This document shows, in pieces, positions 1-64,000 of a DNA stretch of 64,000 nucleotides (positions are counted from its first letter, which is position 1; each line of letters opens with the position of its first letter). Where the stretch lies: contig JAFCFZ010000004.1 in assembly GCA_017608385.1 (NCBI GenBank), forward strand, positions 2,253 to 66,252, given 5' to 3'. The notes under the pieces were generated by a model. The model was given only the letters and a program-made list of their open reading frames with translations. It was not told the DNA's origin and did not search any database. The DNA is from Candidatus Parvarchaeota archaeon. GTDB taxonomy: Archaea > Nanobdellota > Nanobdellia > B33-G15. Both the position numbers and the translations under genes were made by a program.

Positions 1-776
1 ATGGAGTTAATGATGCACCTGCCCTTAAAAGAGCAGATATAGGAATTGCAGTAGGTTCAGGAACAGATGTTACTAAACAAGCAGCAGATATGATCTTGGT
101 TGATGATAATTTTGCAACAATAATAACTGCTGTGGAAGAAGGAAGGAGTATTTTTGATAACATGAAAAAATTCATTAGATTTCTTTTATCAGCTAATTTT
201 GATGAGATTTTCATAGTAACTACTGCTTTTATATTTCGTATGCCTTCTCCATTCATTCCTTTACAACTATTATGGCTTAACATCCTCTCTGATGGTTTGC
301 CTGCTTTAGCTTTAGGAGCAGAACCAAAAGATCCACAAATAATGTTTTCTAAACCAAGAAATCCAAAAGAGAATATCATAAAATCTATTTTAGGTTATAG
401 TATTTTTGCAGGAATAGTGGGGTTCATAATATCTGCATTTCTGTTTTTCAATCTAACTCCTTTAGGTGACATAAGATATATGAGAACTATGATTTTTACA
501 GGAACAGTACTCTTTGAGATGTTTTTAGTGTTTTCAATAAGAACTGAAAAATATTTTTGGCAGATTCCAATTAATAAATACCTTGTTTTAGCAGTTATAT
601 CTTCTATATTCCTCCAATTATTAGCCATATATCTCCCATTCTTCCAAGTAATTCTTGAAACAGTACCTCTATCTGTTAATGACTGGATTTTATTAATTGC
701 TGCTTGTAGTTCTGGTTTTTGTGTAATAGAATTGTTTAAAGGCGTTCATCAAAAAATAATTAAAGCGAATAATTAA
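1..776 (+). CDS. P-type cation-transporting ATPase, C-terminal part (5' end lies outside the window; reading frame begins at nt 3)
   Basis: From nt 3 the translation reads [37 protein letters not shown], the P-type ATPase hinge motif. C-terminal TM helices follow, in the same frame as the 90..776 ORF. Confidence 0.85.
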
Positions 777-785
777 GATTTATTT

Positions 786-1814
786 ATGTTTCAACTAGCA
801 TTAGAAGAAATAATTAGTAAAATAAAAGAAACTTCAGGATTATCTGAGGAAAGAATAAATTCAATGATAGATGAGAAGGTTTCTGAATTAAATGATATGG
901 TTTCAAAAGAAGGAGCCGCGCATATAATTGCAAATCAATTAGGGGTTCAACTATTAAAAACAGCAGAGAGAAAAGAATTACAATTAAAAAATCTTTTACC
1001 GGGATTAAGAAATGTGACTGTTTTTGGAAGAATTATAAGAGTTTTTGACCCTGTTGAGTGGACCAAAGAAGATAGATCGGGTAAGGTAGGATCTATTCTT
1101 ATTTCAGATGGTACCGGAACATCTAGAGTTGTTTTTTGGGATAAGAGAGTCGAGATGTTGAATAAAGACATCAAGGAAGGAGATATAATCAGAGTTTCTT
1201 CAGCATATGTAAAAAAAGGGAATTATGGCCCTGAGATTCATATGAGAGATAAGAGTAATTTAGAAATTAATCCAGAGGGAGTAGACGTACCACCTCTTTC
1301 AAGTTTGAAAGATTTTTCTGAGAGAACCAATATTTCAGACATACAAGAAGGCATGCAAGTTAGCATTAGAGGAGCCGTTGTTGATTTTATTCCAAGAAAT
1401 CCTTTTTTTGAAATATGCCCTGAATGTAATAAAAGAGCAAATGAACAAGATGGAAAGTTCTTTTGTGAAGAACATGGTGAAGTAAAACCAGACCTTTCTA
1501 TGGTTATCAATGTTATTTTTGATGATGGAACAGGAAATATCAGAGGAGTTCTTTTTGGAAAGAGAGCAGAGACCCTATTAGACATTGAAATCAAGAAACT
1601 TCATTCTTTAGGTGAGAAAACAGATAATATACAAGCAGTGAAAGAGCAATTTTCAAAAGTTCTAGGAAAAGAATTTGTTGTTTCAGGGAGAACAAGAACA
1701 AACACATTTACAAATTACTTAGAAGTGTTGATTAATGATATCTCACCAGTTAGTCCTGTAAAAGAAGCAAAGAAGATAATCAAAGAAATAGAAGAAGAAA
1801 CATTTAACCCTTGA
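786..1814 (+). CDS. rpa: Replication protein A (archaeal ssDNA-binding protein with OB folds and a C4 zinc ribbon)
   Basis: Two OB-fold-like segments (VFGRIIRV...SDGTG..RVVFWD) and zinc ribbon CPECNKR...FFCEEHG. The architecture is typical of archaeal RPA. Confidence 0.7.
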   Translation: MFQLALEEIISKIKETSGLSEERINSMIDEKVSELNDMVSKEGAAHIIANQLGVQLLKTAERKELQLKNLLPGLRNVTVFGRIIRVFDPVEWTKEDRSGKVGSILISDGTGTSRVVFWDKRVEMLNKDIKEGDIIRVSSAYVKKGNYGPEIHMRDKSNLEINPEGVDVPPLSSLKDFSERTNISDIQEGMQVSIRGAVVDFIPRNPFFEICPECNKRANEQDGKFFCEEHGEVKPDLSMVINVIFDDGTGNIRGVLFGKRAETLLDIEIKKLHSLGEKTDNIQAVKEQFSKVLGKEFVVSGRTRTNTFTNYLEVLINDISPVSPVKEAKKIIKEIEEETFNP

Positions 1815-2196
1815 CTTGTTTCATCTGCTTTGTCCCCATAATATCCCAATAAAGAATTTGAGAACCTTCTTTTATTTTTGATTTTAGTTCTTCTGGAATA
1901 GATATATCAAATGTTTCATAGGACTTGAGATCCATAACTTGAGAAGAATCTCCAGATATAGAGATAACTTGAGCATCACTTTTTTCGATTAGTGGAACTT
2001 CTACTTTTGCATCTGCAGGTTTTATCATCTCCCTTCTTCTTTTATCAAGAGCCCCTGCTGCAGAAAGTCTTACTTTTGCATGTCCATGTTTTCCTGTTTT
2101 TGAGGTTTTAGTATCTGTAACCTTACAAACAACACCATCAATAATAATAAAATTACCCAGTTTTAATGAACCAATTTCAGTTAATTTACTACTCAT
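1804..2196 (-). CDS. eif5a: Translation initiation factor 5A (aIF5A); start probably at the MSSK Met, 4 codons inside the 1804..2208 ORF
   Basis: Hypusine-site motif TSKTGKHGHAK. The N-terminus MSSKLTEIGSLKLGNFIIIDG matches aIF5A. Confidence 0.9.
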   Translation of the reverse strand: MSSKLTEIGSLKLGNFIIIDGVVCKVTDTKTSKTGKHGHAKVRLSAAGALDKRRREMIKPADAKVEVPLIEKSDAQVISISGDSSQVMDLKSYETFDISIPEELKSKIKEGSQILYWDIMGTKQMKQVKG

Positions 2197-2228
2197 AAAA
2201 ATCTCCACCTCTTACTCCTTTAAAACAT

Positions 2229-3290
2229 TTATGTATCATATCTCAGGAGACCACCATAGCCCCCCATTTCATGAAACTGTTTTCCTTCCATTGTTTCTTC
2301 TGAAATAAATATCATTTTTGTGCCCGATTTTGTTGCCATTTCCTCTAATTCTTCATCTCCGTCTTCTTTCAAAAGTAATATTTCAACAGCACCAGCTTCT
2401 AAATCAGCTTTTACTTGGTCTTTTCCATAGCTTATTTTCTCATTTTTTCCTAGTTGTGAGAAGAATTTAGTTACATATTCTTTTTCTTCAGCAATACTTT
2501 CTTCTTTTAATACATCTAAACTCTTGTCAACTAATTCTTTTAATCCAAAATCACCAGTATAACCCACATCTTTGACAGCAATTATTTTCTCTTGAATTTT
2601 TTTAGGCAAAAATTCTTTGAAAGTTTCTTTGGTAGGACCAGGACCACCCAAAATAATTCCATCAAATTCTTTGATCCCAAATAATTCATCAACTGTTTGA
2701 GCATTTTCTCTATACCAAGACTTAGCCATGTTTTCTCTTACCCTACTAAATCTCGCAGAACTTTGACCACCTGCTCTTATCTTTCCTGGAACTATTGAAT
2801 CTTCATTTTTGATGGTGGTGATGTTCTTTCCCTTTAACATGCCAATTGTGATGTTTTTGTTGTCTACTACAACTAAGCCATACTTTCTTTTTGCTTCTAT
2901 CATATTTTTTAATGGTTCCAATAAAAATTCTTGTTCACATCTATACATTTTGACATTTAATGGCTCAGGAGGTTCTATCATCCATATTCCTATATCTTGT
3001 GAGCCTTCTTTTTCAGAAACATTTCCTGAGAATATAGCAAGACCATGTGGAGGGATCTTTTTATAGAATTTGAATTCCTGACTTATTTTATCAAGTGCAG
3101 AAATTACATTTTGTCTTGTAGATTTTGATCTAATGTTTTTTGCTGTTCCTCTTTCTTGAGATACTAGAGTTTTAATATAATTAATATCATATCCAGCAGG
3201 AACATAGATAGTAACAAGTTCGGTATGCCTACCTCTAACCTTTCCAATTCTCTTTAATAGCTTTTTTAGCTTTCTTTTAGCTTCTTCCAT
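2229..3290 (-). CDS. prf1: Peptide chain release factor aRF1
   Basis: GGQ motif (KIRAGGQSSARFSR), NIKS-like motif TAKNIRSKSTR, and eRF1 N-domain similarity at the N-terminus. It is compact (353 aa). Confidence 0.9.
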   Translation of the reverse strand: MEEAKRKLKKLLKRIGKVRGRHTELVTIYVPAGYDINYIKTLVSQERGTAKNIRSKSTRQNVISALDKISQEFKFYKKIPPHGLAIFSGNVSEKEGSQDIGIWMIEPPEPLNVKMYRCEQEFLLEPLKNMIEAKRKYGLVVVDNKNITIGMLKGKNITTIKNEDSIVPGKIRAGGQSSARFSRVRENMAKSWYRENAQTVDELFGIKEFDGIILGGPGPTKETFKEFLPKKIQEKIIAVKDVGYTGDFGLKELVDKSLDVLKEESIAEEKEYVTKFFSQLGKNEKISYGKDQVKADLEAGAVEILLLKEDGDEELEEMATKSGTKMIFISEETMEGKQFHEMGGYGGLLRYDT

Positions 3291-3308
3291 AAATAATCAA
3301 TCCAAAGC

Positions 3309-4094
3309 TTATGTTTTAAATTTTCTTCCAAAAAGAGAAGTTTGTTCAAGAACATCTTCTAATAAAATCTTCATACCATCCTCAGCGGATCTGCAAGGAA
3401 CTTTAGTTTCAAGAGAAATTCTTCTTGCTTGATTTAAAGGGCCAACTCTTAACATTTTTAGTCCAAAGTGAGTTATTATTACAGATTTTGGCTTTTCTTT
3501 AATTTCATCAAGGATTTTTATGACTTCGTTTGTTGTTAGATGATTTTTCCAATAAGCATTGTTTGGTCTAAGAACATTAATTATGAGTAAATCCACTCCT
3601 TCAAATTGTTTTGACAGAGTTTTGAAGTATCCTGTGTCTCCCATATAACCTATTTTCTTTCCTTCTGTTTCAATAATAAATCCAATACTCTTGTCTCCAT
3701 GGATTGTTTTTGTCCCGGTTATCTTTAAATCACTTAATTCAATCTCCTTTTTTGGAATGATTTCAATTATTTCATTGTAAAATTTTTTGTAAAATTCATT
3801 GATTACTTTATTATCCCCAATTAAACACTCTTTTATAGAAATTAATACTGCTTCATTTACTGCTTCAGAAATACCTTCCATATCTCCAGAATGATCTGTG
3901 TGATAATGAGATAATAAAACAACATTTGTTCTTCTTGGGTCTTGTCTGAGCATCTTCATTTTTAATAAAGCTCCTGGACCTGGATCTATGTGTATTTGAT
4001 GATTGTCTGTTTTGATCAAAATTCCGCCGGTAGATCTGGCCTGTGTGGCTAAAACCATTCTTCCACCTCCAGATCCCAAAAAGACAATTTCCAT
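3309..4094 (-). CDS. Metallo-beta-lactamase fold hydrolase
   Basis: N-terminus MEIVFLGSGGG and HxHxDH motif (LLSHYHTDHSGD). Confidence 0.7.
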   Translation of the reverse strand: MEIVFLGSGGGRMVLATQARSTGGILIKTDNHQIHIDPGPGALLKMKMLRQDPRRTNVVLLSHYHTDHSGDMEGISEAVNEAVLISIKECLIGDNKVINEFYKKFYNEIIEIIPKKEIELSDLKITGTKTIHGDKSIGFIIETEGKKIGYMGDTGYFKTLSKQFEGVDLLIINVLRPNNAYWKNHLTTNEVIKILDEIKEKPKSVIITHFGLKMLRVGPLNQARRISLETKVPCRSAEDGMKILLEDVLEQTSLFGRKFKT

Positions 4095-4133
4095 GAAAAA
4101 AGAACAATATTATAGATTAATAAACCATATGAA

Positions 4134-4146
4134 ACTTTTTTAAAAC
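4134..4146 (+). promoter_or_regulatory. Putative archaeal TATA box (cttttttaaaac) for tRNA-Ile, centred about 30 nt upstream of the tRNA 5' end
   Basis: AT-rich TATA-like element at about -30. This is a positional inference only. Confidence 0.35.
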
Positions 4147-4169
4147 AACGAATCATGGATTTTTTTTAA

Positions 4170-4243
4170 GGACCCGTGGCCTAGTCAGGTGGGGCGCTCG
4201 GCTGATAACCGAGAGGTCTTGGGTTCAAATCCCAGCGGGTCCA
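4170..4243 (+). tRNA. tRNA-Ile (anticodon GAU)
   Basis: Hand-folded cloverleaf. Acceptor GGACCCG/CGGGTCC, anticodon stem CTCGG/CCGAG with loop CTGATAA giving GAT, T-arm TGGGTTCAAATCCCA, discriminator A, no encoded CCA. Total 74 nt. Confidence 0.9.
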
Positions 4244-4264
4244 TTAATGAAAAGAGACTAATTA

Positions 4265-4750
4265 ATGAAAAGAAACTATATATTTAAGGCACAAATAGAA
4301 ATTGCAAAAAAAGAGATTATGAAAGAGTTATCTCATAGAAGAAGAGAGGTTCCTTTCTTAGTTTGGTTCTTTTCAATAATAGGTTTTTATGGAGCAAGAT
4401 TATTTGTTTTAATTTTCCCAGAGGTTAATTTAATAATTTCAGAGTTCCATATACATCACTTTTACTATGGTGTTATTTTGATTGTATTAGCAGGAGCTTT
4501 AGCCTTAACATTCAAAGGAATAAGATTAGCAAGGAGTTCTGCAATACTTTATGGTCTTGGTTTGGGAATTACTTTTGATGAGATAGGTCTTTTTCTTACA
4601 GAAGGGAATTATTGGGCAGATATAACATATGTTATTTTTTACACATTTTTAGCATTAAGTCTTGTTTTGTTCTTTTTATGGGATTTTGGAACCTCCAGTT
4701 ATGGTAAAAATTTAAGAAAGAAAATGAGAAAATACATTTCTAAAAATTAA
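4265..4750 (+). CDS. Hypothetical membrane protein (about 4 TM)
   Basis: ORF with hydrophobic helices; no recognizable motif. Confidence 0.4.
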   Translation: MKRNYIFKAQIEIAKKEIMKELSHRRREVPFLVWFFSIIGFYGARLFVLIFPEVNLIISEFHIHHFYYGVILIVLAGALALTFKGIRLARSSAILYGLGLGITFDEIGLFLTEGNYWADITYVIFYTFLALSLVLFFLWDFGTSSYGKNLRKKMRKYISKN

Positions 4751-5127
4751 GGGTTAATAAACCGCATATGAAATCTTGAGATCTCATTACTAACTAATTC
4801 TCTGAATTTTTGAGATTTTTCATTTTCATAGATCTTTATTTCATTTGGTTTTATGATATAACCTTGATTTTCTGTAACAACATATATCAAGAAACCTCCC
4901 TGTTTTGAAATACCTTGAATCTTTTCTAAATCTTGATGGGAAAGTCCTTCTCCCTTTAGAAAAATACAAAAACCTCCGTCTCTAGCAAGACCAAAAGTAT
5001 ATGGTTTTATTCTCATACCTTCAGCCTTGATGAAGATCTCTCTCATTCCTTTAGAAATCATATTTCTTTTTTTGTTAAAATCATTGATTAAAGCAGAATT
5101 ATCTGATTTTTGAGCCATTTTTAGCAT
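4747..5127 (-). CDS. Hypothetical protein
   Basis: ORF only. It overlaps the 5' end of the downstream tRNA-binding ORF, so the true start may be an internal Met. Confidence 0.3.
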   Translation of the reverse strand: MLKMAQKSDNSALINDFNKKRNMISKGMREIFIKAEGMRIKPYTFGLARDGGFCIFLKGEGLSHQDLEKIQGISKQGGFLIYVVTENQGYIIKPNEIKIYENEKSQKFRELVSNEISRFHMRFINP

Positions 5128-5413
5128 CCTCCATTGTTGTCAATAAGATCATGTCATCCGTTGCTAATAACATGCCATGGCTTTCAATACCTCTAATTTT
5201 CTTTGGTTCAAGATTGGCCACAATTATTATTTTTTTACCTTTTAAATCCTTGCAAGAATATTTTTCAGCAAGCCCAGTTAAAATAACCCTTTTTCCTTTT
5301 TCTCCCAAATCTAGTTCAAGTTTGAGTAGTTTTTCAGTGTTGGGAACTTTTTCACATAAAATTACTTCAGCTGTTCTAAGGTCAACATTTTGAAAGTCTT
5401 CGAATTTTATCAT
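5099..5413 (-). CDS. Stand-alone tRNA-binding domain protein (Trbp111/CsaA/EMAP-like, equivalent to the MetRS C-terminal domain)
   Basis: MIKFEDFQNVDLRTAEVILCEKV...KIRGIESHGMLLA matches the OB-fold tRNA-binding domain. The ATG overlaps the metG stop (ATGA). Confidence 0.75.
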   Translation of the reverse strand: MIKFEDFQNVDLRTAEVILCEKVPNTEKLLKLELDLGEKGKRVILTGLAEKYSCKDLKGKKIIIVANLEPKKIRGIESHGMLLATDDMILLTTMEDAKNGSKIR

Positions 5414-7047
5414 TTTTCACCAAATATCTTTTCCAGAGGTGTTGGATTAGTAACGATTTTTTTAATCTTATTTAATTCCTCTCTTTTTATTTTTGGAAAC
5501 AATAGATCTATTGCTTTTATCTTTTTCCCACCTAACTTTTTATTGATTTGTTCCCATTCTATTTCAAAACTAAAAGCATTTGCAACCTTTTGACATGATT
5601 CTGGAATGAATGGAGATAACATGATTGTGATGTTCTTGATTAGATTAGAACAAACCCATAAAACAGTTTCAACATTTTTTCCACCTTCCCATGGTTTGTT
5701 ATGTTGAAAATATTGATTTGCTTTATCAGATAGTAAGAGAATCTTTTTCAAGGCCTCTCTTAGCTTAATTTCATCCACCAGTTTTTTTATTTCCTCACTT
5801 GTTTTTACCGAACTCTCTATTAATTCCAAATCCTTTTTTGAAGGAGAACCTTTCTTTAATTTTCCACCTCTTTTATCGATAAAGGTAATAATTCTATTGA
5901 TTAGGTTTCCATAATTTCCTAACAATTCCTTGTTTGTTTTTTCCACAAATTCATCCCATTTCCAATCAGTATCCTTTCCTTCAGGTAAAAGAAACGATAA
6001 ATAAAATCTCCAAACATCAGAGGGAATGCCGGTTTCTGCTAATTTTTCACAGAAAATACCCCATTTGTTCGATTTGCTTATTTTTTTACCTTCATAATTT
6101 AAGAATTGGAGACCAGCTACTTTGTAAGGTAGAGTAAATTCTCCATTTGCTAATAACATCCCTCCCCACCACACTGTATGGAAAGGTATATTGTCTTTTC
6201 CAAGGAAATGAACTATTTTTGAGTCTTTTTTTTTCCAAAATGAGGTCCAGTCCTTTCGTAATTCTTTAGTTCCTGAGATATAACCTATTGGAGCATCAAA
6301 CCAGACGTAAAACACCTTATCTTCCCAACCTTTTAGAGGAACTTTTACTCCCCATTCTAAGTCTCTAGTGATGCTTCTTGGTTTCAATCCTCTTTTTAGC
6401 CAACTTAATGCAAGATTTTTTGTCCCAACATTCCAATCTGCTTTTTCTACCCATTTTTTTATTTTTGGAGATAATTTATCTAATTCTAAGAATAAATGTT
6501 TAAATTTTTTGAAAGAAGGAGATTCTCCACAAATTGCACATTTAGGGTTTATCAATTTGTCAGCATCTAATAATTCAGTACATTTTTCACATTGGTCTCC
6601 TCTAGCTCGCTCGTATTTACATTTAGGACATGATCCTTCAATATACCTATCTGGTAAAACTCTTTCACAAGAATTACAATAAGGAAGCCTTACTGTTTTT
6701 TCCTGTATGTATTTGTTTTTCCATATTTTCTTGAAGAAATCTTGAGTTGTTTTGTGATGGATTTCTCTACTTGTTCTCGAGAAATTATCGTAACTAATTT
6801 GGAGCCAGTCATAGATGTTTTTGTGGATAACATAAAAGGTATCACATAATCTTTCAGGAGAAACCCCTAGTTTTTTTGCTTGAACTTCAGAAGGAGTCCC
6901 ATGTTCATCAGTACCCCCTATGAAAATACACTCATTTCCAAATAATCTTTGGAATCTTGAATAAATATCTGCAGGTAAATGTGAACCTACGATGTTCCCT
7001 ACATGAGGAACCTCATTTACATATGGTAGTGCTGATGTTACAATAAT
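5410..7047 (-). CDS. metG: Methionyl-tRNA synthetase (class I). The true N-terminus extends about 490 nt upstream of the ORF-track start at 6555
   Basis: The in-frame minus-strand translation of 6556..7059 reads KIIVTSALPYVNEVPHVGNIVGSHLPADIYSRFQRLFGNECIFIGGTDEHGTP, the PHxGN variant of the HIGH motif as in eukaryotic/archaeal MetRS. A zinc knuckle follows (CNSCERV...CPKCKYERARGDQCEKCTELL). It is contiguous with the track ORF, which itself begins at a TTG. The in-frame stop is at 7060-7062. Confidence 0.85.
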   Translation of the reverse strand: MIVTSALPYVNEVPHVGNIVGSHLPADIYSRFQRLFGNECIFIGGTDEHGTPSEVQAKKLGVSPERLCDTFYVIHKNIYDWLQISYDNFSRTSREIHHKTTQDFFKKIWKNKYIQEKTVRLPYCNSCERVLPDRYIEGSCPKCKYERARGDQCEKCTELLDADKLINPKCAICGESPSFKKFKHLFLELDKLSPKIKKWVEKADWNVGTKNLALSWLKRGLKPRSITRDLEWGVKVPLKGWEDKVFYVWFDAPIGYISGTKELRKDWTSFWKKKDSKIVHFLGKDNIPFHTVWWGGMLLANGEFTLPYKVAGLQFLNYEGKKISKSNKWGIFCEKLAETGIPSDVWRFYLSFLLPEGKDTDWKWDEFVEKTNKELLGNYGNLINRIITFIDKRGGKLKKGSPSKKDLELIESSVKTSEEIKKLVDEIKLREALKKILLLSDKANQYFQHNKPWEGGKNVETVLWVCSNLIKNITIMLSPFIPESCQKVANAFSFEIEWEQINKKLGGKKIKAIDLLFPKIKREELNKIKKIVTNPTPLEKIFGEK

Positions 7048-7142
7048 TTTGAATTCAATTCACCTATCTCTTATGATTTGAAATGTATTTAAAAAAATTC
7101 CCAAAGTAAAGCTTTTTAAATAGTTCTAACAAAGAGTTCGTT

Positions 7143-7484
7143 ATGTTAGCAAATAATCCACCACATCAATTGTTGGCCACCATATTGGGAACCAGTATCT
7201 CTAAATTAACTGAAGAGAATGTGTCAGAATTTGAAAAAAGTCTCACACAAGAGGAAATAGGAAGTGACTCAATTAAGAGGTTTGGAGATTATAAAGGGTA
7301 TAAAATTTTGATGGTATGTAGCGAAGCTTCTTGTTCAGCAATTGGGGGCAGGGGAGGTTCAAATGAAGATAGAATATCATTTCATTATGATTCACAAAAA
7401 GATAAAATGATTTTTATTACAGACAAAAGAAAAATGAAATCAATACCTGGATTTAGCTGCTATGAATGTAACTTCAGAGTTTAA
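7143..7484 (+). CDS. Hypothetical small Cys-rich protein
   Basis: ORF with CSEASCS...CYEC cysteine pairs; no family recognised. Confidence 0.3.
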   Translation: MLANNPPHQLLATILGTSISKLTEENVSEFEKSLTQEEIGSDSIKRFGDYKGYKILMVCSEASCSAIGGRGGSNEDRISFHYDSQKDKMIFITDKRKMKSIPGFSCYECNFRV

Positions 7485-7537
7485 ATCAATTCAATATCTT
7501 TTTAAGAGCAATAAATATCGGACATTTTAAGTGATAA

Positions 7538-7915
7538 ATGATGATGGAAGATAAAAAAATTTCCAAGTTTAAAGAAGAACTAAAAAAAGTCATGGAAAAG
7601 ACCGTTGAAGACCCAGACATGATTCCTATTTTAGAAGAAATGAATGAGGGAGAAGTGAATTTAGAATCACTAAGTTTGACTTCAAAAATAACTGTTCTTG
7701 AACCCATACTTAAAAGAGTAGAAGTCAATAGATATCATGTTCAAGGGAATCTAGATAACTTATCATTCCATGTTTGTGGAAATTCAAATAAAGGAATTAT
7801 TTCAATAGCATCTACTATTGGACAAATTAGTAAAAAAGCGAGAATATCTTTGTTATATACTAATTTCCGTGGGGAGGGCATAGATTTTGAAGCATATGCT
7901 TTACCTTTTAAATAA
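7538..7915 (+). CDS. Hypothetical acidic protein
   Basis: ORF only. Confidence 0.3.
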   Translation: MMMEDKKISKFKEELKKVMEKTVEDPDMIPILEEMNEGEVNLESLSLTSKITVLEPILKRVEVNRYHVQGNLDNLSFHVCGNSNKGIISIASTIGQISKKARISLLYTNFRGEGIDFEAYALPFK

Positions 7916-7916
7916 A

Positions 7917-10481
7917 TTATTCCCAGAATTTACGGGTCCTGAGGAATTTTCTCTCTGCTTTTATTATTCTTTTTATTAATTCTTTCTCGTTATCATAAGG
8001 TATTGAAAGCAGTCTTATTGCTGTTTGAGGACCTATTCCAAACCCAGCCATTGTAAAACAAGCATCTCTTCCATAATACATGTAAAGAGGAGAACTTTTC
8101 CTTAGTTTTTCTTTGGTTACCTTCTCTTTTTGATGTGAAGGAACAAAACCTAACAGTTTAGAACTACATTTATAACATTTTTTCGGGAGATTTTTCAAGC
8201 TGAAGGAACCTTGATTTTCCCAACAATTAGTACACTGAAAAAAGAACCTTTGACCTCTTAATCGGTTCCCTACTTTTTCTAGGATTTCTTTCTCATCGCT
8301 TATTTTGACATAACCTGGGACCCGGATAATTACATTTTCTGTCTCTTCACTCCATTCTCTTGCCTCAATAGGTCTATCAAGTAGTTTATCTAGTGATTTG
8401 ATATCCATTTTATCGAAGAAGATTTCACGGAACGTTTCTTCAACAACAGGACTATTCTTGAAAATTTTGATTAATCTTCTTATTCTGAAATTATTCAACT
8501 CCGCAGCCTTTTTTATAATTCCAAACCTTCTTGCAATGTGCCAAAATCTATAAGCAAAAAGTGAAGAATTGGGTAAAGAAGTCTTCAAAACACCCCCAAT
8601 CCAATTTTTAGACTTTAGAAATTTCCTGATTTTTTCTTTTTTTATTCCCGGACCTTTGAGTACGATTAAATATGGATCTGTTTTAACACCAACAGAAGTT
8701 CCTATGTCTTGTGAAATCAAAGCACCCAGTGCTTCCCCTAATGCTGTGTTGGCTTTTGATCCAAACCAAGTATATAGAACAAGGAACTTTCCTTTCTGTT
8801 CCATATAAATTTTCTTACCTGTTTTCCTGATTCTTGCGAATTCTTGTGCTATTTCAAAAGAAACAGGAATTAATTCTCCTTCCCAAGAAGGAATTGAACC
8901 TTTATCACTCTCGGTTCTTATAACAAGGATATTGTTCTTTTTGATATCAGTTACTCTCCATGTTCTACCATTCATTATGAATTTTGAACTAGGATTGATA
9001 TGTTGAACCACAAAACCTTGATGAAGAATTCCAACTCTTGCTCTATTTTGTTCATCAATAACAAAAAAATTCTTTTCATCTGGAATCATACTTAAGTTAG
9101 CAAAATAATATTCCAAACCCTTTCTAGTTCTGTAGATTTTTTCTTTGGCAAACCCAATATGACCTATTCTATACATTAAATCAATGATCTTTTTGAATTC
9201 AGTTTTTTCCAGGTTTCTAAAAACATATGATTTCTTTATGCTGTTAAATAGAAAATCTTCATCCACTTCTTTTAGATCCATACAAAAACCAACTATTTGA
9301 TGACAGAGAACATCATAAGGAAGCTCTATCATTTGACTATCCTCTAACCAACCTTTTTTTATTTTATTGACTATTGCAGTAGCTTCTGTGTAATCGTTTT
9401 GGTTTGGAGTTATTATAACTCCTTTTGAGACTCTTCCTACCCTATGTCCACTCCTCCCAACTCTTTGAACTATCTTAGTTACTTGTCTTGGAGACCTATA
9501 TTGCACAATGGAGTCAACATGACCAATATCAATTCCTAATTCCAAAGAACTTGTAGCTATTATTCCTTTTAATTCACCTAGCTTCATACGGTCCTCTGCA
9601 GATATTCTTATTTCTTTACTTAAGCTTGAATGATGCACTTCTACATCATTTCTCAAAGACTTAAGTTTTGTTCCTAATAATTCGGCAGCTTCCCTAGTAT
9701 TGGTAAAAATTATTGTACTCTTACTATTATCAAGTATCTCAGAAATTCTTCTTATTGCATGAGCTGTTTGAGAACCAACAAATAGTTGTTGTCCTAAAAT
9801 AATGTCTTCCTTGGTTGGTTTAGCTTTCTCAACATTAATCTCATATTTTTTTAGACTTTTTTCTTCAACAATTATACATTTTTTAGAGAGAAATTTAGAA
9901 ACTTTTTCCTTGTTTCCTACTGTTGCACTTAAACCAACTATTTGAAAATCCTTTGAAAGAACGCGTAATCTTTCCAATCCTAATGACAATTGAGCTCCTC
10001 TTTTGTTATTAACCATTTCATGGATTTCATCAACCACAACTGCCTTCAATTTTTTTAGGTGCTCTCTCAAATTTTTCCCAATTAGTAATGCTTGCAGTGT
10101 TTCAGGAGTTGTAATTAATACATCTGGGGGAATTTTAGATTGAGTAGCTCTAACACTTTTTTTAGTATCTCCATGTCTAATATCTACTTCCATCCAAATT
10201 CTTGAACCTAATTCAGAGATTCTTCTTAGAATATCTCTATTTAATGCTTTGAGTGGACAAATATACAATATTTTTATTCCTCTTTCTTTGATTCCAGAAT
10301 ACTTGTTAAAAAGAGGAAGAACAGCAGCTAAAGTTTTCCCATGACCAGTAGGAGCAGTTATTAAAACATCTTTTCCATTATTAATCTCCTTGAAAACCTT
10401 CTTCTGAATAATCGTTTCTTCTTCAAAACCCTCTATTTTGAGCCAATCCTTTATTTCTTTTTTTAATTCTTTAAATGCCAT
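7917..10481 (-). CDS. lhr: Lhr-type superfamily-2 ATP-dependent helicase (DEAH)
   Basis: Motif I ITAPTGHGKT, motif II VVDEIHEM, SAT motif GLSATVGN, and a long Lhr-like C-terminal domain. 854 aa. Confidence 0.85.
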   Translation of the reverse strand: MAFKELKKEIKDWLKIEGFEEETIIQKKVFKEINNGKDVLITAPTGHGKTLAAVLPLFNKYSGIKERGIKILYICPLKALNRDILRRISELGSRIWMEVDIRHGDTKKSVRATQSKIPPDVLITTPETLQALLIGKNLREHLKKLKAVVVDEIHEMVNNKRGAQLSLGLERLRVLSKDFQIVGLSATVGNKEKVSKFLSKKCIIVEEKSLKKYEINVEKAKPTKEDIILGQQLFVGSQTAHAIRRISEILDNSKSTIIFTNTREAAELLGTKLKSLRNDVEVHHSSLSKEIRISAEDRMKLGELKGIIATSSLELGIDIGHVDSIVQYRSPRQVTKIVQRVGRSGHRVGRVSKGVIITPNQNDYTEATAIVNKIKKGWLEDSQMIELPYDVLCHQIVGFCMDLKEVDEDFLFNSIKKSYVFRNLEKTEFKKIIDLMYRIGHIGFAKEKIYRTRKGLEYYFANLSMIPDEKNFFVIDEQNRARVGILHQGFVVQHINPSSKFIMNGRTWRVTDIKKNNILVIRTESDKGSIPSWEGELIPVSFEIAQEFARIRKTGKKIYMEQKGKFLVLYTWFGSKANTALGEALGALISQDIGTSVGVKTDPYLIVLKGPGIKKEKIRKFLKSKNWIGGVLKTSLPNSSLFAYRFWHIARRFGIIKKAAELNNFRIRRLIKIFKNSPVVEETFREIFFDKMDIKSLDKLLDRPIEAREWSEETENVIIRVPGYVKISDEKEILEKVGNRLRGQRFFFQCTNCWENQGSFSLKNLPKKCYKCSSKLLGFVPSHQKEKVTKEKLRKSSPLYMYYGRDACFTMAGFGIGPQTAIRLLSIPYDNEKELIKRIIKAERKFLRTRKFWE

Positions 10482-10519
10482 GGAAAACTAATATAAGAAA
10501 GAACCTCGTCTTTTAAATT

Positions 10520-11683
10520 ATGATATCTGTGCTCAACAATGTAAAAAAACAACTTCCGAACAAGAAACAGGAAGCTTCTTTGAAAAAAGAGATAGATGGC
10601 TTTGTAAATAAATTAGAGAAGAACATAAAAAAGAATAATTTGAAGGCAGACGTTTTTGTGGGAGGATCTTGGGCTAAAGGAACATGGTTACATAATCCAG
10701 ATGTGGACCTTTTCTTAAGATTTGATAAAGAATCTGACATAAAAAAAGCAATTAAGATATTTGGAACTTCAAAATATGAGACTATTCATGGTTCTAGAGA
10801 TTATTACAAAATAGGTAATTTTGAGATTGTACCAATATTAAAGATAAAAAAATCATCAGAAGCAAAGAATATCACCGACATCTCTCCATTTCACATAGAT
10901 TATGTTGATAAAAACCTCAAATCAAAAGATGATGTTAAATTATTGAAACTTTTTTGTAAATCAGCAGGAGTTTATGGTGCAGAAAGTCATGTAGCTGGTT
11001 TTTCTGGATATGTTTTGGAATTATTAGTAATAAAATATGGAAATATATTGAAACTATTCAAGGCAGTTCAAAAGTGGATTCCTAAAGTTGAGATAGATTT
11101 TGGAAAAAAAGGAATGCTTTCAGAAGCAAAGACAAAATCACCTTTAATTATTCATGATCCTACTCTTCCTGGAAGAAATGCAGCAGCAGGTCTTGATTAT
11201 AGCTCTTTTTCTAAATTTGTATTTAAAGTTAAAGAATTTGTTAGAAAGCCAAGCAAGGAATTTTTTATTATTAAAACCATAACAAAAAAAGAGCTAGCTT
11301 TAAATTCAAAGAAAAGGGGAACTAAGCTTTTTTCAAAAGAATTGGTGATTAAAGGAAATAAAGGAGTTTTTCTTTCAAAACTAAAAAAAGATTTGAAGAG
11401 AGTAAAGAGTAAGATGGAGAAATTAGGTTTTTCAATCTATGATTTTGGATTTTTTGAAAAAGGAAGAAAGGCAATTATCTTTTTTGAGTTACAGACATGG
11501 GAAACTTCCAAAAAAAGAACACATTTTGGACCCCCTGTTTGGGTTTCTAAAAAATATTTAGAAGAGTTTATTTCAAAGTGGAAGAAGATTTATGTTAAGG
11601 ACAATAGATTAGCCACAGATATTAAAAGAGAAAGCAATGGAATTAAAGTACTTAAAAAAATAATGAAAGAGTATAAACTATGA
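10520..11683 (+). CDS. cca: CCA-adding enzyme (archaeal class I tRNA nucleotidyltransferase)
   Basis: VFVGGSWAKGTWLHNPDVDLFLRF matches the archaeal CCA catalytic core (GS..G.WL...D.D). Length about 390 aa. Confidence 0.85.
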   Translation: MISVLNNVKKQLPNKKQEASLKKEIDGFVNKLEKNIKKNNLKADVFVGGSWAKGTWLHNPDVDLFLRFDKESDIKKAIKIFGTSKYETIHGSRDYYKIGNFEIVPILKIKKSSEAKNITDISPFHIDYVDKNLKSKDDVKLLKLFCKSAGVYGAESHVAGFSGYVLELLVIKYGNILKLFKAVQKWIPKVEIDFGKKGMLSEAKTKSPLIIHDPTLPGRNAAAGLDYSSFSKFVFKVKEFVRKPSKEFFIIKTITKKELALNSKKRGTKLFSKELVIKGNKGVFLSKLKKDLKRVKSKMEKLGFSIYDFGFFEKGRKAIIFFELQTWETSKKRTHFGPPVWVSKKYLEEFISKWKKIYVKDNRLATDIKRESNGIKVLKKIMKEYKL

Positions 11684-12543
11684 ATGAATTCCTCACAGAA
11701 AGATATAAAGAACTTCTTGGAAAAGATTTTCGAATTCTCGAAAGAGATATGGAAAAACCTTGTCCCAGATATATCAGGGTTAACACTTTAAGAATAGGAG
11801 AAAGAGAACTAAAAAAAAGACTTGAAGAAAAAGAATATGTTCTAAGGAAAAAAATGAATAATTGTTTTAGAATAATTTCTTCAAGAATTTCTCCAGGAGC
11901 AACAATAGAACATTTATCAGGATATTATATGGTTCAAGATTGGACCTCTTTATTACCTCCTCTTTGTTTGGAGCCAGAAGGACTAGTATGGGATATGTGT
12001 GCTTCTCCAGGAGGGAAAACCTCTCATTTATCTGAGTTGATGAGGAATAAAGGAGTTTTATTGGCAACAGATAAAGGTAGGATGAGAGCACTTTTTTATA
12101 ATACAATGAGAATGTGTTGTTCTAATGTTATCATTTACAAAAGAGATGCAAAATCAATTGATTTTGAATTTGATAAAATTTTATTAGATGCTCCTTGTAC
12201 CGGAACAGGTATGATACGAAAAACCAAACATGTTTCTGATATTAGTCAAGGAGAAATAGATTATTTAAGCAATATTCAGAAGAAACTCATTGAAAAAGCT
12301 ATTTCCTCTTTAAAGGAAGGAGGCACACTTGTTTATTCTACTTGTTCTATGGAGCCGGAAGAGAATGAAATGATAGTTCAACACGCACTTAATAACGGAA
12401 TGAAAATAGAAGAGACAGGATTTGGGAATACAGGAATAGTAGATCCATTTGGATATGAGTTAGATAAAGATATTAAAAAAACAACAAGAATTTGGCCAAA
12501 TGAAAGTACTGGTTTCTTTGTTGCAAAGCTGGTGAAAAAATGA
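11680..12543 (+). CDS. NOL1/NOP2/Sun family RNA (cytosine-C5)-methyltransferase
   Basis: DMCASPGGKTSHL (SAM-binding), LLDAPCTGTG and LVYSTCS catalytic Cys motifs. Confidence 0.85.
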   Translation: MNEFLTERYKELLGKDFRILERDMEKPCPRYIRVNTLRIGERELKKRLEEKEYVLRKKMNNCFRIISSRISPGATIEHLSGYYMVQDWTSLLPPLCLEPEGLVWDMCASPGGKTSHLSELMRNKGVLLATDKGRMRALFYNTMRMCCSNVIIYKRDAKSIDFEFDKILLDAPCTGTGMIRKTKHVSDISQGEIDYLSNIQKKLIEKAISSLKEGGTLVYSTCSMEPEENEMIVQHALNNGMKIEETGFGNTGIVDPFGYELDKDIKKTTRIWPNESTGFFVAKLVKK

Positions 12544-12899
12544 AAATAAAATGCGAAGCAGGAGAATTTGAAATAAATGAAGACATGAAAAAGATTATTG
12601 ATAAGTTTGGAACTCCATTTGCGGCTGGGATATTTTTGAAACAAAAGAATCCCTCTATACAAGAAATAATGATGAAGAAATTAGATATTCCTAAAATAAT
12701 AGTTAATAAGATGGGGGAAAAAAATTTCATATATGGAAAAGATATTCTCAACGAATCAATTATAAAAAAAGAGACAGATTCTGGAAAAGTAATTGTTTGC
12801 AATGAAAAGGGAGATAAATTAGGAATAGGAGAATTTGAGGAAGATATTGTTAAGAATCTTGCAGATATTGGAATTTATCTAAGAAAAGAAAAATCATAA
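12540..12899 (+). CDS. PUA-like RNA-binding domain protein (Nip7-like), translationally coupled to the Nop2/Sun gene
   Basis: ATGA overlap with the upstream methyltransferase. Beta-rich segment KVIVCNEKGDKLGIGEF. A PUA domain is commonly fused or adjacent to archaeal Nop2/Sun proteins. Confidence 0.45.
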   Translation: MKIKCEAGEFEINEDMKKIIDKFGTPFAAGIFLKQKNPSIQEIMMKKLDIPKIIVNKMGEKNFIYGKDILNESIIKKETDSGKVIVCNEKGDKLGIGEFEEDIVKNLADIGIYLRKEKS

Positions 12900-13535
12900 T
12901 AGTTTAGTCATATCCGTTAAGATTATTTCTTCTCTTTTCAGTTCTTTTGAAAAAGGACCTATTAATTCAGAAGACCCATAAAACGATTCATTGAAAACAG
13001 GCACAATAATTACTTTTTTCTCTTTCCATCTACCAATTATCCAGCAGCTTTTACTGTGTCTGTGTCCTAAATGGTCTCTCCATTTGTAACTAGGATGAAT
13101 ATGTGCCATAACAATACATTTAGTTTTTTCCATAAATTCTTTTGATGGAAGAGCATGCCCATGAATAAAACCAACATTATCAAGAACAAATTCCTTTTTC
13201 ACATCAATTTTTACCAAATCTTCTATTCTTCCATCATGATTTCCTTTTATCAAAACCACTTCCTCAAAAAACTCATCCAATTTTCTAACAAAAAATGGGA
13301 TTTCTCTTTTTTCTTGAGAACTCATATTTGGAACAGCATGTTTTAGATCTCCAAGAATAATCAATTTTGTAGATTTTGTTTTTTTAGCCATTTTTTTGAT
13401 GGATTCCAACATTTTTCCTGTTTGACTTGGAACATTATATCCTTTTTCTCCTAATTCATGTTCAAAACCAAGATGTAAATCTCCGATTACTAAATACTCT
13501 TTAAACCGTAAAAATCTGTTTTCAAACATGAACAT
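12894..13535 (-). CDS. Calcineurin-like metallophosphoesterase
   Basis: Motifs VIGDLHLG, ILGDLKH, GNHD and GHAL/HIHP. Confidence 0.75.
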   Translation of the reverse strand: MFMFENRFLRFKEYLVIGDLHLGFEHELGEKGYNVPSQTGKMLESIKKMAKKTKSTKLIILGDLKHAVPNMSSQEKREIPFFVRKLDEFFEEVVLIKGNHDGRIEDLVKIDVKKEFVLDNVGFIHGHALPSKEFMEKTKCIVMAHIHPSYKWRDHLGHRHSKSCWIIGRWKEKKVIIVPVFNESFYGSSELIGPFSKELKREEIILTDMTKLL

Positions 13536-13572
13536 ATTAAGTTTTTTAAAACGAAAAAGAGTTTAATTCTTT

Positions 13573-14073
13573 ATGGATTGTCTATTTTGCAACATTGTTT
13601 CAGGAAAAGTTCCTAGTTTGAAGTTATTTGAAGATGATTTATTTCTAGCAATTTTGGATATAAAGCCTGGAAATCCTGGGCACTTCATTGTTTTTCCTAA
13701 AAAACATATACCCTTTCTTACAGAGATGGAACCAAAACAAAGGGGAGTTCTTTTTAACATAGCAACAGAAATTGGCAAGAGAATGGTTTCAATGGTAGAA
13801 GCTGAAGGATTTAATATTGTTTATTCGGCAGGAACTGTTGCTGGTCAAATAACCCCCCATATGCTTGTTCATGTTATTCCAAGATTCAAAGATGATAAGG
13901 TCGATATAAAATGGGAACCAGTTCAAGTTTCTGAAGAAATGTACAAGAAATTAATATCTGCTTTTTCTGGAACAGAAGAGAAGAAAGAGGAAAAGAAGGA
14001 AGAACCACCAGAGGAAAAAAATGAATTTGATGAGCTTCCTCAGATTAAAAGAAGATCACCAAGATATTGGTAA
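13573..14073 (+). CDS. HIT-family (histidine triad) protein with a degenerate triad and a K/E-rich C-terminal tail
   Basis: N-terminal CLFCNIV zinc motif. The triad region reads PHMLVHVIPR, i.e. H-x-L-x-H rather than H-x-H-x-H. The tail is EEKKEEKKEEPPEE. Confidence 0.7.
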   Translation: MDCLFCNIVSGKVPSLKLFEDDLFLAILDIKPGNPGHFIVFPKKHIPFLTEMEPKQRGVLFNIATEIGKRMVSMVEAEGFNIVYSAGTVAGQITPHMLVHVIPRFKDDKVDIKWEPVQVSEEMYKKLISAFSGTEEKKEEKKEEPPEEKNEFDELPQIKRRSPRYW

Positions 14074-14871
14074 GAAATAAACTCCTGCCCAAGTAACTAT
14101 CAAGCTTATTAGGAATGCAGGAAGAAATGGCACACCTTCTTTTATCTTTACTTTTTTAATTTTCATTTTATTTATTTTTTTGATATCTCCTATAGTTAGT
14201 CCCTCTCCTCTTTTAGGGATGCCTTTGATGTCTTCAATTAACCAATCCCCTTCAGTTAATTTTGAAGGATGCACTCCCTTGGTAAAACAAACTTCTTCCG
14301 CTTGTTTGAAAAATGGAATTCCGAAACCTGCAAGAAAGGTTAAAGGAATTAGAAGGGAAATAGAAGTAGGTAAATCTTTTAATAGAACCATAAAAATAAT
14401 TCCCAAGAAAGCACCAATTATCAGCATCAATTTCCTTATTTTTTCAATTCCGCCCATTACCAATCCCTTTCCAATTGTAAAGAGAACAGTGTAAAGGGTT
14501 CCAAATATGATTAAATTCATGAAAAAATTAATGAAAAAACCCATGCCTAACAAACCCATTTCTCTTGAAGGAAAAAATCCTAATAACCATGCAGCAGCTA
14601 TCATTAGTTTAACATCTCCTCCACCCCACTGGCCTGTTTTATACAGTAAATAGGAGAAAATACCAAATAATAATGAAACAAGTGCAGGAATAGTTAATAC
14701 AGAAATAAAGAGTTCGTCAGGAAATAAGGAAGCAGACCATAGAATTCGATATAAAACACCTAATCCAATTAATGAGTAACTTAAATAGTCAGGAACCTCT
14801 CTTGTTTTTAAGTCAGATATGGATGCAAGTGAAAAACCTATTAATGACACAAAAAATAGCATTTCTTCCAT
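14056..14871 (-). CDS. A24-family prepilin/preflagellin peptidase (PibD/FlaK-like)
   Basis: Polytopic protein with catalytic Asp motifs SDLKTREVPD and GGGDVKLM. It overlaps the HIT gene 3' end convergently by 18 nt. Confidence 0.8.
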   Translation of the reverse strand: MEEMLFFVSLIGFSLASISDLKTREVPDYLSYSLIGLGVLYRILWSASLFPDELFISVLTIPALVSLLFGIFSYLLYKTGQWGGGDVKLMIAAAWLLGFFPSREMGLLGMGFFINFFMNLIIFGTLYTVLFTIGKGLVMGGIEKIRKLMLIIGAFLGIIFMVLLKDLPTSISLLIPLTFLAGFGIPFFKQAEEVCFTKGVHPSKLTEGDWLIEDIKGIPKRGEGLTIGDIKKINKMKIKKVKIKEGVPFLPAFLISLIVTWAGVYFLPISW

Positions 14872-14921
14872 GAGATAACAAAATCAAAAAAGATTAATAA
14901 TGTTTCTTATAAGTCTAAATT

Positions 14922-15626
14922 ATGCTTTACTTAATAGGAACAGGACTTCATGACTTCAAAGATATGAGTTTGAGGGCCTTCGAAATATTAGAAAAATGTG
15001 ATAGAATCTTTCTAGAGAATTATACTTCTCCACAAAATATTGATTTGGCCTCTTTGGAAAAGAGATTAGGGAAGAAAATTCAAAGTCTTTCAAGAGAAGA
15101 GGTGGAAAGTTCTGAATTAATTTATAAAAAAAACACAGCACTTCTTGTTATAGGGGACCCATTAGTAGCAACAACACATCAAGAAATAGTAAACACTGCT
15201 GAAAAAAAAGGAATTTCTGTGAAAATAATTCATTCTTCTTCAATTGTTTCAGCTATTTGTGAAACAGGACTACATATTTACAAATTTGGAAAGATAACAA
15301 GTATCCCATTTACTCAAAAAGATTTCAAGCCAAAGAGCCCATGCAATATTATCAAACAAAACATTTCGATTAATGCACACTCTCTCATTCTTTTAGATAT
15401 TGGAATGAATTTTAAAGAGGCAATAGGTTTTATTCTTGATAATTGTGATTTTATAAATGAAAAGACGAAAGCAATGGTTTGTGCTGATCTTGGAGGAAAA
15501 TCGATTATTATTTCTGGAGATATAGGAGAATTAAAGGATAAGGAAATAAAAGAACAACCACAAGTTTTAATTATCCCTGCAGAAATGCATTTTACAGAGG
15601 AGGACTCCTTTAACAAATTTAGGTGA
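14922..15626 (+). CDS. dphB: Diphthine synthase (Dph5)
   Basis: MLYLIGTGLHDFKDMSLRAFEIL...IFLENYTS and VIGDPLVATTH match the tetrapyrrole-methylase fold diphthine synthase. Confidence 0.9.
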   Translation: MLYLIGTGLHDFKDMSLRAFEILEKCDRIFLENYTSPQNIDLASLEKRLGKKIQSLSREEVESSELIYKKNTALLVIGDPLVATTHQEIVNTAEKKGISVKIIHSSSIVSAICETGLHIYKFGKITSIPFTQKDFKPKSPCNIIKQNISINAHSLILLDIGMNFKEAIGFILDNCDFINEKTKAMVCADLGGKSIIISGDIGELKDKEIKEQPQVLIIPAEMHFTEEDSFNKFR

Positions 15627-15630
15627 TATT

Positions 15631-15825
15631 ATGGGTAAAAGAAGTAGGGGAAAAACAGTATCAGTTTCCTGTGATAAATGTGGTATGAGGGTTTCAAGAG
15701 CAAAAGCACATATAGTCTATAGAAGAACAGGAAAGAACTATTATTGTGTAAGATGTTCTAAAAGAGCTAAATTAACAGGAAAGGGGAGAATTATAGACAG
15801 ATCAGGACCTAGAAGAAAGGAATAA
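15631..15825 (+). CDS. Small C4 zinc-ribbon protein (TRASH/L24e-like), co-transcribed with dphB
   Basis: CDKCG...x21...CVRCSKR with a basic tail. It starts 5 nt after the dphB stop. Confidence 0.35.
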   Translation: MGKRSRGKTVSVSCDKCGMRVSRAKAHIVYRRTGKNYYCVRCSKRAKLTGKGRIIDRSGPRRKE

Positions 15826-16620
15826 ATCTAATACTAAATGTTCAACTCTTGGTCCATATTTTTTAATTCTGTTCTTTTTGAAAGAGTCTAAACTGAATTT
15901 TTTTTGATTAATAATTGACTCAATTAAATCTATTTTATTTTGAAGATCTTTGTCCACATCATGAGTTGTATGATAAAATATTGTTCCATTATCTTTAATG
16001 GAATCAAGTGCAATGTTTAGAAATGATTCTGGGGTTGGTAAGAGTCCCATAATAATATTATCTGCAATTATTTTTTTGCTTTTTAAAACATCTTTACAAT
16101 CTCCTAGGTACGTTTGAATATTTGATTTATTAATTTCAACATTTTTTACAAGAAATTTATATGATTCTGGATTTTTTTCAATTGAATGAACAATCTTGGT
16201 GTTTTTGTTCTTAGAGCAAGGAATGGAAAAATATCCTATCCCTGCAAACATATCTAAAATAACTCCTCCAGCAACCTTTTTCATTCTTAATCTCTCTTTA
16301 GTATTACCTTTAGATAACATAACCGTTGTAACATCAAGAAAATAATCACATCCATTCTCCTTGTGGATTGTTTCAGTCCCATTTCCAGCTAAAACACATA
16401 TATTTGGTTTCCTAAACTCACCAGATATTTTTGATTTGTTAAGACAAACAGTTTTTATCCTTGGAAAAAGATTCATTGTTTCCTTTGCGATCTTCGTCTT
16501 ATTAGGTAATAATTTTTCAGGAAGATTGAGAATAGCAATTTCTCCTATTGTTTGAAACCCTTTTGGAATTTCTTTAATAGGAATATTCAATTTTTTTGAA
16601 ATACTTTTTTGCCATCTCAT
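15802..16620 (-). CDS. Trm5/Taw2-family tRNA methyltransferase (Met-10+ like), paralog A
   Basis: VLAGNGTETIHKENGCDYFLDV and ILDMFAGIGYFSIP (SAM-binding). Confidence 0.8.
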   Translation of the reverse strand: MRWQKSISKKLNIPIKEIPKGFQTIGEIAILNLPEKLLPNKTKIAKETMNLFPRIKTVCLNKSKISGEFRKPNICVLAGNGTETIHKENGCDYFLDVTTVMLSKGNTKERLRMKKVAGGVILDMFAGIGYFSIPCSKNKNTKIVHSIEKNPESYKFLVKNVEINKSNIQTYLGDCKDVLKSKKIIADNIIMGLLPTPESFLNIALDSIKDNGTIFYHTTHDVDKDLQNKIDLIESIINQKKFSLDSFKKNRIKKYGPRVEHLVLDLFLSSRS

Positions 16621-17375
16621 TTTTTCATCAAATCATATGCTACTCTAAAAACCCCAGGAGCAATATCCCCACAAAGATTTCTTGAAATCAGCTTCAATCT
16701 CTTATCTATTTTTATTCTATCCTCTTTTTCAAAACAGTATAAATGGATAATTCCTCCCTTTTTTACAGAATTAATCGCAATATCTAGGAAATTTATGGCT
16801 CCTTTTGGAAAATTCATAATTACTCTATCAAAACTTTTTAGATCTTGTTTTTTGATTATTTTTTTACAATCTCCTACAAAGGAACTTAATTGAACTTTGT
16901 TTAATTTTGCGTTTTCTTTTAGATATTTTATAGCAGGAGGATTGATATCAATAGCATAAACATTTGATTTTTTTGCAGCAGGAATAGCATAAGGTCCTAT
17001 TCCAGCAAACATATCAAGGACCTTTTCATCCTTTTTTATCTGATTAATAACTCTTAACCTTTCATTTTGCATTCTTGGAGTGAAAAATACTTTTTTCACA
17101 TCTAATTTGAAAGAAAAACCATTCTCCTTGTGGATTGTTTCAGTCCCATTTCCTAATACTTTGACAATTTTTGGAATTCTTTCCTCTCCTTCTATTTTTC
17201 CAATCTTTTTACAAACGGTTTTAACATGTTTGTGAATATCCATCAAAACAGAAGCTACTTTTTTTTGTCCCTTAAATTTATCAGGAAACTGAATAATTAT
17301 TACATCTCCAATAATGTCAAAGCTACTACCTATGTCTTGAATTCCTAATTCTTCCAATTTATCTTTGAGTTTCAT
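16617..17375 (-). CDS. Trm5/Taw2-family tRNA methyltransferase (Met-10+ like), paralog B
   Basis: VLGNGTETIHKENGFSFKLDV and VLDMFAGIGPYAIP. It is in tandem with paralog A and shares a 35-nt identical stretch with it. Confidence 0.8.
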   Translation of the reverse strand: MKLKDKLEELGIQDIGSSFDIIGDVIIIQFPDKFKGQKKVASVLMDIHKHVKTVCKKIGKIEGEERIPKIVKVLGNGTETIHKENGFSFKLDVKKVFFTPRMQNERLRVINQIKKDEKVLDMFAGIGPYAIPAAKKSNVYAIDINPPAIKYLKENAKLNKVQLSSFVGDCKKIIKKQDLKSFDRVIMNFPKGAINFLDIAINSVKKGGIIHLYCFEKEDRIKIDKRLKLISRNLCGDIAPGVFRVAYDLMKK

Positions 17376-17404
17376 TAGAAAAATGAAAAGTCATTGAAAT
17401 AAAA

Positions 17405-18631
17405 TCATTTCCAATAACAAGAATTGATCAAATCATCTCTTTTTTTTGATTCTATAATAGGCCAATGAAGCTTTCCACTAATTACTGAATTTTCACTAAC
17501 AGACATAAAAGGCCAAATTTTGGCATCAGAAAATATTTTTGAATGTCTCCCAATTTTGGATTGAAACCCAATAATAACTCCAGGTTCTATTGACGATTCA
17601 TCTCCTATTTTAGCTTCCCCATCAACAACACAACTGGTTAATCTACACATGTTACCTATCTCTGTTTTTTCAAAAATAATGGTGTCTTCAATCATTGTTC
17701 TTTCTCCAATAACAGAATTTTTCATTATATGTACATGAGGCCCAATTACAACATTATCTTTGATTACTGTTCCATTCTCTATGATAACAGGACCTCTTAC
17801 TTTTACATCATTTCCAAAAACAACATCCTTTCCAATTTTAATTCCTTCTCCTTGGATTCTAACTCCTTTAACAGTATCTTTAGACTCGATACTTTCCATT
17901 GCAACTCTATTGATTTTTAGGTAAATTTTGACATCCCCTATATCTCCCCAAAAACCTCTGAAGTCTTTACCCATTATTTTTAAATCTTTAGAATAAGATT
18001 CCCACATATTTCCAATTTGATCTGGTTTTCTCCCCCGACTTATTTCTTTATCAATATACTGTTCTAAATGATTTTCTATAAAATTTGAACTGATTAATTG
18101 AATGAATGTAGAAGCAAGTTTACTCATTGCTTCTTCTGGTTTTGGTTTTTCTTGGAATGAGACTATCCTGTTTTTTTCATCCATTACAGCAATACCATAT
18201 TTTTGAACATCGCTTTTATCCTCTAATTGGTAAAGACCTATTGTTGCCGATGGATTGTTTTTTAGATGATATTCTTTGAATGCTTTTATGTCAAAACCAT
18301 GAAAGAAATTATCTCCTGCAAGAATAAGGTAATCGTCAGTTCCTAAAACACCTTTTAGATATTTTATAGCACCAACAACACCTAGTTTATCCTCATTCGA
18401 ATTAGTCTTTTCCAAAACAAACGTTATTTTTTCATCCGAAATGTAATCTTGGACTTTTTTATTTGTAGTATTAGCAGAAATTATTATATCATCTATTTCA
18501 GCAAGCTTCAACTTTTCAATTAAGTAATCAATATTTGGTTTTCCTCCCACGGGGAGTAGTGCTTTAGGTGTTCTTAGTGTAAGAGGTTCTAATCTTGTAC
18601 CATAACCGCCCATCATGATTATTCCCTTCAT
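17405..18631 (-). CDS. Sugar-1-phosphate nucleotidyltransferase with a C-terminal left-handed beta-helix domain (GlmU-like or mannose-1-P guanylyltransferase-like)
   Basis: N-terminal GIIMMGGYGTRLEPLT..PKALLPV, and C-terminal hexapeptide repeats. Confidence 0.75.
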   Translation of the reverse strand: MKGIIMMGGYGTRLEPLTLRTPKALLPVGGKPNIDYLIEKLKLAEIDDIIISANTTNKKVQDYISDEKITFVLEKTNSNEDKLGVVGAIKYLKGVLGTDDYLILAGDNFFHGFDIKAFKEYHLKNNPSATIGLYQLEDKSDVQKYGIAVMDEKNRIVSFQEKPKPEEAMSKLASTFIQLISSNFIENHLEQYIDKEISRGRKPDQIGNMWESYSKDLKIMGKDFRGFWGDIGDVKIYLKINRVAMESIESKDTVKGVRIQGEGIKIGKDVVFGNDVKVRGPVIIENGTVIKDNVVIGPHVHIMKNSVIGERTMIEDTIIFEKTEIGNMCRLTSCVVDGEAKIGDESSIEPGVIIGFQSKIGRHSKIFSDAKIWPFMSVSENSVISGKLHWPIIESKKRDDLINSCYWK

Positions 18632-19989
18632 TGTATCAACTCCGAAAATTGCTTTTTCAAATTTTCTAGTCTGTCTTTTGTTTCTGCCTCAATAGTTAAC
18701 CTCACTTTAGCTTCTGTTAGACTTTGTCTTATCAAGACCCAAGCATCATCTAGAATAACTTTAACTCCGTCCATTGTATTTACCTCATAGTCTTGCTCCA
18801 TTTTCTCCTTAATTTTTATCATGAGATCCTCCTTTTCTTCATCAGGAACTCTGAAATTGACCTGCTCATAATAATATTTTGGAAGCTTTTTTGTGAAGTT
18901 TGAAAGCTTTCCTTCTAATTCATCAGCTGCTGCAAGACTTGCAATTACTGCATCATCAAAGTAAAAATATTTTCCAACAACAAAATGACCCGAAGATTCA
19001 ACTCCAAAGTCAGCTTTATGGTTCATACATGCTGGAGTCACAAAACCATGACCCACTGGAACAGTGTATATTTTAGCATCTGGAAGATAGTCTTTGATTA
19101 CATTAGAACATTCAACATTTACCACAATTTTGGGCTTGTGAATATCCTTTGATAAGAGAATAACAATATTTTCTGGAAGAACTCTTTGTCCAGTTTCATC
19201 AAAGAAAGTTACTCTATCTCCGTCACCATCATAACCCATACCAATGTCTTTTCCTTGAACCATTTTCCTTAATTCAGTTAAAGTGTGTTCATTTGGTTCT
19301 GGATCCCTTACTTTAAGATAAGGGTCTGTTTTTTCAAACAAGAATTTTGGATTATTAGCAACTTTTCTCCATATATCCGGGATGTGTTTGGATGCAGCAC
19401 CACCACCAAAGTCTATGACAGGATCACACTTTGCCTTAAATTCTTCAGTCATGATATCACAATATTTTTGGGAGAAATCTATGTTTTCGATGTGACTTTC
19501 TCCTGTTTGAAAGTCTCCTTGATTATATACTGCCTCTAATCTCCTGATTTCATCAGGAGTAGCACTAACTCCAGTACCATGATGTAACTTTAAACCATTC
19601 CACTCTGAATTAAGGTGAGAAGCAGTTATATATGCACAAACAGCATTTTTTATATGAGCACTATACCAAACAAGACCCGCACTTCCTTCAGGACCAATAA
19701 ACAAGTCTGAACCCGTTGTTTTGAACCCACTTATGAATGATCCCTTCATTTCTGGACTTGAGTATCTTAAATCCGCACCAACCATCACTCTTTTGTATAA
19801 GGTTCCAACAGCCTTACCTATATTTTCCATTATTTTGGGAGTTAAAGTTTCTCCCAGTTTCCCCCTTAAATCATATGCTCTGAATATTCCTGCCAATTTC
19901 CATCCACTCCTTTGAAGCTTTTTTGTAAGATTTTTTAGATTCGAGGTCATTCCATTGACCCACGAAAACATAACCATAGGAATCCCCAT
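18628..19989 (-). CDS. Phosphohexomutase (phosphoglucosamine mutase/phosphomannomutase family). The start is probably an internal Met near 19950
   Basis: GIFRAYDLRG N-terminal motif, active-site Ser loop TASHLNSEWNG, and metal loop DGDGDR. Confidence 0.8.
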   Translation of the reverse strand: MGIPMVMFSWVNGMTSNLKNLTKKLQRSGWKLAGIFRAYDLRGKLGETLTPKIMENIGKAVGTLYKRVMVGADLRYSSPEMKGSFISGFKTTGSDLFIGPEGSAGLVWYSAHIKNAVCAYITASHLNSEWNGLKLHHGTGVSATPDEIRRLEAVYNQGDFQTGESHIENIDFSQKYCDIMTEEFKAKCDPVIDFGGGAASKHIPDIWRKVANNPKFLFEKTDPYLKVRDPEPNEHTLTELRKMVQGKDIGMGYDGDGDRVTFFDETGQRVLPENIVILLSKDIHKPKIVVNVECSNVIKDYLPDAKIYTVPVGHGFVTPACMNHKADFGVESSGHFVVGKYFYFDDAVIASLAAADELEGKLSNFTKKLPKYYYEQVNFRVPDEEKEDLMIKIKEKMEQDYEVNTMDGVKVILDDAWVLIRQSLTEAKVRLTIEAETKDRLENLKKQFSELIQ

Positions 19990-20710
19990 TGTGAATTATT
20001 CCAGGTACCACCTCTCTTTCAAAACTAAAGGAATCCCTACTCATATCAATAACTTCTGGCTCTAAAATAAAGAAACCAGCACTAACTAAATTTGAAAGCG
20101 TATTTTTTGGCTTTTCTTGAAATCCAACAACTCTGTTACCTTTCATTAAAACATTACCATATTCTTCTGTTTTTGGCAAGAATTTCAAAGCCATTGTCAT
20201 TTTTCCTCTATTATTAAAATGAAACTTTGCCATATCCTCTATATCTAAATCAAATAAATTATCCCCATATAACATAATAAAAGTAGATTTGATCAGATGT
20301 TTTGCCTTTGCAAGAGGTCCTGCAGTTCCTAATGGTTTGTTTTCTTCAATATAACTTATTTTTACTCCCCATTTTGAACCGTCTCCAAAATATTCCTTTA
20401 TTTTGTCTCCCTTGAATCCTATTGAGAAAATTATGTCATCTATCCCATACTTTTTTAGAAGTTCTATCTGCCACTCTAAAACAGGCTTATTTTTTATTTT
20501 AACCATTGGTTTAGGTAGACCATCTGTAACTCCATCAATCTTATTTTTACCTCCAGCAAGGACTAATGCCTTTTTAATTTCAGATCCAAAAGCTTCTTTT
20601 AATAGAGATTGGATTGCTGAACTTCTACTTTCTGTTCCTGATTTTTTTGACCATTGGTCTACTTTTTCCAAAACATTTTTGTCAAGGGTGATTGTTAGGC
20701 GCTTTTTCAT
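19871..20710 (-). CDS. Sugar-phosphate nucleotidyltransferase with an N-terminal ribbon-helix-helix domain. The start is probably MKKRLTITLD at 20710, not 20827
   Basis: The N-terminal KRLTITLDKNVLEKVD...GTESRSSAIQSLLKEAF is RHH-like (CopG/Arc-like). It is followed by KALVLAGGKNK...LGTAGPL, the NTP-transferase core. Confidence 0.65.
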   Translation of the reverse strand: MKKRLTITLDKNVLEKVDQWSKKSGTESRSSAIQSLLKEAFGSEIKKALVLAGGKNKIDGVTDGLPKPMVKIKNKPVLEWQIELLKKYGIDDIIFSIGFKGDKIKEYFGDGSKWGVKISYIEENKPLGTAGPLAKAKHLIKSTFIMLYGDNLFDLDIEDMAKFHFNNRGKMTMALKFLPKTEEYGNVLMKGNRVVGFQEKPKNTLSNLVSAGFFILEPEVIDMSRDSFSFEREVVPGIIHNGDSYGYVFVGQWNDLESKKSYKKASKEWMEIGRNIQSI

Positions 20711-20790
20711 ATCAAGTATGATAAAATCATACTTTTTTAAGCATTTTGGAATACACAAGTTTTTAATTTGTAAGCAATTTAATTGCTCAT

Positions 20791-21642
20791 ATGTTTTTAT
20801 TTCAACTAGTAAAAAGCATGCGACCAAAACAATGGTATAAAAATTTTGTAATTTATGCTGGTTTAGTGTTTTCTCTAAATTTATTCAATTTTGATAAGAT
20901 TTTGATAACTTCTTTAGGTTTTATACTATTTTGTATGATTTCAGGATCAGTTTATGTGATAAATGATATTATTGATTGTGAAAAAGATAAGAAACACCCA
21001 AGAAAGAAAAAAAGACCCATAGCTTCTGGAAAACTTAACAAAAAAATAGCTTTATTTTCATCCATTTTAATATTGATTTTATCATTTTTTATTGCTTATA
21101 CTTACATAAATGTAAATTTCTTTTTAGTAGGTTTAACATATTTGATTTTGATAGTAACATATTCTCTTTTTTTGAAAAAGATTGTTTTTATTGATATTTT
21201 GATTTTGGGGGTTGGCTTTGTATTAAGAGCTTTAGCAGGAACCACTGCGATTGATGTTCCAATGTCAGAATGGCTTTTTCTAACTATTTTTGTCCTAGCT
21301 CTTTTTCTTGCGGCGATTAAAAGAGTAGCCGAATTTAATTCGATGGGTAAAAAAACTAAAGAACATAGAAGTGTTTTTGAAGTCTATGATCAAAACACCT
21401 TGGGATTTTTAATCTCAACAATATCTTCCACAGTGATTATTTGTTACTCTATGTATGTAATCTTAGAAAACACAAATATTCTTTTTATGTTAACAATCCC
21501 TTTTGTTATATTCGGTATATTTAGAGCATATTATTTAGCATATTCAAAAAAAATGGAAAATGCTGAATTATTTTTTAGGGACAAACAATTTGTGATAAAT
21601 ATGTTATTATGGGCTCTTGTTGCGATTTGGGTGATCTACTAA
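20791..21642 (+). CDS. UbiA-family prenyltransferase (DPPR-synthase-like). The start is possibly MRPKQWYKN at 20818
   Basis: NDIIDCEKDKKHPRKKKRPIASG motif and multiple TM helices. Confidence 0.75.
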   Translation: MFLFQLVKSMRPKQWYKNFVIYAGLVFSLNLFNFDKILITSLGFILFCMISGSVYVINDIIDCEKDKKHPRKKKRPIASGKLNKKIALFSSILILILSFFIAYTYINVNFFLVGLTYLILIVTYSLFLKKIVFIDILILGVGFVLRALAGTTAIDVPMSEWLFLTIFVLALFLAAIKRVAEFNSMGKKTKEHRSVFEVYDQNTLGFLISTISSTVIICYSMYVILENTNILFMLTIPFVIFGIFRAYYLAYSKKMENAELFFRDKQFVINMLLWALVAIWVIY

Positions 21643-22275
21643 ATGAAGATAGATATGCATGTCCACACAAGATATTCTAAATGTTCCATGATTTCTATTG
21701 ATAAATTGGCAAAACTCTCAAAAAAAATAGAAATATATCCAACAATAACAGACCACAATACAATTGAAGGTGCTCTTAAACTAAAAAAGAAATTGAAACA
21801 AACAATAGTTGGAGAAGAAATTACTACAAAAGAAGGAGAGATACTTGGTTTATTTTTGACAGAAAAAATAGACAAGAAACTTCCACTTAATGAGACTATT
21901 GATAAAATACACGAGCAAGGAGGGATTGTAGGAGTACCTCATTGTTTTGATAAGGTTAGATTTAGGGGAGCTCTTGGAAAAATCCCTAAAAAAGTAGATT
22001 TTGTAGAAGTGTGTAACTCAAGAACAATTTTTCAACAATTCGATAAAAAAGCAAGAGATTTTGCGATTTTGAATAATTTCCCCATGTCTGCTGGATCCGA
22101 CGCACATTTTTTATTAGAATATGGGAGAGCAGGTGTAGAAATAGAAGAATATTCTTCTCCAAGAGATTTTCTTAAGAAATTAAAAGGGGGAACAATATTC
22201 TGTAAAAGAAGTTTTTTACATTTCCATCCTCTATCTATCTATTCAAAGTTAATAAGAAAAACTCTTAGAATATGA
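21643..22275 (+). CDS. PHP-domain metal-dependent phosphoesterase
   Basis: MKIDMHVHTRYS...ITDHNT...GVPHCFD histidine motifs. Confidence 0.75.
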   Translation: MKIDMHVHTRYSKCSMISIDKLAKLSKKIEIYPTITDHNTIEGALKLKKKLKQTIVGEEITTKEGEILGLFLTEKIDKKLPLNETIDKIHEQGGIVGVPHCFDKVRFRGALGKIPKKVDFVEVCNSRTIFQQFDKKARDFAILNNFPMSAGSDAHFLLEYGRAGVEIEEYSSPRDFLKKLKGGTIFCKRSFLHFHPLSIYSKLIRKTLRI

Positions 22276-22308
22276 TATTTTTATTAAGGAAAGATCTAAC
22301 TAATTATT

Positions 22309-23433
22309 ATGAGTAAAATCTCTGTTTTAAAAACAAGCCCTGGAAAAGTCATTGAAGACTATTCTAGATTGATGGATTTGGCAGAGTATAAAAAATATGT
22401 AAAGAAAAATAAAAAAACAATACTCAAACTGAATTTATCTTGGTCTCTTTATTTCCCATCTTGTTCTACAGAACCATGGCAATTAGAAGGAGTTCTCAAA
22501 AAAATGATTAAGGATAAGTACAAAAATATCATTCCTGTTGAAAACCAAACAGTTGTTACTCATCCATGGAAGGGAGCTTATGGTAACAAATGGCTCCCAG
22601 TATTAAAGAAATACAAACAGGAATTCATTCCATTAACGGATGTTAAATGGAAAGAATATAAACCCAAACAAAAAATGACTGCAATGAATGAAGTTTTTGG
22701 AGATAAAGTCTATATTCCTAAGATCTTTTTTGATTCAAATGTAATCCATTTACCAACAGTGAAGACTCATGGACATACAGTTACTACTGGAGCAATGAAA
22801 AATGCTTTTGGAGGTTTAATTCCAAAATTTAGACACCACGCCCACAAAAAGATCCATGACATATTGGTAGATCTATTAATTATTCAAAAAGAAGTTCATA
22901 AGGGGATTTTTTCAGTCATGGATGGAACAGTTGCAGGAGATGGTGCAGGACCAAGAACAATGAATCCAGTGTTAGCTAATTTAATTCTTGCAGGAGAGGA
23001 TCAGGTAGCAATTGATGCTGTTTCAGCAAAGATTATGGGATTTGATCCAATGAAAATAGACTACATAAAAAAAGCTCATGATTTAGGTTTAGGAATTGGA
23101 GATGTTGACCAGATAGATGTTGTTGGGGGGGATATTAAGAAGATAAATCTCAAGTTTAAGACTACAAAGAGTCCAGTTATATTCTTTGATCAAGTATTGA
23201 GAAGGAGAATAGGAAAAATATTTCCTCCTTTAGAAAAAATACTTTTTCATTCACCGTTATTTAAGATACCTATTTTTCTTTCTGGATTTTATCATGACAG
23301 ATTATGGTACCCTACTATTGGGAAATCAAAAATAAAATCTTTTAATAAAACAAATTGGGGAAAACTCTGGGAAAAATACCAATTTGGAGAAAAAGTTAAC
23401 AAAGAAGTTTCAAATGAATGGGGAGTCTATTAA
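22309..23433 (+). CDS. DUF362-domain protein
   Basis: TVKTHGHTVTTGAMKNAFGGL matches the DUF362 core. Confidence 0.5.
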   Translation: MSKISVLKTSPGKVIEDYSRLMDLAEYKKYVKKNKKTILKLNLSWSLYFPSCSTEPWQLEGVLKKMIKDKYKNIIPVENQTVVTHPWKGAYGNKWLPVLKKYKQEFIPLTDVKWKEYKPKQKMTAMNEVFGDKVYIPKIFFDSNVIHLPTVKTHGHTVTTGAMKNAFGGLIPKFRHHAHKKIHDILVDLLIIQKEVHKGIFSVMDGTVAGDGAGPRTMNPVLANLILAGEDQVAIDAVSAKIMGFDPMKIDYIKKAHDLGLGIGDVDQIDVVGGDIKKINLKFKTTKSPVIFFDQVLRRRIGKIFPPLEKILFHSPLFKIPIFLSGFYHDRLWYPTIGKSKIKSFNKTNWGKLWEKYQFGEKVNKEVSNEWGVY

Positions 23434-24926
23434 TTTTTTGAAATTGCTTTTGATTTGAACCAATTCCATATTTTGTATTTTGCAACATCAATACCAATTG
23501 CCTCACCTATTTCTTCTAAGAGATCGAAATCCCTTTTTTTCACAAGCTTCAGAATAATCAAGGAAAGGATAAATGATAAAGAACCAAAAATAGACCCTAA
23601 AGCAATAGACCACATCATATCAAAATAATTATTGACTATGTTGATTATTGAAAACATCACTAAACCAGCAACTAAACTTTTGAAAACCATTTTAGATGAA
23701 AGATACAATTTATTTTTAGTTTCAAAAATAGAGTACAAAACAGTTAATATTATCTTTGAATAGAGAAAAGTTATTGCTGCTCCCAATAACCCAAAATATT
23801 CTATCAAAAACAAACCTATTATTATGCTTGAAATAGATTGGAAAAGAACAATATTTCTTATTTTCTTTGTTTTTCCAGTACCATAAGCAAAGACAGAAGC
23901 AGAAGCACTAATAGATCCTACAAAAAATGCAAATAACATTATTTGGAGTGGGAAAACAGCTCCAGAATATTCAGGACCATATATTATATTGATTATTTGG
24001 TTTGAAAATGGAATTATTGCAAAAGAAACAAAAGAAGCAAAAATCACAACATATTTTTTTAGATTAGTATAAATCCTTTTTTTATCTTTAGATTTTTTTT
24101 TGCTAGCAATTCGTTGTATTCCAACTTGATTGAATGAGGATGAGATATTATAGAGAGAGGAGACGATTAAGAAAGCAGCAGAAAATAATCCAACTAACTC
24201 ACTACCAAATTTTCCTAAGTAAAGTATTGGAAATCTATTCATAGCCATTACTGAAAATAATGATATGTAAAGAGGAAAACCATACTTTAAAATTTCCTTC
24301 ACAATTTTTTTGTTGAATTTAAAAGAGAGATTTTTTCTAATGAAGAAAAAACCAATTAATACAATAATGAGCCAATCAGTTATCCTCCCTATAATTGCCC
24401 CATTTATACTAAATAATATAGCTAAAGGAAGAACAAGTATGAGTCTTAATGCGTCATATGAAATACTCAATATCGCATTTTTTTTGAAGTTTGAAAGAGC
24501 ATTAAGTGAATAAAGAAAGACTGTTAACAATGCACTTCCAATGATTTCAAAACCGATGATATTAAGATATATACTAAAATTTTCAATAGCGTAAATATTC
24601 TCAAAAAATCCAGATAAACAGAATATGATAAGGTAACCAAATAAACTTAAGGTCAATTTTAATAGAACACCCGTACTTATGATTTCTTTTTTGTTTTCTT
24701 TTTTAGATCCAAGATATAAAATAGCACTATTAATCCCAAAAGAAAGAGCAATACTTACAAACCATACAAGAGAAATGAGTAGTTGCCATGTTCCATACAA
24801 TTCTGGTCCAAAAATTCTAGCGATGAATACTGTAACTATTAATCCAAATATGGTAGATAATACTGAACTGATAAATAAATTGCTAACATCTTCTACTGCC
24901 TTAAGCATGAATCTTATTCTCTTCAT
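23430..24926 (-). CDS. MOP-superfamily polysaccharide/oligosaccharide flippase (Wzx-like)
   Basis: 498 aa with about 14 TM helices and a Wzx-like layout, inside the glycan island. Confidence 0.7.
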   Translation of the reverse strand: MKRIRFMLKAVEDVSNLFISSVLSTIFGLIVTVFIARIFGPELYGTWQLLISLVWFVSIALSFGINSAILYLGSKKENKKEIISTGVLLKLTLSLFGYLIIFCLSGFFENIYAIENFSIYLNIIGFEIIGSALLTVFLYSLNALSNFKKNAILSISYDALRLILVLPLAILFSINGAIIGRITDWLIIVLIGFFFIRKNLSFKFNKKIVKEILKYGFPLYISLFSVMAMNRFPILYLGKFGSELVGLFSAAFLIVSSLYNISSSFNQVGIQRIASKKKSKDKKRIYTNLKKYVVIFASFVSFAIIPFSNQIINIIYGPEYSGAVFPLQIMLFAFFVGSISASASVFAYGTGKTKKIRNIVLFQSISSIIIGLFLIEYFGLLGAAITFLYSKIILTVLYSIFETKNKLYLSSKMVFKSLVAGLVMFSIINIVNNYFDMMWSIALGSIFGSLSFILSLIILKLVKKRDFDLLEEIGEAIGIDVAKYKIWNWFKSKAISKN

Positions 24927-24962
24927 CGGTTTTTATTATTTTTGAAAAGTCAATTAAGTTTA

Positions 24963-25940
24963 TCAAAAAATAATTCCATGAAGTTTTTTTAGATTGTCTA
25001 ATGTTTTTTTGGATTTAGGATAAAATATTATTTTATCTAGGTGCTTTTGAGCTCTTTGTTTCTTATTTCTATTCATCAAACAAATTGCTATTCTTGCATT
25101 TTTTTTAGGATTTTTATTCCAAAATTTTGGTAAGACTCCCTTTAGAGTCATTTTCGCGTTTCTTTTTAGAAAATTATTTTCTTTTTCTTTATGAAAATTA
25201 TAATCAGAAGAACCAGTATATTTTCTCATTGCAAATCCAAATATGTAGTTCAGATAATTAAAAACTCTTTCATACATTTTTTTTGTTTCATTTTCACTCA
25301 ATTTTTTTATTTTACTGAATGAAAAATCATAACACATTTCTAAGTCAGATAAGAATTTTTTGGAAAACCCAAAACCCTTCCACTTTTTCTTGGTAATATT
25401 CTTTCTTTTTATAAAGGAAGGATCATATTGATTAGAAATTATAGAAATTATGTCTGTTACTGTAAACATTGTCTTGCAAATTTCTTTTTTTCCTTTCTTA
25501 GATAATAAATTTATATATAGTCTATTGAAAAACAATAATTTGATATCTTCAAATCCAAAAGACCAATTTTTTGTGTTAGGAAATTTTTTGGAAAGATCTT
25601 TACCCCGTAAAAGAAATTTAGTTTTTATAATGTCATAATTATGAGTATCTTTTGGGATTTTTTTTAGATTTTTTATAGGGATTACTCGCAAATCATGATC
25701 CCTGTTTTTGATGTTTCCCTTTTTAGTTATTACCAACAAATCTATATCAGAGAGTAATTTTGGTTTTCTTCCTTTTTCCCAGAAACCTTCGCCCCTGGAT
25801 AAGCTTCCAAAAAGATAGATCGAAATAATATTTTTGTTTTCTTTTGTTAATCTTTCGACAGTTTTTGATAATTCCTTATCAATTATTTCATTCATTTGTT
25901 TGTTATTTGTATATTTCAAATTATTCACCAAAAATTTCAC
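24963..25940 (-). CDS. Minimal nucleotidyltransferase (MNT) fold protein with a C-terminal extension
   Basis: LFGSLSRGEGF...LSDIDLLVI matches the GS..x..DxD pol-beta-type NTase motif. Confidence 0.55.
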   Translation of the reverse strand: MKFLVNNLKYTNNKQMNEIIDKELSKTVERLTKENKNIISIYLFGSLSRGEGFWEKGRKPKLLSDIDLLVITKKGNIKNRDHDLRVIPIKNLKKIPKDTHNYDIIKTKFLLRGKDLSKKFPNTKNWSFGFEDIKLLFFNRLYINLLSKKGKKEICKTMFTVTDIISIISNQYDPSFIKRKNITKKKWKGFGFSKKFLSDLEMCYDFSFSKIKKLSENETKKMYERVFNYLNYIFGFAMRKYTGSSDYNFHKEKENNFLKRNAKMTLKGVLPKFWNKNPKKNARIAICLMNRNKKQRAQKHLDKIIFYPKSKKTLDNLKKLHGIIF

Positions 25941-27024
25941 CCATCACCTTAATAATATCTCTTGAAAACTTAGGTTTTGTTTTAAATTTTTTATTTGATT
26001 TAATTATTAAAGGCAAATCTGAAAATTTTAAGTAACCATGCATCCCCTTTGTCTTTTCAAGACCCATGTAAAAATCAGGAACAAAACAATAACCGGGTTT
26101 TAACCAAAAGATTAAGTCTCCAAATCTCTTGTTTTTTGTAATTGAGTAGGTAATAAAGTCCTTGTCTTTCATAATTCTCCCAAAACCTTTTTTTTCCATT
26201 TTGGAAAGTATTAATGTTATTTCAGATTCTGCTGACTTCTTTTTGAACCAGAACCTAACAACAGGGGAATTTATGAAAAATAAATAATCTTCAATTAGTT
26301 TACTTTTGATATTGGTTAATTCATTCCAAATATCAATTGTTTTTTTTACTTTGACCATATCATGATCACTGGTTATTATCACTGTTTCTAAAGAATCTTT
26401 ATTTTTTTCAATAATTTTTTTGATAGAAACATCAACTTCTTTCATTTCATTTTTGTATTCATTTGAATCTGGTCCATGAACGTGACCTATTGGATCTGGT
26501 CGAGAATAATGTAAGAAGACAAAATCAGAGTCAATAGATTTTAGCATGAATTCAATATCCTCAACAGAACCAACAATTATTTTTGTGTCTATCCATTTTT
26601 TTTCGAGCATTGAAAAAAAGCTACTGTCACTTCTTTTTCTTTCCATTTCCCTCATTTGGTTGATTTTTTTATCTTCAGAAAAATAAGGTAAAAGAAATCC
26701 AGGAATATTAACTGGATTAAATCTTGTTCTAAAAAGAACCATTGATAGCCATCTAGTTAGGATTTTTCTTTCTGAAAAATTAGTTTTAGGTTTGAATATT
26801 CTTTTTAATTTTTTGTAGGGAGAATCTCCCATTACTATGTCAAAAAGAATATCATTTTCTTTTGAAGTTTTACCCATAGTAATTTCATACCTATTTGTAA
26901 ATGAAGGGTTCATTTTTACCTTGAATTTTTTATTTTGTTTCGAGAATTTTTTTATAAAGTTCATATTACTCTTTTCAAGATAATCATTACTTAACGAATC
27001 TATTATTACAAATAAATGTTTCAT
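25921..27024 (-). CDS. Type I phosphodiesterase / nucleotide pyrophosphatase (ENPP-like; alkaline phosphatase superfamily)
   Basis: VIIDSLSNDYL, DPIGHVHGPDS and TSDHDMV resemble the PF01663-type metal and nucleophile motifs. Confidence 0.6.
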   Translation of the reverse strand: MKHLFVIIDSLSNDYLEKSNMNFIKKFSKQNKKFKVKMNPSFTNRYEITMGKTSKENDILFDIVMGDSPYKKLKRIFKPKTNFSERKILTRWLSMVLFRTRFNPVNIPGFLLPYFSEDKKINQMREMERKRSDSSFFSMLEKKWIDTKIIVGSVEDIEFMLKSIDSDFVFLHYSRPDPIGHVHGPDSNEYKNEMKEVDVSIKKIIEKNKDSLETVIITSDHDMVKVKKTIDIWNELTNIKSKLIEDYLFFINSPVVRFWFKKKSAESEITLILSKMEKKGFGRIMKDKDFITYSITKNKRFGDLIFWLKPGYCFVPDFYMGLEKTKGMHGYLKFSDLPLIIKSNKKFKTKPKFSRDIIKVMGEIFGE

Positions 27025-27054
27025 AATGTTTCAAGATTTTTTATACTTAAATCA

Positions 27055-27948
27055 TTAACTTTCAAAAGAAGATATTAATTTTTTCAGTTTTTTTGTTTGT
27101 AATTCCATCACTTTTTTATCATGTTCTTTATAGGTTTTATAACTAAATAAACAAGCTAAACCATAATCCTCAAGAAGGTCATTAATATCTATTCCACTAT
27201 CTACAATCATTTTTTTCAGTTTTTTATTCTTTAGAGTTTCTGTTAGATCTATTAAATATCTCTTATCTTTTTTGAATTTTAAATATGAAAAATAAGCAGA
27301 GATAAAACCAATCAAAGGAAAATACATAGGTATTACTTTATTTCTTTCCCAATCAACAAATTTTATTTTACCTTTATCAAAGAAACTATTTCCATAACCA
27401 AAGTCTCCAAGAGAGCTAACCCATTTTTTGTTTTTGGACTTATTTATCAAATTCTTTATCCATTCTTTCTCTTTTTTTGATAATTTAGGATTCATTTCAT
27501 TCAGAACAGATTCGAAAACATTTATTAATTCCTTGTTATATCCTTTGACTCCTTTTTTTGAAAGTTCGTTTAAAAATGATAAAAAAGCACTGAAATGTTT
27601 TCCCCAATTTTTGTTAGGGATCAATCTTTTTCCATTTAAACCTTCCTCTAATGAAAATAAAAGGTTATTCATTTTGAAAGTGAAATATGGTTTTGGGAAA
27701 TTCTGTATTTTAAGTAAACTATAAAGTTTTTTATAATCCTTGAATTCTTTAGCAAATTCTTTTTCTTTAGAAGGATATTTGGAAGTTTTAACAACATATT
27801 TTGGATTTTTATCCTCAATATAAACAAACGTTACTTTCTTGTATTGTGATTTAGCCCCTTTAGGGATAGAACAAACAATCATTACTCCTGCTTTATCAAG
27901 ATTTTTTCTTGTTCTTTTTTGAATTTCCTTTCTTAATTTGATTTCCAT
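27055..27948 (-). CDS. Kinase-like protein (APH/choline-kinase fold)
   Basis: FVDWERN resembles the Brenner-type IDxE motif of small-molecule kinases. Otherwise unassigned. Confidence 0.35.
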   Translation of the reverse strand: MEIKLRKEIQKRTRKNLDKAGVMIVCSIPKGAKSQYKKVTFVYIEDKNPKYVVKTSKYPSKEKEFAKEFKDYKKLYSLLKIQNFPKPYFTFKMNNLLFSLEEGLNGKRLIPNKNWGKHFSAFLSFLNELSKKGVKGYNKELINVFESVLNEMNPKLSKKEKEWIKNLINKSKNKKWVSSLGDFGYGNSFFDKGKIKFVDWERNKVIPMYFPLIGFISAYFSYLKFKKDKRYLIDLTETLKNKKLKKMIVDSGIDINDLLEDYGLACLFSYKTYKEHDKKVMELQTKKLKKLISSFES

Positions 27949-27949
27949 G

Positions 27950-28975
27950 TTATTTCCTCGCTACAATGAGAAAATGAGGACTCATATATTTCAAAAAAAT
28001 AGATGGAACGAAATCCACCATCCTTCTCATGTATCTTTCCTTTTTCGATTTTGGCAAAAAAACCTTTTTGATGAAGTATTTTAGAGTATTTCCTGTTTTT
28101 AGATCAAAGATATAACTAGGATATCTATAACTCCTTAAAGGAGAATAAAATCTGATATGCTTAAAACCAGCCTTTTTCAGAAGTTTTTCATACCCTTTGA
28201 TAGTGTATGTGTAAGCCCTATATTTCCCCCTACCTCTCGCTTTGGAATAAGCATTTGCAAGGAATCTTGGCATTAGAGTAGTTCCAATTAAATTATTGTG
28301 GTCAGGCCAACCCATAAAATATTGAAGACCTATTCTATTCTCAATCCCTATAACCACTTCTCCACCAGGAGTTAAAATATCCCTCATTCTTTTCAGAAAC
28401 TCTAATTGGATGTCTTTTGGTTTTCCCTCATTGAATTCTGGAACCCATTCAAGAACGCCAATAATAGTTATTGCATCAAAAGAATCTTTTTTGAAAGGTA
28501 ACTCCATAGCATTAGCTCTTAATGGATAGATATTCTCTGTTTTTAGTTTTTTAGTGAGTTCATTGATTAAGAATAATTTGTCAATCGTTATATCTAAGGA
28601 ATATACTTGTTTGAAAATTCTTGCCAGTTCAAAAGAAACCTTTCCATAACCACAACCTAAATCCAAAACCTTATCATATTTTTTTGGAGAAAGAACATAA
28701 GCTACATTTCCTCTAGTATTATCAGTCATGTATTCAAACCACTTCTTATTCGTTTTTTCAAGATATTTTAGAAAATCATCCATGCTATTCTTTTTCAAAT
28801 TTCTTAAAATTTCATTGAGTTGTTTCTCTTCCATTTCGGCCAAATATGCTTCTTTTTCATAAAAGAAAGGAACACCATCTTTAATTTTATATTTCTTTTT
28901 ACAAAGCATACAGGAGAAGAAATTTTTCTTTTTTTCCACTTCTCCATTACATTCTGGACACGCAAAAACTTCCAT
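27950..28975 (-). CDS. Class I SAM-dependent methyltransferase with an N-terminal Trm112-like zinc ribbon
   Basis: CPECNGE...CMLCKK ribbon followed by VLDLGCGYGKVSFELA (motif I). Confidence 0.7.
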   Translation of the reverse strand: MEVFACPECNGEVEKKKNFFSCMLCKKKYKIKDGVPFFYEKEAYLAEMEEKQLNEILRNLKKNSMDDFLKYLEKTNKKWFEYMTDNTRGNVAYVLSPKKYDKVLDLGCGYGKVSFELARIFKQVYSLDITIDKLFLINELTKKLKTENIYPLRANAMELPFKKDSFDAITIIGVLEWVPEFNEGKPKDIQLEFLKRMRDILTPGGEVVIGIENRIGLQYFMGWPDHNNLIGTTLMPRFLANAYSKARGRGKYRAYTYTIKGYEKLLKKAGFKHIRFYSPLRSYRYPSYIFDLKTGNTLKYFIKKVFLPKSKKERYMRRMVDFVPSIFLKYMSPHFLIVARK

Positions 28976-29013
28976 GTATTTTCATTATTCATTGTTGTTT
29001 TATAATTTTCTCT

Positions 29014-29982
29014 ATGTTTAATCGAAATTTAATTAATAACACGTTTTTTTGGAAAACTATGAGAGTTCTGGTTACATGGGAGATTCATCAAGAATCTTTA
29101 GATATTTTGAAAAAAAGGTTTAAAGTAGATTACAAACCAGGGATTTCAAAAAAAGAATTAGTTAGTATTGTGAAGAGTTATGATGTTTTAGTTATAAGAA
29201 CATATACACCAGTAGATAAGATTGTTTTAGACGCAGGAAAAAGGCTCAAGTACATTGTTAGTTGTAGTGTTGGACTGGATAATATTGATATAGATGAGTG
29301 TGATAAGAAGGGAATATCTGTGATAAATGCACCAGGATCTAATGCTAATGCTGTTGCAGAACACACGGTTTTGTTGATGCTATCTTCTCTTAGAAATATT
29401 AGTTTGGCAACAAAGAAGATAAATAAGGGAGATTGGAACAAAAAAGAATTGATTGGTAAAGAAATTCAAAAGAAAATAATAGGTCTTTTTGGATTTGGAA
29501 AAATAGGGAGACTTGTTGCAGAGAAATTATCTGGTTTTGGAGTAAAACTTATTGCTTATGATCCCTACCCTCCTCAAATAGATGTTTTTAAAGGTTTGAA
29601 TGTGGAAAAAGTTGATAAAGAAGGAATAATCTCAAAATCAGACATTATTTCTGTTCATGTCCCCTTAACTAAGGAAACAAGATATATGTTCAATTCTGAG
29701 ATGTTTTCAAAGATGAAAAAAGGAGTTATTATAATCAATACATCTAGAGGAGGAGTTATCAATGAAAAAGATCTTGAGAAATCTCTTGTTTCTGGGAAAA
29801 TTTATTCTATAGGTCTTGATGTTTTTGAAAATGAACCCCTTCAGAAAGAAAGTTTTCTTTTGAAAAACAAAAAATCGAATATAACTCCTCACATAGCTGC
29901 TTTGACCCAAGAATCATTTAGAAATATGTGTGTTATGTCCGTAAACAATTTTTTAGAAAGAGTAGATATCAAACTTTCTTGA
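29014..29982 (+). CDS. D-isomer-specific 2-hydroxyacid dehydrogenase (PGDH-like)
   Basis: GLFGFGKIGRLVAEKL NAD-binding motif, and a TSRGGVINEKDL catalytic region. Confidence 0.8.
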   Translation: MFNRNLINNTFFWKTMRVLVTWEIHQESLDILKKRFKVDYKPGISKKELVSIVKSYDVLVIRTYTPVDKIVLDAGKRLKYIVSCSVGLDNIDIDECDKKGISVINAPGSNANAVAEHTVLLMLSSLRNISLATKKINKGDWNKKELIGKEIQKKIIGLFGFGKIGRLVAEKLSGFGVKLIAYDPYPPQIDVFKGLNVEKVDKEGIISKSDIISVHVPLTKETRYMFNSEMFSKMKKGVIIINTSRGGVINEKDLEKSLVSGKIYSIGLDVFENEPLQKESFLLKNKKSNITPHIAALTQESFRNMCVMSVNNFLERVDIKLS

Positions 29983-30850
29983 ATCTTGCAAAAAAATCAT
30001 TCATTTCCTTTCTAATTTCAACTCCTTCCTTGTTTTTTACAACAACATTATTGTTTTTGAAATCAAAAATAGAAATTTTGGATTTTTTCATAAAACCTTT
30101 CTCAATTCTATTTAAAACAAGAATCACTTTTATTCCCGCGTCAATCATTCTTTCATAATCCTTTTTTGAAAGATTATTTACAAGAGCATATTCTTTTTTT
30201 CCAATAAAAAAATCCTTGACTAATTTTTCTTTGTCTATTTTCTTTTTGTATTTTGAAACATTACTTATTTTTTTGGCAGGAGAACCAAAATAGAGGGAAT
30301 TCTTGTCAACTTTCTTTGTTACAATAGAACCAGCCCCAATTATTGAGTTCTCAAGAATATCAACTCCTGGTAAAATTATAGAACCAGCCCCAATATACAC
30401 ATTTTTTTTGATATTTACCCTTCTTATTTTATTTAAAGTGAATCCTTGTATCTCTTCTGGCCAGGTAGAATGTGTCCATATCTGAGTATAATATCCTCCA
30501 AGAGCGACATTATCACTTATTTTTACTGGTGCTCTAGCATTAATAATTGAGTTAATCCCAATAAAACAATTATCACCAATTTCAACATTTGAATCTCCTT
30601 CTATTGAAACTTTTCTAGATATTGTTGTGAATTCACCAATTTTTACTTTTTTTAGACCAATTATTAGAACATCTTCACCAATTTCAGAGTGATCTTGTAT
30701 TGAAAAATTTTCAGCAGAAATTCTTGCAGTTCTATGAATTTTGACACCCTTTCCAATTTTATATCCACATCTTTTGTAAAATCCCCTTTTTATGGAAGAA
30801 GGGATGCCTAGATTTCCTATCCTTCTGAAAATTTTTTTTGTGGTTTTCAT
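29969..30850 (-). CDS. Hexapeptide-repeat (LbH) sugar acyl/acetyltransferase with an extra C-terminal domain
   Basis: Repeated [LIV]G..x..[LIV] hexapeptide units across residues about 20-180. Confidence 0.7.
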   Translation of the reverse strand: MKTTKKIFRRIGNLGIPSSIKRGFYKRCGYKIGKGVKIHRTARISAENFSIQDHSEIGEDVLIIGLKKVKIGEFTTISRKVSIEGDSNVEIGDNCFIGINSIINARAPVKISDNVALGGYYTQIWTHSTWPEEIQGFTLNKIRRVNIKKNVYIGAGSIILPGVDILENSIIGAGSIVTKKVDKNSLYFGSPAKKISNVSKYKKKIDKEKLVKDFFIGKKEYALVNNLSKKDYERMIDAGIKVILVLNRIEKGFMKKSKISIFDFKNNNVVVKNKEGVEIRKEMNDFFARFKKV

Positions 30851-32043
30851 TTTCTAAAACGATTAACTATCTTTTTTACAGCCAATATGACTTTTTCAGC
30901 TTCTTTTTCTGTCATTCCATTAAACATAGGTAATGATATTTCTTCCTGATAATTTTTCCATGCAATTGGAAAATCTTCTGGTTTGAATTTATATTTGTTT
31001 TTGTAATAACTAAAAGTATGAACTGGAATAAAATGAACACTAGTTCCTATATTTTCACTAACTAGGGCATCTATGAATTTTTTCCTATCAATACTCAATT
31101 TTTCAGAATCTATCCTTATTGGGTATAAATGATAAACACAGTGATTTCCTTCCTTAACTTTTAAAGTTTTTATCTCGGGTATTTTTAAAAACACTTCATC
31201 ATAAATCTTAGCTAATTTTATTCTATTTTCATTAAAAGAGTCTAAATTATTCAATTGACCTAAACCAATTGCGGATTGAACATCTGTTAAATTACATTTT
31301 TGTCCTGCAGTTTTAACATCATAGTACCACTTTCCTCCTTTGTCATATCTTTTCCAAGCGTCTTTATCCATTCCATGGAGTCTTAGTGATCTTATTTTGC
31401 TAGCCATTTCTTTATTATTTACTGATACACAACCTCCTTCTCCTGTTGCTAGGTTTTTAGTGGCATAAAATGAAAAGCTAGCTGTATCTCCAATAGTCCC
31501 AATCATTTTTTCGTTGTATTTAGCACCGATAGCATGGGCAGCGTCTTCAAAGACATATAAATTATATTTTTTGGCCATTTCCATTATTTCATTCATATCA
31601 CATGATTGACCAGCATAGTGAACAGGAATTATTGCCTTAGTTTTTTTAGTAATGGCATCTTCTATTTTTGAAACATCTATATTGAAAGTATCCTCTTCAA
31701 CATCAACAAAAATAGGTTTAGCACCAACCCACTCAATAACATTAACTGTAGAACAAAAAGTGTAAGGACTAGTAATTACTTCATCACCAGGACCTATGTT
31801 ATTCGCAACTAATGAAAGATGTAATGCTGCAGTACAAGAATTAAGTGTGATTACTTCCTTTGCTCCTAAATATTCCTTTAAATTTTCTTCAAATTTTCTT
31901 GTTTTTGGTCCAGTTGTTAACCAACCGGATTTTAAAGTATCAACAACAGAATCAATTTCTTCTTGGGAAATGAGTGGTTTTGCAAGAGGAATATACTTTT
32001 CACTTGCTGGTTTTCCTCCTTCTATTGCAAGTTTTTCATACAT
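30847..32043 (-). CDS. DegT/DnrJ/EryC1/StrS-family PLP-dependent sugar aminotransferase
   Basis: N-terminus IPLAKPLISQEEIDSVVDTLKSGWLTTGPKTRKFE, and Lys-containing region SFSFYATKNLATGEGG. Confidence 0.85.
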   Translation of the reverse strand: MYEKLAIEGGKPASEKYIPLAKPLISQEEIDSVVDTLKSGWLTTGPKTRKFEENLKEYLGAKEVITLNSCTAALHLSLVANNIGPGDEVITSPYTFCSTVNVIEWVGAKPIFVDVEEDTFNIDVSKIEDAITKKTKAIIPVHYAGQSCDMNEIMEMAKKYNLYVFEDAAHAIGAKYNEKMIGTIGDTASFSFYATKNLATGEGGCVSVNNKEMASKIRSLRLHGMDKDAWKRYDKGGKWYYDVKTAGQKCNLTDVQSAIGLGQLNNLDSFNENRIKLAKIYDEVFLKIPEIKTLKVKEGNHCVYHLYPIRIDSEKLSIDRKKFIDALVSENIGTSVHFIPVHTFSYYKNKYKFKPEDFPIAWKNYQEEISLPMFNGMTEKEAEKVILAVKKIVNRFRK

Positions 32044-32822
32044 AGATCTATTCCCTCCATTAAGTTTATTTTAGGAAACCAATTCAGTAATTCCTTTGCT
32101 TTTTTTGCTTCAACAATAGGTACTTTCGGGACAATTTCATTTGAAGGGTTATGAGTTATTCTTGTTTTTGGAAACTTTTCTTTTATTATCTCAGCAATGT
32201 CATTTATTGAATGATTTTTTCCAAAAGCAATATTGAAAACTTCGTTTTTTGTATTGAGTGCCTTTTTGTAGGAATCAATAACATCATCAATATACACAAA
32301 ATCTTTTTTTTGTTCACCACTTCCATAAATTGCAAGGTCTTGGTTGTTTTTTGCTCTGTTTATATTTATTCCGTAAGTTTTTCCATAGTTTTTTATCAAA
32401 TTTTCAGCAGCCAATTTAGTGGCCCCATATGGTGTTGAAGGATTTGTTGGAGAACTTTCATCTATTCTTTTGAGTCCATCTTCATAAACCATCATTGTTG
32501 AGGCAAAAACAAGGTTTTTTATGTTATTTAATCTACAAGCTTCCAAAATATTGAATGTTCCTTCGGTATTGACCTTAAAATATTTTGATGGTATCTCAAT
32601 TGATTCTTTAGGATAAATAAGAGCTGCGAGATGAATTACAGTATCAAAATCCTTTAAAGAAGATTTTAAACTTTCTAAGTTAGTAATGTCTGCTATGGAA
32701 CAATTAACTCCTTCTATTGATGATTCAAAAATATCCATAGAAGTTATTTGATTATCTTTAGAAAGCGATTTACAAAGAAGCTTTCCTACAAAACCAGACC
32801 CCCCAGTTATGGCGATTTTCAT
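32022..32822 (-). CDS. NAD-dependent epimerase/dehydratase (short form, 266 aa)
   Basis: MKIAITGGSGFVGK Rossmann motif and YGATK (YxxxK). The region after the catalytic Tyr is shorter than in canonical family members. Confidence 0.65.
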   Translation of the reverse strand: MKIAITGGSGFVGKLLCKSLSKDNQITSMDIFESSIEGVNCSIADITNLESLKSSLKDFDTVIHLAALIYPKESIEIPSKYFKVNTEGTFNILEACRLNNIKNLVFASTMMVYEDGLKRIDESSPTNPSTPYGATKLAAENLIKNYGKTYGININRAKNNQDLAIYGSGEQKKDFVYIDDVIDSYKKALNTKNEVFNIAFGKNHSINDIAEIIKEKFPKTRITHNPSNEIVPKVPIVEAKKAKELLNWFPKINLMEGIDLCMKNLQ

Positions 32823-32889
32823 GAGAAAACCTTCTATTTACTGTTTTTTAAGTTTTGAGGATGATGAATGTATAATAAATTAGTTAAAT

Positions 32890-34074
32890 ATGAGTTTGAT
32901 ATTGATTTTTATGAAAGTTTTGTTTGTTTGTAGACATTTTCCTCCAGAAGTTAGTGGAATGGCTACTCAGATGTATGAGATATCTAGACATTTAAGAGAT
33001 AAAGTGGATATTTTTACAGTAAGAGCAAGATACATGGGTTTGGGCGTTAGTGAAGCAGGAGATAGAAAAGCAAATCAAGAGATAAATTTTCCAATATCAA
33101 CAAAGGATGCTCTATTATTCTCAAGAAAATTCAAAAGAATAATATCTGAAACTGCAAAAAAGATCAATGCAAATATAATTCAAACAGATTCTACTTGGCC
33201 TGTTGGCTATGCTTTAGTATTTCCAAGAAAGATTAAGTCAAAATTAATTTCTAATGTAGGTGGTCACGTGTTTTTTGAAATAAAGAAAAACACATTTGAA
33301 TCAAAAAAACCATTCAAAACACCAATTCATTGGCTTATTCATTATTTGAGATATCGTTTCATGAGATATATTGGAAAAAAAGTTCTTTCTAATAGTGATA
33401 TTATTGTTGTTGATGGACATGATATCAAAATAGGACTCATCCAAAATGGAATAGATGGCAATAAAATAGAAGTTATTACAAATGGGATTGATGTAGAATT
33501 ATTTAAGAAATTTAAAATAAGTAAGAAAAAGTTAAAATTACCCTCTAAAAAAATAGTTCTTTTTGTAGGAAGATTAAGTGAAGAAAATGGACCTCATATT
33601 TTTGTTGATATTGTTAAGGATATGAATTGTGTTGGTGTTTTAATAGGAGAAGGAACAATGAGAGCGGATTTGGAGAAGAAAATTAAGGAAGAAAAAATAA
33701 AGAATATAATACTTCTTGGAGCTAAACCTCATACAGATCTCCCTAAATACATCAATGCTTCCGATATCTGTTTCTATCCTTTACAAAAAATAGGTGGGGT
33801 TTCTCAGGTTGTTCCAGAATCTATGGCATGTGAAAAACCAGTTATTACTACAAAAACAGGAGACTTACATTATGTGGTAGATCATGGAAAGGAGGGTTAC
33901 CTAATTGACCCTCAAAATTTTGGAGTCATGAGAGACACATTGAATAAACTTCTAAAGAGCAGCACTTTACAAAAGAAGATTGGTAAGAATGCAAGAAAAA
34001 AAATAGAAACACAATGGTCTTGGGATATTATTATAGAGAAATATGTAGCTCTTTACAATTCTTTAACTAATTAA
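32890..34074 (+). CDS. Glycosyltransferase family 4 (GT-B)
   Basis: GT4-like C-terminal domain (FVGRLSEENG...E..MAC.KPVI). Confidence 0.75.
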   Translation: MSLILIFMKVLFVCRHFPPEVSGMATQMYEISRHLRDKVDIFTVRARYMGLGVSEAGDRKANQEINFPISTKDALLFSRKFKRIISETAKKINANIIQTDSTWPVGYALVFPRKIKSKLISNVGGHVFFEIKKNTFESKKPFKTPIHWLIHYLRYRFMRYIGKKVLSNSDIIVVDGHDIKIGLIQNGIDGNKIEVITNGIDVELFKKFKISKKKLKLPSKKIVLFVGRLSEENGPHIFVDIVKDMNCVGVLIGEGTMRADLEKKIKEEKIKNIILLGAKPHTDLPKYINASDICFYPLQKIGGVSQVVPESMACEKPVITTKTGDLHYVVDHGKEGYLIDPQNFGVMRDTLNKLLKSSTLQKKIGKNARKKIETQWSWDIIIEKYVALYNSLTN

Positions 34075-35193
34075 TTTTTCAATGGTTTTTGCTAGAAATT
34101 CAATATTGTATTCTTTTTCACAAGATTCCCTTGCATTTTTAGACATTTTTGATAGATCTTTCTTCAATAGATTATTAATTGATTTTTTTAGATTCGAATG
34201 ATTATTTTGTTTGAATATTAATCCATTTTTTTTATTAATTATTTCATTTCTTCCTATCACATTGCTAGATATAACTGGAAGACCACTTGCAAGAGCTTCA
34301 TAGATAGCATTAGGAGTTGGATCATATCCAATGGAAGGCATGACAAATACATCTCCTTTTTTGAGAAATTTGTCTTTTTGAGTTTCAGGAAAATCTGTTA
34401 TTATTTCAACTCTTTTGGACAATCCTAAATTATCAATCATTTTTTTGATTTGTTTAAAGTATCCTTTTTTATCAACACATCCAGCAATGATTAACTTTGG
34501 GACATCTGTTTCTGAAAAAGATCTGATTAAAAGATGAATTCCTTTTTCAGGAGAAATTCTCCCCATAAAGATCAAAGAATCTAACTTTTTTCTTTTTTTG
34601 AACATTATATCTGAAAAATTAGCTCCAGAGTTTTGTTGGATTATTTTTTTATTTGGAATTTTATAAGCTCCATATTCTTTTATCATGTACTTGTTAATTG
34701 CAATTACACTATCACAATAATTCCATGTTCTTCTCTCAAGTCTTTGTGAAACCAATTTATCTAAAAACTTTCTTATTCTTGCTTTAACTCCCTTTCCAAG
34801 ATTTTTAGGATTGAACCCTATAGTTCCTCCATGACTGATTCCTATTTTCTTAGCCTTGATTTTTTTCATGAAAAAAGGACTCATTGCATTAATAATTATA
34901 ACATCAAAATCTTGTTTTTTGATGGATTTGTAAGCTTTATACTCATTCCATAAAATCCTGAAAGGACCCAAAGGAAGTCTGAGTTTGTTGTATTTTTTGA
35001 CGGTCATTCCTTTGAATGAATAACTAAAGTCCTTTCTACATGGAGAAACAACAGTGACTTTATTTCCTCTTTTTACAAGAGTTCTTGATAAATGAAAGGG
35101 AATGTAAATTTCGCCACAACAAATACTTTCTTTTTCAGATCCTGGAAATTCTCTGTTTTCCCCCATAATTATTGCTATCTTCATTTTAGACAC
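34063..35193 (-). CDS. Glycosyltransferase family 4
   Basis: FMGRISPEKG...EALASGLPVI GT4 motifs. Confidence 0.75.
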   Translation of the reverse strand: MSKMKIAIIMGENREFPGSEKESICCGEIYIPFHLSRTLVKRGNKVTVVSPCRKDFSYSFKGMTVKKYNKLRLPLGPFRILWNEYKAYKSIKKQDFDVIIINAMSPFFMKKIKAKKIGISHGGTIGFNPKNLGKGVKARIRKFLDKLVSQRLERRTWNYCDSVIAINKYMIKEYGAYKIPNKKIIQQNSGANFSDIMFKKRKKLDSLIFMGRISPEKGIHLLIRSFSETDVPKLIIAGCVDKKGYFKQIKKMIDNLGLSKRVEIITDFPETQKDKFLKKGDVFVMPSIGYDPTPNAIYEALASGLPVISSNVIGRNEIINKKNGLIFKQNNHSNLKKSINNLLKKDLSKMSKNARESCEKEYNIEFLAKTIEKLIS

Positions 35194-36281
35194 TCTTTGT
35201 AAATTCTTAAATATTCATCAGTAATTTTTTTCCAGTCAAGATTTTTTTCAACATATTTCCTTGAATTTCCTTCAATAGAATCTCTAAATTTTTTATTAGA
35301 TATTATTTTGTTTATGCCGTTGGATATTTGACTTTCGTTTCGAGGTTCAACTAAAATTCCTGTTTTTGAATCCATTATTTCTGAAATTCCACCTACATTT
35401 GTGGTGATTATTGCTTTTCCAAAAGACATTGCTTCCAAAAGAGTTAAGGGTAAACCTTCATTAAGACTTGGAAGAACAAAGATATCACAAAGAGCTAATA
35501 ATTCTCTTATCTCTCTATTAGTGACTTTTCCAAGAAAGTAGGTTTTACTTCCTGTTTCTTTATCAATTTCTTTAGCTATTTTTTTTAGATATTTTGTTCT
35601 TGGGCCTTCACTTGGAATGACTAAATTGACTTTTTCATTCAAATGTTTTAAAGATTTAATTAAATATTCTGTTCCTTTTTGTTTTACATGTTTTCCAATT
35701 GTGAGTATTGTTGTTCTGTCTTCAAAACCAAATTTTTTTCTGTAGAATTTTTTACTTTTGAATTTTTTTTGATTGAATTCAGAAGAATCTACACCATTTC
35801 TGACTATTCTAAATTTTCTCATTGTTTTGAAATATCTCATATGATAACTTGTTATCGAAGTCAAAAAGTTAGGAATATTTATTGAAAATTGTTCAATAAA
35901 CCACATGGGAATAACTTTATGCCATTTTTTTAGATCTGAAAAAACCTGAGTACTAGTTCCATGCAAAGTCAATACTTTTTTTATTTTTGAGAAGGACAAA
36001 GGAATAATTGTGGACCAATTGTGAAAATGGAATATATCAATATCTTTCATTTCTAAAAATTGTTTTCTTGAATTAAGTAAATAATCTTTGAAAGAACAGG
36101 ATTTTTTTAGAATTATTACATCATCAAAGAATCTTCCAAATATTTTTGTATTTTGAGGTCTTTGTCTTGTAATCAAAATAACCTTGTGGCCCTTTTCCTT
36201 AAGCCTTTTAGAAACATCTCTAACAACATTTTCAACACCACCTATTTCCATAAATTGTGTTGTAACCATTCCTATTTTCAT
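35181..36281 (-). CDS. Glycosyltransferase family 4
   Basis: MKIGMVTTQF..GGVE N-terminus, and C-terminal IGKHVKQKG...EAMSFGKAII. Confidence 0.75.
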   Translation of the reverse strand: MKIGMVTTQFMEIGGVENVVRDVSKRLKEKGHKVILITRQRPQNTKIFGRFFDDVIILKKSCSFKDYLLNSRKQFLEMKDIDIFHFHNWSTIIPLSFSKIKKVLTLHGTSTQVFSDLKKWHKVIPMWFIEQFSINIPNFLTSITSYHMRYFKTMRKFRIVRNGVDSSEFNQKKFKSKKFYRKKFGFEDRTTILTIGKHVKQKGTEYLIKSLKHLNEKVNLVIPSEGPRTKYLKKIAKEIDKETGSKTYFLGKVTNREIRELLALCDIFVLPSLNEGLPLTLLEAMSFGKAIITTNVGGISEIMDSKTGILVEPRNESQISNGINKIISNKKFRDSIEGNSRKYVEKNLDWKKITDEYLRIYKECLK

Positions 36282-37246
36282 TTTTTAATCCACCTTACGG
36301 TGTCACGTATGGCCTGTTCAATAGTTTTAGAAGGAGTCCATCCTAAACTTTTCAGTTTTTCAATTTCCAATTGGAATATAGGAACATCTCCTTTCCATCC
36401 ACCTCTCCCTCCTGTAAAATTATATTTCACATTTGAGAGACTCATTTCTTCACAAATTATATTTGCAATATCTATAACAGAAATAATTCCTTCTGATCCT
36501 ATATTGAAAATATCATATGGTTTTTTCCCTTTTCCTTCACATAAAACGCTCGATTCCACACAATCTTTTATATGAAGATATGATTTCTTTTGTTTTCCAT
36601 CACCCAATATTTCCAACTTATTAGGATTCTTTTTTAACTTGTTGTAAAAATCATAAATAACTCCATGCGTTAGTTTTGGACCTATAATGTTAGCATATCT
36701 GAATATTGTTCCCTTGATTCCATATAAATGAGAGTAACTCATAATGTGGTTTTCTGATGCAGCTTTTGAAGCAGCGTAATTGCTAATTGGATTTATTGGT
36801 TCACTTTCAGGAGTAGGAATGTTTTGAGTGTCTCCATAAACAGTTGAAGATGATGTGAATGCAAAAGATTTTACATCATTTAGTCTACAAGCTTCCAAAA
36901 CATTGAAAGTTCCTACAACATTAGTTTCAAAATCTTGTTTTGGCTTTGAAAAACTTGCTTTTACATCTGGATTTGCTGCTAAATGATAAACAGTATCGAT
37001 TTCTTCTAATGAGGATTTTACTTTTTCAAAGTCTAAAATACTCCCTTTTATTATTTTAGCATCACTGTTTTTTAGAAATTCTTCATTACCTGAAGAAAAA
37101 TTATCATAAATAATCACTTCATTATCTTTACTAAGAAAATCTACAAAGTTGGAGCCTATAAATCCTGCACCACCAGTAACCATTATCTTTTTCATATCAA
37201 GTCCATAAATGGTAATATTAAAAAACTTATCCAAAAGTTGCACCAA
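36278..37246 (-). CDS. NAD-dependent epimerase/dehydratase (UDP-sugar 4-epimerase-like)
   Basis: IMVTGGAGFIGS and YAASK motifs, 322 aa. A paralog of the 32022..32822 gene. Confidence 0.8.
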   Translation of the reverse strand: MVQLLDKFFNITIYGLDMKKIMVTGGAGFIGSNFVDFLSKDNEVIIYDNFSSGNEEFLKNSDAKIIKGSILDFEKVKSSLEEIDTVYHLAANPDVKASFSKPKQDFETNVVGTFNVLEACRLNDVKSFAFTSSSTVYGDTQNIPTPESEPINPISNYAASKAASENHIMSYSHLYGIKGTIFRYANIIGPKLTHGVIYDFYNKLKKNPNKLEILGDGKQKKSYLHIKDCVESSVLCEGKGKKPYDIFNIGSEGIISVIDIANIICEEMSLSNVKYNFTGGRGGWKGDVPIFQLEIEKLKSLGWTPSKTIEQAIRDTVRWIKK

Positions 37247-38150
37247 AAATATATCCTATCCTTTTTATCATAAGTGCAAAAGCCCCATGAAAGAACATTT
37301 TTAGTCTTTTTGTTTTAGAAAACACCTTCAACCCGCCATATGTGAAGTAAAGGGGAAGTATTGAAAAGATTAATAGACTTTGTAGAGGATTATACAAAAG
37401 AGAGATTCCAGACCCAATAAGTATCCCCCAAAAACCAACAACCATCCCTAAGTTTAATAAACCATTTAACCTAAAATTAATCAAATTCTTTGCTTCTTTG
37501 TCCCCTTTTCCATAAAGATAGAATTGTTTCCAGAATTTTTTGTAGTTTTCTCTCATTTTCCAATAAACCATTGCTTTTTTTTGAATAAAGAATTTACAAT
37601 CCGCTTCTTTTAGATCTAAAACAAAGAGAGTGTCTTCTCCAGTGTATAGATTTTCCCTATAACCTTTGATTTTTTTCCAACATGATTTTTTGAATGCGAT
37701 ATTTCTTGATGAAGGGATAAAACGTTTTTCATCGAAACTAGTGTTTAAATTTAGGTTTAAAACTCTGGCCATTGCTTCTTGCCTGTCACTATGATGGGTT
37801 GCGCTCCAATTTCCACTTACAATATCATATCCTTTTTTGAATGGTTCAACCATATGTTTGAAATTATTTTTGTCCATTTTACAACCAGCATCAACAGCAA
37901 TAATAACCTCGTTTTTTGCTTTTTTTATTGCAATATTCCTTCCTTCTGAAATATTACACCCTTTTTTAGAAAATCCTTTTATCCATTTGTGTTTTTTTGC
38001 AAAATCTCTTATGATGTTTATTGTTTTATCTAATCCGCCATCAACTATTACAAACTCATCTGGCAATAAGGTTTGTTTTGTTATAGATTCAAGGAAAGCT
38101 CTAATATTGTTTTCTTCATTATAAGTAGTACATATTGCTGAAAATTTCAT
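37227..38150 (-). CDS. Glycosyltransferase family 2 with a C-terminal membrane region
   Basis: FSAICTTYNEE...VIVDGGLDKT...VDAGC GT-A motifs. Confidence 0.75.
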   Translation of the reverse strand: MKFSAICTTYNEENNIRAFLESITKQTLLPDEFVIVDGGLDKTINIIRDFAKKHKWIKGFSKKGCNISEGRNIAIKKAKNEVIIAVDAGCKMDKNNFKHMVEPFKKGYDIVSGNWSATHHSDRQEAMARVLNLNLNTSFDEKRFIPSSRNIAFKKSCWKKIKGYRENLYTGEDTLFVLDLKEADCKFFIQKKAMVYWKMRENYKKFWKQFYLYGKGDKEAKNLINFRLNGLLNLGMVVGFWGILIGSGISLLYNPLQSLLIFSILPLYFTYGGLKVFSKTKRLKMFFHGAFALMIKRIGYIFGATFG

Positions 38151-38191
38151 AGAATAAAAGAAATAAAAACGAAATAAAAAACTTTCTAGTT

Positions 38192-39319
38192 TTGAGAAAG
38201 ATTATAAATCTGACATTACATTTTTTCTTCATGATTGTGATAATTTTAGGGACTAGAGCAGAGTTAATAAAAACGTTCCCCGTAATGCTTGAATTGAAAA
38301 GGAGAAAAGTAGATTATACCTTTATTCACTCTGGTCAGCATAATTTAGAAGAGTGGTGTAAAGTATTTGGAGTTAAAGAACCAGATATAACTCTTTCAAA
38401 ACCACCAGAAGGAACAACTAAATTTTGGGTTAGAACTCCTAAAGCAATATCTTGGTTGACAATGTTAATACCAAAGATATGGGTCACTATAAGAAGATTG
38501 AAACCAGATTTTGTGGTTTATCATGGAGATACTATGACTACCACTGGAGCATCAGTAGGAACTAGCAAATTCTTTAATCCAAGAAAGAAATGGAAAAATG
38601 TTCATTTGGAAGCAGGATTAAGGAGTGGATCATTATTTGAACCATATCCTGAAGAAATTTCAAGAAGAATAACAACTCTTTTTTCAGATATTCTCTTTGC
38701 TCCTTCAGAAATTTCAATGAAAAATTTAGGATCAAGAAAGAATAAATTCAATGTTGGTAACACAATAATTGACTCTGTTCTTTTTGCACTTAAAAAATCC
38801 AAGACCAAAACACCAAAAGGATATGTGCTTGTAACTGTACATAGACACGAAAATATTAAATCAAAAGAACGAATGGAGAAGATTGTTGAAATTCTCATAT
38901 CTGTTAAAAAAAATGTTTATTGGCCACTCCACGATAATACTAAAAAGATGATGCAGAAATTTGGACTCTTATCAAAGGTAGAAAAGAAAAAGAATATTCA
39001 TATTATTCCAGTAAAAAAATACATAGAATTCTCAAAATGGTTAAAGAATTGTGATTATATAATAACTGATGGAGGTTCTATTCAAGAAGAATCTATCGCA
39101 CTCAAAAAGCCATGCATACTATTGAGAAAGAAGACAGAGAGAGTTGCTGGTTTAGATACAGGAATTAATTTTTTGACAGGATTGGATGTTGAAAAGACAA
39201 AGACAATAATCAAAAAGTTAGAGAATTTCAAAGTTCCAAAATTCAAAAACCCCTATGGAGATGGGACTTCTTCCAAACAAATTGTAGATATTCTTCAAAA
39301 ATTTAAGAAATTAAAATAA
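38192..39319 (+). CDS. wecB: UDP-N-acetylglucosamine 2-epimerase (non-hydrolysing). The start is probably MIVIILGTRAE near 38231
   Basis: ILGTRAELIK...IHSGQH N-terminal epimerase_2 motif, and C-terminal GGSIQEE. Confidence 0.8.
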   Translation: MRKIINLTLHFFFMIVIILGTRAELIKTFPVMLELKRRKVDYTFIHSGQHNLEEWCKVFGVKEPDITLSKPPEGTTKFWVRTPKAISWLTMLIPKIWVTIRRLKPDFVVYHGDTMTTTGASVGTSKFFNPRKKWKNVHLEAGLRSGSLFEPYPEEISRRITTLFSDILFAPSEISMKNLGSRKNKFNVGNTIIDSVLFALKKSKTKTPKGYVLVTVHRHENIKSKERMEKIVEILISVKKNVYWPLHDNTKKMMQKFGLLSKVEKKKNIHIIPVKKYIEFSKWLKNCDYIITDGGSIQEESIALKKPCILLRKKTERVAGLDTGINFLTGLDVEKTKTIIKKLENFKVPKFKNPYGDGTSSKQIVDILQKFKKLK

Positions 39320-39320
39320 T

Positions 39321-39659
39321 TTATTTTTTTGATCTTTTTATTGCTGTTTCTGTAACAATTTTTTTCTGTCGCTCTTCTAATTTTCTTAAATGAGTGTGGA
39401 TGTAAAATAAAATAGAAAATGTAACCAAGAACCCAACTATTACAAATAAGTCTAAGGCTCTTAATATTCCAAATACCTCAAAAAAGGAGCCAAGATAGAG
39501 TACTTCTGGGAAGAGACTTGCGAATATTGCTGAACTCCATATTAACAACCATAATACAAAATCATTTCTACCTATTTTTTTCTTTTTGAAATTGATAAAA
39601 GCATTATATAACATAAATACACAAAAAATAGCAGCCAATATTTGAATTGGAGTTATCAT
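39321..39659 (-). CDS. DUF2304-like small membrane protein, partner of a GT2 dolichol-phosphate glycosyltransferase
   Basis: 3-TM protein of 112 aa immediately downstream of the GT2 gene, overlapping it by 4 nt. Confidence 0.45.
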   Translation of the reverse strand: MITPIQILAAIFCVFMLYNAFINFKKKKIGRNDFVLWLLIWSSAIFASLFPEVLYLGSFFEVFGILRALDLFVIVGFLVTFSILFYIHTHLRKLEERQKKIVTETAIKRSKK

Positions 39660-40381
39660 ATCATTAACCTCAAGATAAACATTTTTAAACTTATTTCAAT
39701 CCCATCAAATGCAGTTATGCCTTTGTATGTTTCATTGTAAATAGTTTTAATTGGAACCTCATGAATCTTTATTTTTTTTGCAGCAGCTCTAACCAACATT
39801 TCTGTCTCAACAAAATATCCATCTGCAGACCATTTAATTTTGTCATAAATATCTAAACTCATTGCTTTGTATCCAGATTGAGTATCATTTACTTTTACTC
39901 CAAATAAGATCTTGAATAGATTACTTATTGTTGAATTTCCAAACCTTTTGATAAAAGGCATTTTTTTGTCAAACTTTCTTGTACCTTGAATTATCTTTGC
40001 ACCTTGTTTTATTTTATTTTTAAATAAAGGAATTTCAGAAGGATCATGTTGATTGTCTGCATCAACAAAAATAACACTTTTTGCATTCATTTGTTTGGCT
40101 TTTTCAATACCTGTTCTCATTGCGGCGCCTTTACCGAGGTTAACAATATGTTTTAAAACAATAGCTCCATTTTTCTCAGCAATTTTTGATGTTTTATCTT
40201 TAGATCCATCATCCACAACAATTATTTTTTTAACAAAATTTTTTAGACTTTTAATTACATTTTCTATATCCTTTTCTTCATTATGTGCTGGAACTATTGC
40301 AATTAACATAGATCTAGGGAAACAAACTTTTCTTTTATTTTTATCTGGACAATCGAAAGTTATAATAAACTGCATCAACAA
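39656..40381 (-). CDS. GT2 polyprenyl/dolichyl-phosphate hexose synthase-like glycosyltransferase. The start is probably MLIAIVP near 40309
   Basis: IAIVPAHNEE...VVDDGSKDKT...VDADNQHDP (DxD). Confidence 0.75.
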   Translation of the reverse strand: MLMQFIITFDCPDKNKRKVCFPRSMLIAIVPAHNEEKDIENVIKSLKNFVKKIIVVDDGSKDKTSKIAEKNGAIVLKHIVNLGKGAAMRTGIEKAKQMNAKSVIFVDADNQHDPSEIPLFKNKIKQGAKIIQGTRKFDKKMPFIKRFGNSTISNLFKILFGVKVNDTQSGYKAMSLDIYDKIKWSADGYFVETEMLVRAAAKKIKIHEVPIKTIYNETYKGITAFDGIEISLKMFILRLMI

Positions 40382-40398
40382 GTCTAAAAAATTGGGAA

Positions 40399-41880
40399 AT
40401 GGAAAGAAATGGAGTCGATTTACCAGGATTGAAGGAAATTCTTATTCAACATAAGTTTTTGATAATAATAATTCTTTTATCTGTTTTTGTTAGCACATTT
40501 TATTTTCAATTAACAAGTTTTTGGCCAGATGAGAGCCTATATATCTGGTTTGCAGAACACACAGTCCAAGAATTTGATAGAATTGCATACTTTGATACTT
40601 ACTTACCAATATTTTTGATGTCAACTATTTCTTGGATAGTTGGCCCTCAACTTGCTGGAAAATTAATTATTAGTCTTTTTTCTCTTTTAGGTCCTATTTT
40701 TCTTTATTTAATTGCTAAAGAAATGGGATGGAAGGAAATCTATGGTTTTTTTGCAGCTATATTGATGATATTAAATCCATATTATTTGTTTTTGAGCACC
40801 AAAATTCTCCTTGATGTTCCTTTAACAGCTGCAATCGTAATGGCCATTTACTTCTTTATTAGATTTGAAAAGAACAGAAATCAAAAAAATGCAATAATTG
40901 CAGGAATTTTCTCAATAATGCCCTTATTCATTAAAATTGCTGGAATGTTAGTACCAATTATTTTTGCTGTTTATCTATTATTAGAACATAATAAAAAAGT
41001 GCTAGATCTGTTTAAAGACAAAAATTTCTTGATTTTTGGAGGCATTCATATTTTGTTTGTTGTACTCTTCTTCTCAATAAATCTAACTATCTTTGGAAGT
41101 CTTCTTCCAGGGACTCAAGGATTTTATTCTGAGGGACATATATTTACAGGAGAATGGAATTACTATTTATTGAATCTTCCAAATTATTTTATGGTTATCC
41201 CTGTAGTCCTATTGTTTTTTGGGTTGGGTATGTTATTTGTTAATTTTAAAAAATCAGAAAACAAGTTGATATTGATCTCGGGAATTTTTTATTTTATATT
41301 CTTTAGTTTCTTTGTAGGAGAAAAAGTCCCAAGATATATTCTTCCTGCGTTCCCCTTCTTTTTCCTTGCAATTGTTTATGGTATCTCTTTAATCAAATAC
41401 AAAAAATTTAAGGCAGAGTATTTGTTTTTATTGTTAATTCTCCTGTTTTGTTATGATTATCTCTCTGCTGCTAATGCATTAATTGATCAAAATAGCCGCT
41501 CATATACTGGTTTTCCTGAAGCAGGATCCTGGCTGTTTAATTATGCAACTTCAGATGATGTGATTTATGCAGGATCTTGGAGATCTATAAGAACATTTAG
41601 TGGCTTTGATAGGGATAATAATGGAGGGAACATACATATTATTCCAAAAAACTTCACCGAATTTTTAGAAACAGTAACAACTTCAGATAAGAGTATAATA
41701 TTAGTGATAGATGTTTGGGAATATACTCAGCCCGATTGGACATATCCACTTAATGAAGAAAAATTTGGAAATCTTATTTCATTAGGTTTTGAATTAGCCT
41801 ATATTGTTGATGAAAAAGTTTATGCAGGCGATTTAGAAGAATCACCAGTTGTTTTTATTTTAGTAAAACATCCTTCCTAA
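40399..41880 (+). CDS. GT-C fold membrane glycosyltransferase (ArnT/PMT/GT39-like)
   Basis: 493 aa. N-terminal polytopic domain with a D/E loop (FWPDESLY) and a C-terminal soluble domain. Confidence 0.6.
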   Translation: MERNGVDLPGLKEILIQHKFLIIIILLSVFVSTFYFQLTSFWPDESLYIWFAEHTVQEFDRIAYFDTYLPIFLMSTISWIVGPQLAGKLIISLFSLLGPIFLYLIAKEMGWKEIYGFFAAILMILNPYYLFLSTKILLDVPLTAAIVMAIYFFIRFEKNRNQKNAIIAGIFSIMPLFIKIAGMLVPIIFAVYLLLEHNKKVLDLFKDKNFLIFGGIHILFVVLFFSINLTIFGSLLPGTQGFYSEGHIFTGEWNYYLLNLPNYFMVIPVVLLFFGLGMLFVNFKKSENKLILISGIFYFIFFSFFVGEKVPRYILPAFPFFFLAIVYGISLIKYKKFKAEYLFLLLILLFCYDYLSAANALIDQNSRSYTGFPEAGSWLFNYATSDDVIYAGSWRSIRTFSGFDRDNNGGNIHIIPKNFTEFLETVTTSDKSIILVIDVWEYTQPDWTYPLNEEKFGNLISLGFELAYIVDEKVYAGDLEESPVVFILVKHPS

Positions 41881-42806
41881 ATTTTTTTCAGTTCTCTTAG
41901 AGAAATAATATCTACAAACACATTATCAATTCTATCAAGGAAACTCAGTAAGAGAGCGTTTTCTGGTGGAATTCCAAACAATGAAAAACCAATAATAACC
42001 ATTCCTTCAAACAAACCCAAACCCGCTGGAGTTATTGGGATAACTCTTATTGCTGTCAATAAGGGATGCATTAGGAAAAATACTAAGAATGGAAGTTGGA
42101 TATTACAAGCATAGCCTATTAAAGTCCATTCAACCCCCCTTATGATCCACAATCCTACTGCAAATAATATTAATTGAGGTATTTTGTTCTTCATTTTTCT
42201 GAATGGAGCTTTCATATCACTTATCATTTTATGGAGTTTTTCCCCAAAAAAAGGAATCATTAGCATTATTCTATCAAAAATAGGAAAATCTTTCCAAAGA
42301 ACAATGAAAAATGCGAGTGGTAAACTTGCTACAAACACAATACTTAAACTTCCCCAAAAAATCAATTCTCCTCCACCCAAATAAGCTATTATGAAGATAA
42401 TTGCAAGAACAGCACCCATTGCCTTAACTATGAAATCTGTTGATGTTACTAAACCAACAAGACTTAATCCATCAGATACAGGAAGTTTAATTTTCTTTTT
42501 CAAACTGTAAACTACACTCAAGTATCCTGCTCTCCCTGGTGTTATATTACTCCACAACATTCCAAAAACATGGGTCCAAAAAGATTCTTTCATACTTAAT
42601 TTATACCCAATCCATTTGATTGAAAGATAAAGTCTAATAGAAGCAAGACTATCAAGAAGAAAATATGCAAAGATAGCAAGACCAAGATAGAAAATATTTA
42701 TTTTAACAGCTTCCGAAACTAGTTTTCCAGGGTCAACAACCCCAAAAACCAGATAGGTTATTAAAACAATTCCAAATACAAGTTTTAGAATATCCCATTT
42801 ATCCAT
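41877..42806 (-). CDS. UPF0104 / flippase-like (LPG-synthase TM-type) membrane protein
   Basis: 309 aa polytopic protein. Its topology and its position next to a GT2 gene are typical of UPF0104. Confidence 0.5.
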   Translation of the reverse strand: MDKWDILKLVFGIVLITYLVFGVVDPGKLVSEAVKINIFYLGLAIFAYFLLDSLASIRLYLSIKWIGYKLSMKESFWTHVFGMLWSNITPGRAGYLSVVYSLKKKIKLPVSDGLSLVGLVTSTDFIVKAMGAVLAIIFIIAYLGGGELIFWGSLSIVFVASLPLAFFIVLWKDFPIFDRIMLMIPFFGEKLHKMISDMKAPFRKMKNKIPQLILFAVGLWIIRGVEWTLIGYACNIQLPFLVFFLMHPLLTAIRVIPITPAGLGLFEGMVIIGFSLFGIPPENALLLSFLDRIDNVFVDIISLRELKKI

Positions 42807-43458
42807 AGAAAAACTTCAATCTTATTACATCTATAAACATTTTCCCTACTTCAAGAACCCCAAAACTTCTTTTTTTTCTTTGATTCCATTTTCCTTTAAC
42901 CTCTTTGATTTTGTAACCTTCTTTTTTAGCTTTGAAAACAATTTCTGTGTCAAATGACATACTTGAAGTCTCAAAATTAATATTTTTTAGAACCCGTTTA
43001 TTTATTTTTTTGAATCCGCTTTGCACATAATCTAAGTTTAATCCAAAAAAGAGAAGAATAACAGATTTATATAGAAGGCTTAGTGACCCCCTAATATTAA
43101 AACCTCTTTCATAACCTGAGAGAATCACAATGTCTCCCTCAGAATTTAATAATTGTTTGATAAATCCTTTTCCTGCTGCAAGATCAGCATCCATCATTAT
43201 AATATCTCCCTTCGCCTTTTCAAAACAGAATCTAAGACCATATCCCTTACCTCTTCTTTTTTCAAAAGAAAAAGATCTGAGCTTTTTGTCTTTTTTAGAT
43301 AAATTTTCGATGATTTTATCTGTTCCATCTGTGGATCCATCTTGTTCTATAATTATTTCATAATTTACTTTTAGTTTTTCTAATTCTGATTTGACCTGCT
43401 TGTAGGTTTTTTCAATCCAATCAGCTTCATTATAACAGGGAATAACTATTGAAATCAT
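42799..43458 (-). CDS. GT2 glycosyltransferase (GtrB / Dol-P-Glc-synthase-like)
   Basis: ISIVIPCYNE...EQDGSTDGT...MMDADL motifs. Confidence 0.75.
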   Translation of the reverse strand: MISIVIPCYNEADWIEKTYKQVKSELEKLKVNYEIIIEQDGSTDGTDKIIENLSKKDKKLRSFSFEKRRGKGYGLRFCFEKAKGDIIMMDADLAAGKGFIKQLLNSEGDIVILSGYERGFNIRGSLSLLYKSVILLFFGLNLDYVQSGFKKINKRVLKNINFETSSMSFDTEIVFKAKKEGYKIKEVKGKWNQRKKRSFGVLEVGKMFIDVIRLKFFYG

Positions 43459-44468
43459 AGACCAAGACCCAATAATACAAAACCAAGGGAAATAAATCCA
43501 ACTTCAAGAAGAATTATTGAAAGACTAATCTGCCATTCATTCATATTAAATCTCATAAATAAATGATTTAATGAGTAAATCTTTTTTCCATAAGGTGATT
43601 TTAAAATTCCATCTTTCGATATTTTTCCTAGACTCCTTGCACTGAATTTTTTTCTTGCCTTTAAAATCCATTCGATTATATATGGTGCAAATAAAATTAC
43701 TCCAAATTTTTCCATATTTCCTGCAATTATAATTCCAGCAAATAAAGCACCCAATAAATAAGTCAGACTGTCCCCAGGTAAGATTTTAGCAGGATACCAA
43801 TTAAATATCAAAAATCCTAAGCAAGAGATACTTGTGATTATTGCAATTACTGCCACCTCTATTTGATTATTTATCAATGAAAATATTCCCAACGCCATAA
43901 AAGAAACAAAACCTAATCCTGATTCTAAACCATTGGTTCCTGCAAGCATGTTTTGGGCATTTGTTACAAAAATAACTGCTAATGGGATTATGATAAGCGG
44001 GTATAGGATTCCAAAATCAATTGTACCCATAATAGGAAAAGACATTTGGTAACTTCCAAGACCTAAGGCAACAAAAGGAATTGAGATAAGAAGCGTAAGA
44101 ACAGGTTTTTGCCATTGTTTTAAACCCTTTCTTATTTGAATTTCTCCCTTTTGTTCATGTTTTCTATCTGTATGAATATCATCTAATAGTCCTATGAACA
44201 CTCCAATAAATGCAGATACTAGTAAAACAAGAACTATCGAAATATCAATAACATCACCAACCAAAAATTTATTGAAGAATAAGTAGGATAAAACACCAAT
44301 TAATATTCCAAACATCAAACAAACTCCTCCGCTTGTTGGGAGAACTGGCTTTTTTCTTTTTTGTTGATCAATACCAACTATCCCAGAACTTTTGAAAATA
44401 TCTTTCATCCATAAAGTAATAATAATTGTAGACACAAATCCAACAAGGATTGATAATATTAGTATCAT
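43455..44468 (-). CDS. aglH: Polyprenyl-phosphate N-acetylhexosamine-1-phosphate transferase (MraY/WecA/AglH family)
   Basis: NAQNMLAGTNGLESG motif and 10-11 TM helices. It lies immediately upstream of aglB. Confidence 0.8.
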   Translation of the reverse strand: MILILSILVGFVSTIIITLWMKDIFKSSGIVGIDQQKRKKPVLPTSGGVCLMFGILIGVLSYLFFNKFLVGDVIDISIVLVLLVSAFIGVFIGLLDDIHTDRKHEQKGEIQIRKGLKQWQKPVLTLLISIPFVALGLGSYQMSFPIMGTIDFGILYPLIIIPLAVIFVTNAQNMLAGTNGLESGLGFVSFMALGIFSLINNQIEVAVIAIITSISCLGFLIFNWYPAKILPGDSLTYLLGALFAGIIIAGNMEKFGVILFAPYIIEWILKARKKFSARSLGKISKDGILKSPYGKKIYSLNHLFMRFNMNEWQISLSIILLEVGFISLGFVLLGLGL

Positions 44469-46927
44469 TGAGTTTCAATCTCCGTGTAGTTTATTTTCCA
44501 TATTTGAACATGAGTTTGTCCTTGACTTAATATCCCTTGAATATCAAAAGGAACTCCATTTTCATAAATCTTCTCAAATCCAGGAATAGTTTGGTTAAGT
44601 ACATACAACTTTGTAAATAACATATCCTTTGTTTGGTAAGGAACGAATATAATTCCTTGTTCAATTGGCACTACACAGGCGGGGAATCCTTCTTCTCTAA
44701 TAACTGTACAATTCCCATTTCTTTCACAAACACACCCAATTTTAATATTATAATTTCCAAATCTCTGATTAACAAGATAAACATAACTTTCATTTAAGAA
44801 GACTTGATCTCCTACAGTTGGTGTTATCAGATTAACAACAAATGTTTCTCCTGAGGACCATAATCTATTATCAATTCTCAGGTCAGTAAAAGCTGGAGCA
44901 CTTCCTGTTGTTGCAGTCAATACATAAGCAAATTCATACTCCGTATCAAATGGATTTTTTGTTTTTTGATTAAAGTAAAAGGGAGTAAACCAAACATTTC
45001 TCTCTGCGATTCTTTGGATTTGGTAGAATTTTGGAATATCATCATCAATAATTAACAGATAATTTGGATTTCCATAATGATCAAGGATGTTCTTTATTTC
45101 AGTCATATTATCTGAAGTAAAGAAGTGTCTAGCAATTTTAAATGGACTCTCATAATTACCTCCATCTAATACAGTTGCCCTTTCTCCCAAAGTCTGAACC
45201 CAATACCCATAATCCCACCAATGTAAGAAAACAGAATCTGTTTCTGTTTGAGTGCTTATCCAGTCAAATGCAGGGATCCAACCATCAACTATGTTAGTCC
45301 AGAAACCAGTTGAAACAGTAGAATAGGCTTGAGACATTGTTGATAAGATTATTAATGCAGCAACAATAAATATTGGAATTCCATATATTTTGTCTTTTGT
45401 TGCTTTTTTGATCTCATCATATCCCTTTATCACAAACAATCCAGCCATAGCACATATCATTGGTGCTGCAGAGAAGAGATTTCTTACTGCTCCTCTCGCT
45501 GAGAATACAGTGAATATTGTATAGATGAATATAATGAAAAGACCAGGGCTGATTTTTTTGAATTGCTCAGGTTTTCTGAAATAAAATATACCTAATAATA
45601 TTATGAAACCAAATAAAGCATAAACATATGCTGATGAAAATAAACCATTCCAAAAAGTAAATGCAGGATCTGGACTAAATCTACTAAATACAACAAATAT
45701 GAAAAATATGGCTGTGCTTAAGGATAGGAGATATCTTTCTTTGAAATTCTTGAATATAAAGAAACCAAGTAGATAAGTTCCACCAAAAAACAAGAATATT
45801 GTGAATCCAATACTATCCCACCAATTAACTGTCCCTCCATAGAAATAAGGTGGTTGGTTTTCAGCAACAGATTGAGCTACCTTGGAACTACTCAATCCTA
45901 TTGGTTGTAAAAGAGTTGATTGGAACCAATTTGTAACAGTTTGAATATAATCAAATCCTACTATTAATGTTGCAATCAAAGCACCAATAAGACCCCAAAT
46001 AAGTATAGAGAAAACTCCATGTGGAATCATTTTAGAAGGTTTGTACTTCTTTATATGAGGATAAAAGAATACGTGACAAAATGAGATAAATAAGGCAAAA
46101 ATAGGAGGCATTAACATTGCATTTTTGTAAAAATTAATTCCACCATATCTATGACTTATTATAGAAATGAAAGGCACTAAGAAAATGAACCAAACAAGGA
46201 AAGTTGAGAACTTTTTTTTATCAATTCTATCAATTAATACTTCAAATATCATGTAAACTGCGATTGATTCAAAAGCAAAGATAACTGCTCCCCAACTTAA
46301 TCCACACAAACCTGTTGAAATTCCTGCTAAGGCTGCATAAATCAATTTTTTTTTCTGATCCTTTTCTCTTAACGACCTGATAAAAAAGAGTAGTGTTGAA
46401 AAAATTAACAAGACCGCTATAGCTTCTTTATCTGCAAATCCTGCACTTGTTCTAAATAAAAATGAAGGTATGAATGAAAGAAATGCTGTGGCAATTAGAG
46501 CTACTTTCTTATCATCAAATATTTCATCAATTAGGAAAAAGAAGGCAATAAAAGATAAGGCTCCGAAAATAGCTGGATAGAGTTGGAATATTTGCATTAA
46601 TGTTGTTCCAAATAATGCATTAGCAACATAATATATCCCTACATTCACATAAGAATGTAAAATTCCTTCATGAAAAACATCAAAACCAGTTGGCCAATAC
46701 CTCATAGTATCATTAGCGGGAAGATATCCATTGTCAATTATTTGTTGACTATATCTATAGAAAACATAAGGATCCAAACCCATCAATTGATCATAAAGAT
46801 GAGGTAAGTTTGATATTCTTATGAAAAAACCAACAGCAATTAATGCAAAAAGAGCCAGATAAACAGATTTATCTGGATTCTTCTTAATCCAATTAAATAC
46901 TTTGGTTAACTCAATTTCTTCAATCAT
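44465..46927 (-). CDS. aglB: Archaeal oligosaccharyltransferase AglB (STT3 family)
   Basis: WWDYGYW motif. 820 aa with a polytopic N-terminal domain and a soluble C-terminal domain. Confidence 0.9.
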   Translation of the reverse strand: MIEEIELTKVFNWIKKNPDKSVYLALFALIAVGFFIRISNLPHLYDQLMGLDPYVFYRYSQQIIDNGYLPANDTMRYWPTGFDVFHEGILHSYVNVGIYYVANALFGTTLMQIFQLYPAIFGALSFIAFFFLIDEIFDDKKVALIATAFLSFIPSFLFRTSAGFADKEAIAVLLIFSTLLFFIRSLREKDQKKKLIYAALAGISTGLCGLSWGAVIFAFESIAVYMIFEVLIDRIDKKKFSTFLVWFIFLVPFISIISHRYGGINFYKNAMLMPPIFALFISFCHVFFYPHIKKYKPSKMIPHGVFSILIWGLIGALIATLIVGFDYIQTVTNWFQSTLLQPIGLSSSKVAQSVAENQPPYFYGGTVNWWDSIGFTIFLFFGGTYLLGFFIFKNFKERYLLSLSTAIFFIFVVFSRFSPDPAFTFWNGLFSSAYVYALFGFIILLGIFYFRKPEQFKKISPGLFIIFIYTIFTVFSARGAVRNLFSAAPMICAMAGLFVIKGYDEIKKATKDKIYGIPIFIVAALIILSTMSQAYSTVSTGFWTNIVDGWIPAFDWISTQTETDSVFLHWWDYGYWVQTLGERATVLDGGNYESPFKIARHFFTSDNMTEIKNILDHYGNPNYLLIIDDDIPKFYQIQRIAERNVWFTPFYFNQKTKNPFDTEYEFAYVLTATTGSAPAFTDLRIDNRLWSSGETFVVNLITPTVGDQVFLNESYVYLVNQRFGNYNIKIGCVCERNGNCTVIREEGFPACVVPIEQGIIFVPYQTKDMLFTKLYVLNQTIPGFEKIYENGVPFDIQGILSQGQTHVQIWKINYTEIETQ

Positions 46928-47733
46928 ATCACAACTTCCACTATACCTGCTATTATTAAGATTATGCTCGCTAAAATTACCATATCTACTGAATCTAGGA
47001 CTACTTCCATAAATTTCTGGGATTTGTAATCATGTCTTACTACTGCAGCAGAGATTATACCTCCAGCTATTGCTCCGAAAAAATAAGCTACCATTTCCAA
47101 AGTTCCATGAACCATATATGCTCCTAAAGCTAGAGGGACTGCTTGGAAATATGATGAAAAATTACCACCTAGAACAGCTATTTGTTGTCTTATTGTGTTC
47201 CCTATCGCTGTTCCAAGAACACTAGCATTCCATGTAAGAATGAATATTGCTCCTGCCCCATAAATAAATGAAAAAACCATTACAAAGAATAAAACCTTGA
47301 AATTATTGATAAGGATTATTTCAAGAAGATCCGAGGAAACTGCAGAACCAGTTACGCTAGAGATTGATCTTATTGTGTCTATTTGTTTGTCAAAGAATAA
47401 ATTAAAACTTGTTTCAGGAAGTACTGTGGAAAGTATTATGAAAAAAGTAAGCATTCCCATAAACATAAAGAATAAAATTGCCAAAACATCTATGTGAGTT
47501 TTAATAAATGGTTTACCAAAAACTATTTGCTCTCTTTCTTCTACTTTGAGAAGTTTAACTAAAGAAGGAATTGCTGCCATTGTAGTGAATAAAACCATTA
47601 CTAATGAAACGTCTGAAGGAAAAACAAGATATGCTAAAAAAGTTCCTACTGCAGCATAAAATATTGCTAGGAAAAATACATTCCATGGCCTACTTTTCAT
47701 GACCTTCAGATTCAAAATTGACTCTAAAACCAT
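46924..47733 (-). CDS. DUF95/SpoIIM-like membrane protein
   Basis: 269 aa polytopic protein. The family call rests on topology only. Confidence 0.35.
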   Translation of the reverse strand: MVLESILNLKVMKSRPWNVFFLAIFYAAVGTFLAYLVFPSDVSLVMVLFTTMAAIPSLVKLLKVEEREQIVFGKPFIKTHIDVLAILFFMFMGMLTFFIILSTVLPETSFNLFFDKQIDTIRSISSVTGSAVSSDLLEIILINNFKVLFFVMVFSFIYGAGAIFILTWNASVLGTAIGNTIRQQIAVLGGNFSSYFQAVPLALGAYMVHGTLEMVAYFFGAIAGGIISAAVVRHDYKSQKFMEVVLDSVDMVILASIILIIAGIVEVVI

Positions 47734-47736
47734 TTT

Positions 47737-48726
47737 TTATACTCCGTATTTTTTATTTAAAAAAATTCGTCTAGACCTTCCTCTGAACCCTTTTCCTGTT
47801 TCTTCAACATCCAAGACGCTTTTTTCTGATAATTTCTTAATATACATTCTAAATGCTCTTTGAGTTAAACTTCCTTTTTTTGAATAAATATCATATAATT
47901 CCCCTGTTGTTTTTCCTTGGTTACTTTTGATAACACCAACAATTATCTCTTCATTTTCAGTTAAAACAGGCTTTAATTTGAAATCTCCTTGTATTTTTTC
48001 GAAAATATTTATTTCAACTCTGTCTAAACCATCATTCTCCGCCCGTCTTGCAATTTTTTTTAATAAAAATAATCCATTCCTAACATCTCTTTTTAGAAAT
48101 GCTCTTCTTGAAACCTCTGTGATTAATTCAGGACTTAATGCGCTTGGCTTGAAGGCCATCTTAATTCTCCATTTGATTATGTCTTCCATCTGTTCAAAAC
48201 TATATGATTTGAATTCTATGTTTGTTAGGAATAATCTGGAACTAACTCGTGGTTCTAGTCTTAATATCCACTCTCTATTGTTTGTTATGAAGATAAATAT
48301 GGATTTTGTTTTTTCAATTAAAGGGTAAATATCATCAATTCTTTCTGCTTTATCTACTTCATCAAAGACAATTATCATGTTTCCTTTTTTTAGAATGTTA
48401 TTGATGATTTCATCAGTTCCCCTTCCTTTTCTTGGAACAGGAATTCCTACTTGTCTAGCAATTTCACCTAAAAAAGAGTGAGGTGTTTTGTAGAGCCAAC
48501 AATTCAAATAAACTGTTTTTATCCCATCAATTTGTGACAGAACATGTTTTAGTGTTGTGGTTTTTCCAACACCAGGAAGACCATGAATGAATAAATTATC
48601 TCCCTTTCTTTTTTGAAATATTGGTTTTATTGATGATTTTATCTGGTTGATCTCGTTTTCCCTATGAAAAATCTCAGAAGGGAGGAATTCAGAATCCAGA
48701 AATTCTTCTTTTCTTAACACAATCAT
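47737..48726 (-). CDS. orc1: Orc1/Cdc6 AAA+ replication initiator
   Basis: Walker A HGLPGVGKTTT, Walker B IIVFDEVD, and a C-terminal winged helix. Confidence 0.85.
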   Translation of the reverse strand: MIVLRKEEFLDSEFLPSEIFHRENEINQIKSSIKPIFQKRKGDNLFIHGLPGVGKTTTLKHVLSQIDGIKTVYLNCWLYKTPHSFLGEIARQVGIPVPRKGRGTDEIINNILKKGNMIIVFDEVDKAERIDDIYPLIEKTKSIFIFITNNREWILRLEPRVSSRLFLTNIEFKSYSFEQMEDIIKWRIKMAFKPSALSPELITEVSRRAFLKRDVRNGLFLLKKIARRAENDGLDRVEINIFEKIQGDFKLKPVLTENEEIIVGVIKSNQGKTTGELYDIYSKKGSLTQRAFRMYIKKLSEKSVLDVEETGKGFRGRSRRIFLNKKYGV

Positions 48727-48799
48727 TTATGTTAAGGCGTCATTAAAAGATTTTCCAATATCCGATATTCTTTTTAAAACCAATATTTAACTCTTTTTT

Positions 48800-49810
48800 A
48801 TGGGAGTTGATTTAAGAGATTTGGTAAGTCCAGAAGAAATTGATATGGGTATTCTTTCTGGGAAAAAGATAGCTATTGATGCATTTAATACGATTTACCA
48901 GTTTTTATCAATGATAAGACAAAGAGATGGAACTCCTTTGATGAATTCAAAGGGGGAGGTAACATCTCATCTATCAGGAATATTTTATAGAAACATCAAA
49001 CTTCTTGAGAGAGGAATCCAACCAATTTATGTTTTTGATGGAAAACCCCCAACCTTTAAGGCAGTTTCAGATGAGAGAAAAAAAAGAAAGGAACAGGCAC
49101 AAGAAAAGTATGAACAAGCATTGAAGAAAGGTGACTTGGTTTCTGCAAGAAAATATGCACAACAAACCAGTAAACTAACAAAAGAAATGATTGAAACATC
49201 AAAAAAGTTGTTAGATACTATGGGAATTCCATATGTTCAAGCGCCTAGTGAAGGGGAAGCACAAACAGCACATATGTGTAAGAGAGGAGAGGTTTGGACA
49301 ACAGGAAGTCAAGATTACGATGCTCTATTATTTGGTTCTCCTAAAGTTGTTAGAAACCTAAACATATCTGGAAGAAGAAAGGTTCCTGGAAGGGAAGCTT
49401 TCAAGATAGTTAACCCAGAAATCATTGATTTGAATAAAGTTCTATTAAATCTTGGATTAGATCAAGAAAAATTGATTATTTTGGGAATATTGGTTGGAAC
49501 AGATTACAATCCTGGAGGAGTTAAGGGCATAGGACCTAAGAAAGGTCTTGAACTGGTAAGATCTAAGAAAATAAGTGAAATTTTTAAGGAATTTGAGTGG
49601 AATTTTAAAATGGAACCAGAAAGCATCCTTAATTGGTTCAAAAATCCCGATGTGACAGACGAGTATAATATCTCTCGAAAAAAACCAGATGAGGAACAAG
49701 TTATTAAGTTTCTTTGTGATGAAAATGCTTTTTCAGTTGAGAGAGTTAAATCAGGTTTATCTAAATTAGAAAAACCACCCCAATCTAATCTTCAAAGCTT
49801 CTTCAATTAA
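48800..49810 (+). CDS. fen: Flap endonuclease 1
   Basis: MGVDLRDLV...KKIAIDAFNTIYQF...YVFDGKPP N-domain, with a PIN-like I-domain containing GIGPKK. Confidence 0.9.
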   Translation: MGVDLRDLVSPEEIDMGILSGKKIAIDAFNTIYQFLSMIRQRDGTPLMNSKGEVTSHLSGIFYRNIKLLERGIQPIYVFDGKPPTFKAVSDERKKRKEQAQEKYEQALKKGDLVSARKYAQQTSKLTKEMIETSKKLLDTMGIPYVQAPSEGEAQTAHMCKRGEVWTTGSQDYDALLFGSPKVVRNLNISGRRKVPGREAFKIVNPEIIDLNKVLLNLGLDQEKLIILGILVGTDYNPGGVKGIGPKKGLELVRSKKISEIFKEFEWNFKMEPESILNWFKNPDVTDEYNISRKKPDEEQVIKFLCDENAFSVERVKSGLSKLEKPPQSNLQSFFN

Positions 49811-49841
49811 TGTTTTAAACGATGTTTTTCACTTTGAACTA

Positions 49842-50027
49842 ATGGAAATATTGATTCAAGGTAAAAAAAGAAAGGTAAAGAATAGTGTTCTTTCTGAAAT
49901 AATGAATGAAATAAATGTTAATCCTGAAGAATTTTTGGTTGTTAGAGATAATGAATTAATTACATCTGATACTAAAATAAATAATGGAGATTCTTTAGAA
50001 TTACTTTCTATTGTTTCTGGTGGTTAA
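49842..50027 (+). CDS. samp: Small archaeal modifier protein (ThiS/MoaD-fold ubiquitin-like sulfur carrier) with a C-terminal GG
   Basis: 61 aa beta-grasp-like protein ending ...IVSGG. Its stop directly abuts the ncsA ATG. Confidence 0.75.
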   Translation: MEILIQGKKRKVKNSVLSEIMNEINVNPEEFLVVRDNELITSDTKINNGDSLELLSIVSGG

Positions 50028-50954
50028 ATGAAATGCTCTATATGTAAAGAAAAAGCAGTAATTGAATTGAATTATTTGAAAAAGGCATTTTGTAAGGAAC
50101 ATTTTATTGATTCTTTTGAGGAAAGAGTAAAAAAGCATGTAGAAAAAAACAAATTAGTTGATAAGAACGATAAAATAGTTGTAGGGGTTTCTGGAGGAAA
50201 AGATTCTTTGACAATGCTTTATCTTCTGAATAAATGGTATCCTGGTCAAGTCTCTGCATTGACTGTAGATGAAGGAATAAAAAATTATAGGGAACACACA
50301 ATCAAAATTGTTGAGAAATTTGTAAAAGAATGGGGAATTAATTATAAAAAATTAAGTTTCAAAGAAGGAATTGGTTTTTCTTTGGATGAAATATGCAAAA
50401 AATTAGAAGGAATTCCTTGTTCATATTGTGGTGTTTTTAGAAGATATTTGTTGAATAAAGGAGCTAGAGAGATGAAAGCTACAAAAATAGCAATAGGACA
50501 CAATCTTGATGATGAAGCACAATCAATAATGATGAATCTTTTTCAACATGGTCTTCAAAGATTTGTTAGGATGGGTCCCCTTTCAGGAGTCGTAGACAAT
50601 GAGAAATTTATTAGAAGAATAAAACCATTGAGAGAGATCACAGAAAAGGAAACCAGGGCATATTTTTTCATTAAAAAATTTCCACATGATATTTGGGAGT
50701 GTCCATATATGCAATTTGCTTTTAGACACAATATTAGAAAGATGTTGAATGATTATGAAAAGGACAATTCAGGAACAAAGGCAAATATTGTAAAATCATA
50801 TGATAGTTTTATTAAAAAATTCAAAAAAACAAAATATAATATTGTTTTTTGTGAAAAATGTAAAGAACCAACATCCTCAAATATTTGTAGAGCATGTATA
50901 ATAAAGGAGGAATTTTATGAAAGAACTCGCAACAAAGGAAAAACAAAGAACTGA
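50028..50954 (+). CDS. ncsA: NcsA/Ncs6/TtuA-family tRNA 2-thiolation PP-loop ATPase
   Basis: N-terminal zinc finger CSICKE...CKEHF, PP-loop GVSGGKDS, and C-terminal Cys pairs CEKCKEP..CRAC. Confidence 0.85.
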   Translation: MKCSICKEKAVIELNYLKKAFCKEHFIDSFEERVKKHVEKNKLVDKNDKIVVGVSGGKDSLTMLYLLNKWYPGQVSALTVDEGIKNYREHTIKIVEKFVKEWGINYKKLSFKEGIGFSLDEICKKLEGIPCSYCGVFRRYLLNKGAREMKATKIAIGHNLDDEAQSIMMNLFQHGLQRFVRMGPLSGVVDNEKFIRRIKPLREITEKETRAYFFIKKFPHDIWECPYMQFAFRHNIRKMLNDYEKDNSGTKANIVKSYDSFIKKFKKTKYNIVFCEKCKEPTSSNICRACIIKEEFYERTRNKGKTKN

Positions 50955-51177
50955 TTTTGCATTTGATGAATTAAGACTTTTGGATAAGAAAGGAGAGGAA
51001 TTATTAGATTTGGCCAAATCTTATAAGATAGATGGAGATTTTTTCTTTGAAAAAGAAAAATGGTTGGAATCATTTGAACTTTATGTCTATATTTTTGGGA
51101 TATTAGATTCTTTAGCCAACTTAAAATTGGTTGATCCCGGAGAAGCTAGAAAGCACTATAAAATAGACCCATTATAA
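50917..51177 (+). CDS. Hypothetical small protein
   Basis: ORF only. The start overlaps ncsA, so the true start may be downstream. Confidence 0.3.
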   Translation: MKELATKEKQRTDFAFDELRLLDKKGEELLDLAKSYKIDGDFFFEKEKWLESFELYVYIFGILDSLANLKLVDPGEARKHYKIDPL

Positions 51178-51867
51178 TTTTTCATAAACAAGGAACATAA
51201 AAAATGCTGACCATGTTTGGGTAAAAAGCCCAATAAGAAAAGTTCCAATCACAGAGTAAAATAATGACACTAAAAATATAGGGGTGTTAACAATCATAAG
51301 AACAGCCGCAACCTTTAACGTTGTTCCCGGTTTTTTAATGAATAATTTTATACTTCTTTTTATTGAGTAGATAGGGCTTTTATCAGTTGAGATAAGGATA
51401 TATTTAGAATAAAACAACAACAGACTCATAAAAACAATAGAGAATCCAAGATAATACACTCCTGTTATCGAAATAGGGAATAGAGAGAATAAAATAAGGG
51501 AAGGAATCGAAATCAAAATATAAAGAACAATGCTGATTATTGTTGTTTCAAAGATTTTCCACCAAAATTTTCTTCCATAATGCCATCCTGGTTTTTTGTT
51601 TTTGATTATTGCATTAATAGAACCCAAACCAACTGCTTCCATATACGATGAAAAAAGTATCAATAGTAAAAAAGAGGATATGATGAATGGAGAGGAAGAT
51701 AAAACAAGATTTACCATCTCCATATCTATTGTTTGAGTAAATCCTATTGAAACTAATACTGTTGTAAACCCCAATATTGCAAGAGATTGGATAATAAATG
51801 GAACAGTATAACTTAGATTTTTTATCCATTTTTCAAAAGAAGTCTCAATTAATTGGTCTATTTTCAC
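51172..51867 (-). CDS. Hypothetical membrane protein (about 6 TM)
   Basis: Hydrophobic ORF; no motif recognised. Confidence 0.4.
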   Translation of the reverse strand: MKIDQLIETSFEKWIKNLSYTVPFIIQSLAILGFTTVLVSIGFTQTIDMEMVNLVLSSSPFIISSFLLLILFSSYMEAVGLGSINAIIKNKKPGWHYGRKFWWKIFETTIISIVLYILISIPSLILFSLFPISITGVYYLGFSIVFMSLLLFYSKYILISTDKSPIYSIKRSIKLFIKKPGTTLKVAAVLMIVNTPIFLVSLFYSVIGTFLIGLFTQTWSAFFMFLVYEKL

Positions 51868-51943
51868 TTAATAACTATCTAATCTGGTAAATAAAAAATT
51901 TCTTATCAAAATCTATTTATCTATTTGGAGATAAAACACAAGT

Positions 51944-52873
51944 ATGTTACTGGAAATCTTTTTTATGATATGTTCATTTATTGTACTTTACAAATCCAGT
52001 AGTTATTTGGTTGATTCAGCAACAAAACTTGCAGCATATTTTAATTTGCCAGAGTTTGTGATTGGTTTTGTAATAATTGCAATTGGAACTTCTTTACCCG
52101 AATTGTCAGTTTCGTCGGTGTCTTCCCTTTTAGGAGATCCAAACATTTCAATAGGAAACATTTTAGGATCTAACATTGTCAATATTGCTCTTGTTTTGGC
52201 AATAGCAGTTTTGATTTACAAAAAAATTAAGGTTGAATCTGAATTTTTACTCAAGGATATGTTCATCAGTATGGGCTTGTCGATCATTCCTTTAATTTTA
52301 ATCTTAGTTATTCAACCTAACATGTTCCTCGGTTTGATTTTTTTGATAATGTTCGTATATTATATTTCTAGAATGATGACCCAAAAACAATTTAGAAAAG
52401 GAGTTGAAGTAAAACCAAGAGAAGCAGTGATAGCAGGGGCAATAATTATCCCTGCAATTGCTTTGGTAATCTTTTCTTCCTATTTAATTACAATATTTGG
52501 GCAAACAATTGCTTCTTTATTTTCAGTATCTTCATTTTTGGTAGGGATGAGTATAGTTGCTTTGGGAACTTCTTTGCCAGAACTAGCTACAATAATTGTT
52601 TCTTTGAAAAAGGGATATAATTATCTTGCATGGGGAAATATAATGGGATCTTTGGTGGCAAACTCCACTCTTGTTTTAGGAACTACGCTTTTCTTGTCAA
52701 ATAAACAATTTACTGGAATAAATATAATCCCCGCAGTAGGTTTGCTTTTTATGTTACAGATAATCCTCCTTATAATAACTAAAATGGACAAAAAATTGAA
52801 AAGAGTTGATGGTATCTCATTCATTTTAATATATTGTTTCTATGTGATTTTAGAATTCTTAATAAATGCTTAG
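51944..52873 (+). CDS. Na+/Ca2+ (cation/Ca2+) exchanger family protein
   Basis: Two alpha-repeat motifs, GNILGSNIVNIALVLAI and GNIMGSLVANSTLVLG. Confidence 0.85.
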   Translation: MLLEIFFMICSFIVLYKSSSYLVDSATKLAAYFNLPEFVIGFVIIAIGTSLPELSVSSVSSLLGDPNISIGNILGSNIVNIALVLAIAVLIYKKIKVESEFLLKDMFISMGLSIIPLILILVIQPNMFLGLIFLIMFVYYISRMMTQKQFRKGVEVKPREAVIAGAIIIPAIALVIFSSYLITIFGQTIASLFSVSSFLVGMSIVALGTSLPELATIIVSLKKGYNYLAWGNIMGSLVANSTLVLGTTLFLSNKQFTGINIIPAVGLLFMLQIILLIITKMDKKLKRVDGISFILIYCFYVILEFLINA

Positions 52874-52888
52874 AACTATGCTAAGAAA

Positions 52889-53998
52889 ATGGACTTCAAT
52901 ACACTTATTTCTTTTATTGGAGCAACAATAGGTGCTGGCTTTTTTCTTTTGTATGGATATGCTTTTCAAATTGCTGGATCTTCCATTATTTATTCAATTA
53001 TAATAGCCTTTTTGGTATTTCTTGTATCAGCAATTGTCTTTTTGAGAATTTTTTTCAAAGAAGGTAAGAGAAATCTTTCGTTTCTTGAAAAAAGAATTAA
53101 ATTTCCATATCAATGGATAATACTTTTTGCAGAGGCTTCTTGGCTTTCATTGTGTGTTTTAGCAGTAGGATATATTGGTAATCATTTTTTAGGATTTTCA
53201 GTTATGAACATGGCTATTTTTGCTTTGTTTTTGATAATTCTTGTTAATTTCTTGAAAAAAGCAATTAGTTTGGAGAGATTAATGGTTACTTTGATTATTT
53301 TGAGTTCTTTTTTAGTATTACTCTATTATATCCCCACTCCAGAATTAATAGTTCCAGAATTCAGTTATGCTATCTTCCCCACAATTCCTCTTCTCTTTAT
53401 TTTATTTGTAGGATTTGAAAGATTGATATTTTTAATACCCTTTTCTGGAAAGAAAGAAATGCAAAGAGGAACATTATCTACAATTTTTATCGCATTTATC
53501 TTTTACATCGTCATGCTCTTTGTTTTCCCTAACCCTCAACCAAATGTGTATTTTATCAGCGATTATTTCCCTTACCCTTTCAATATTTTCATTATTATTC
53601 CAGTTACTATGATTTTCCTTGCATCTGCTAATTCTTCTATTGAAATAAGTGTAGATATGATAAAGGAGTTAGCAAAGAAAAAGAACCTACCAGAATTTTT
53701 CAATACAAGAAAAGAATATTCAGAAGTTTTGTTAATATTTGTGGCCTTTATCGTTTTAATTTTGAATAAAGGATTATTAATAATGGCTTATTTGACAAAT
53801 ATAGCATACATTTGTTTTTTCCTTCTTGTTTCTCTTTATGCATTTTTAGAAAAAGATTTTGATAAAAAATTACCTCTTCTGTCTATCTTGCTTTTATCAA
53901 TTACACTGTTCTTTATTCCTTCTGATGTGATTTTATTATTTGTATTAATACTCCCTTTAATGATATTTTCCGGAGATATAATAAAAGCATTAGTATAG
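52889..53998 (+). CDS. APC-superfamily-like transporter
   Basis: IGATIGAGFFLLYGYAFQIAGSSII resembles the APC consensus region. The protein is polytopic. Confidence 0.45.
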   Translation: MDFNTLISFIGATIGAGFFLLYGYAFQIAGSSIIYSIIIAFLVFLVSAIVFLRIFFKEGKRNLSFLEKRIKFPYQWIILFAEASWLSLCVLAVGYIGNHFLGFSVMNMAIFALFLIILVNFLKKAISLERLMVTLIILSSFLVLLYYIPTPELIVPEFSYAIFPTIPLLFILFVGFERLIFLIPFSGKKEMQRGTLSTIFIAFIFYIVMLFVFPNPQPNVYFISDYFPYPFNIFIIIPVTMIFLASANSSIEISVDMIKELAKKKNLPEFFNTRKEYSEVLLIFVAFIVLILNKGLLIMAYLTNIAYICFFLLVSLYAFLEKDFDKKLPLLSILLLSITLFFIPSDVILLFVLILPLMIFSGDIIKALV

Positions 53999-54048
53999 TC
54001 AGAAGCTACCCTGCTCATCATTTGTCAGCCGGGATTCACATCATCATC

Positions 54049-54417
54049 CTATTCAAATACAACTAATATTCTATCATTGTCTTTTAAATAATACGAAAAT
54101 GGACTAATTTCATTACCATTGGCATAAAATGTCCAATTTCCTTGATCTAAACAAAGATTTCTCAAACAATAGATTTTATTGTCATATATTACAGGAGAAT
54201 AAGGATTTATGATACTTATTAATGAAGCATTTTCATTAACACTTATTGTTTCTTCAGGAAGTAAGTTTCCCATCTGAAACTGAAGAGTAACTGAAGCTTT
54301 GGTTTCTACAGTTCCAAAGAAGATGAATGCAGGAGCAATCATTAATAGAACTAAGATTAATGGTGTCCATTTTTTCCACGAGTCGTTCTTTTTCTTCTTA
54401 ATTACTGATTTTCTCAT
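54049..54417 (-). CDS. Hypothetical N-terminally anchored or secreted small protein
   Basis: Basic N-terminus plus a TM/signal segment, followed by a beta-rich domain with two Cys. Confidence 0.4.
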   Translation of the reverse strand: MRKSVIKKKKNDSWKKWTPLILVLLMIAPAFIFFGTVETKASVTLQFQMGNLLPEETISVNENASLISIINPYSPVIYDNKIYCLRNLCLDQGNWTFYANGNEISPFSYYLKDNDRILVVFE

Positions 54418-54526
54418 CTATTCTTCTTTGTTATTCACCCTTTAAAAATTTTAAATAGGAACATCTACTTTGAGAATTGAAAATATGTTTTAAGAAACTT
54501 TTAATAAATCACATTTTATTAGTCAA

Positions 54527-57367
54527 GTGATGAAAAAGATTCTTTTTATAGTATCAATTTTATTATTTACAATAGGTACTGCTAGGGCAGATATCTTCAC
54601 TCCATGGATTCAAGGGATATCATCATTTTTTTCAGATTACACCAATATTGCGATTGCATTGGCTTTATCTGTTGTGACAATGGCAGTTGCAAAAAAAGCA
54701 TTTGGATCTAGATATGGGGGTGGAGATAATAAGATACCAATAGCAATTGGAATTGCTGTTTTCATATTTTCAATGATTTATTTTCCCCAAACACCTGTTT
54801 CCGGTTATGTTAATGGGATCCTTTATACCCCAGGAACTGGTGGAATTGGAGTTCTTGGTGGACTTAATCTTGGAACTCTACCAGGATTGATTATATCCAT
54901 TATCTTTGTTATTGCAGTTTTTTGGGCTTGGAAAAATGGAAAATTTGAGAACAAAACTCATTGGCTTGTTTTTGTGGGGATGCTTGCAGCAACACTTATG
55001 GCATTTATATTTTCATATTTTAGAATCTATGTACTTTCAGGGGCTGCAGGTTTAGCGGCTGTTTTACTCTTCATTGCTTTCTTAATCCTTTTCATAAGGA
55101 ATATTGCAATGTCTGGTGTTAATTGGAGTAAGGCAGGTATTGGAAGATCTAAAGGAGGAGAAGATTCAATTGAAAAAGGAGATGGAAAAAGGGTGATGAG
55201 AAGGAATTTGAGGAACATGAGCAAATTGGATAAAAACATAGTAAAGATCATAAACATAAAAGACCAAAAACTCATACCTACTCTCAAAAGTTTAGCAAGT
55301 TTAATGGAATTTGCTAAGAAAGGAGTTCTTCCTGTAAAAGTAACAGGCGATGTTATGAGTGATTTAAAAAAACTAAATCTACTTTATTTAGGAACAACTA
55401 GGATATTTAAGATATTTTCTGAAGAAAAAAGATCTCGATATGCTGCTACTTCTGTAGTGTTAAAGAGAATAGCATTCAAAAGAGGAAATACAAGAAAACA
55501 AATGAAAGAAGGATTTTCAGCGTTGGAAAGATTACTCGATTCTAAAAATGTTGACTCAAAAACTAAAGAATATTTGAGAGCAATAAGAAATATTATGATA
55601 GGTGGAGGAATTAAGTTAAATGTTACCTTTAGTGTTGAAGGGGGAAGTCCAAGAGTAGAAGAGAAATCTATTATTAACTTTTTGAATGATAAGAGAATAA
55701 AGAAGAAGGTAGCTATATTCCCTATTGATGAGGGAGGTCTATCCAATCTTAGAGCGATATGGCATAACGTTGCAAATATGGTAGGTTTTAAACAACATGA
55801 AGAAGAATTGAGATTCCATTTAGATGCAGTTCAATCCAAAGTAGATCTTTCAAAGTTCGGTGTAACAAGTGAAGGACTGAAAAAAATTGCGGCAAAAAGA
55901 CCTACAGGTAAACCAGAAAGTGATTTGATGAGATCTGTTGTTGCTTTGTTCGCTTTGAAAACAAATTATTATGGAATGATAGCATATCCTTTTCACAGTT
56001 CACTTTACAAATATAGAAACAATCTTGTTACTTTAATCAAATTAATCAATGAAACTAAGAAAGCAAGAAAAATAGCTAAGAAATACAATAAGGAAATACC
56101 TGATTCAACTCAAATGGAACAGGCAATTGTTAAAATGGTTGTTCAAGAAGGACTTTACTTAGCTGATATATTCTCAATATTTTCAACTTTGTTTAATGAT
56201 GGAGAACTCAATGGTCTTTCAGTCCAAATGAGACAAGGGATGAATAGACTATATCAACGTTCTTTTAGTGGAGAACCGTTAGGTAGGGATGAGTTATTCA
56301 CTTCACTTAAAGGATTTGGATTATTTAGAAGAAAGTTTAGGGAAATGAGTTTTAAAGAAGTAAGAAAAATGGGATCTCCTAGGAGATATAGAGACACAGC
56401 ATATTACACTCTTTTCAAAAAAATAGAAGAGGGTTCAAAAAGAAAATTAGAAAGTCAAGCTCAAATTTTAGATCAAATTGCTGAAGAATTGAAAGCAAAT
56501 CCTGGAGTAAAATCTACTCCAAATGTTCAAGGTAAATGGGATAATTTGATAGGACAAATAAATAGGGAAGAGCAACTCATGCTAAAGTTAAATGAAGTTT
56601 TAAAACACTTTAAAGAGACTGACAAGAAAGAAGAATACCTTCTCAGAAAAATGTTAGGAGCTATCGAAAAAATTGAAGAACCTATTAAAGAATATTTTGA
56701 AGAGGAGGAAAAAACGGAAGAGGAAGAGAAAAAAATTGAGGAAAAAGAAGAAAAGATTGTTCATAAGATAGATGAATCATTTGCAATTCTAAACAAGAGT
56801 ATGCCGGATGTTAAAAATTTAACATCCCTAACATCATATTATTTATGGCAAGCAGAGAATTATCGTAAAGGATATTCTAATTTTTTGAAAAATGCTCGTG
56901 AGATTGGTAAATTAGTGGGAAAAACATTCATGAAAGGAAATAAGGTAAAGCCAGGAATTAGTGAAGAACTCAAGAAAGCAATTAATGAAGCATTTAATGC
57001 ATTTAATAATTATTTGGAAACACAGAAGACAGTATCAAAGAAAAAGTCAGAATTTGGAAATGGATTAAGACAACTAGTTGAGACTGGTTTGGATCCTGAT
57101 GAACTTAAAGAAATCTCTAAGATTGTTAAGAGAAAAGAAAAGGATGGAAGTAAAACTACAAAAATAATAATTAGTATCCAGAAACTAGCTGAAAGGACTA
57201 GGAAAGAAGATGCTTTAGGTAAGAAAATTAAAAGTATAGTTGATAGGCAATTTCATTCATTACCTCATGCAAAACTCATGGAAAATGTTAAAGAAGCTAA
57301 TTGGACTAATATCATGAAGATGAGAGATTTGAGAAAAGCATTGAAGGAAGAATTGAAATCTAAATAA
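54527..57367 (+). CDS. Large (946 aa) membrane protein. It has a Sec signal peptide, a polytopic N-terminal domain (about 230 aa) and a long K/E-rich predicted coiled-coil tail
   Basis: MMKKILFIVSILLFTIGTARA-DIF signal peptide, then 4-5 TM helices, then about 700 aa of charged helical repeats (EEEEKTEEEEKKIEEKEEK). Confidence 0.55.
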   Translation: MMKKILFIVSILLFTIGTARADIFTPWIQGISSFFSDYTNIAIALALSVVTMAVAKKAFGSRYGGGDNKIPIAIGIAVFIFSMIYFPQTPVSGYVNGILYTPGTGGIGVLGGLNLGTLPGLIISIIFVIAVFWAWKNGKFENKTHWLVFVGMLAATLMAFIFSYFRIYVLSGAAGLAAVLLFIAFLILFIRNIAMSGVNWSKAGIGRSKGGEDSIEKGDGKRVMRRNLRNMSKLDKNIVKIINIKDQKLIPTLKSLASLMEFAKKGVLPVKVTGDVMSDLKKLNLLYLGTTRIFKIFSEEKRSRYAATSVVLKRIAFKRGNTRKQMKEGFSALERLLDSKNVDSKTKEYLRAIRNIMIGGGIKLNVTFSVEGGSPRVEEKSIINFLNDKRIKKKVAIFPIDEGGLSNLRAIWHNVANMVGFKQHEEELRFHLDAVQSKVDLSKFGVTSEGLKKIAAKRPTGKPESDLMRSVVALFALKTNYYGMIAYPFHSSLYKYRNNLVTLIKLINETKKARKIAKKYNKEIPDSTQMEQAIVKMVVQEGLYLADIFSIFSTLFNDGELNGLSVQMRQGMNRLYQRSFSGEPLGRDELFTSLKGFGLFRRKFREMSFKEVRKMGSPRRYRDTAYYTLFKKIEEGSKRKLESQAQILDQIAEELKANPGVKSTPNVQGKWDNLIGQINREEQLMLKLNEVLKHFKETDKKEEYLLRKMLGAIEKIEEPIKEYFEEEEKTEEEEKKIEEKEEKIVHKIDESFAILNKSMPDVKNLTSLTSYYLWQAENYRKGYSNFLKNAREIGKLVGKTFMKGNKVKPGISEELKKAINEAFNAFNNYLETQKTVSKKKSEFGNGLRQLVETGLDPDELKEISKIVKRKEKDGSKTTKIIISIQKLAERTRKEDALGKKIKSIVDRQFHSLPHAKLMENVKEANWTNIMKMRDLRKALKEELKSK

Positions 57368-57418
57368 TTGATTAGTAATCTTTTTAATCTTCATTCTTTT
57401 ATATTAAAGTGATAAAAA

Positions 57419-57952
57419 ATGTCAGATAGTATGTTTGGGGGCGTTGTACAGACACTTCAAAATATGGGGTTTTTTGATGTGATTCTACCTTTTTTACTTA
57501 TATTTGCAGTGATTTATGGAGTTCTAGCAAGAGCTCAAATATTTGAAGATAGAAACGATATCAATGCAGTTATTGCATTTGTTATGGGAATGCTTGTTAT
57601 AGGGTCTTCTTGGGTTGTTGGAGTTTTAACCGGATTCTTACCTATAGTTGGTTTATTGTCTGTTGTTTTTTTAGGTGGGTTTATTCTATTTGCAATGTTT
57701 GCTGGAAATGCTGAAAATATTTATGATGGAAAAGCAAAATATGTTGCAGCTGCAGTTATTCTGGTTGTTTTTCCTTTAATTTTAGTTAATATGATTGCAC
57801 CAACTTTTTGGGGGGATATGACCAATGATTGGGCATTACCTTTTAGTATGGTTGATATGGGTGTGATGGTTGCAATGGTTTTAGTTATTGGAATTATGAT
57901 ATGGATTACTAAACCAAGTGGAGGCGATGGAGGAGGTAGTTCAAGTGATTGA
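57419..57952 (+). CDS. 4-TM membrane protein of an unknown family, tandem paralog 1
   Basis: LPFLLIFAVIYGVLARAQIFEDRNDINAVIAFVMGM is conserved with paralog 3. C-terminal G/S/D tail. Confidence 0.55.
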   Translation: MSDSMFGGVVQTLQNMGFFDVILPFLLIFAVIYGVLARAQIFEDRNDINAVIAFVMGMLVIGSSWVVGVLTGFLPIVGLLSVVFLGGFILFAMFAGNAENIYDGKAKYVAAAVILVVFPLILVNMIAPTFWGDMTNDWALPFSMVDMGVMVAMVLVIGIMIWITKPSGGDGGGSSSD

Positions 57953-58478
57953 AGGAATTTTCACTGCGATATGGCAAGGTTTTGCTTCTTTAACTCCCGC
58001 AGGAGTTTCTCCTGAATATTTTTGGCCAACATTCATACTTGTTTTTGCAATGGTTTACACTATCCTAGAAAAGGTCAAAGTTTTTGGAGATATTCAACAT
58101 GGAAATAAAAGAGGAATTTATCTCATAGTTGCATTGGTTTTTGCATATTTTACAGCGAGCTCTGCATTTGCAACATTAATTATTGCAAAGATGACACCAC
58201 AGTTAGGAATGGTGCTTGTTGCAATATTAGTATTTTTGATCATATTTACTTTCCTTTCCGGAGGAGATGATATGACTGGAGAAAAATATCCAAAATGGTT
58301 GTTGTGGGTGATGGTATTAATTGGTGTCGCTTGGGTATTTGGCTCAACATTTTTTGAAGTTACAGGAACATCATTCAGTACGGGATCGTTTGCTCTTTCA
58401 CAAGCTGATATGGGAATAATATTTGCATTGGGAATCTTTGGATTTGTCCTATGGTTCCTTTTTAAAGATAAGAATTGA
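57918..58478 (+). CDS. 4-TM membrane protein, tandem paralog 2. The start is possibly the GTG at 57945
   Basis: FILVFAMVYTILEKVKVFGD is conserved with paralogs 1 and 3. It overlaps the paralog-1 stop. Confidence 0.5.
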   Translation: MEAMEEVVQVIEGIFTAIWQGFASLTPAGVSPEYFWPTFILVFAMVYTILEKVKVFGDIQHGNKRGIYLIVALVFAYFTASSAFATLIIAKMTPQLGMVLVAILVFLIIFTFLSGGDDMTGEKYPKWLLWVMVLIGVAWVFGSTFFEVTGTSFSTGSFALSQADMGIIFALGIFGFVLWFLFKDKN

Positions 58479-58484
58479 TGAAAA

Positions 58485-59027
58485 ATGGCTGAACAAACAT
58501 TTTTAGAAGCAATTGGAATTTTCCAGTACTTTGGATTACAATATTTGCTAGTTCCCCTGTTAATTTTTGTTATGACTCTTGGAATTCTTCAAAAAACCAA
58601 GATGATAAGTGATAAACCAGATATTAATGCAGCCATAGGATTCTCATTTGCTTTTGTTATTGCTATGGTACCACAATTTGTTGATTTTCTTGCTTTTTTG
58701 ATGCCATTAATGATAGGATTCATTATGATATTGTTTGGAATAGGAATGATTTTTATGTTATTTGGAGCAAAATCAGACAATTTTTTTAATTTTTTCAAGA
58801 GCCCCGGAATAATCATTCTCACTATTGTTATTTTCATGATAATAGTATTCTATTCTATTTCGGATGTTTTTGGAGATCAAATTTCTTCATGGACTTCAGA
58901 TAATAGAACAACAGGAGGAATGGGTTCTGGAGTAGAGAGAATATTTAGTCCAGAAGTATTTGGAACAGTAATCTTCATTTCAGTTGCAGCTGTGGGAGTA
59001 TATATGATTAGTGCGCAGAAATCTTAA
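58485..59027 (+). CDS. 4-TM membrane protein, tandem paralog 3
   Basis: LVPLLIFVMTLGILQKTKMISDKPDINAAIGFSFAFVIA is conserved with paralog 1. Confidence 0.55.
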   Translation: MAEQTFLEAIGIFQYFGLQYLLVPLLIFVMTLGILQKTKMISDKPDINAAIGFSFAFVIAMVPQFVDFLAFLMPLMIGFIMILFGIGMIFMLFGAKSDNFFNFFKSPGIIILTIVIFMIIVFYSISDVFGDQISSWTSDNRTTGGMGSGVERIFSPEVFGTVIFISVAAVGVYMISAQKS

Positions 59028-59672
59028 TTATTCTTTTTTAGTCTTAGTTACTTCTTTTAATTCTTTGATACTATCTGTTAAAGTAGGAACCAATTTACTC
59101 ATAACCTTATCAAGAGCTTGCATTTCAATACTTACTTCTTGCATACTCTTTCCATATTCATCTACCTTAGCTGCCATAGTAGCTTCAATAGCATCAACTC
59201 TTTTTTTGAAGTCTTCAACTTTAGAATCTATTTTATCAATCTGTTTTTCAACCTTAGCTTTCCACTCTTCCATTATCACTAATTTTTCTTCAACATCAAT
59301 CCATTTTTCTTGAATTATTTGTTCAAGAATTCTTTCAATTTCCTCAACACTTCTATCTTTTACTTCCATGCCTGGAGCTGGTGCAAAATCTGGAGAAGCT
59401 CCAAAATCCATTGTTGGCATTGCTTGTTGAGGTTGTTGTGGTAAAGGTGGTAAAGCTGTTTCGGGATTTGGGTTAGAATTTGCAGCAGATTTTAATTCAG
59501 CTTGACTCATTGCATCTTTTATTTGTTGGAATTCATATCCTTCTGCTCTTAATTGATTAATAATTTGATCATTATTCATTCCTTGATTTCTAAGATCTAA
59601 AACCTCTTTTACAGGAACTTTTTTATGAGTTCCTTCATCCTTACCTCTTAGTCTATCTAAAATTCCCATCAA
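59028..59672 (-). CDS. Coiled-coil protein with an N-terminal helical domain and a P/Q-rich low-complexity linker
   Basis: N-terminus MMGILDRLRGK...; linker PNPETALPPLPQQPQQAMP; C-terminal heptad-rich half. Confidence 0.45.
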   Translation of the reverse strand: MMGILDRLRGKDEGTHKKVPVKEVLDLRNQGMNNDQIINQLRAEGYEFQQIKDAMSQAELKSAANSNPNPETALPPLPQQPQQAMPTMDFGASPDFAPAPGMEVKDRSVEEIERILEQIIQEKWIDVEEKLVIMEEWKAKVEKQIDKIDSKVEDFKKRVDAIEATMAAKVDEYGKSMQEVSIEMQALDKVMSKLVPTLTDSIKELKEVTKTKKE

Positions 59673-60040
59673 ACACGACCTATCTCTCTTCTAATCAATT
59701 CGACCGCTTCTTCCTTTGTTAAGAATCTTGTAGGGTCAAACAAGTTAATATATCTTTCTAACACTTTTATATCTTGGTTTCTTGCAACGTTTTGCATGTC
59801 CTTTATTAGGTTTCTTAGAGCACCTTCCATTTCCTTCATATTTCCTTTGAAAGAATTGGTTTCTTCTTGTAAATCAACAATCATTTCTTTTAGTTCTTTA
59901 GTTCTTTTTAATCCACTTTCATCAATTATCTTCATTTTCATAGATAATTGTTCATATCTCTCTTCTACAAGCCTTATCCGGTTAGTTAATTGAGTAACTT
60001 GCTGATATAGAACCTGAATATAGTTTTCCTGTTTTTCCAT
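59669..60040 (-). CDS. Small coiled-coil protein, translationally coupled to the downstream coiled-coil gene by an ATGA overlap
   Basis: 123 aa, helical and heptad-rich. It is divergent from the secretion ATPase. Confidence 0.45.
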   Translation of the reverse strand: MEKQENYIQVLYQQVTQLTNRIRLVEERYEQLSMKMKIIDESGLKRTKELKEMIVDLQEETNSFKGNMKEMEGALRNLIKDMQNVARNQDIKVLERYINLFDPTRFLTKEEAVELIRREIGRV

Positions 60041-60118
60041 TTATAATCCCCACATTTTTTAAATTGGCAGTAATTTATTCATATTAAAGGAGAATTTAAT
60101 ACTTTTCGTTGATGCGAA

Positions 60119-62401
60119 ATGCCCGAAACCAAAAAACCCTGTTCATATACAGTGGAAATTGAAGGAAACCAAAAGAATTTGGTAGTTAATTGTATTGGTT
60201 GTTTTTTATATCCTAGCATAGAGGATAACAAAGCATGTATGGAAAGAGTTGTGGACTATATAATAGCATCAGGTACGCCAACAAATGTTATTCTTTCAAG
60301 TAGCAGAAACATAATTTATCCTGTTGAACAAACAAGGATGTTGGTTGAAATTGCAAACCTCCATAAAAAATTTGTCAAAGAACAAAATGTTTTTGATATA
60401 AATTTAATATCTCCTCATGATAGAGAAGCTTTGCCAGAAAGATTAGCAACAATGAAGGAAATCGTTCTGAACAATTTGAGGGGAGATCCTATTGGTGCAT
60501 ATGTTCAAACTTTAAGAGAATTAAGAGAACAAAAAGCAAAACTGCCTTCTGCAACTCCAAAAGAAAGATCTAGTTTGGAAGCATTTATCAAAGTCTTGGT
60601 GAACATTCTCGAATCTATCGAAGGAACTTCTATCATTAAAAAAGCAATGCCAAAACTTCCTGGACACAAGATAGGAGATAGAGAAGTTTACAGAGATATA
60701 TTCAAGCCCTTGATAAAACCAAATTTTATGCTCACTCGTTTAATGGCTGAACCTCCAATAAAAGCACAAGAAATAGATTCTTACACTATTGGAGGCAAAA
60801 ATAAATCAGATGTTCTTATTTTCAAAGTTCCTGGAAAAATTCAATATCTTTACCATCTAAATCCTCCGGAATTCAAGTTAGATGAAGATGCATATGTTCT
60901 GTTAGATGAAGCAAGAAATGTTTTAGCAAAACATAAACCAGGAGAAAAAGAATTTGTTGACCCAAAAAGAGTCAGGGGTATATTTACAAACATTAGTAAG
61001 GATTTGTTAGAACAATTAGCAAATTCTAGAAGAATGAAGTTGAAGTATGATGAAATAGAAAAATTGGCTGAAATACTTGTTAGATTAACAGTTGGATTCG
61101 GTCTTATTGAAGTTCTTTTAGAAGATGAAAAGATTGAAGATATTTACATAAATGCACCCGTAGGAACTGAGAAAGTTTTCATAAAACATGCAGAATATGG
61201 AGAATGTTTTACTAATATTATTCCTAGTTTCACAGAGGCAGAAGCTTGGGCTTCAAGATTTCGTATGATTTCAGGAAGACCTTTGGATGAAGCTAATCCT
61301 GTTTTAGATGCTGAAATAATTACACCTACTGTTTTTTCAAGAGCCGCGGTTATTCAAAATCCAATAAGTCCAAAAGGACTTTCATTTGCATTTAGAAGAC
61401 ATAGAGCAAAGCCATGGACTCTTCCTTTGTTTATAAAACAAAAATATCTATCTCCCCTTTCTGCAGGATTACTTTCTTTCTTAGTTGATGGATCAAGATC
61501 TATCTTAGTTGCAGGAACAAGAGGAGCAGGTAAAACCAGTCTTTTGACAGCACTAATGGTTGAAATCATGAGAAAGTTCAGGGTGATTACAATAGAAGAT
61601 ACAATGGAATTACCAACTGAGTCATTCAAAGAAATAGGATATAATATATTACCACTGAAGGTTAGAAGTGCAATTGTTGGAAGTAAATCTGAAATGAGCG
61701 CATCAGATGGGATAAGAACTTCTTTACGTTTAGGAGATTCTTCTTTGATTATAGGTGAGGTCAGAAGTAAAGAAGCTGTTGCTCTGTATGAAGCAATGAG
61801 GATAGGAGCGTTGGCTAATGTGGTGGCAGGAACAATTCATGGAGATAGCCCATATGGTGTTTTTGATAGAGTAGTTAATGATTTGGGAGTTCCAAGAACA
61901 AGTTTTAAGGCAACAGATATTATAATTGTAGCTAATAAAATCAGAAGTCCAGATTTGCTTTCAGAGATGAGAAGAGTTATGAGTGTAACCGAAGTAAGAA
62001 AACATTGGGAAGATGATCCCGTTAGAGAAAAGGGATTTGAAAATTTAATGGAATACAATTCAAAAAAAGATATTTTAGAACCTTCCCGTAATTTGATGGA
62101 AGGAGAGAGTGAAGTTCTAAAATCAATTGGTTCTAGGGTAAAAGAGTGGATTGGTGACTGGGATAGGATATGGGATAATATTCAATTAAGAGCAGACATA
62201 AAGAGTATGATAGTGAAATATTCAGATGCAGATCCCTCTATTTTGGAGGCAAACTCTGTGGTCAGTTCCAATGATAAATTTCATATGATATTTGAACAAC
62301 TTTCAAAAGAAACAGGATATCCTGAGAGTGATAGGGTAAAAGCTGATTTTGAAGAATGGTTAAAAGCAAAGATAAAGAAAAAAAATGAAAAAAAGCTATG
62401 A
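60119..62401 (+). CDS. Type II/IV secretion-superfamily ATPase (FlaI/TadA/VirB11-like), atypically long at 760 aa
   Basis: Walker A VAGTRGAGKTSLL, Asp/Walker-B box RVITIEDTMEL, the conserved LRLGDSSLIIGEVRSKEA segment, and His box GTIHGDSP. The N-terminal extension before the ATPase core is about 450 aa. Confidence 0.8.
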   Translation: MPETKKPCSYTVEIEGNQKNLVVNCIGCFLYPSIEDNKACMERVVDYIIASGTPTNVILSSSRNIIYPVEQTRMLVEIANLHKKFVKEQNVFDINLISPHDREALPERLATMKEIVLNNLRGDPIGAYVQTLRELREQKAKLPSATPKERSSLEAFIKVLVNILESIEGTSIIKKAMPKLPGHKIGDREVYRDIFKPLIKPNFMLTRLMAEPPIKAQEIDSYTIGGKNKSDVLIFKVPGKIQYLYHLNPPEFKLDEDAYVLLDEARNVLAKHKPGEKEFVDPKRVRGIFTNISKDLLEQLANSRRMKLKYDEIEKLAEILVRLTVGFGLIEVLLEDEKIEDIYINAPVGTEKVFIKHAEYGECFTNIIPSFTEAEAWASRFRMISGRPLDEANPVLDAEIITPTVFSRAAVIQNPISPKGLSFAFRRHRAKPWTLPLFIKQKYLSPLSAGLLSFLVDGSRSILVAGTRGAGKTSLLTALMVEIMRKFRVITIEDTMELPTESFKEIGYNILPLKVRSAIVGSKSEMSASDGIRTSLRLGDSSLIIGEVRSKEAVALYEAMRIGALANVVAGTIHGDSPYGVFDRVVNDLGVPRTSFKATDIIIVANKIRSPDLLSEMRRVMSVTEVRKHWEDDPVREKGFENLMEYNSKKDILEPSRNLMEGESEVLKSIGSRVKEWIGDWDRIWDNIQLRADIKSMIVKYSDADPSILEANSVVSSNDKFHMIFEQLSKETGYPESDRVKADFEEWLKAKIKKKNEKKL

Positions 62402-64000
62402 TGAGATTTTTAATAAATATATAAAAGAAACTCCTACTAAGAAGCAGACAGTTAGTAGGGATTTTAAGTTATTTCTAAAAGATGAAAGAACTGGATTTAT
62501 GAAAAGATATGAATCTTTATGTAAATCCGCAGGGAAAATATTAATGGTCAGTATACCTGATGAAGAAAAGAAAAGGCTTCAAAATGCAATCAAACTCAAT
62601 GCCATGTCTGTAACTCCTGAAGAAATTGGTTCGTTGTCTCTTCTTGCTCTTTTAATGACAATAATGTTTACTGGAGTTGTTGCTGTTATCTTCTTCATGT
62701 TTAATTTATTAACTGGAGTAATGTCTTTGATTGTTTTGGGCTTAGGTCTAGCGGGTATTTTGATGTATGATAAAATACGTAAATATCCCATTGGTTTGAT
62801 AGAAACAAGAAGAATAAGGTCTTCAAATGAATTGGTCCTGTCTATATTGTACATTGTTTCTTATATGAGACACACTTCCAACTTAGAGGAAGCAATAAGA
62901 TTTGCTGCTTCTAATCTTGAAGGACCTCTCTCTAATGATTTTATCAAAATGATATGGGATATTCAAGCTAGAAAATATTCAGATATCCAAGACGCACTAA
63001 ATAATTATTTAATGAATTGGAAAGAATTCAATCCTGCATTTGTTGATGCAATGTATTTGATAAGAAGCACTCTGTATCAAGGAGATGAAGCAAATAGATT
63101 GGCTCTTTTAGATGAATCAGTCAATAGAATATTAGATGGTACATTTAGAAATATGGTAAATTATGCTTCTTCTTTAAGAAATCCTATTAACACAATTTAC
63201 ATGATGGGTATTGTTTTACCTGTTTTAGGAATGGTAATGTTTCCAATGGTTTCTACTTTTATGGCAGAATCAATAAGTACCGAAATTATGATAGTAGGTT
63301 ATAATATAATCCTCCCTCTCCTTGTTTTCTTGCTTGCAAAAAATATTCTCAAAAATAGACCATCTGGTTTTCCTTATGTTGATATATCTGGACATCCAGA
63401 AATTGCAAAGAGGCATTATTTTTACTTGGGAAAGAAACAATATCCTGCAATAATCCCAGCGATTATAGCTTTCTTAGTTATGGCAGGTCCTTTTATATTC
63501 CTTTTAATGATAACGACTGAAATATCTGAAATACAGATTTATTTGAGCATTCCAATTACTTTTGCTGCTGCTGCTGCAATTTATGTATACACTCGCTTGA
63601 CAACAACAAAACCAATGAGTATTCTCAAAAAAGTCTATTCTGTTGAAAATGATTTTTCTCATGCAATTTTTCAATTAGGAACTATTTTAGTTCAAGAAGT
63701 TCCTGTCGAGCAGGCATTTATTAAAGTAGCTTCATCAATGAAGGGTTCTGAAACATCTGATTTTTTGAGAAGAGTAGTTAATAATATTAGAAGTGTAGGT
63801 TTAAGCGCTTCAGATGCTCTCTTTCACAAAGAATATGGTGCTGTTTTGATGTTCCCTTCTCCAATAATCAAAAGTACAATGAAAGTTTTAGTAGATACAT
63901 CTAAAAAGAGTTTGAAAGATGCAGGAATAGCTCTTATTTTTGTTTCAAAATATCTCAGAAGCTTGAAAGAAATAGATGATAGGGTTAATGATTCTCTTGA
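62385..64000 (+). CDS. FlaJ/TadC/GspF-like membrane platform protein (3' end runs off the window)
   Basis: The ORF is not in the supplied track because it has no stop inside the window. ATG at 62385 (MKKSYDEIF...). The layout is a cytoplasmic N-terminus, a TM pair, a ~150-aa cytoplasmic helical domain, then more TM helices. This is the T2SSF-like arrangement, immediately downstream of the ATPase. Confidence 0.6.
   Translation, partial: MKKSYDEIFNKYIKETPTKKQTVSRDFKLFLKDERTGFMKRYESLCKSAGKILMVSIPDEEKKRLQNAIKLNAMSVTPEEIGSLSLLALLMTIMFTGVVAVIFFMFNLLTGVMSLIVLGLGLAGILMYDKIRKYPIGLIETRRIRSSNELVLSILYIVSYMRHTSNLEEAIRFAASNLEGPLSNDFIKMIWDIQARKYSDIQDALNNYLMNWKEFNPAFVDAMYLIRSTLYQGDEANRLALLDESVNRILDGTFRNMVNYASSLRNPINTIYMMGIVLPVLGMVMFPMVSTFMAESISTEIMIVGYNIILPLLVFLLAKNILKNRPSGFPYVDISGHPEIAKRHYFYLGKKQYPAIIPAIIAFLVMAGPFIFLLMITTEISEIQIYLSIPITFAAAAAIYVYTRLTTTKPMSILKKVYSVENDFSHAIFQLGTILVQEVPVEQAFIKVASSMKGSETSDFLRRVVNNIRSVGLSASDALFHKEYGAVLMFPSPIIKSTMKVLVDTSKKSLKDAGIALIFVSKYLRSLKEIDDRVNDSL

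Follow-up and report, generated by a model that had tools for sequence, protein, structure and literature searches.

A methionyl-tRNA synthetase gene without a canonical start codon in an archaeal lineage, and a possible +1 frameshift after a leaderless GUG

The metG gene on the minus strand of the window (the whole stretch of 64,000 nucleotides analysed here, from a Candidatus Parvarchaeota archaeon) is a genuine gene with a genuine sequence, and its lack of a canonical start codon is reproducible. Its translation would thus depend on an unusual start codon or on a ribosomal frameshift just after the start. The reading that we prefer, tentatively and with somewhat less than even confidence, is initiation at GUG 7063 followed by an obligatory +1 shift at AAU-UGA; initiation at AUU 7059 is a close rival, and AUU 7047 or AUU 7044 would be weaker candidates. 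Comparison of homologs shows that metG lacks a canonical start in several other archaeal lineages too, in two forms, an ATA start and an out-of-frame GTG.

Results

The metG frame and its product

The minus-strand metG frame is open from an in-frame TGA that closes it upstream (7062–7060) to the TGA at 5412–5410. The core ORF (5410..7059) comprises 549 codons plus the stop and carries no C-terminal tRNA-binding domain. Following the upstream TGA, the frame reads ATT GAA TTC AAA ATT ATT GTA ACA and so on, with the translation *IEFKIIVTSALPYVNEVPHVGN. The sequence-only reading had stated that no canonical start exists in this frame, and inspection bears this out, since the first ATG, GTG or TTG is the TTG at 6555 given in the ORF list (6553..6555, minus strand) and none occurs in the 168 preceding codons. 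These start-less codons contain the HIGH-type motif HVGN (residues 19–22; 7005–6994) and three of the four CXXC motifs (6678–6580); the sequence-only reading had likewise assigned the catalytic N-terminus and the zinc knuckle to this frame. A start at TTG 6555, which gene callers adopt and which cuts the product to 381 aa, would cost the protein its HIGH motif and most of its zinc knuckles, and the earlier judgement that this start call is wrong is therefore correct. The public collection entry for metG (P0001/P0121) is exactly this shortened 381-aa protein. In a survey of 63 long ORFs across the 64-kb window, metG alone had no canonical start close to where its open frame begins.

By its profile matches and motifs, the metG product is a class I methionyl-tRNA synthetase (MetRS) of the archaeal/eukaryotic type. 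It scored 500 bits against PF09334 (cutoff 20.1), 607 bits against NF001100 (cutoff 587) and 554 bits against TIGR00398 (cutoff 336), and residues 6–390 match positions 2–390 of the 391 positions of the Pfam tRNA-synt_1g profile. A MetRS-type anticodon-binding domain was recognised by PF19303 (36.6 bits) and PF08264 (30.7 bits), both above their cutoffs. The four CXXC motifs (zinc knuckles) span residues 128–177 (6529..6678, minus strand), and a KMSKS-type motif, KISKS, occupies residues 326–330 (6070..6084, minus strand). The best solved relatives are PDB 1rqg and 5gl7. No close relative was found among the GTDB genomes scanned, in which the best match reached 49% identity.

The missing start codon is reproducible

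Three further metagenome assemblies, independent and derived from different samples, are 99.9% identical and carry the same bases at both junctions. The four assemblies agree at the metG start region and lie 1–6 SNPs apart elsewhere. The sequence-only reading had offered an assembly error as an alternative to non-canonical initiation, and the identical bases in independent assemblies rule against it.

Conservation around AGGTGA in the sister clade

The nearest relative is a sister clade (L005/L102-107) with 61–62% protein identity; the seven contigs that represent it fall into two sub-lineages with 30% divergence at fourfold-degenerate sites. The clade shares with the window an AGGTGA-N-TTGAATTCAA block, and while its flanks are saturated with changes it retains TTTTTAAA, followed after 24 nt by AGGTGA-N-TT[G/A]AATTCAAG. 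Ten of the 12 positions that follow AGGTGA match between the two clades, against about 26% expected for neutral sequence. Within the sister clade the conserved block shows a single change, from GAA to AAA (E to K), and canonical N-termini vary at this same residue (MEFK/MKFK, VVEF/VIKF). The conserved block, together with the restriction of change to a residue that is variable in canonical N-termini, argues that the codons following AGGTGA are translated.

The codon that matches ATT 7059 is TTT in all seven sister-clade contigs, and therefore an AUU start cannot explain the whole clade. As TTT rather than ATT follows the in-frame TGA in these contigs, no codon but the GTG could serve there as a start ahead of the conserved E/K-F-K codons. 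The start assigned to the sister clade by NCBI's pipeline is a CTG (P0124, MVTAALPY) that aligns with ATT 7044. A stop follows in the GTG frame in all three lineages: GTG AAT TGA in the window, GTG ATT TGA A in L005 and GTG ATT TAA A in L104-107. This stop does not count as independent evidence, because any T set in front of a Glu or Lys codon creates one.

Start regions of more distant homologs

Canonical relatives use the same GTG in frame, for example L111 (AGGTG GTA GAA TTC), L050 and L038; these three and L012 present GTG-[ATT/GTA]-[GAA/AAA]-TTC within an (A)GGTG(A/G) context. Many JGI-called homologs likewise start with V-[VI]. It had been suggested that orthologs be checked for an ATG at the equivalent position, and the outcome was divided: ATT 7059 aligns with the ATG of MEFK/MKFK-type homologs, but its counterpart is TTT in the sister-clade contigs and ATA in an ATA-start clade. 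The latter (L006, L022, L023/L057, L024 and L034) is monophyletic, conserves GGAGGT, a 6-nt spacing and ATA, and has no canonical start from the upstream stop to ALPY. Because this clade conserves a Shine-Dalgarno (SD) sequence and an ATA without a canonical start, near-cognate AUH starts are probably used in archaeal metG.

Three further loci depart from the canonical arrangement in other ways. L109 reads GTG GTA AAC CTT CAA TAA A, and its zero-frame MVNLQ resembles the MVELT of its canonical sister. In L108 the zero frame contains an A_AAA_AAG heptamer, preceded at 10 nt by AGGTGA; this locus would need a -1 shift and is the one that resembles fucA1 and dnaX. L036 has no early zero-frame stop and carries an ATC 3 nt after AGGTGA. 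Judging from a neighbour-joining tree, indels that break the frame seem to have arisen independently three to four times in the first metG codons. The breaks in L109 and L108 fall at sites that look shift-prone, an observation that we counted in favour of a shift. A literature search returned no description of non-canonical starts in archaeal metG; its coverage was incomplete and it is not proof of novelty.

Promoter geometry and elements of the start region

Most genes of this genome look leaderless, with a TATA-like box 27–31 nt before the ATG: 17 of the 30 strong TATA-like 8-mers in the window begin at that distance. The TATA-like box of metG, TTTAAATA (7086..7093, minus strand, from reading the sequence), begins 30 nt before GTG 7063 and 34 nt before ATT 7059, and the TATA-to-GTG distance in the L005 lineage is also 30 nt. 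By leaderless geometry, the GTG at 7063–7061 is the codon at the expected mRNA 5' end, the transcription start being predicted from geometry only, to within about 3 nt. This candidate initiation codon (7061..7063, minus strand), indicated by both the TATA distance and the canonical relatives, lies one base out of the metG frame and is followed by AAT TGA. It is contained in the SD-like hexamer AGGTGA (7060..7065, minus strand), which overlaps the in-frame TGA (7060..7062) and is conserved in L005/L102-107, L036, L108 and L109. Reading the bases confirmed the earlier placement of this hexamer and of ATT codons at 7059–7057, 7047–7045 and 7044–7042. The first of these (7057..7059) opens the metG frame as a near-cognate candidate, and the other two (ATT ATT, 7042..7047) are downstream near-cognate candidates. 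The intergenic region measures 83 nt, holds two divergent promoters and has no ATG on the minus strand, and an upstream exon or intron supplying an ATG was rejected on these grounds.

A proposed GUG start with a +1 shift and its alternatives

From the conservation pattern and the promoter geometry we infer the mRNA 5' end, the use of the GUG and the shift itself. Under this proposal, metG would be transcribed from the TATA-like box at 7093–7086 into a leaderless or nearly leaderless mRNA starting at about 7065–7063 (5'-AGGUGAAUUGAAUUC...), and the initiator tRNA would start at GUG 7063–7061, the in-frame start of the canonical relatives. This GUG is separated by one extra nucleotide from the conserved GAA UUC AAA (E F K), which creates the zero frame GUG AAU UGA. 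With AAU in the P site and a slowly decoded UGA in the A site (the TGA at 7055..7057, minus strand, within the proposed shift site AAU-UGA-A), a fraction of the ribosomes would shift +1 and read GAA. The shifted ribosomes would then read the whole metG frame, with M-N-E-F-K-I-I-V-T-S-A-L-P-Y as the predicted N-terminus, and AUU 7059 may serve as a parallel near-cognate start in the same frame. The arrangement of bases is that of a +1 frameshift, with a short zero-frame GTG AAT TGA at 7063–7055 and a metG frame that is open from 7059 and has no start of its own. The corresponding site is ATT TGA A in L005, ATT TAA A in L104-107 and CAA TAA A in L109.

Several observations count against the +1 shift. 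The P-site tRNA would re-pair poorly after the slip (AAU to AUU, two of three positions), and the SD-like element, which in prfB precedes the shift codon by 3 nt, here overlaps the start codon. An early stop in the zero frame is lacking in L036, and L108 requires a shift in the opposite direction; the repeated indels also fit an indel-tolerant region with the true start elsewhere. The window, unlike the sister clade, has an in-frame near-cognate ATT directly available. No stimulatory element was found for the shift, AGGTGA overlapping the start codon and the downstream sequence showing no significant or conserved structure; at the metG 5' end the fold z-score was -0.03, with neither covariation nor a match in Rfam. 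A tRNA-like or otherwise structured RNA at the 5' end, prompted by a UUCAA motif, was likewise unsupported, as only a 5-bp helix was present and conserved codons explain it.

Near-cognate initiation at AUU 7059–7057, a few nucleotides from the mRNA 5' end, would yield M-E-F-K-I-I-V-T and might be weak and possibly regulatory, as in infC. We consider this a real possibility that nevertheless falls clearly below an even chance. The codon is the first of the open frame, aligns with the ATG of MEFK/MKFK-type homologs and the ATA of the monophyletic ATA-start clade, has a counterpart in the ATC of L036, and gives an N-terminus of normal length when set against the Pfam and NCBIfam profiles and the P. 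abyssi MetRS. The original proposal of an AUU start is weakened by other features: the seven sister-clade contigs have TTT while keeping the surrounding block, and AGGTGA abuts the ATT with a zero spacer, against starts about 4–8 nt after GGTG(A/G) in SD-led genes of the window. At 34 nt from the TATA-like box the ATT also falls outside the 27–31 nt mode, and the 5'-end geometry favours the GUG, a better start codon lying 4 nt upstream and nearer the predicted 5' end.

Initiation further downstream, at AUU 7047–7045 or 7044–7042, would produce M-I-V-T or M-V-T-S-A-L-P-Y and would turn the stretch from AGGUGA to UUCAAA into an untranslated leader; this we judge unlikely. The codon before V-T-x-A-L-P-Y is start-capable in most non-canonical lineages (ATT in the window, CTG in L005/L104, ATA in L036, TTG in L108), compared with about 4 of the 16 canonical ATG-start loci listed, the sister-clade CTG is the start annotated by NCBI's pipeline (P0124), and this shorter product would still match the Pfam profile from position 1–2 onwards. 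Such start-capable codons are partly expected, because this is a conserved Ile/Leu position, and L109 has none there. Furthermore, the E/K-F-K codons lie upstream in frame and are conserved between clades with saturated synonymous sites, which argues that they are translated, and the downstream AUU codons lack a suitably spaced SD, AGGTGA being 15–18 nt away and the TATA-like box 46–49 nt.

An artefact or a dying gene, that is, a sequencing or assembly error at 7040–7065 or a pseudogene, is very improbable. A missing start codon is a classic error signature and gene callers output only the shortened product, but beside the concordance of the four assemblies the 549-codon frame is intact, keeps every catalytic motif and exceeds the NCBIfam equivalog cutoff, and the same architecture is found at 61% identity in the sister clade under purifying selection (93% amino-acid identity versus 30% divergence at fourfold sites). 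Recoding of the TGA at 7062–7060, read through or decoded as an amino acid after a start at the in-frame TTG 7104, 14 codons upstream, has next to no plausibility, as the stretch from that TTG to the TGA covers the TATA-like box and is not conserved with the sister clade, TGA terminates many ORFs of the window including metG, long ORFs are intact in the standard code, and homologous MetRS N-termini start within a few residues of this TGA.

Two other start candidates were rejected. A start at TTG 7058–7056 with a -1 shift on the A4 run fails because L104-107 have TTA there. A TTC lies 7–9 nt after the SD core in all six lineages, and a TTC start positioned by the SD was discarded as biochemically implausible; L109 and L036 read the same bases as L-Q in the GTG frame, as in canonical N-termini. 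Codon bias towards this TTC as an RNA-level signal was weak (joint probability about 0.02).

A separate gene for the tRNA-binding domain

The claim that the C-terminal tRNA-binding domain is encoded separately, with its ATG overlapping the metG stop, was confirmed. A 104-aa protein resembling Trbp111 and the MetRS beta subunit (5099..5413, minus strand) begins at the stop-start overlap ATGA (5413–5410), immediately preceded by an A5 run and identical in the three other assemblies. Its residues 12–101 match positions 1–95 of the 96 in PF01588 (tRNA_bind, 83.8 bits), and PDB 1pyb (Aquifex Trbp111) and 8vtz (MetRS beta subunit) were both matched with E of about 2e-24. Against TIGR00399 (metG_C_term) it scored 112.0 bits, narrowly below the cutoff of 116.65. 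The split is a known arrangement and not unusual, NCBIfam having a 'MetRS subunit beta' model. The suggestion to look for the same split in relatives was also borne out: about 15% of the top homologs lack a fused domain, and L111 has a separate downstream gene. As in split MetRS enzymes with a Trbp111-like beta subunit (TIGR00399; PDB 8vtz, 1pyb), the catalytic core has no C-terminal domain and a free-standing protein of about 105–113 aa matches the C-domain of fused MetRS; the present case differs in the ATGA overlap directly after an A5 run and in the score just below the TIGR00399 cutoff. The two genes would be co-expressed, the tRNA-binding domain being made as a separate beta subunit through coupled reinitiation at the ATGA overlap. 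The end of this gene is overlapped by a further conserved ORF of the ORF list (4747..5127, minus strand), which has counterparts of 121–123 aa at the equivalent downstream position in L001-L005 and L102-107 and no match in Pfam or NCBIfam.

Discussion

Bacterial prfB, encoding release factor 2, uses a programmed +1 frameshift at CUU UGA C with an upstream SD-like element. The metG arrangement resembles it in having a short zero-frame ORF ending in UGA, a main product in the +1 frame without its own start codon, an SD-like sequence just upstream, and an arrangement conserved across some of the lineages. It differs in that the putative metG shift would fall at codon 2 of a probably leaderless mRNA, with AAU or AUU as the P-site codon instead of CUU and with an SD-like element that overlaps the start codon, whereas that of prfB lies 3 nt upstream of the shift codon. 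In addition, metG encodes a tRNA synthetase, for which there is no obvious feedback of the release-factor kind; we know of no feedback logic for MetRS.

Bacterial infC, encoding IF3, has an AUU start codon. It is essential for translation and has conserved a near-cognate AUH start where AUG would be expected, and the ATA-start metG clade looks similar. The window differs in that no SD is suitably spaced for its ATT and that the sister clade has not kept this codon, and discrimination of start codons in archaea would be carried out by aIF1, not IF3.

According to a 2021 review (PMC8211752), experiments have reported programmed frameshifting in a single cellular archaeal gene, fucA1 of Saccharolobus solfataricus, where the shift is -1; the prior probability of a +1 shift is therefore low. 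As in metG, an archaeal cellular gene is split by a one-base frame break at which full-length relatives differ by one base; in fucA1 the site is an A-AAA-AAT heptamer in mid-gene and the shift is -1 (PMC8211752), whereas metG of the window needs +1 two codons after the start. The broader proposal that archaeal metG repeatedly places recoding signals in its first codons, as an obligatory +1 shift at NNU-UGA/UAA-A directly after a leaderless GUG in the window clade and as a conserved AUA start in another clade, is one that we regard as rather doubtful.

The start defect itself has persisted in two clades whose protein identity is only 61%. Gene callers shorten such genes, so that the public collection has only the 381-aa product for this organism and N-truncated products in at least 8 of the 119 nearest clusters, and truncated metG calls distort the annotation and completeness estimates of poorly known archaea.

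Because MetRS charges initiator as well as elongator tRNA-Met, initiation on its mRNA bears directly on translation control. If the recoding reading is true, synthesis of the enzyme that charges the initiator tRNA would hinge on how faithfully ribosomes initiate, decode or terminate. If the +1 shift holds, metG would give Archaea, for which no cellular +1 frameshift is established, their first conserved programmed case, a tractable example and possibly a regulatory circuit for an aminoacyl-tRNA synthetase. If an AUU or AUA start is true instead, metG would be the archaeal counterpart of the AUU start of infC.

The metG frame lacks a canonical start codon

The minus-strand frame of metG, the gene for methionyl-tRNA synthetase (MetRS), reads TGA(7062-7060) ATT GAA TTC AAA ATT ATT GTA ACA... 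(window read around the start, TTTTTTTAAATACATTTCAAATCATAAGAGATAGGTGAATTGAATTCAAAATTATTGTAACATCAGCACTACCATATGTAAATGAG), translates after that stop as IEFKIIVTSALPYVNEVPHVGN, and remains open until the TGA at 5412-5410. It runs through 168 codons without any ATG, GTG or TTG, the first in the mechanical ORF list being the TTG at 6555, and this startless stretch includes HVGN (7005-6994), the HIGH-type motif, together with three of four CXXC motifs. A profile search with the 549-residue product matched MetRS profiles from profile position 2 on (PF09334, 500 bits; NF001100, 607 bits, cutoff 587), and in a structure-database comparison its alignment with the human and Pyrococcus abyssi MetRS structures began at residues 4-5. 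Thus, judged by homology, the catalytic N-terminus must be translated and the start call at TTG 6555 is wrong, as the sequence-only reading had proposed. Its claim of a missing canonical start was likewise confirmed, metG being the only one of 63 long ORFs in the window without such a codon near the beginning of its frame. The only form of this MetRS in the public protein collection is the truncated 381-aa product.

Assembly error had been put forward as one cause of the missing start. Three more contigs, each from a different JGI metagenome sample, share 99.90-99.98% identity with the window over about 6 kb, differ from it by 1-6 SNPs and no gaps, and are identical to it in the metG start region and at the junction with the tRNA-binding gene. 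An assembly error is very unlikely.

The first metG codons also carry a perfect 10-bp palindrome (TTGAATTCAA, 7049-7058), present in the related locus L005 and broken in L104-107 (TTAAATTCAA), which probably arises as a side effect of the Glu-Phe codons.

An out-of-frame GTG at the predicted mRNA 5' end

Of 30 strong TATA-like 8-mers in the window, 17 start 27-31 nt ahead of the ATG, a spacing seen at most first-gene ATGs (for example at 7115-7143, 3290-3320 and 13545-13573). From this spacing the organism appears to make mostly leaderless mRNAs; GGTG/GGAG motifs resembling Shine-Dalgarno (SD) sites occur mostly before genes inside operons. The metG box, TTTAAATA (7093-7086), starts 30 nt before the GTG at 7063 and 34 nt before the ATT at 7059. 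By that spacing rule, it is thus the out-of-frame GTG that is predicted to stand at the 5' end of the metG mRNA. Leaderless spacing is seen in the L005 lineage too, its metG GTG likewise lying 30 nt from the box. The 83-nt intergenic region (7060-7142) contains a divergent pair of TATA-like boxes separated by about 22 nt, one directed to metG and the other to a plus-strand conserved ORF of 113 aa with no assigned function (7143-7484).

The homolog cluster nearest to the window MetRS (P0002; 61% identity, C-domain fused) consists entirely of N-truncated calls at internal GTG codons, except for one NCBI call starting at CTG. The corresponding sister clade comprises seven contigs in two sub-lineages, L005/L102/L103 and L104-L107, which share 93% protein identity, with differences at 30% of fourfold sites. 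Its start region reads CTTTTTAAAC...(24 nt)...AGGTGA TTT GAA TTC AAG GTC CTG GTT ACC, with TTT AAA TTC AAG instead in the second sub-lineage. Common to this clade and the window are the TATA-like box with its spacing, AGGTGA, the in-frame TGA and the E/K-F-K codons; the counterpart of ATT 7059 is TTT.

A GTG set in (A)GGTG(A/G) is the start of many canonical archaeal metG genes, as in L111 (AGAGGTG GTA GAA TTC, V V E F), L050 (AAG GTG ATT AAA), L038 (CTG GTG ATC) and L012 (TTG GTG ATA), and many JGI-called MetRS homologs open with V-[VI]-[EKN]-[FL]. Window-type loci keep the GTG, but out of frame with the metG ORF. A +1 shift would be needed in the window (GTG AAT TGA A), L005 (GTG ATT TGA A), L104-107 (GTG ATT TAA A), L109 (GTG GTA AAC CTT CAA TAA A) and L036 (GTG ATT AAT CTT CAA AAA CGC...), and a -1 shift in L108 (GTG ATT AGT TCA AGA AAA AAG). 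The zero-frame peptide of L109, MVNLQ, resembles MVELT of its canonical sister P0054, and that of L036, MINLQK, resembles VVNLEK of P0118. Relative to the metG ORF, the GTG of L108 (1440-1500) is in frame +1, and the zero frame carries a classical dnaX-type slippery heptamer, A_AAA_AAG, preceded by AGGTGA at a distance of 10 nt. Shifting by -1 at this heptamer would yield MISSRKKVLVLCALPY, equal in length to the canonical sister MVELTKRVLVLCALPY; alternatively, translation could begin at a TTG lying in frame further downstream. In a rough NJ tree the window lies beside L005/L104, whereas L036, L109 and L108 lie beside canonical genes, which implies, as far as this tree goes, three to four independent frame-breaking events.

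A different arrangement was seen in L110 (1426-1510), whose metG starts at an ordinary ATG and reads MIEKRVLVTAALPY. Next comes an insertion of 25 nt (AAATGGGAGATATTCCATTGCGGAT), with TATAAAT direct repeats on either side, that disrupts both the reading frame and the P-Y|I-N-N-V-P-H motif. Around it, pairing is possible between the exon segments GCGGCA and UGCCGC (MFE -22.4 kcal/mol, z -2.4). The insertion may represent either a mini-intron within a coding sequence or simply a frameshift.

Other lineages without a canonical start

N-truncated calls occur in at least 8 of the 119 nearest clusters, and L036, L108 and L109 lack a usable canonical start at the metG N-terminus. A monophyletic ATA clade (L006 1440-1475; L022 1600-1660; L023 2470-2530, grouped with L057; L024 2470-2520; L034 440-500), which takes in all 13 members of clusters P0025 and P0036, has GGAGGT, 6 nt, then ATA GCN GAR AAR, the ATA sitting where homologs have ATG. 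No canonical start occurs there between the upstream stop and ALPY, TAG immediately precedes the ATA in L034, and all public gene calls are N-truncated. This points to a probable conserved AUA start, preceded by a good SD site. The clade's long leaders, which match no Rfam family, contain inverted repeats ATAGGAACC ... GGTTCCTAT (L006 1340-1470; L023 2400-2500), with an anti-SD-like ACCTCC nearby; these elements could sequester the SD site.

Candidate start mechanisms

We infer every mechanistic step below from the observed sequence, its reproducibility and the comparative pattern. Initiation at the GUG (7063-7061) followed by a +1 frameshift, which we favor tentatively and at less than even confidence, is the only model covering the window and the sister clade with one mechanism. 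It would explain the conserved AGGTGA and TATA-like box spacing, the conserved in-frame E/K-F-K, whose sole change, E to K, matches canonical N-terminus variation, and the lack of an in-frame near-cognate codon upstream of E/K-F-K in the sister clade. Against it stand a low prior, poor re-pairing after the slip, no stimulator at working distance and the misfit of L036 and L108; the stop in the GTG frame is not independent evidence.

Near-cognate initiation at AUU 7059, as originally suggested, is only slightly less probable: it suits the window taken alone and has a precedent in the ATA clade, where the ATG-equivalent codon is ATA, but it fails in the sister clade, which has TTT, and is poorly spaced from both AGGTGA and the TATA-like box. 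Initiation at AUU 7047 or 7044 is unlikely; ATT 7044 aligns with the CTG picked by NCBI in the sister clade, but under this model the conserved in-frame E-F-K codons would stay untranslated. An artefact or pseudogene is highly improbable, and stop-codon recoding at the metG start scarcely credible.

The tRNA-binding domain is encoded separately

The separate tRNA-binding gene described in the sequence-only reading was borne out. The 104-aa minus-strand ORF (5413-5099), whose ATG overlaps the metG stop (ATGA), corresponds to a full tRNA_bind domain (83.8 bits with PF01588). Among solved structures it is closest to Aquifex Trbp111 (1pyb) and to a 'MetRS beta subunit' (8vtz), with E ~2e-24 for each; against NCBIfam TIGR00399 ('MetRS subunit beta') it reaches 112 bits, slightly short of the 116.65 cutoff. 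Exactly at the window's split point, the sister clade has the domain fused (...PTPLEDYFQISIDEFRKADLRVG, versus ...PTPLEKIFGEK, stop, then MIKFEDFQNVDLRTA in the window). The fused domain is absent in about 15% of top MetRS homologs, and L111 has a separate tRNA_bind gene downstream after a 27-nt gap; thus, by these comparisons, the split is real but the arrangement already known.

The ATGA overlap fits coupled termination-reinitiation. With an A5 run (GAA AAA TGA) before the metG stop (5410-5420), a -1 tRNA-Lys slip, after which ATG would be read and a protein resembling the relatives' fused MetRS made, is possible; such fusion is not needed to explain the locus. A further minus-strand ORF (4747-5127; 123-126 aa), which matched no family, shares about 29 nt with the end of the tRNA-binding gene. 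In the sister clade, metG is similarly followed by an ORF of 121 aa (L005 4868-5233), and the window ORF may be a conserved operon partner with no assigned function.

Relation to known archaeal events

The window has a GC content of about 31%, and the public collection gives its proteins no names. Among GTDB representative genomes there is no close relative, the best MetRS match reaching 49% identity, and NCBI labels the nearest MetRS clusters Nanoarchaeota or Aenigmarchaeota. Near-cognate starts and programmed frameshifts are known kinds of event. For archaeal metG, neither was described in the literature searched. According to a 2021 review, the -1 shift in fucA1 is the only experimentally reported programmed frameshifting in a cellular archaeal gene; the review lists +1 shifts in viruses and a frameshift in the magnesium chelatase gene as suggested cases only (PMC8211752). 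The pattern at metG is reproducible, conserved, recurrent and directly testable.

Follow-up and report, generated by a model that had tools for sequence, protein, structure and literature searches.

The window analysed here is a stretch of 64,000 nucleotides that ends in a locus coupling an assembly ATPase to a membrane platform protein, and a regex scan of all its ORFs of at least 28 aa revealed no convincing class III signal gene. This raises the question of whether the locus encodes a pilin-less, possibly undescribed apparatus, as an earlier sequence-only reading had suggested, or a part of a known machine. According to our analysis, the region probably covers the promoter-proximal half of a gene cluster for type IV pilus (type IV filament, TFF) biogenesis, a cluster conserved across DPANN archaea, namely Woese-, Pace- and Aenigmatarchaeota. 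The locus is a conserved, little-studied variant of a known machine, and we reject a new kind of apparatus, since close relatives carry class III-type genes right after the platform gene.

Organization of the locus

The following features were delineated:

14056..14871, minus strand: class III signal (prepilin) peptidase, encoded in trans (Pfam Peptidase_A24, E 1.6e-12)
54049..54417, minus strand: 122-aa protein carrying a signal or anchor segment at its N-terminus (one hydrophobic segment, residues 19-37)
54527..57367, plus strand: 946-aa membrane protein with a signal-like N-terminus, ~5 TM segments and, after these, ~750 aa of basic, K/E-rich tail (TM scan)
57419..57952, plus strand: first TM paralog, 177 aa, with an N-terminal amphipathic helix and ~5 TM segments (HMM family shared by all three paralogs)
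57918..58478, plus strand: second TM paralog, 186 aa from a GTG start, the true start maybe lying later (HMM family)
58485..59027, plus strand: third TM paralog, 180 aa (same HMM family as the first)
59028..59672, minus strand: cytoplasmic 214-aa protein with a three-helix N-terminal domain, a P/Q-rich linker and a C-terminal coiled coil
59669..60040, minus strand: 123-aa cytoplasmic coiled-coil protein, encoded by the first gene of a divergent two-gene unit
60041..60118, no strand: AT-rich intergenic region of 78 nt separating the divergent coiled-coil and ATPase-platform units
60119..62401, plus strand: FlaI/GspE2/TadA-type secretion-superfamily assembly ATPase, 760 aa (Pfam T2SSE, 1.1e-17)
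62385..64000, plus strand: FlaJ/TadC-type platform protein, 538 of ~688 aa in the window, frame open to the window end

The ATPase, the platform protein and the prepilin peptidase

The assignment of the 760-aa protein to the secretion superfamily, made earlier from four core motifs, is borne out: these motifs lie at residues 466, 488, 536 and 572, and the Walker A and B motifs, the Asp box and the His box expected of a TFF ATPase are all present. The NCBIfam models FlaI and TadA match the protein equally (both ~125 bits, ~1e-36), with both scores far under the equivalog cut-offs (for FlaI, 125 bits vs 550). The best PDB sequence match is afGspE (2OAP, 1.8e-27), followed by CpaF/TadA. A Foldseek search with the AF2 model of the ATPase (pLDDT 83) returned 2OAP with an E-value of 4e-26 and a target-normalised TM-score of 0.79, and FlaI with a TM-score of 0.75. 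In this model, the entire afGspE and FlaI are predicted to superpose onto residues ~210-760, which correspond to the ATPase core; the N-terminal extension, put at ~450 aa in the earlier reading, thereby comes to ~200 aa and consists of an extra alpha/beta and helical region. More than 5900 homologs were found, with full-length identity of 45–82% in DPANN MAGs. Some of the orthologs are named “flagellar protein FlaI” by JGI.

The platform gene starts within the ATPase gene, overlapping its stop by 17 nt. The window protein gave a weak T2SSF match (2.2e-4, below the Pfam cut-off); 17 of the 43 members of its family matched T2SSF, the best at 7e-11, which agrees with the FlaJ/TadC-like identity proposed before. 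It is 77% identical to residues 1–538 of the 688-aa ortholog in the closest relative (L002), and no PDB sequence match was obtained. The family is present in 72 loci, and here there is only one platform gene, of ~688 aa.

The prepilin peptidase, located 40 kb from the locus as noted earlier, matches Peptidase_A24 with 48.2 bits (cut-off 26.5). The retention of this enzyme in the genome implies that its substrates exist. The ATPase, the T2SSF-family platform protein beside it and the A24 peptidase in the same genome together place the locus in the TFF superfamily, as had been read from the sequence.

Candidate pilins downstream of the platform gene

The platform gene is still ~150 codons short of its stop where the window ends, so the absence of pilins within the window says little. 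L002 is gene-by-gene colinear with the window (identity of 82% for the ATPase, 77% for the platform protein, 72–84% for the coiled-coil proteins and 49–58% for the TM paralogs), and at least 6 of its 11 genes past the platform start with [KR][GA]-then-hydrophobic N-termini, such as MRG/AISLGVGTIV and MKKA/AVQLGVETLV. In all close relatives for which this region is available, the platform gene is immediately followed by genes with class III-type N-termini.

The same pattern was revealed in MAGs of Woese-, Pace- and Aenigmatarchaeota, across 83 related loci. Among plus-strand genes located 1.5–10 kb past the ATPase, 259 of 487 (53%) had class III-like N-termini, compared to 22 of 868 genes (2.5%) elsewhere (Fisher p 2.5e-111). 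For the 50 loci having 6 kb or more of downstream sequence, at least one such gene was present in 41 and at least three in 36, with a median of 6.5 genes per locus and a median leader of 7 residues; the other nine had no downstream class III-like gene. The 142 candidate pilins are assigned from their N-terminal sequence features, tandem layout and genomic context; none gave a meaningful Pfam match to a pilin or archaellin family, and a single one matched Arch_flagellin (E 0.009). This fits the unrecognisable “dark matter” pilins already known from DPANN type IV pilus islands (Makarova, Wolf & Koonin 2019; PMC6393860, Fig. 2A).

Judging from the relatives, the pilin genes of this genome almost certainly lie just beyond nt 64000. 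The lack of class III ORFs holds for the window, whose end cuts the locus, and the apparent absence of pilins is almost certainly a truncation artefact. The sequence-only reading had named, as what would overturn it, pilin genes together with Fla, Aap or Ups accessory genes downstream: class III-type genes do occur there in close relatives, but those accessory genes were not found.

A less likely interpretation is that the class III-signal proteins are assembled, but not into a long adhesive pilus, serving instead as a short pseudopilus, in DNA uptake or protein secretion, in the bindosome-like display of binding proteins or as a host-penetrating conduit. Many of the downstream class III proteins in relatives are indeed only ~50–60 aa long, or are Cys-rich and 300–770 aa long, and TFF machines with alternative uses are known (bindosome, Ups/Ced context; preprint 10.64898/2026.04.22.720090). 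Pili-like appendages reaching into host cells have also been reported (PMC7906910). However, no genes for DNA translocation, ABC transporters or substrate-binding proteins were seen by Pfam among the neighbouring genes in L002, L004 and L006, and the tandem pilin-like genes of ~100–160 aa in relatives share a K[AS]/QGLP motif, an arrangement typical of major-pilin families. We therefore consider such a use unlikely and favor a type IV pilus, with which the pili-like appendages reported on ultrasmall episymbionts (PMC7906910) also agree.

The accessory module

The three TM proteins are distant tandem paralogs with pairwise identities of 23–26%, the first being 23% identical to the second (E 1e-7) and 26% to the third (E 4e-10); each of them recovers one and the same family of 194 members, within which they form position-specific orthologous groups across loci. 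Their paralogy had been recognized earlier, but instead of the four TM segments then assigned to each, they appear to have ~5 TM segments and an N-terminal amphipathic helix. A match to an unrelated transporter family would have spoken against the earlier reading; no significant profile or fold match to a known transporter or membrane-protein family was obtained.

The two coiled-coil proteins lack TM segments; their genes lie on the minus strand, opposite to the ATPase, their divergent transcription having been described before. The family of the 123-aa protein, for which only generic coiled-coil matches were found in Pfam and NCBIfam, occurs in 73 of 84 loci (the 83 related ones and the window), always directly upstream of the ATPase and divergent from it. 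The family of the 214-aa protein occurs in 72 loci; a few members gave weak RecX_HTH1/DUF7626 matches in the N-terminal domain, and the matches elsewhere were generic coiled-coil ones. The two families show weak similarity, at the coiled-coil level only (hhalign probability 77%). The intergenic region between the two divergent units presumably carries promoters in both directions.

Taken as a module, the TM trio and the coiled-coil pair gave no relatives in searches of Pfam, PDB sequences and PDB folds, and this is the part of the locus that looks undescribed. The TM paralogs were found in 62 related loci (63 of 84 with the window included); in the synteny check proposed with the earlier reading, the module is kept next to the ATPase in 62–73 loci.

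The remaining two proteins are distributed more narrowly. The signal-like N-terminus, polytopic part and K/E-rich tail previously attributed to the 946-aa protein (K 14%, E 9.5%) were all recovered, and the tail is predicted to be cytoplasmic because of the positive-inside rule. No significant Pfam family was matched, apart from one sub-threshold match to FixS. The protein is conserved only with L002 (28% over 747 aa), shorter analogues of 450–560 aa occupying its position in L004, L009, L010 and L011; it is a lineage-specific component. Homologs of the 122-aa protein were found at the same locus edge only in L004, L009, L010 and L011, with a weak DUF4430 match in the L004 homolog. The left edge of the locus is set at this protein, whose membership in the system is uncertain.

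This distribution bears on a very unlikely alternative, in which only the ATPase and the platform protein belong to the pilus system and the 946-aa protein, the TM trio and the coiled-coil pair are unrelated neighbours. The 946-aa and 122-aa proteins are conserved in the closest relatives only, and four loci (L022, L025, L055 and L086) have the ATPase and the platform gene with the module not nearby. Against this, the TM paralogs and coiled-coil proteins keep their position and orientation beside the ATPase in loci that span several DPANN orders, at ATPase identity down to ~45%, which is far beyond neutral synteny. For the 122-aa protein the alternative is likely to hold, and for the 946-aa protein it possibly does.

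The absence of known relatives of the accessory proteins, together with that of class III ORFs in the window, could also be taken to favor a previously undescribed, pilin-less apparatus that spans the membrane, has a TFF-type motor at its center and serves secretion or cell-cell attachment, and a pilin-less archaeal system of an ATPase and membrane proteins, subclade 4D, has been described (PMC4858521). Given the window end within the platform gene, the class III-like arrays right behind this gene in relatives of identical gene order, and the retained A24 peptidase, such an apparatus is highly improbable.

The chance that the locus is a divergent archaellum (motility) locus is negligible: it is suggested by the JGI naming and by FlaI being among the top NCBIfam matches of the ATPase, but the FlaI score is tied with TadA and far below the cut-off, archaellin is approached by one candidate pilin alone, no ArlH (FlaH/KaiC-like), ArlF/G, ArlCDE/ArlX or archaellin domains were found by Pfam in the window, L002, L004 or L006 (nor, as the earlier reading held, by Pfam and NCBIfam in the window), and the Tiddalikarchaeum genome is described in PMC8561730 as having a type IV pilus without an archaellum.

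A proposed model for a probable DPANN type IV pilus

For a type IV pilus cluster, we propose the following scenario. The A24 peptidase would first cleave the short leaders off class III-signal pilins, encoded beyond nt 64000, after the platform gene, by tandem genes for ~50–160-aa pilins and accompanied by larger Cys-rich pilin-like proteins. A hexameric FlaI/GspE2-type ATPase would dock onto the single FlaJ/TadC-type platform protein, and this motor would then pull the processed pilins out of the membrane and polymerise them into a surface filament, used most plausibly for adhesion to a host cell or surface. The basal complex may have system-specific parts, namely the 5-TM trio, the coiled-coil pair and, for this lineage, the 946-aa protein with its long cytoplasmic tail. 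In it, the platform would be anchored or encircled by three different TM subunits, and the extra N-terminal domain of the ATPase (~200 aa) would be the contact site of the coiled-coil proteins.

A bolder and unlikely version holds that the ancient, position-specific 5-TM trio, the coiled-coil pair, the ATPase N-terminal domain and, in this lineage, the protein bearing the 750-aa cytoplasmic tail form a DPANN-specific basal complex that makes the motor functionally new. If true, the result might be a filament machine that penetrates the host or bridges cytoplasms, or else a device for regulated extension and retraction, underlying episymbiotic attachment across Woese-, Pace- and Aenigmatarchaeota.

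Comparison with known systems

The gene content differs from that of archaellum, Aap, Ups and Tad/Epd loci, as stated in the sequence-only reading, the accessory genes of those loci being unmatched. The missing Arl domains and the low FlaI score speak against an archaellum. For the Aap and Ups pili of Sulfolobales, no accessory domains (AapX Fe-S protein, UpsX) were detected at the Pfam level in the window or relatives. Bacterial Tad/Flp and Methanococcus Epd (system 1) resemble the locus in that CpaF/TadA is the next-best ATPase match and in the Flp-like size (~50–60 aa) of some downstream class III proteins of relatives. However, they have two platform genes (TadB and TadC, or EpdJ and EpdK), whereas here there is one long gene, and a dedicated peptidase in the locus, whereas here it is 40 kb away; these two differences speak against a Tad/Epd identity. 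No TadZ/MinD-type ATPase was seen.

The halobacterial subclade 4F loci (PMC4858521) likewise combine a TFF locus with an intracellular coiled-coil protein, there arCOG07564, and nanoarchaea, in which no pilins had been identified, are reported among the members of their ATPase clade. Homology of the coiled-coil proteins was not recovered beyond marginal DUF7310 matches, and CetZ, CBS and SMC neighbours are absent here. The best sequence and fold matches to the ATPase core with the canonical N-terminal domains are afGspE of Archaeoglobus fulgidus (PDB 2OAP) and Sulfolobus FlaI (4IHQ/4II7), from which the window ATPase differs by ~200 extra N-terminal residues and an identity of only ~20%.

With archaeal TFF system 2, or clade 2 (Haloferax volcanii PilB-PilC; PMC4858521, 10.64898/2026.04.22.720090), the locus shares both an ATPase with an extended N-terminus and the presence of just one platform gene, which are the marks of that system. 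Additional membrane proteins, large adhesin-like proteins and several pilins, here predicted from relatives, are further common traits. ATPase/platform modules of system 2 can work with pilins encoded elsewhere (same sources), and archaeal loci with pilins in trans are known, e.g., that of H. volcanii PilB3 (PMC4858521). Unlike system 2, no PilA/Pilin_N-type pilin was found in a Pfam scan of the candidate pilins, and the accessory proteins have no detectable relatives. Clades 2 and 4F are both reported to include “nanoarchaea.”

The DPANN islands of PMC6393860 and PMC8561730 are loci of the same kind. No description of the 5-TM trio, the coiled-coil pair or the ATPase extension was found in the text of these papers. 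In these islands, a FlaI-like ATPase and a TadC-like platform protein are likewise found with unannotated signal-peptide proteins, which are read there as divergent pilins. Ca. Tiddalikarchaeum has an orthologous locus (L006), reported in PMC8561730 as “Pilus type IV (FlaIJK),” in which the genes are ordered as in the window.

The locus at the right-hand end of the window is most simply read as a DPANN type IV pilus biogenesis locus, with its pilin genes, as inferred from relatives, lying past the window end.

Gene organization of the locus

The gene list of the locus was obtained from the ORF listing and translation.

Genes of the locus (coordinates in the window, strand, product)
54049-54417, minus, 122-aa protein
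54527-57367, plus, 946-aa long-tailed membrane protein
57419-57952, plus, TM paralog 1 (177 aa), a small polytopic membrane protein
57918-58478, plus, TM paralog 2 (186 aa)
58485-59027, plus, TM paralog 3 (180 aa)
59028-59672, minus, 214-aa coiled-coil protein
59669-60040, minus, 123-aa coiled-coil protein
60119-62401, plus, ATPase (760 aa)
62385, still open at nt 64000, plus, platform ORF

The gaps and overlaps between these genes indicate three transcription units: the 946-aa gene with the three TM paralog genes; the two minus-strand coiled-coil genes, with a 4-nt overlap; and the ATPase and platform genes, with an overlap of 17 nt. The coiled-coil unit and the ATPase-platform unit are separated by a divergent spacer of 78 nt. 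The GC content is even throughout the window (0.26-0.35), so there is no sign of a foreign island.

Upstream of the locus, at 49842-50954, the gene for a 61-aa ThiS/SAMP-like protein with a GG end lies directly before that for a PP-loop protein of 308 aa, which has CxxC pairs and looks NcsA/TtcA-like by eye. The two may be a ubiquitin-like sulfur-carrier/tRNA thiolation pair, unconnected with the pilus locus.

Related loci and synteny

A scan of GTDB species genomes recovered 80 loci with full-length ATPase orthologs (45-61% identity) in MAGs of Woese-, Pace- and Aenigmatarchaeota, and a scan of metagenome contigs with the platform protein found one relative (44%). In L002, the closest relative, the gene order matches that of the window gene by gene, and the ATPase is 82% identical. 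When every ORF of 84 loci (the window and 83 relatives) was searched iteratively with HMMs started from the window proteins, the TM paralogs fell into one family of 194 members, present in 63 loci; the 214-aa, 123-aa and platform families were found in 72, 73 and 72 loci, respectively. The gene order is near-constant: three or four TM genes (plus), the 214-aa and 123-aa genes (minus), then the ATPase and platform genes (plus). Synteny, which the sequence-only reading proposed to test in related genomes, is conserved.

Some loci depart from this arrangement. In L022, L025, L055 and L086, a long ATPase and a platform occur without TM-paralog or coiled-coil genes nearby, with ~6 kb between the ATPase and the downstream platform in L025 and L086. 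In loci of the Pacearchaeota type, the platform gene is inverted, intact and full-length, and convergent with the ATPase gene (L030, L033-L035, L044, L047, L049, L050, L058, L061, L066, L068, L069, L071, L076, L079, L081); even there, the genes that come next on the plus strand include class III-like ones.

Assembly ATPase, platform and prepilin peptidase

The 760-aa ATPase matches Pfam T2SSE (1.1e-17), and the four motifs quoted in the sequence-only reading are present at residues 466, 488, 536 and 572. The NCBIfam models for archaellum FlaI and TadA each score ~125 bits with it, far under their equivalog cut-offs. Its top PDB sequence match is Archaeoglobus fulgidus GspE 2OAP (1.8e-27, query 315-625), followed by CpaF and FlaI. 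An AF2 model built on 75 orthologs (pLDDT 83) superposes on all of 2OAP with a target-normalised TM-score of 0.79, and on FlaI with 0.75. These two proteins of roughly 500 aa leave residues ~1-200 of the ATPase uncovered, an alpha/beta unit with helices; the N-terminal extension is therefore ~200 aa, not the ~450 aa claimed earlier. Such N-terminal elaborations are described as common and subsystem-specific in archaeal TFF ATPases (preprint 10.64898/2026.04.22.720090).

The search scored over 5900 homologs of the ATPase; the best 120 have full-length identities of 82-53%, and the names given among them are Nanoarchaeota, Nanoarchaeia, Woesearchaeota and Pacearchaeota. Three orthologs outside the window (P0026, P0065 and P0103; 1092-1281 aa) carry intein domains, with PF14890 Intein_splicing in all three and PF14528 LAGLIDADG_3 in P0026 and P0103. 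Their domain content points to intein invasion of the pilus ATPase in some DPANN lineages.

The FlaJ/TadC-like platform proposed beside the ATPase is supported by a weak T2SSF match of the window copy and by T2SSF matches in 17 of 43 platform orthologs (best 7e-11). With 77% identity, the window copy aligns to residues 1-538 of an ortholog of 688 aa, which shows that the window ends ~150 codons short of the platform stop. The gene proposed to encode a prepilin peptidase (14056-14871, minus strand) is indeed a Peptidase_A24, scoring over the cut-off.

Pilin candidates

Among the window ORFs of 28 aa or more, all of which were scanned, none has a convincing class III N-terminus, in agreement with the first description of the locus. 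In L002, the platform gene is followed by 11 genes, and the products of at least six of them start with a short basic leader that is followed by [KR][GA] and a hydrophobic stretch.

Class III-like N-termini encoded after the platform gene in L002 (a slash follows [KR][GA])
MKKG/DIPLVGII, 506 aa
MSKG/IVIDQTMLLI, 52 aa
MKA/QELPLSTIVVV, 105 aa
MKKA/AVQLGVETLV, 56 aa
MRG/AISLGVGTIV, 52 aa
VKG/LFSFELHQII, 226 aa

A FlaFind-like rule was applied to 83 related loci, comparing plus-strand genes 1.5-10 kb downstream of the ATPase with the other genes: 259/487 downstream genes matched versus 22/868 others (odds ratio 44, p 2.5e-111). The rule fixes K or R at position -2 by construction; position -1 is G in 75% and A in 16% of these class III-like genes, and the median leader is 7 residues. 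Among the 50 loci with at least 6 kb of downstream sequence, 41 contain at least one class III-like gene and 36 at least three (median 6.5), typical arrays being tandem 100-160-aa proteins starting with MK[AS]/QGLP. No Pfam pilin or archaellin family was convincingly matched among 142 candidate proteins; one of them hits Arch_flagellin at E 0.009. This is the same picture as that in the available text of Makarova et al. (PMC6393860), where DPANN T4P islands comprise FlaI, TadC and "dark matter" signal-peptide proteins read as diverse pilins. Haloarchaea also provide known cases of pilin-less ATPase/platform loci that are served by pilins in trans (PMC4858521).

Between the platform and the small pilin arrays, large Cys-rich proteins (300-770 aa; L002:10855-13349 and the d506 family in 24 loci) are encoded repeatedly, and their N-terminus bears a class III-like or anchor segment. 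No Pfam family matches them; they are candidate tip adhesins or minor pilins.

The proposal of a pilin-less new apparatus thus fails: the window ends inside the platform gene, and class III-like arrays follow the platform in relatives. The "missing pilins" are an edge-of-window artefact.

Accessory proteins

The TM family is present in three copies in 43 loci, four in 12 and two in 7. The best cross-locus match is the same-position copy in 73%, 53% and 63% of cases versus 33% expected, which indicates an old triplication and three distinct subunits. In all three paralogs, the first TM helix contains LPFLL..F...F..L.K, a near-invariant motif. The pattern suggests that they form an ancient heterotrimeric or hetero-oligomeric unit. 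The idea that they are TadC/platform fragments is rejected (hhalign probability 2.8%), and sequence and fold comparison with Pfam and the PDB gave no match to a known transporter family or fold, such a transporter match having been named in the sequence-only reading as a possible objection.

A TM scan found no TM segments in the 214-aa and 123-aa proteins, and comparison with FlaC/D/E, ArlX, DUF7310 and PDB entries gave generic coiled-coil matches without specific homology. A small three-helix domain at the N-terminus and a P/Q-rich linker are further features of the 214-aa protein.

The N-terminus of the 946-aa protein is signal-like, and its ~5 TM segments are followed by a lysine-rich tail (K 14%, E 9.5%). 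The tail is probably cytoplasmic, given the odd number of TM helices and the cluster of basic residues before it. Like the 122-aa protein, the 946-aa protein is conserved in the closest lineage only; it is shared by L002 alone, and its being a conserved component is rejected. In that lineage (L004, L009, L010, L011 and the window), the product of the gene that precedes the TM array has 3-7 TM segments at its N-terminus and a charged tail, with a very variable length (450-946 aa). Some of these membrane domains weakly match the TM-paralog HMM (E ~1e-4); the similarity of the window copy is not significant (E 0.22). The gene may represent a fourth, fused TM paralog.

Proposed function and system assignment

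Judging by the established behaviour of such systems, the motor would be a FlaI/GspE-type ATPase and a FlaJ/TadC platform acting on A24-processed subunits. The TM trio and the coiled-coil pair would, judging from tight and deep synteny, be parts of the basal complex. DPANN biology (PMC7906910, PMC6142677) suggests a role of the pilus in adhesion or host attachment.

Type IV pili of DPANN have already been reported, and the available text of PMC8561730 includes the "Ca. Tiddalikarchaeum" ortholog of the same locus (L006). The accessory module of TM trio and coiled-coil pair is conserved, and we found no description of it in the available text of the related literature. Loci of this type turn up in a very large number of MAGs, given over 5900 scored ATPase homologs and full-length orthologs in 80 GTDB species genomes, and a constant set of uncharacterised partner proteins accompanies them. 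Should these partners belong to the machine, they could be targeted concretely by cryo-ET, proteomics and structure prediction in those few DPANN systems that can be cultivated. DPANN archaea rely on physical contact with their hosts, and pili-like appendages have been observed at contact sites; to our knowledge, no DPANN pilus machine has been dissected so far.

An archaellum is ruled out: as the sequence-only reading had recognized for the locus, archaellum accessory genes are missing, and neither ArlH/F/G/CDE/X genes nor archaellins were found in the window, L002, L004 or L006, while the FlaI score is sub-threshold. The Tad/Epd organization differs, since the present locus has a single platform gene and its peptidase is not in the locus. 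Among the systems compared, the pilus locus comes closest to the description of "system 2", which combines an ATPase with an extended N-terminus and a single platform with several pilins, additional membrane proteins and large proteins resembling adhesins.

Follow-up and report, generated by a model that had tools for sequence, protein, structure and literature searches.

We tentatively propose that the giant protein encoded at 54527-57367 of the window (the whole 64,000-nucleotide stretch of DNA analyzed here) serves, in one lineage only, as an accessory subunit of a DPANN membrane machine built around a PilB/FlaI-type ATPase. The protein is read from a single intact 946-codon open reading frame, and its public copy is 945 amino acids long, starting at ATG 54530, one codon downstream of GTG 54527. 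Four members of the family emerged when 1.84 billion proteins were searched exhaustively, and metagenome contigs supplied two additional loci. Homologues occupy the matching syntenic position in at least four genomes (loci L004, L089/L088, L090, and L091), and synteny was identical on every family contig with enough length to show the neighborhood. Word-indexed homologue searches returned only the protein itself when queried with the full sequence and a single 96-aa fragment when queried with the anchor alignment. Nothing above noise was obtained from Pfam, NCBIfam, PHROGs, or PADLOC, a sub-threshold FixS match being located on a transmembrane (TM) helix, and a profile built from the family alignment had no match in the PDB. 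We conclude that the open reading frame is a genuine gene of a tiny, symbiotic-type DPANN archaeon and that the gene has a very narrow distribution. The gene and its parts are as follows.

54499-54509, plus strand: candidate A/T-rich, TATA-box-like element TTTTAATAAAT, read by eye
54527-57367, plus strand: giant-protein open reading frame from GTG 54527; ATG 54530 is the likelier start, giving 945 aa
54527-54589, plus strand: Sec-type signal peptide, aa 1-21 (MMKK, a hydrophobic core, then TARA before D), assigned by inspection
54590-55102, plus strand: membrane anchor, aa 22-192, assigned from hydropathy, K+R counts, and profile links
55103-57364, plus strand: tail, aa 193-946, modeled with low confidence as all-helical, predicted cytoplasmic, fast evolving

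The giant gene lies 51 nt upstream of, and in the same orientation as, the first of three tandem paralogs, and an ATPase gene is found 2.7 kb downstream on the same strand.

57419-57952, plus strand: paralog copy 1, 177 aa, amphipathic N-terminal helix and five hydrophobic helices
57918-58478, plus strand: paralog copy 2, 186 aa from a GTG, overlapping the end of copy 1 (183 aa from ATG 57927 in the public version)
58485-59027, plus strand: paralog copy 3, 180 aa
59028-59672, minus strand: conserved protein of 214 aa whose C-terminal half is coiled coil; convergent with the paralogs
59669-60040, minus strand: conserved 123-aa coiled-coil protein
60119-62401, plus strand: secretion ATPase of the PilB/FlaI/TadA/GspE type with an N-terminal extension of ~300 aa
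62385-64000, plus strand: polytopic membrane protein of ~700 aa that runs off the window; its first 17 nt lie within the end of the ATPase gene

The ATPase matched Pfam T2SSE (1.1e-17), scored ~125 bits against the NCBIfam TadA and FlaI models, which is below their cut-offs, and matched 2OAP, CpaF, and FlaI in the PDB. The ~700-aa membrane protein occupies the usual place of the platform protein (FlaJ/TadC), and its orthologues gave no match in Pfam, NCBIfam, or the PDB. The three paralogs, the two coiled-coil genes, the ATPase, and the large membrane protein form a module that recurs in 80 DPANN loci, the number kept from 505 tblastn-confirmed matches among DPANN species genomes, and that spans Woesearchaeota, Nanoarchaeia, and Parvarchaeota. 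Apart from the ATPase domain, no component reached a curated Pfam or NCBIfam cut-off. The arrangement from the giant gene to the ATPase is kept in L004 and L089, and L090 has the same order and ends before the ATPase. Downstream proteins of L004 are Cys-rich, N-terminally anchored, and putatively secreted; pilins are a candidate identity for them.

The giant gene is confined to the window's lineage and is missing from ~75 other module-bearing loci. The module works without the gene in those loci, and thus the giant protein is not a core part. The same distribution counts against even an accessory role and would be expected if the protein were only a neighbor of the module, with an unrelated function such as a basic tail tethering DNA, RNA, or a cytoskeletal element to the membrane, and with adjacency kept through inheritance in one lineage. 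We consider that explanation credible but rather unlikely. In its favor, and likewise against the accessory role, the gene may have signals of its own: the TATA-like element, ~20 to 30 nt 5′ of the start codon, is a possible promoter with a very short leader, and a T-rich terminator-like signal is also a candidate for the gene. The promoter and terminator scan used bacterial models and is uninformative for an archaeon. Moreover, the tail is basic in three family members (net charge +51, +22, and +31), and synteny in the lineage reaches unrelated upstream genes, namely, those for a Na/Ca exchanger, FEN1, and Orc1. Against it, the sole detectable relatives of the anchor, which are the T5 family described below and paralog copy 2, belong to the module, and non-homologous genes of the "TM anchor plus long tail" kind recur at the same spot elsewhere (L006, L009, L010, and L015, the last with a single hydrophobic segment that is not N-terminal). 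HMM comparison found no similarity between the giant anchor and the anchors of these four proteins or of the long-tailed L050 and L051 proteins. In addition, searches of Pfam, NCBIfam, and the PDB detected no nucleic-acid-binding domain in the giant protein.

The initial annotation had described a signal peptide, a polytopic anchor, and a very long charged helical region, and that architecture is borne out by sequence and hydropathy. The cleavage region MMKKILFIVSILLFTIGTARA followed by DIF is present, with n, h, and c regions of the Sec type and small residues at −3 and −1, and an AxA-type motif is kept in relatives P0071, P0072, and P0073 as ANA/Q, ASA/Q, and SKA/G, respectively; signal peptides of the giant and T5 families were called by sequence inspection. 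Hydropathy indicated that the anchor, which is 45 to 48% identical to its L004 homologue, consists of an external amphipathic segment followed by five TM helices (aa 39-57, 69-86, 117-135, 145-165, and 168-192). The external segments contain zero, zero, and one K/R, and the internal loops contain one and three within their bounds, the count for loop 1 rising to four with flanking Lys residues (AKKAFGSRYGGGDNK). The anchor is therefore predicted, by the positive-inside count, to have its N terminus outside and its C terminus inside. With five TM helices after the signal peptide, or six if the signal peptide is uncleaved, the C terminus would be cytoplasmic, and the count likewise predicts a cytoplasmic tail with or without cleavage.

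The best profile matches to the anchor are found in a family defined in this analysis by a signal peptide plus five TM helices and here called T5. T5 members lie in the ATPase module of other Woesearchaeota, some fused to long tails.

L041, 15696-16322: T5 member
L050, 16578-18737 and 18763-19383: T5 members
L051, 17357-19645: T5 member
L075, 18839-19570: T5 member

When 398 multi-TM open reading frames were scanned with the anchor profile, the top match was the L041 T5 member, with 129 aligned columns. Comparison of T5 with the anchor in hhalign gave probabilities of 82 to 95% (median, 90%), or 47 to 76% when signal peptides were removed, over about 75 columns; for the higher range, the aligned length had a median of 101 columns and was 76 in the alignment that was inspected. 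Another comparison gave 72%, and one run with default alignments gave only 20%. Control comparisons with three membrane families of the same genomes never exceeded 1.4%. T5 also matched paralog copy 2 (65 to 87% across 111 to 126 columns), nearly all of the next ~35 matches of the T5 HMM were members of the paralog family, and a merged T5-plus-anchor profile matched copy 2 at 92%. Among the three paralog sub-families, copy 2 was the closest both to T5 and to the giant anchor. T5 and the giant protein share the signal peptide, the external segment, the five-TM layout, and the same ATPase module. They differ in that T5 genes sit at the downstream end of the module, directly after the large membrane protein in L041 and L050, whereas the giant gene is upstream of the paralogs, and in that T5 has a Gly/Tyr-rich external stretch that the giant protein lacks. 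Two T5 members, one in L050 (719 aa) and one in L051 (762 aa), have long charged tails that would be cytoplasmic and that show no detectable similarity to the giant tail; the L051 tail has a weak J-domain/HPD match. A separate idea, that paralogs, T5, or the anchor are fragments of a platform-like protein, was rejected (hhalign, at most 2.1%).

The likeness of the anchor, T5, and the paralogs could alternatively have arisen by convergence on short hydrophobic helices with a basic K-x-x-FG loop, in which case the giant protein would be a lineage orphan. Sequence identities of 10 to 20% are consistent with convergence, as are thin profiles (five to six sequences, Neff about 2 to 3) and probabilities that depend on the method, which ranged from 20% to 82 to 95% for the anchor against T5 and from 2 to 14% to 87.5% for T5 against the paralogs. 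The alignment dependence of the T5 link, with 20% in one default run, also weighs against the accessory-subunit proposal. We nevertheless regard convergence as doubtful, as the control families stayed at or below 1.4%, the alignments are collinear, with the part of the domain that is covered varying from one comparison to another, and the matches show a specific enrichment for proteins encoded in the same module. We conclude that the anchor is probably a very divergent member of the paralog superfamily, with the T5 proteins as its probable nearest relatives.

The initial annotation had read the N-terminal region more literally, as a recent fourth copy of a tandem 4-TM domain fused to a coiled-coil fiber or spacer of ~700 aa. 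The genes downstream are indeed three paralogs of one another (BLASTP E value of 4e-10; sub-family profiles of 99.4 to 100%), but an AlphaFold model of paralog 1 (pLDDT 79) has an amphipathic N-terminal helix and five hydrophobic helices rather than four. Foldseek of that model against the PDB gave no meaningful match (best E value of 3.3), and the family has no consistent or above-cut-off Pfam match and no NCBIfam model. The strings on which the resemblance had been based, FFSDYTNIAIALALSVVTMAVAKKAFGS through IPIAIGIAVFIFSMI, are present, and profile-profile alignment reproduced the register seen by eye (LALSVVTMAVAKKA-FG against LIFAVIYGVLARAQIFE), but the match is short and sub-threshold, a further point against the accessory-subunit proposal. 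In one direction, the anchor aligned with the paralog-family profile over 16 to 19 columns (P about 1e-3; hhalign probability of 17 to 22%), and all 60 block-shuffled decoys fell short of the observed score; in the reverse direction the probability was 0.3 to 3%, and with a single sequence it was 1%. Against the copy-2 sub-profile it rose to 61 to 67%, but across 17 to 24 columns only. Pairwise BLASTP of the giant protein against the paralogs gave nothing significant (E values of 2.4, 4.7, and 0.069), the paralog-family HMM scored it at −5 bits, and the three giant-family anchors ranked 5th to 6th among 128 multi-TM controls in a paralog-profile ranking.

Features of the domain itself also speak on both sides. 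The anchor, as judged by hydropathy, and the paralogs both have an amphipathic N-terminal helix and five hydrophobic helices with a predicted N-out/C-in topology, they share locus and strand, and both carry a K-x-x-FG loop after TM1; the N-terminal helix is closest to that of copy 2 (IFTPWIQGISS against IFTAIWQGFAS). In contrast to the anchor, the paralogs have no signal peptide, and their N-terminal block, G..DV.LPFLLVF...EKTK.FG, is matched by the anchor at the ...AKKAFG end only, the near-invariant P24, F25, L26, and L27 having no counterpart. Moreover, the 69 relatives that the paralogs have in the database range from 113 to 207 aa, and none is fused, compared with 946 aa and a signal peptide in the giant protein. 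Thus, what survives of the fourth-copy proposal is that the anchor is probably related to the small membrane proteins, by way of the indirect link through T5. The profile data support a distant superfamily link and not a recent fourth copy. On the test named in the initial annotation, a sensitive profile comparison of the N-terminal region with the paralogs, the outcome falls between similarity and its absence.

The coiled-coil half of that proposal concerns the tail, for which the alignments identified two features.

55958-56206, plus strand: best-conserved tail stretch, aa ~478-560; relatives carry a V/SNIKFL motif
56615-56761, plus strand: conserved KEEYLLRKMLGAIEKIEE motif followed by an acidic E/K low-complexity run, aa ~697-745

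The tail is 754 aa long, has a net charge of +51, and contains no Cys. Its composition (K 14.1, E 9.4, R 6.0, and D 3.8%) is richer in K and E than that of the reference set, the window open reading frames of at least 150 aa kept by greedy selection (K 10.8 and E 6.1%). The run at aa 721-745, which includes EEEEKTEEEEKKIEEKEEK at aa 724-742, is however the sole true E/K run, and the earlier wording "extremely K/E-rich" was overstated. A crude, home-made heptad-periodicity score exceeded the 99th percentile of shuffles for 4% of tail residues, compared with 96% for tropomyosin, 72% for the neighboring 123-aa coiled-coil protein, 33% for the other neighboring coiled-coil protein, and 0% for three globular controls. 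Moreover, 17 Pro and 47 Gly residues are scattered throughout, and the tail drew none of the spurious coiled-coil Pfam matches that both neighboring coiled-coil proteins attract. The tail is thus helical but broken up along its whole length. An AlphaFold model of the whole protein from a three-sequence alignment was all-helical, although at a pLDDT of 42.7 it was unusable for a fold search. The best-conserved stretch contains most of its highest-confidence part (10-residue means of 49 to 68), and the peak of 71 falls just past it, at aa 561-570. We conclude that "recent copy" and "continuous coiled coil" are largely refuted and that the literal reading as a whole is improbable.

The tail also diverges far faster than the neighboring proteins. 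Between the window and L004, it scored 0.04 bits per residue, compared with 0.84 to 1.11 for the paralogs and 1.75 for the ATPase, and the L090 tail has a large insertion of ~130 aa that includes a repeated YLxSKQ.TPE segment. Alignments point to weak sequence constraint and tolerance of insertions, and therefore a structural or spacer role would fit the tail better than a catalytic one. No similarity was detected between the giant tail and the tails of L006, L009, L010, L015, L050, and L051. An origin in a defense system or phage, raised by the rapid divergence, was rejected: PADLOC and PHROGs gave no support, GC content is like that of the surroundings, and synteny is stable. DPANN archaea depend on cell contact (see PMC11291902), and a surface fiber or adhesin with its long region outside the cell in contact with a host would account for rapid tail divergence, as in a surface-protein arms race, and for the signal peptide, but we consider it very improbable, as the C terminus is predicted to be cytoplasmic with either five or six TM helices, K and R cluster in the tail and in the loops predicted to face inward, the tail has only seven N-X-S/T sequons across its 754 aa and no Cys (whereas Cys is abundant in the module's putative secreted proteins), and a J-domain-like HPD motif occurs in the tail of the related L051 protein. 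The "fibrous spacer" of the initial annotation, insofar as it implied the cell surface, is likewise at odds with the positive-inside count.

How might an accessory subunit of this kind work? The anchor would insert with its N terminus outside and may co-assemble in the membrane with the three paralogs, while the basic, segmented alpha-helical tail of ~750 aa would remain in the cytoplasm. There, the tail could act as a scaffold or tether that contacts the ATPase, with its unexplained N-terminal extension of 300 aa, either or both of the small coiled-coil proteins, or the anionic cytoplasmic face of the membrane.

Two known kinds of protein resemble the giant protein in part. FlaX (ArlX) is a scaffold of the crenarchaeal archaellum (see PMC5019145), with a single TM helix, about 250 aa, and clear coiled coils, and it forms rings. 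Like the giant protein, it has an N-terminal membrane anchor and a helical cytoplasmic body (predicted in the giant protein), is encoded beside a FlaI-type ATPase, and is a lineage-specific accessory rather than part of a universal core. The giant protein differs in its signal peptide, its five TM helices, and its 750-aa tail without sustained heptads, and Pfam, NCBIfam, and PDB searches found no similarity to FlaX. GspL/PilM-N-O-type proteins serve inner-membrane assembly in bacterial type II secretion and type IV pili. They are membrane-anchored partners linking a cytoplasmic ATPase to a membrane platform, as is proposed for the giant protein, but they are bitopic, have defined actin-like or ferredoxin-like folds, and are much shorter; no similarity to them was detected.

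At the level of the locus, DPANN type-IV-pilus-like "dark matter" islands have been described (Makarova et al. 2019, PMC6393860), and archaeal TFF surveys are available (PMC4858521; bioRxiv 10.64898/2026.04.22.720090). The islands resemble the window's module in combining a secretion ATPase and a large membrane protein with unannotated membrane and secreted proteins in DPANN genomes. Searched with targeted terms, the three sources yielded no passage on the paralogs in tandem, the coiled-coil gene pair, T5, or the giant protein.

A broader proposal, which we regard as speculative and unlikely to hold in full, is that paralogs, T5, and the anchor are one DPANN-specific five-helix superfamily that forms the membrane core of an undescribed ATPase machine, with the signal-peptide members attaching interchangeable cytoplasmic tails. 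If so, the tails would vary by lineage, being a 750-aa basic helical scaffold here and possibly J-domain-containing elsewhere, and each lineage would customize the positioning, regulation, or loading of the machine. Taken alone, the giant protein would be a narrow, lineage-specific accessory of small direct impact. Its value is as a pointer, as tracing it led to a module that Woesearchaeota, Nanoarchaeia, and Parvarchaeota have all conserved. Contact-living archaea with very few genes nearly all keep this machine, and thus it probably has a central place in their biology. Judging from the giant protein and the T5 fusions, one can suggest where cytoplasmic parts specific to a lineage join the machine, and those sites offer a concrete starting point for structural and interaction studies.

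The window is AT-rich all along (GC 26-35%) and carries archaeal genes, including Orc1/Cdc6 and FEN1. The source is a DPANN archaeon, since genomes of Woesearchaeota, Nanoarchaeia, and Parvarchaeota carry the paralog family encoded downstream of the giant gene. The giant protein is encoded by a single open reading frame (ORF), and its public copy begins with ATG 54530, one codon further on, and has 945 amino acids (aa). Features of the gene and its product are as follows:

54527-57367, + strand: giant ORF, 946 codons
aa 1-21: Sec-like signal peptide predicted by sequence (MMKK, hydrophobic core, TARA|D)
aa 39-57, 69-86, 117-135, 145-165, and 168-192: five hydrophobic segments

About 750 hydrophilic residues follow the hydrophobic segments; we refer to aa 22-192 as the anchor and to aa 193-946 as the tail.

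Against 5.8 billion protein clusters, a word-indexed search returned the giant alone, and phmmer, run exhaustively on 1.84 billion representatives, returned four proteins: the giant, relatives P0071 (909 aa) and P0072 (898 aa), and a 96-aa fragment. Scanning of metagenome contigs added one 985-aa member and one truncated member. All full-length members occupy the same genomic place, preceded by a Na/Ca exchanger, a multi-transmembrane (multi-TM) protein, and a small minus-strand gene and followed by three tandem paralogs and two minus-strand coiled-coil genes; an ATPase and a large membrane protein come next in L004 and L089, the two loci that reach far enough. Moreover, the AxA-type signal-peptide motif is kept in all family members. 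We thus conclude that the giant gene is real, conserved, and restricted to one small lineage. In the window, 54049-54417 (− strand), divergent from the giant, encodes a 122-aa protein with an N-terminal hydrophobic helix, which is kept at the same position in the related loci L088, L090, and L091 (127 to 143 aa) and for which no family match was found.

The giant adjoins a conserved DPANN module, found at the following position in the window and also in loci L001 to L087:

57419-64000: conserved DPANN module

Across 80 fetched loci, the genes recur in one order: first a ~95-aa gene and the three paralogs, then two coiled-coil genes convergent with them, and last a secretion ATPase of ~760 aa followed by a polytopic protein of ~700 aa. 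The three genes downstream of the giant are true paralogs (E value of 4e-10; positional sub-profiles matched one another at 99.4 to 100%), and the family has 69 database relatives, all of 113 to 207 aa, and 505 tblastn-confirmed matches, almost all DPANN, when one genome per species was scanned. The ATPase, of the PilB/FlaI/TadA/GspE type, carries a ~300-aa N-terminal extension; only its ATPase domain, among the module components, scored above a curated Pfam/NCBIfam cutoff. ATPase ORFs of 1,075 to 1,463 aa were observed in L014, L016, L018, L042, L043, and L065, and the 300 to 700 codons beyond the usual length could be inteins or extra domains. The large membrane protein had no match in Pfam, NCBIfam, or PDB and is, by position only, a candidate platform protein. 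Its gene begins at 62385, overlapping the ATPase gene end by 17 nt (62385-62401), and the paralog 2 ORF begins 26 to 35 nt before paralog 1 ends (57918-57952; the figure depends on the start codon). Both overlaps suggest that genes inside the module may be translationally coupled.

The giant was missing from all other module loci among the 80 fetched. In a few lineages the same spot holds unrelated genes of the "membrane anchor plus long tail" kind (L006, L009, L010, and L015, the last with a single hydrophobic segment that is not N-terminal), and in L050 and L051 such genes lie after the large membrane protein. The gene at 8260-9936 of L010, a Woesearchaeota genome, encodes four TM segments and then carboxypeptidase-regulatory/Ig-like beta-sandwich domains (Pfam, 8e-14) that are likely external; across lineages, very different proteins thus precede the paralogs. 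The tail of the L051 protein (17357-19645) has, at aa ~459 to 489, a weak DnaJ (J-domain) match with an HPD motif (E value of 0.0057, below the cutoff); were that match real, the tail would be cytoplasmic and the machine tied to Hsp70. The leading, tentative reading makes the giant a lineage-specific accessory subunit whose mechanism is inferred. That it is instead an unrelated membrane-tethered protein merely adjoining the module would fit its absence from other loci but is rather unlikely given the probable kinship of its anchor to module proteins described below.

Indirect support for a link between anchor and paralogs came from an intermediate, a second unannotated membrane-protein family, T5, defined by jackhmmer seeded with the L050 and L051 proteins. 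T5 consists of a signal peptide, a Gly/Tyr-rich external stretch, and five TM helices, occurring either as ~206- to 243-aa proteins or as N-terminal domains of 719- to 762-aa fusions with ~500-aa tails. The genes sit on the downstream edge of the module. For the L041 gene and the first L050 gene, the immediate upstream neighbor is the gene of the large membrane protein. The members are as follows:

L050, 16578-18737: T5 member
L050, 18763-19383: T5 member
L051, 17357-19645: T5 member
L075, 18839-19570: T5 member
L041, 15696-16322: T5 member

When the anchor profile was compared with 398 multi-TM ORFs, the top match was a T5 member (129 aligned columns). Nine alignment combinations of T5 and anchor gave hhalign probabilities of 82 to 95%, against at most 1.1% for controls; removal of the signal peptides left 47 to 76% over 74 to 78 columns, and one default-alignment run gave 20%. 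T5 matched paralog copy 2 at 65 to 87% over 111 to 126 columns (13 to 50% in reverse), and the T5 HMM, run on 1,534 ORFs, found its own five members and then the paralog family as nearly all of the next ~35 matches (E values down to 7e-5). A merged T5-anchor profile gave 92% against both copy 2 and a 61-sequence family alignment, in regions that differ but are collinear. Anchor, T5, and paralogs each showed no resemblance to the large membrane protein. We consider a distant common origin of anchor, T5, and paralogs probable, if not firmly so; convergence of the anchor, to which the lower-scoring runs could point, is improbable beside the nine combinations and their controls.

Direct comparison of anchor and paralogs gave weak signals. 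The initial annotation had matched the two by eye and proposed a fourth copy of the paralogs; its quoted strings are all present in the giant, and its register was reproduced (TM1 end plus K-x-x-FG), but over only 16 to 19 columns and at low probabilities. BLASTP of the giant against the paralogs gave E values of 2.4, 4.7, and 0.069, the paralog-family HMM scored −5 bits, and hhalign gave 1% for the single sequence, 17 to 22% for family profiles, and 0.3 to 3% in the reverse direction. The alignment outscored reversed and block-shuffled decoys (0/60 reached the observed score), the latter a lenient null in that a short block can survive shuffling. When 128 other multi-TM ORFs of these genomes were scored as well, the three giant-family anchors came 5th to 6th. 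The closest sub-family was copy 2 (61 to 67%, 17 to 24 columns), with a common N-terminal helix motif (IFTPWIQGISS versus IFTAIWQGFAS). In our reading, the anchor would belong to the signal-peptide-bearing T5 branch and is not a recent fourth copy.

Nor is the tail the ~700-aa coiled coil proposed earlier. By a simple heptad score calibrated on shuffles, 4% of the tail was above threshold, compared to 96% of tropomyosin, 72% and 33% of neighboring 123- and 214-aa proteins, and 0% of the ATPase, FEN1, and Orc1. Seventeen Pro and 47 Gly residues lie along the tail, a low-confidence model splits it into about 20 helices of 8 to 68 residues, and spurious coiled-coil Pfam matches numbered a dozen per real coiled-coil neighbor and zero for the giant. 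Described earlier as extremely K/E-rich, the tail is moderately charged (34% charged residues) with a true E/K run at 721-745 only; K, E, R, and D make up 14.1, 9.4, 6.0, and 3.8%, compared to 10.8, 6.1, 3.6, and 4.5% in greedy-selected window ORFs of at least 150 aa. What stands out is its net charge, +51, compared with +22 and +31 for the tails of two relatives. A fourth copy joined to a coiled coil, despite the reproduced register, is thus quite improbable.

The tail is predicted to be cytoplasmic, whether the signal peptide is cleaved (five TM segments) or uncleaved (six). Predicted external segments contain 0, 0, and 1 K/R residues and internal loops 1 and 3 within their bounds, internal loop 1 reaching 4 once flanking lysines are included. 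The tail has no Cys and only seven sequons; the module's putative secreted proteins are Cys-rich. A surface fibre, which would put the long hydrophilic tail outside, is very improbable.

Divergence of the window from L004, its closest relative, was tabulated gene by gene.

Divergence between the window and L004 (identity; bits per residue)
ATPase: 82%; 1.75
Coiled-coil proteins: 72-84%; 1.38-1.71
Paralogs: 49-58%; 0.84-1.11
Anchor: 45-48%; 0.60
Tail: ~20%; 0.04

Giant-family tails are still recognizably homologous, because they share collinear motifs (KEEYLLRKMLGAIEKIEE versus KEDYVLRRILPVIGKLEE, plus a V/SNIKFL region common to relatives). Within the set, the window's tail has diverged most; between the L004 and L089 tails, 28% identity persists over 525 aa. 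Judged by the ATPase, coiled-coil, and large-membrane-protein genes, the window groups more closely with L004, yet in the tail L004 and L089 are more alike than either is to the window. The pattern points to lineage-specific acceleration of the window's tail. In the 985-aa member (L090, 6001-8958), a ~130-aa tail insertion contains a repeated YLxSKQ.TPE..Y..L(T/S)K....KW..F segment, indicating that tail length varies through internal duplication. Weak sequence constraint combined with length variation is more in keeping with a scaffold or spacer than with an enzyme.

As an accessory subunit, the giant would be set in the membrane alongside the three paralogs by its T5-type anchor, and its basic helical tail would sit in the cytoplasm under the machine. 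It would resemble FlaX/ArlX, GspL, and PilN/O in function, as a membrane-anchored partner of a secretion ATPase, but differs from them in both sequence and architecture. Surveys of archaeal type IV filaments note that pilus-like islands of DPANN genomes contain genes lacking annotation (PMC4858521; PMC6393860; bioRxiv 10.64898/2026.04.22.720090), and targeted term searches of these sources found no passage describing the giant, the tandem paralogs, the pair of coiled-coil genes, or T5. The conserved module around the giant is a more promising object than the giant itself.
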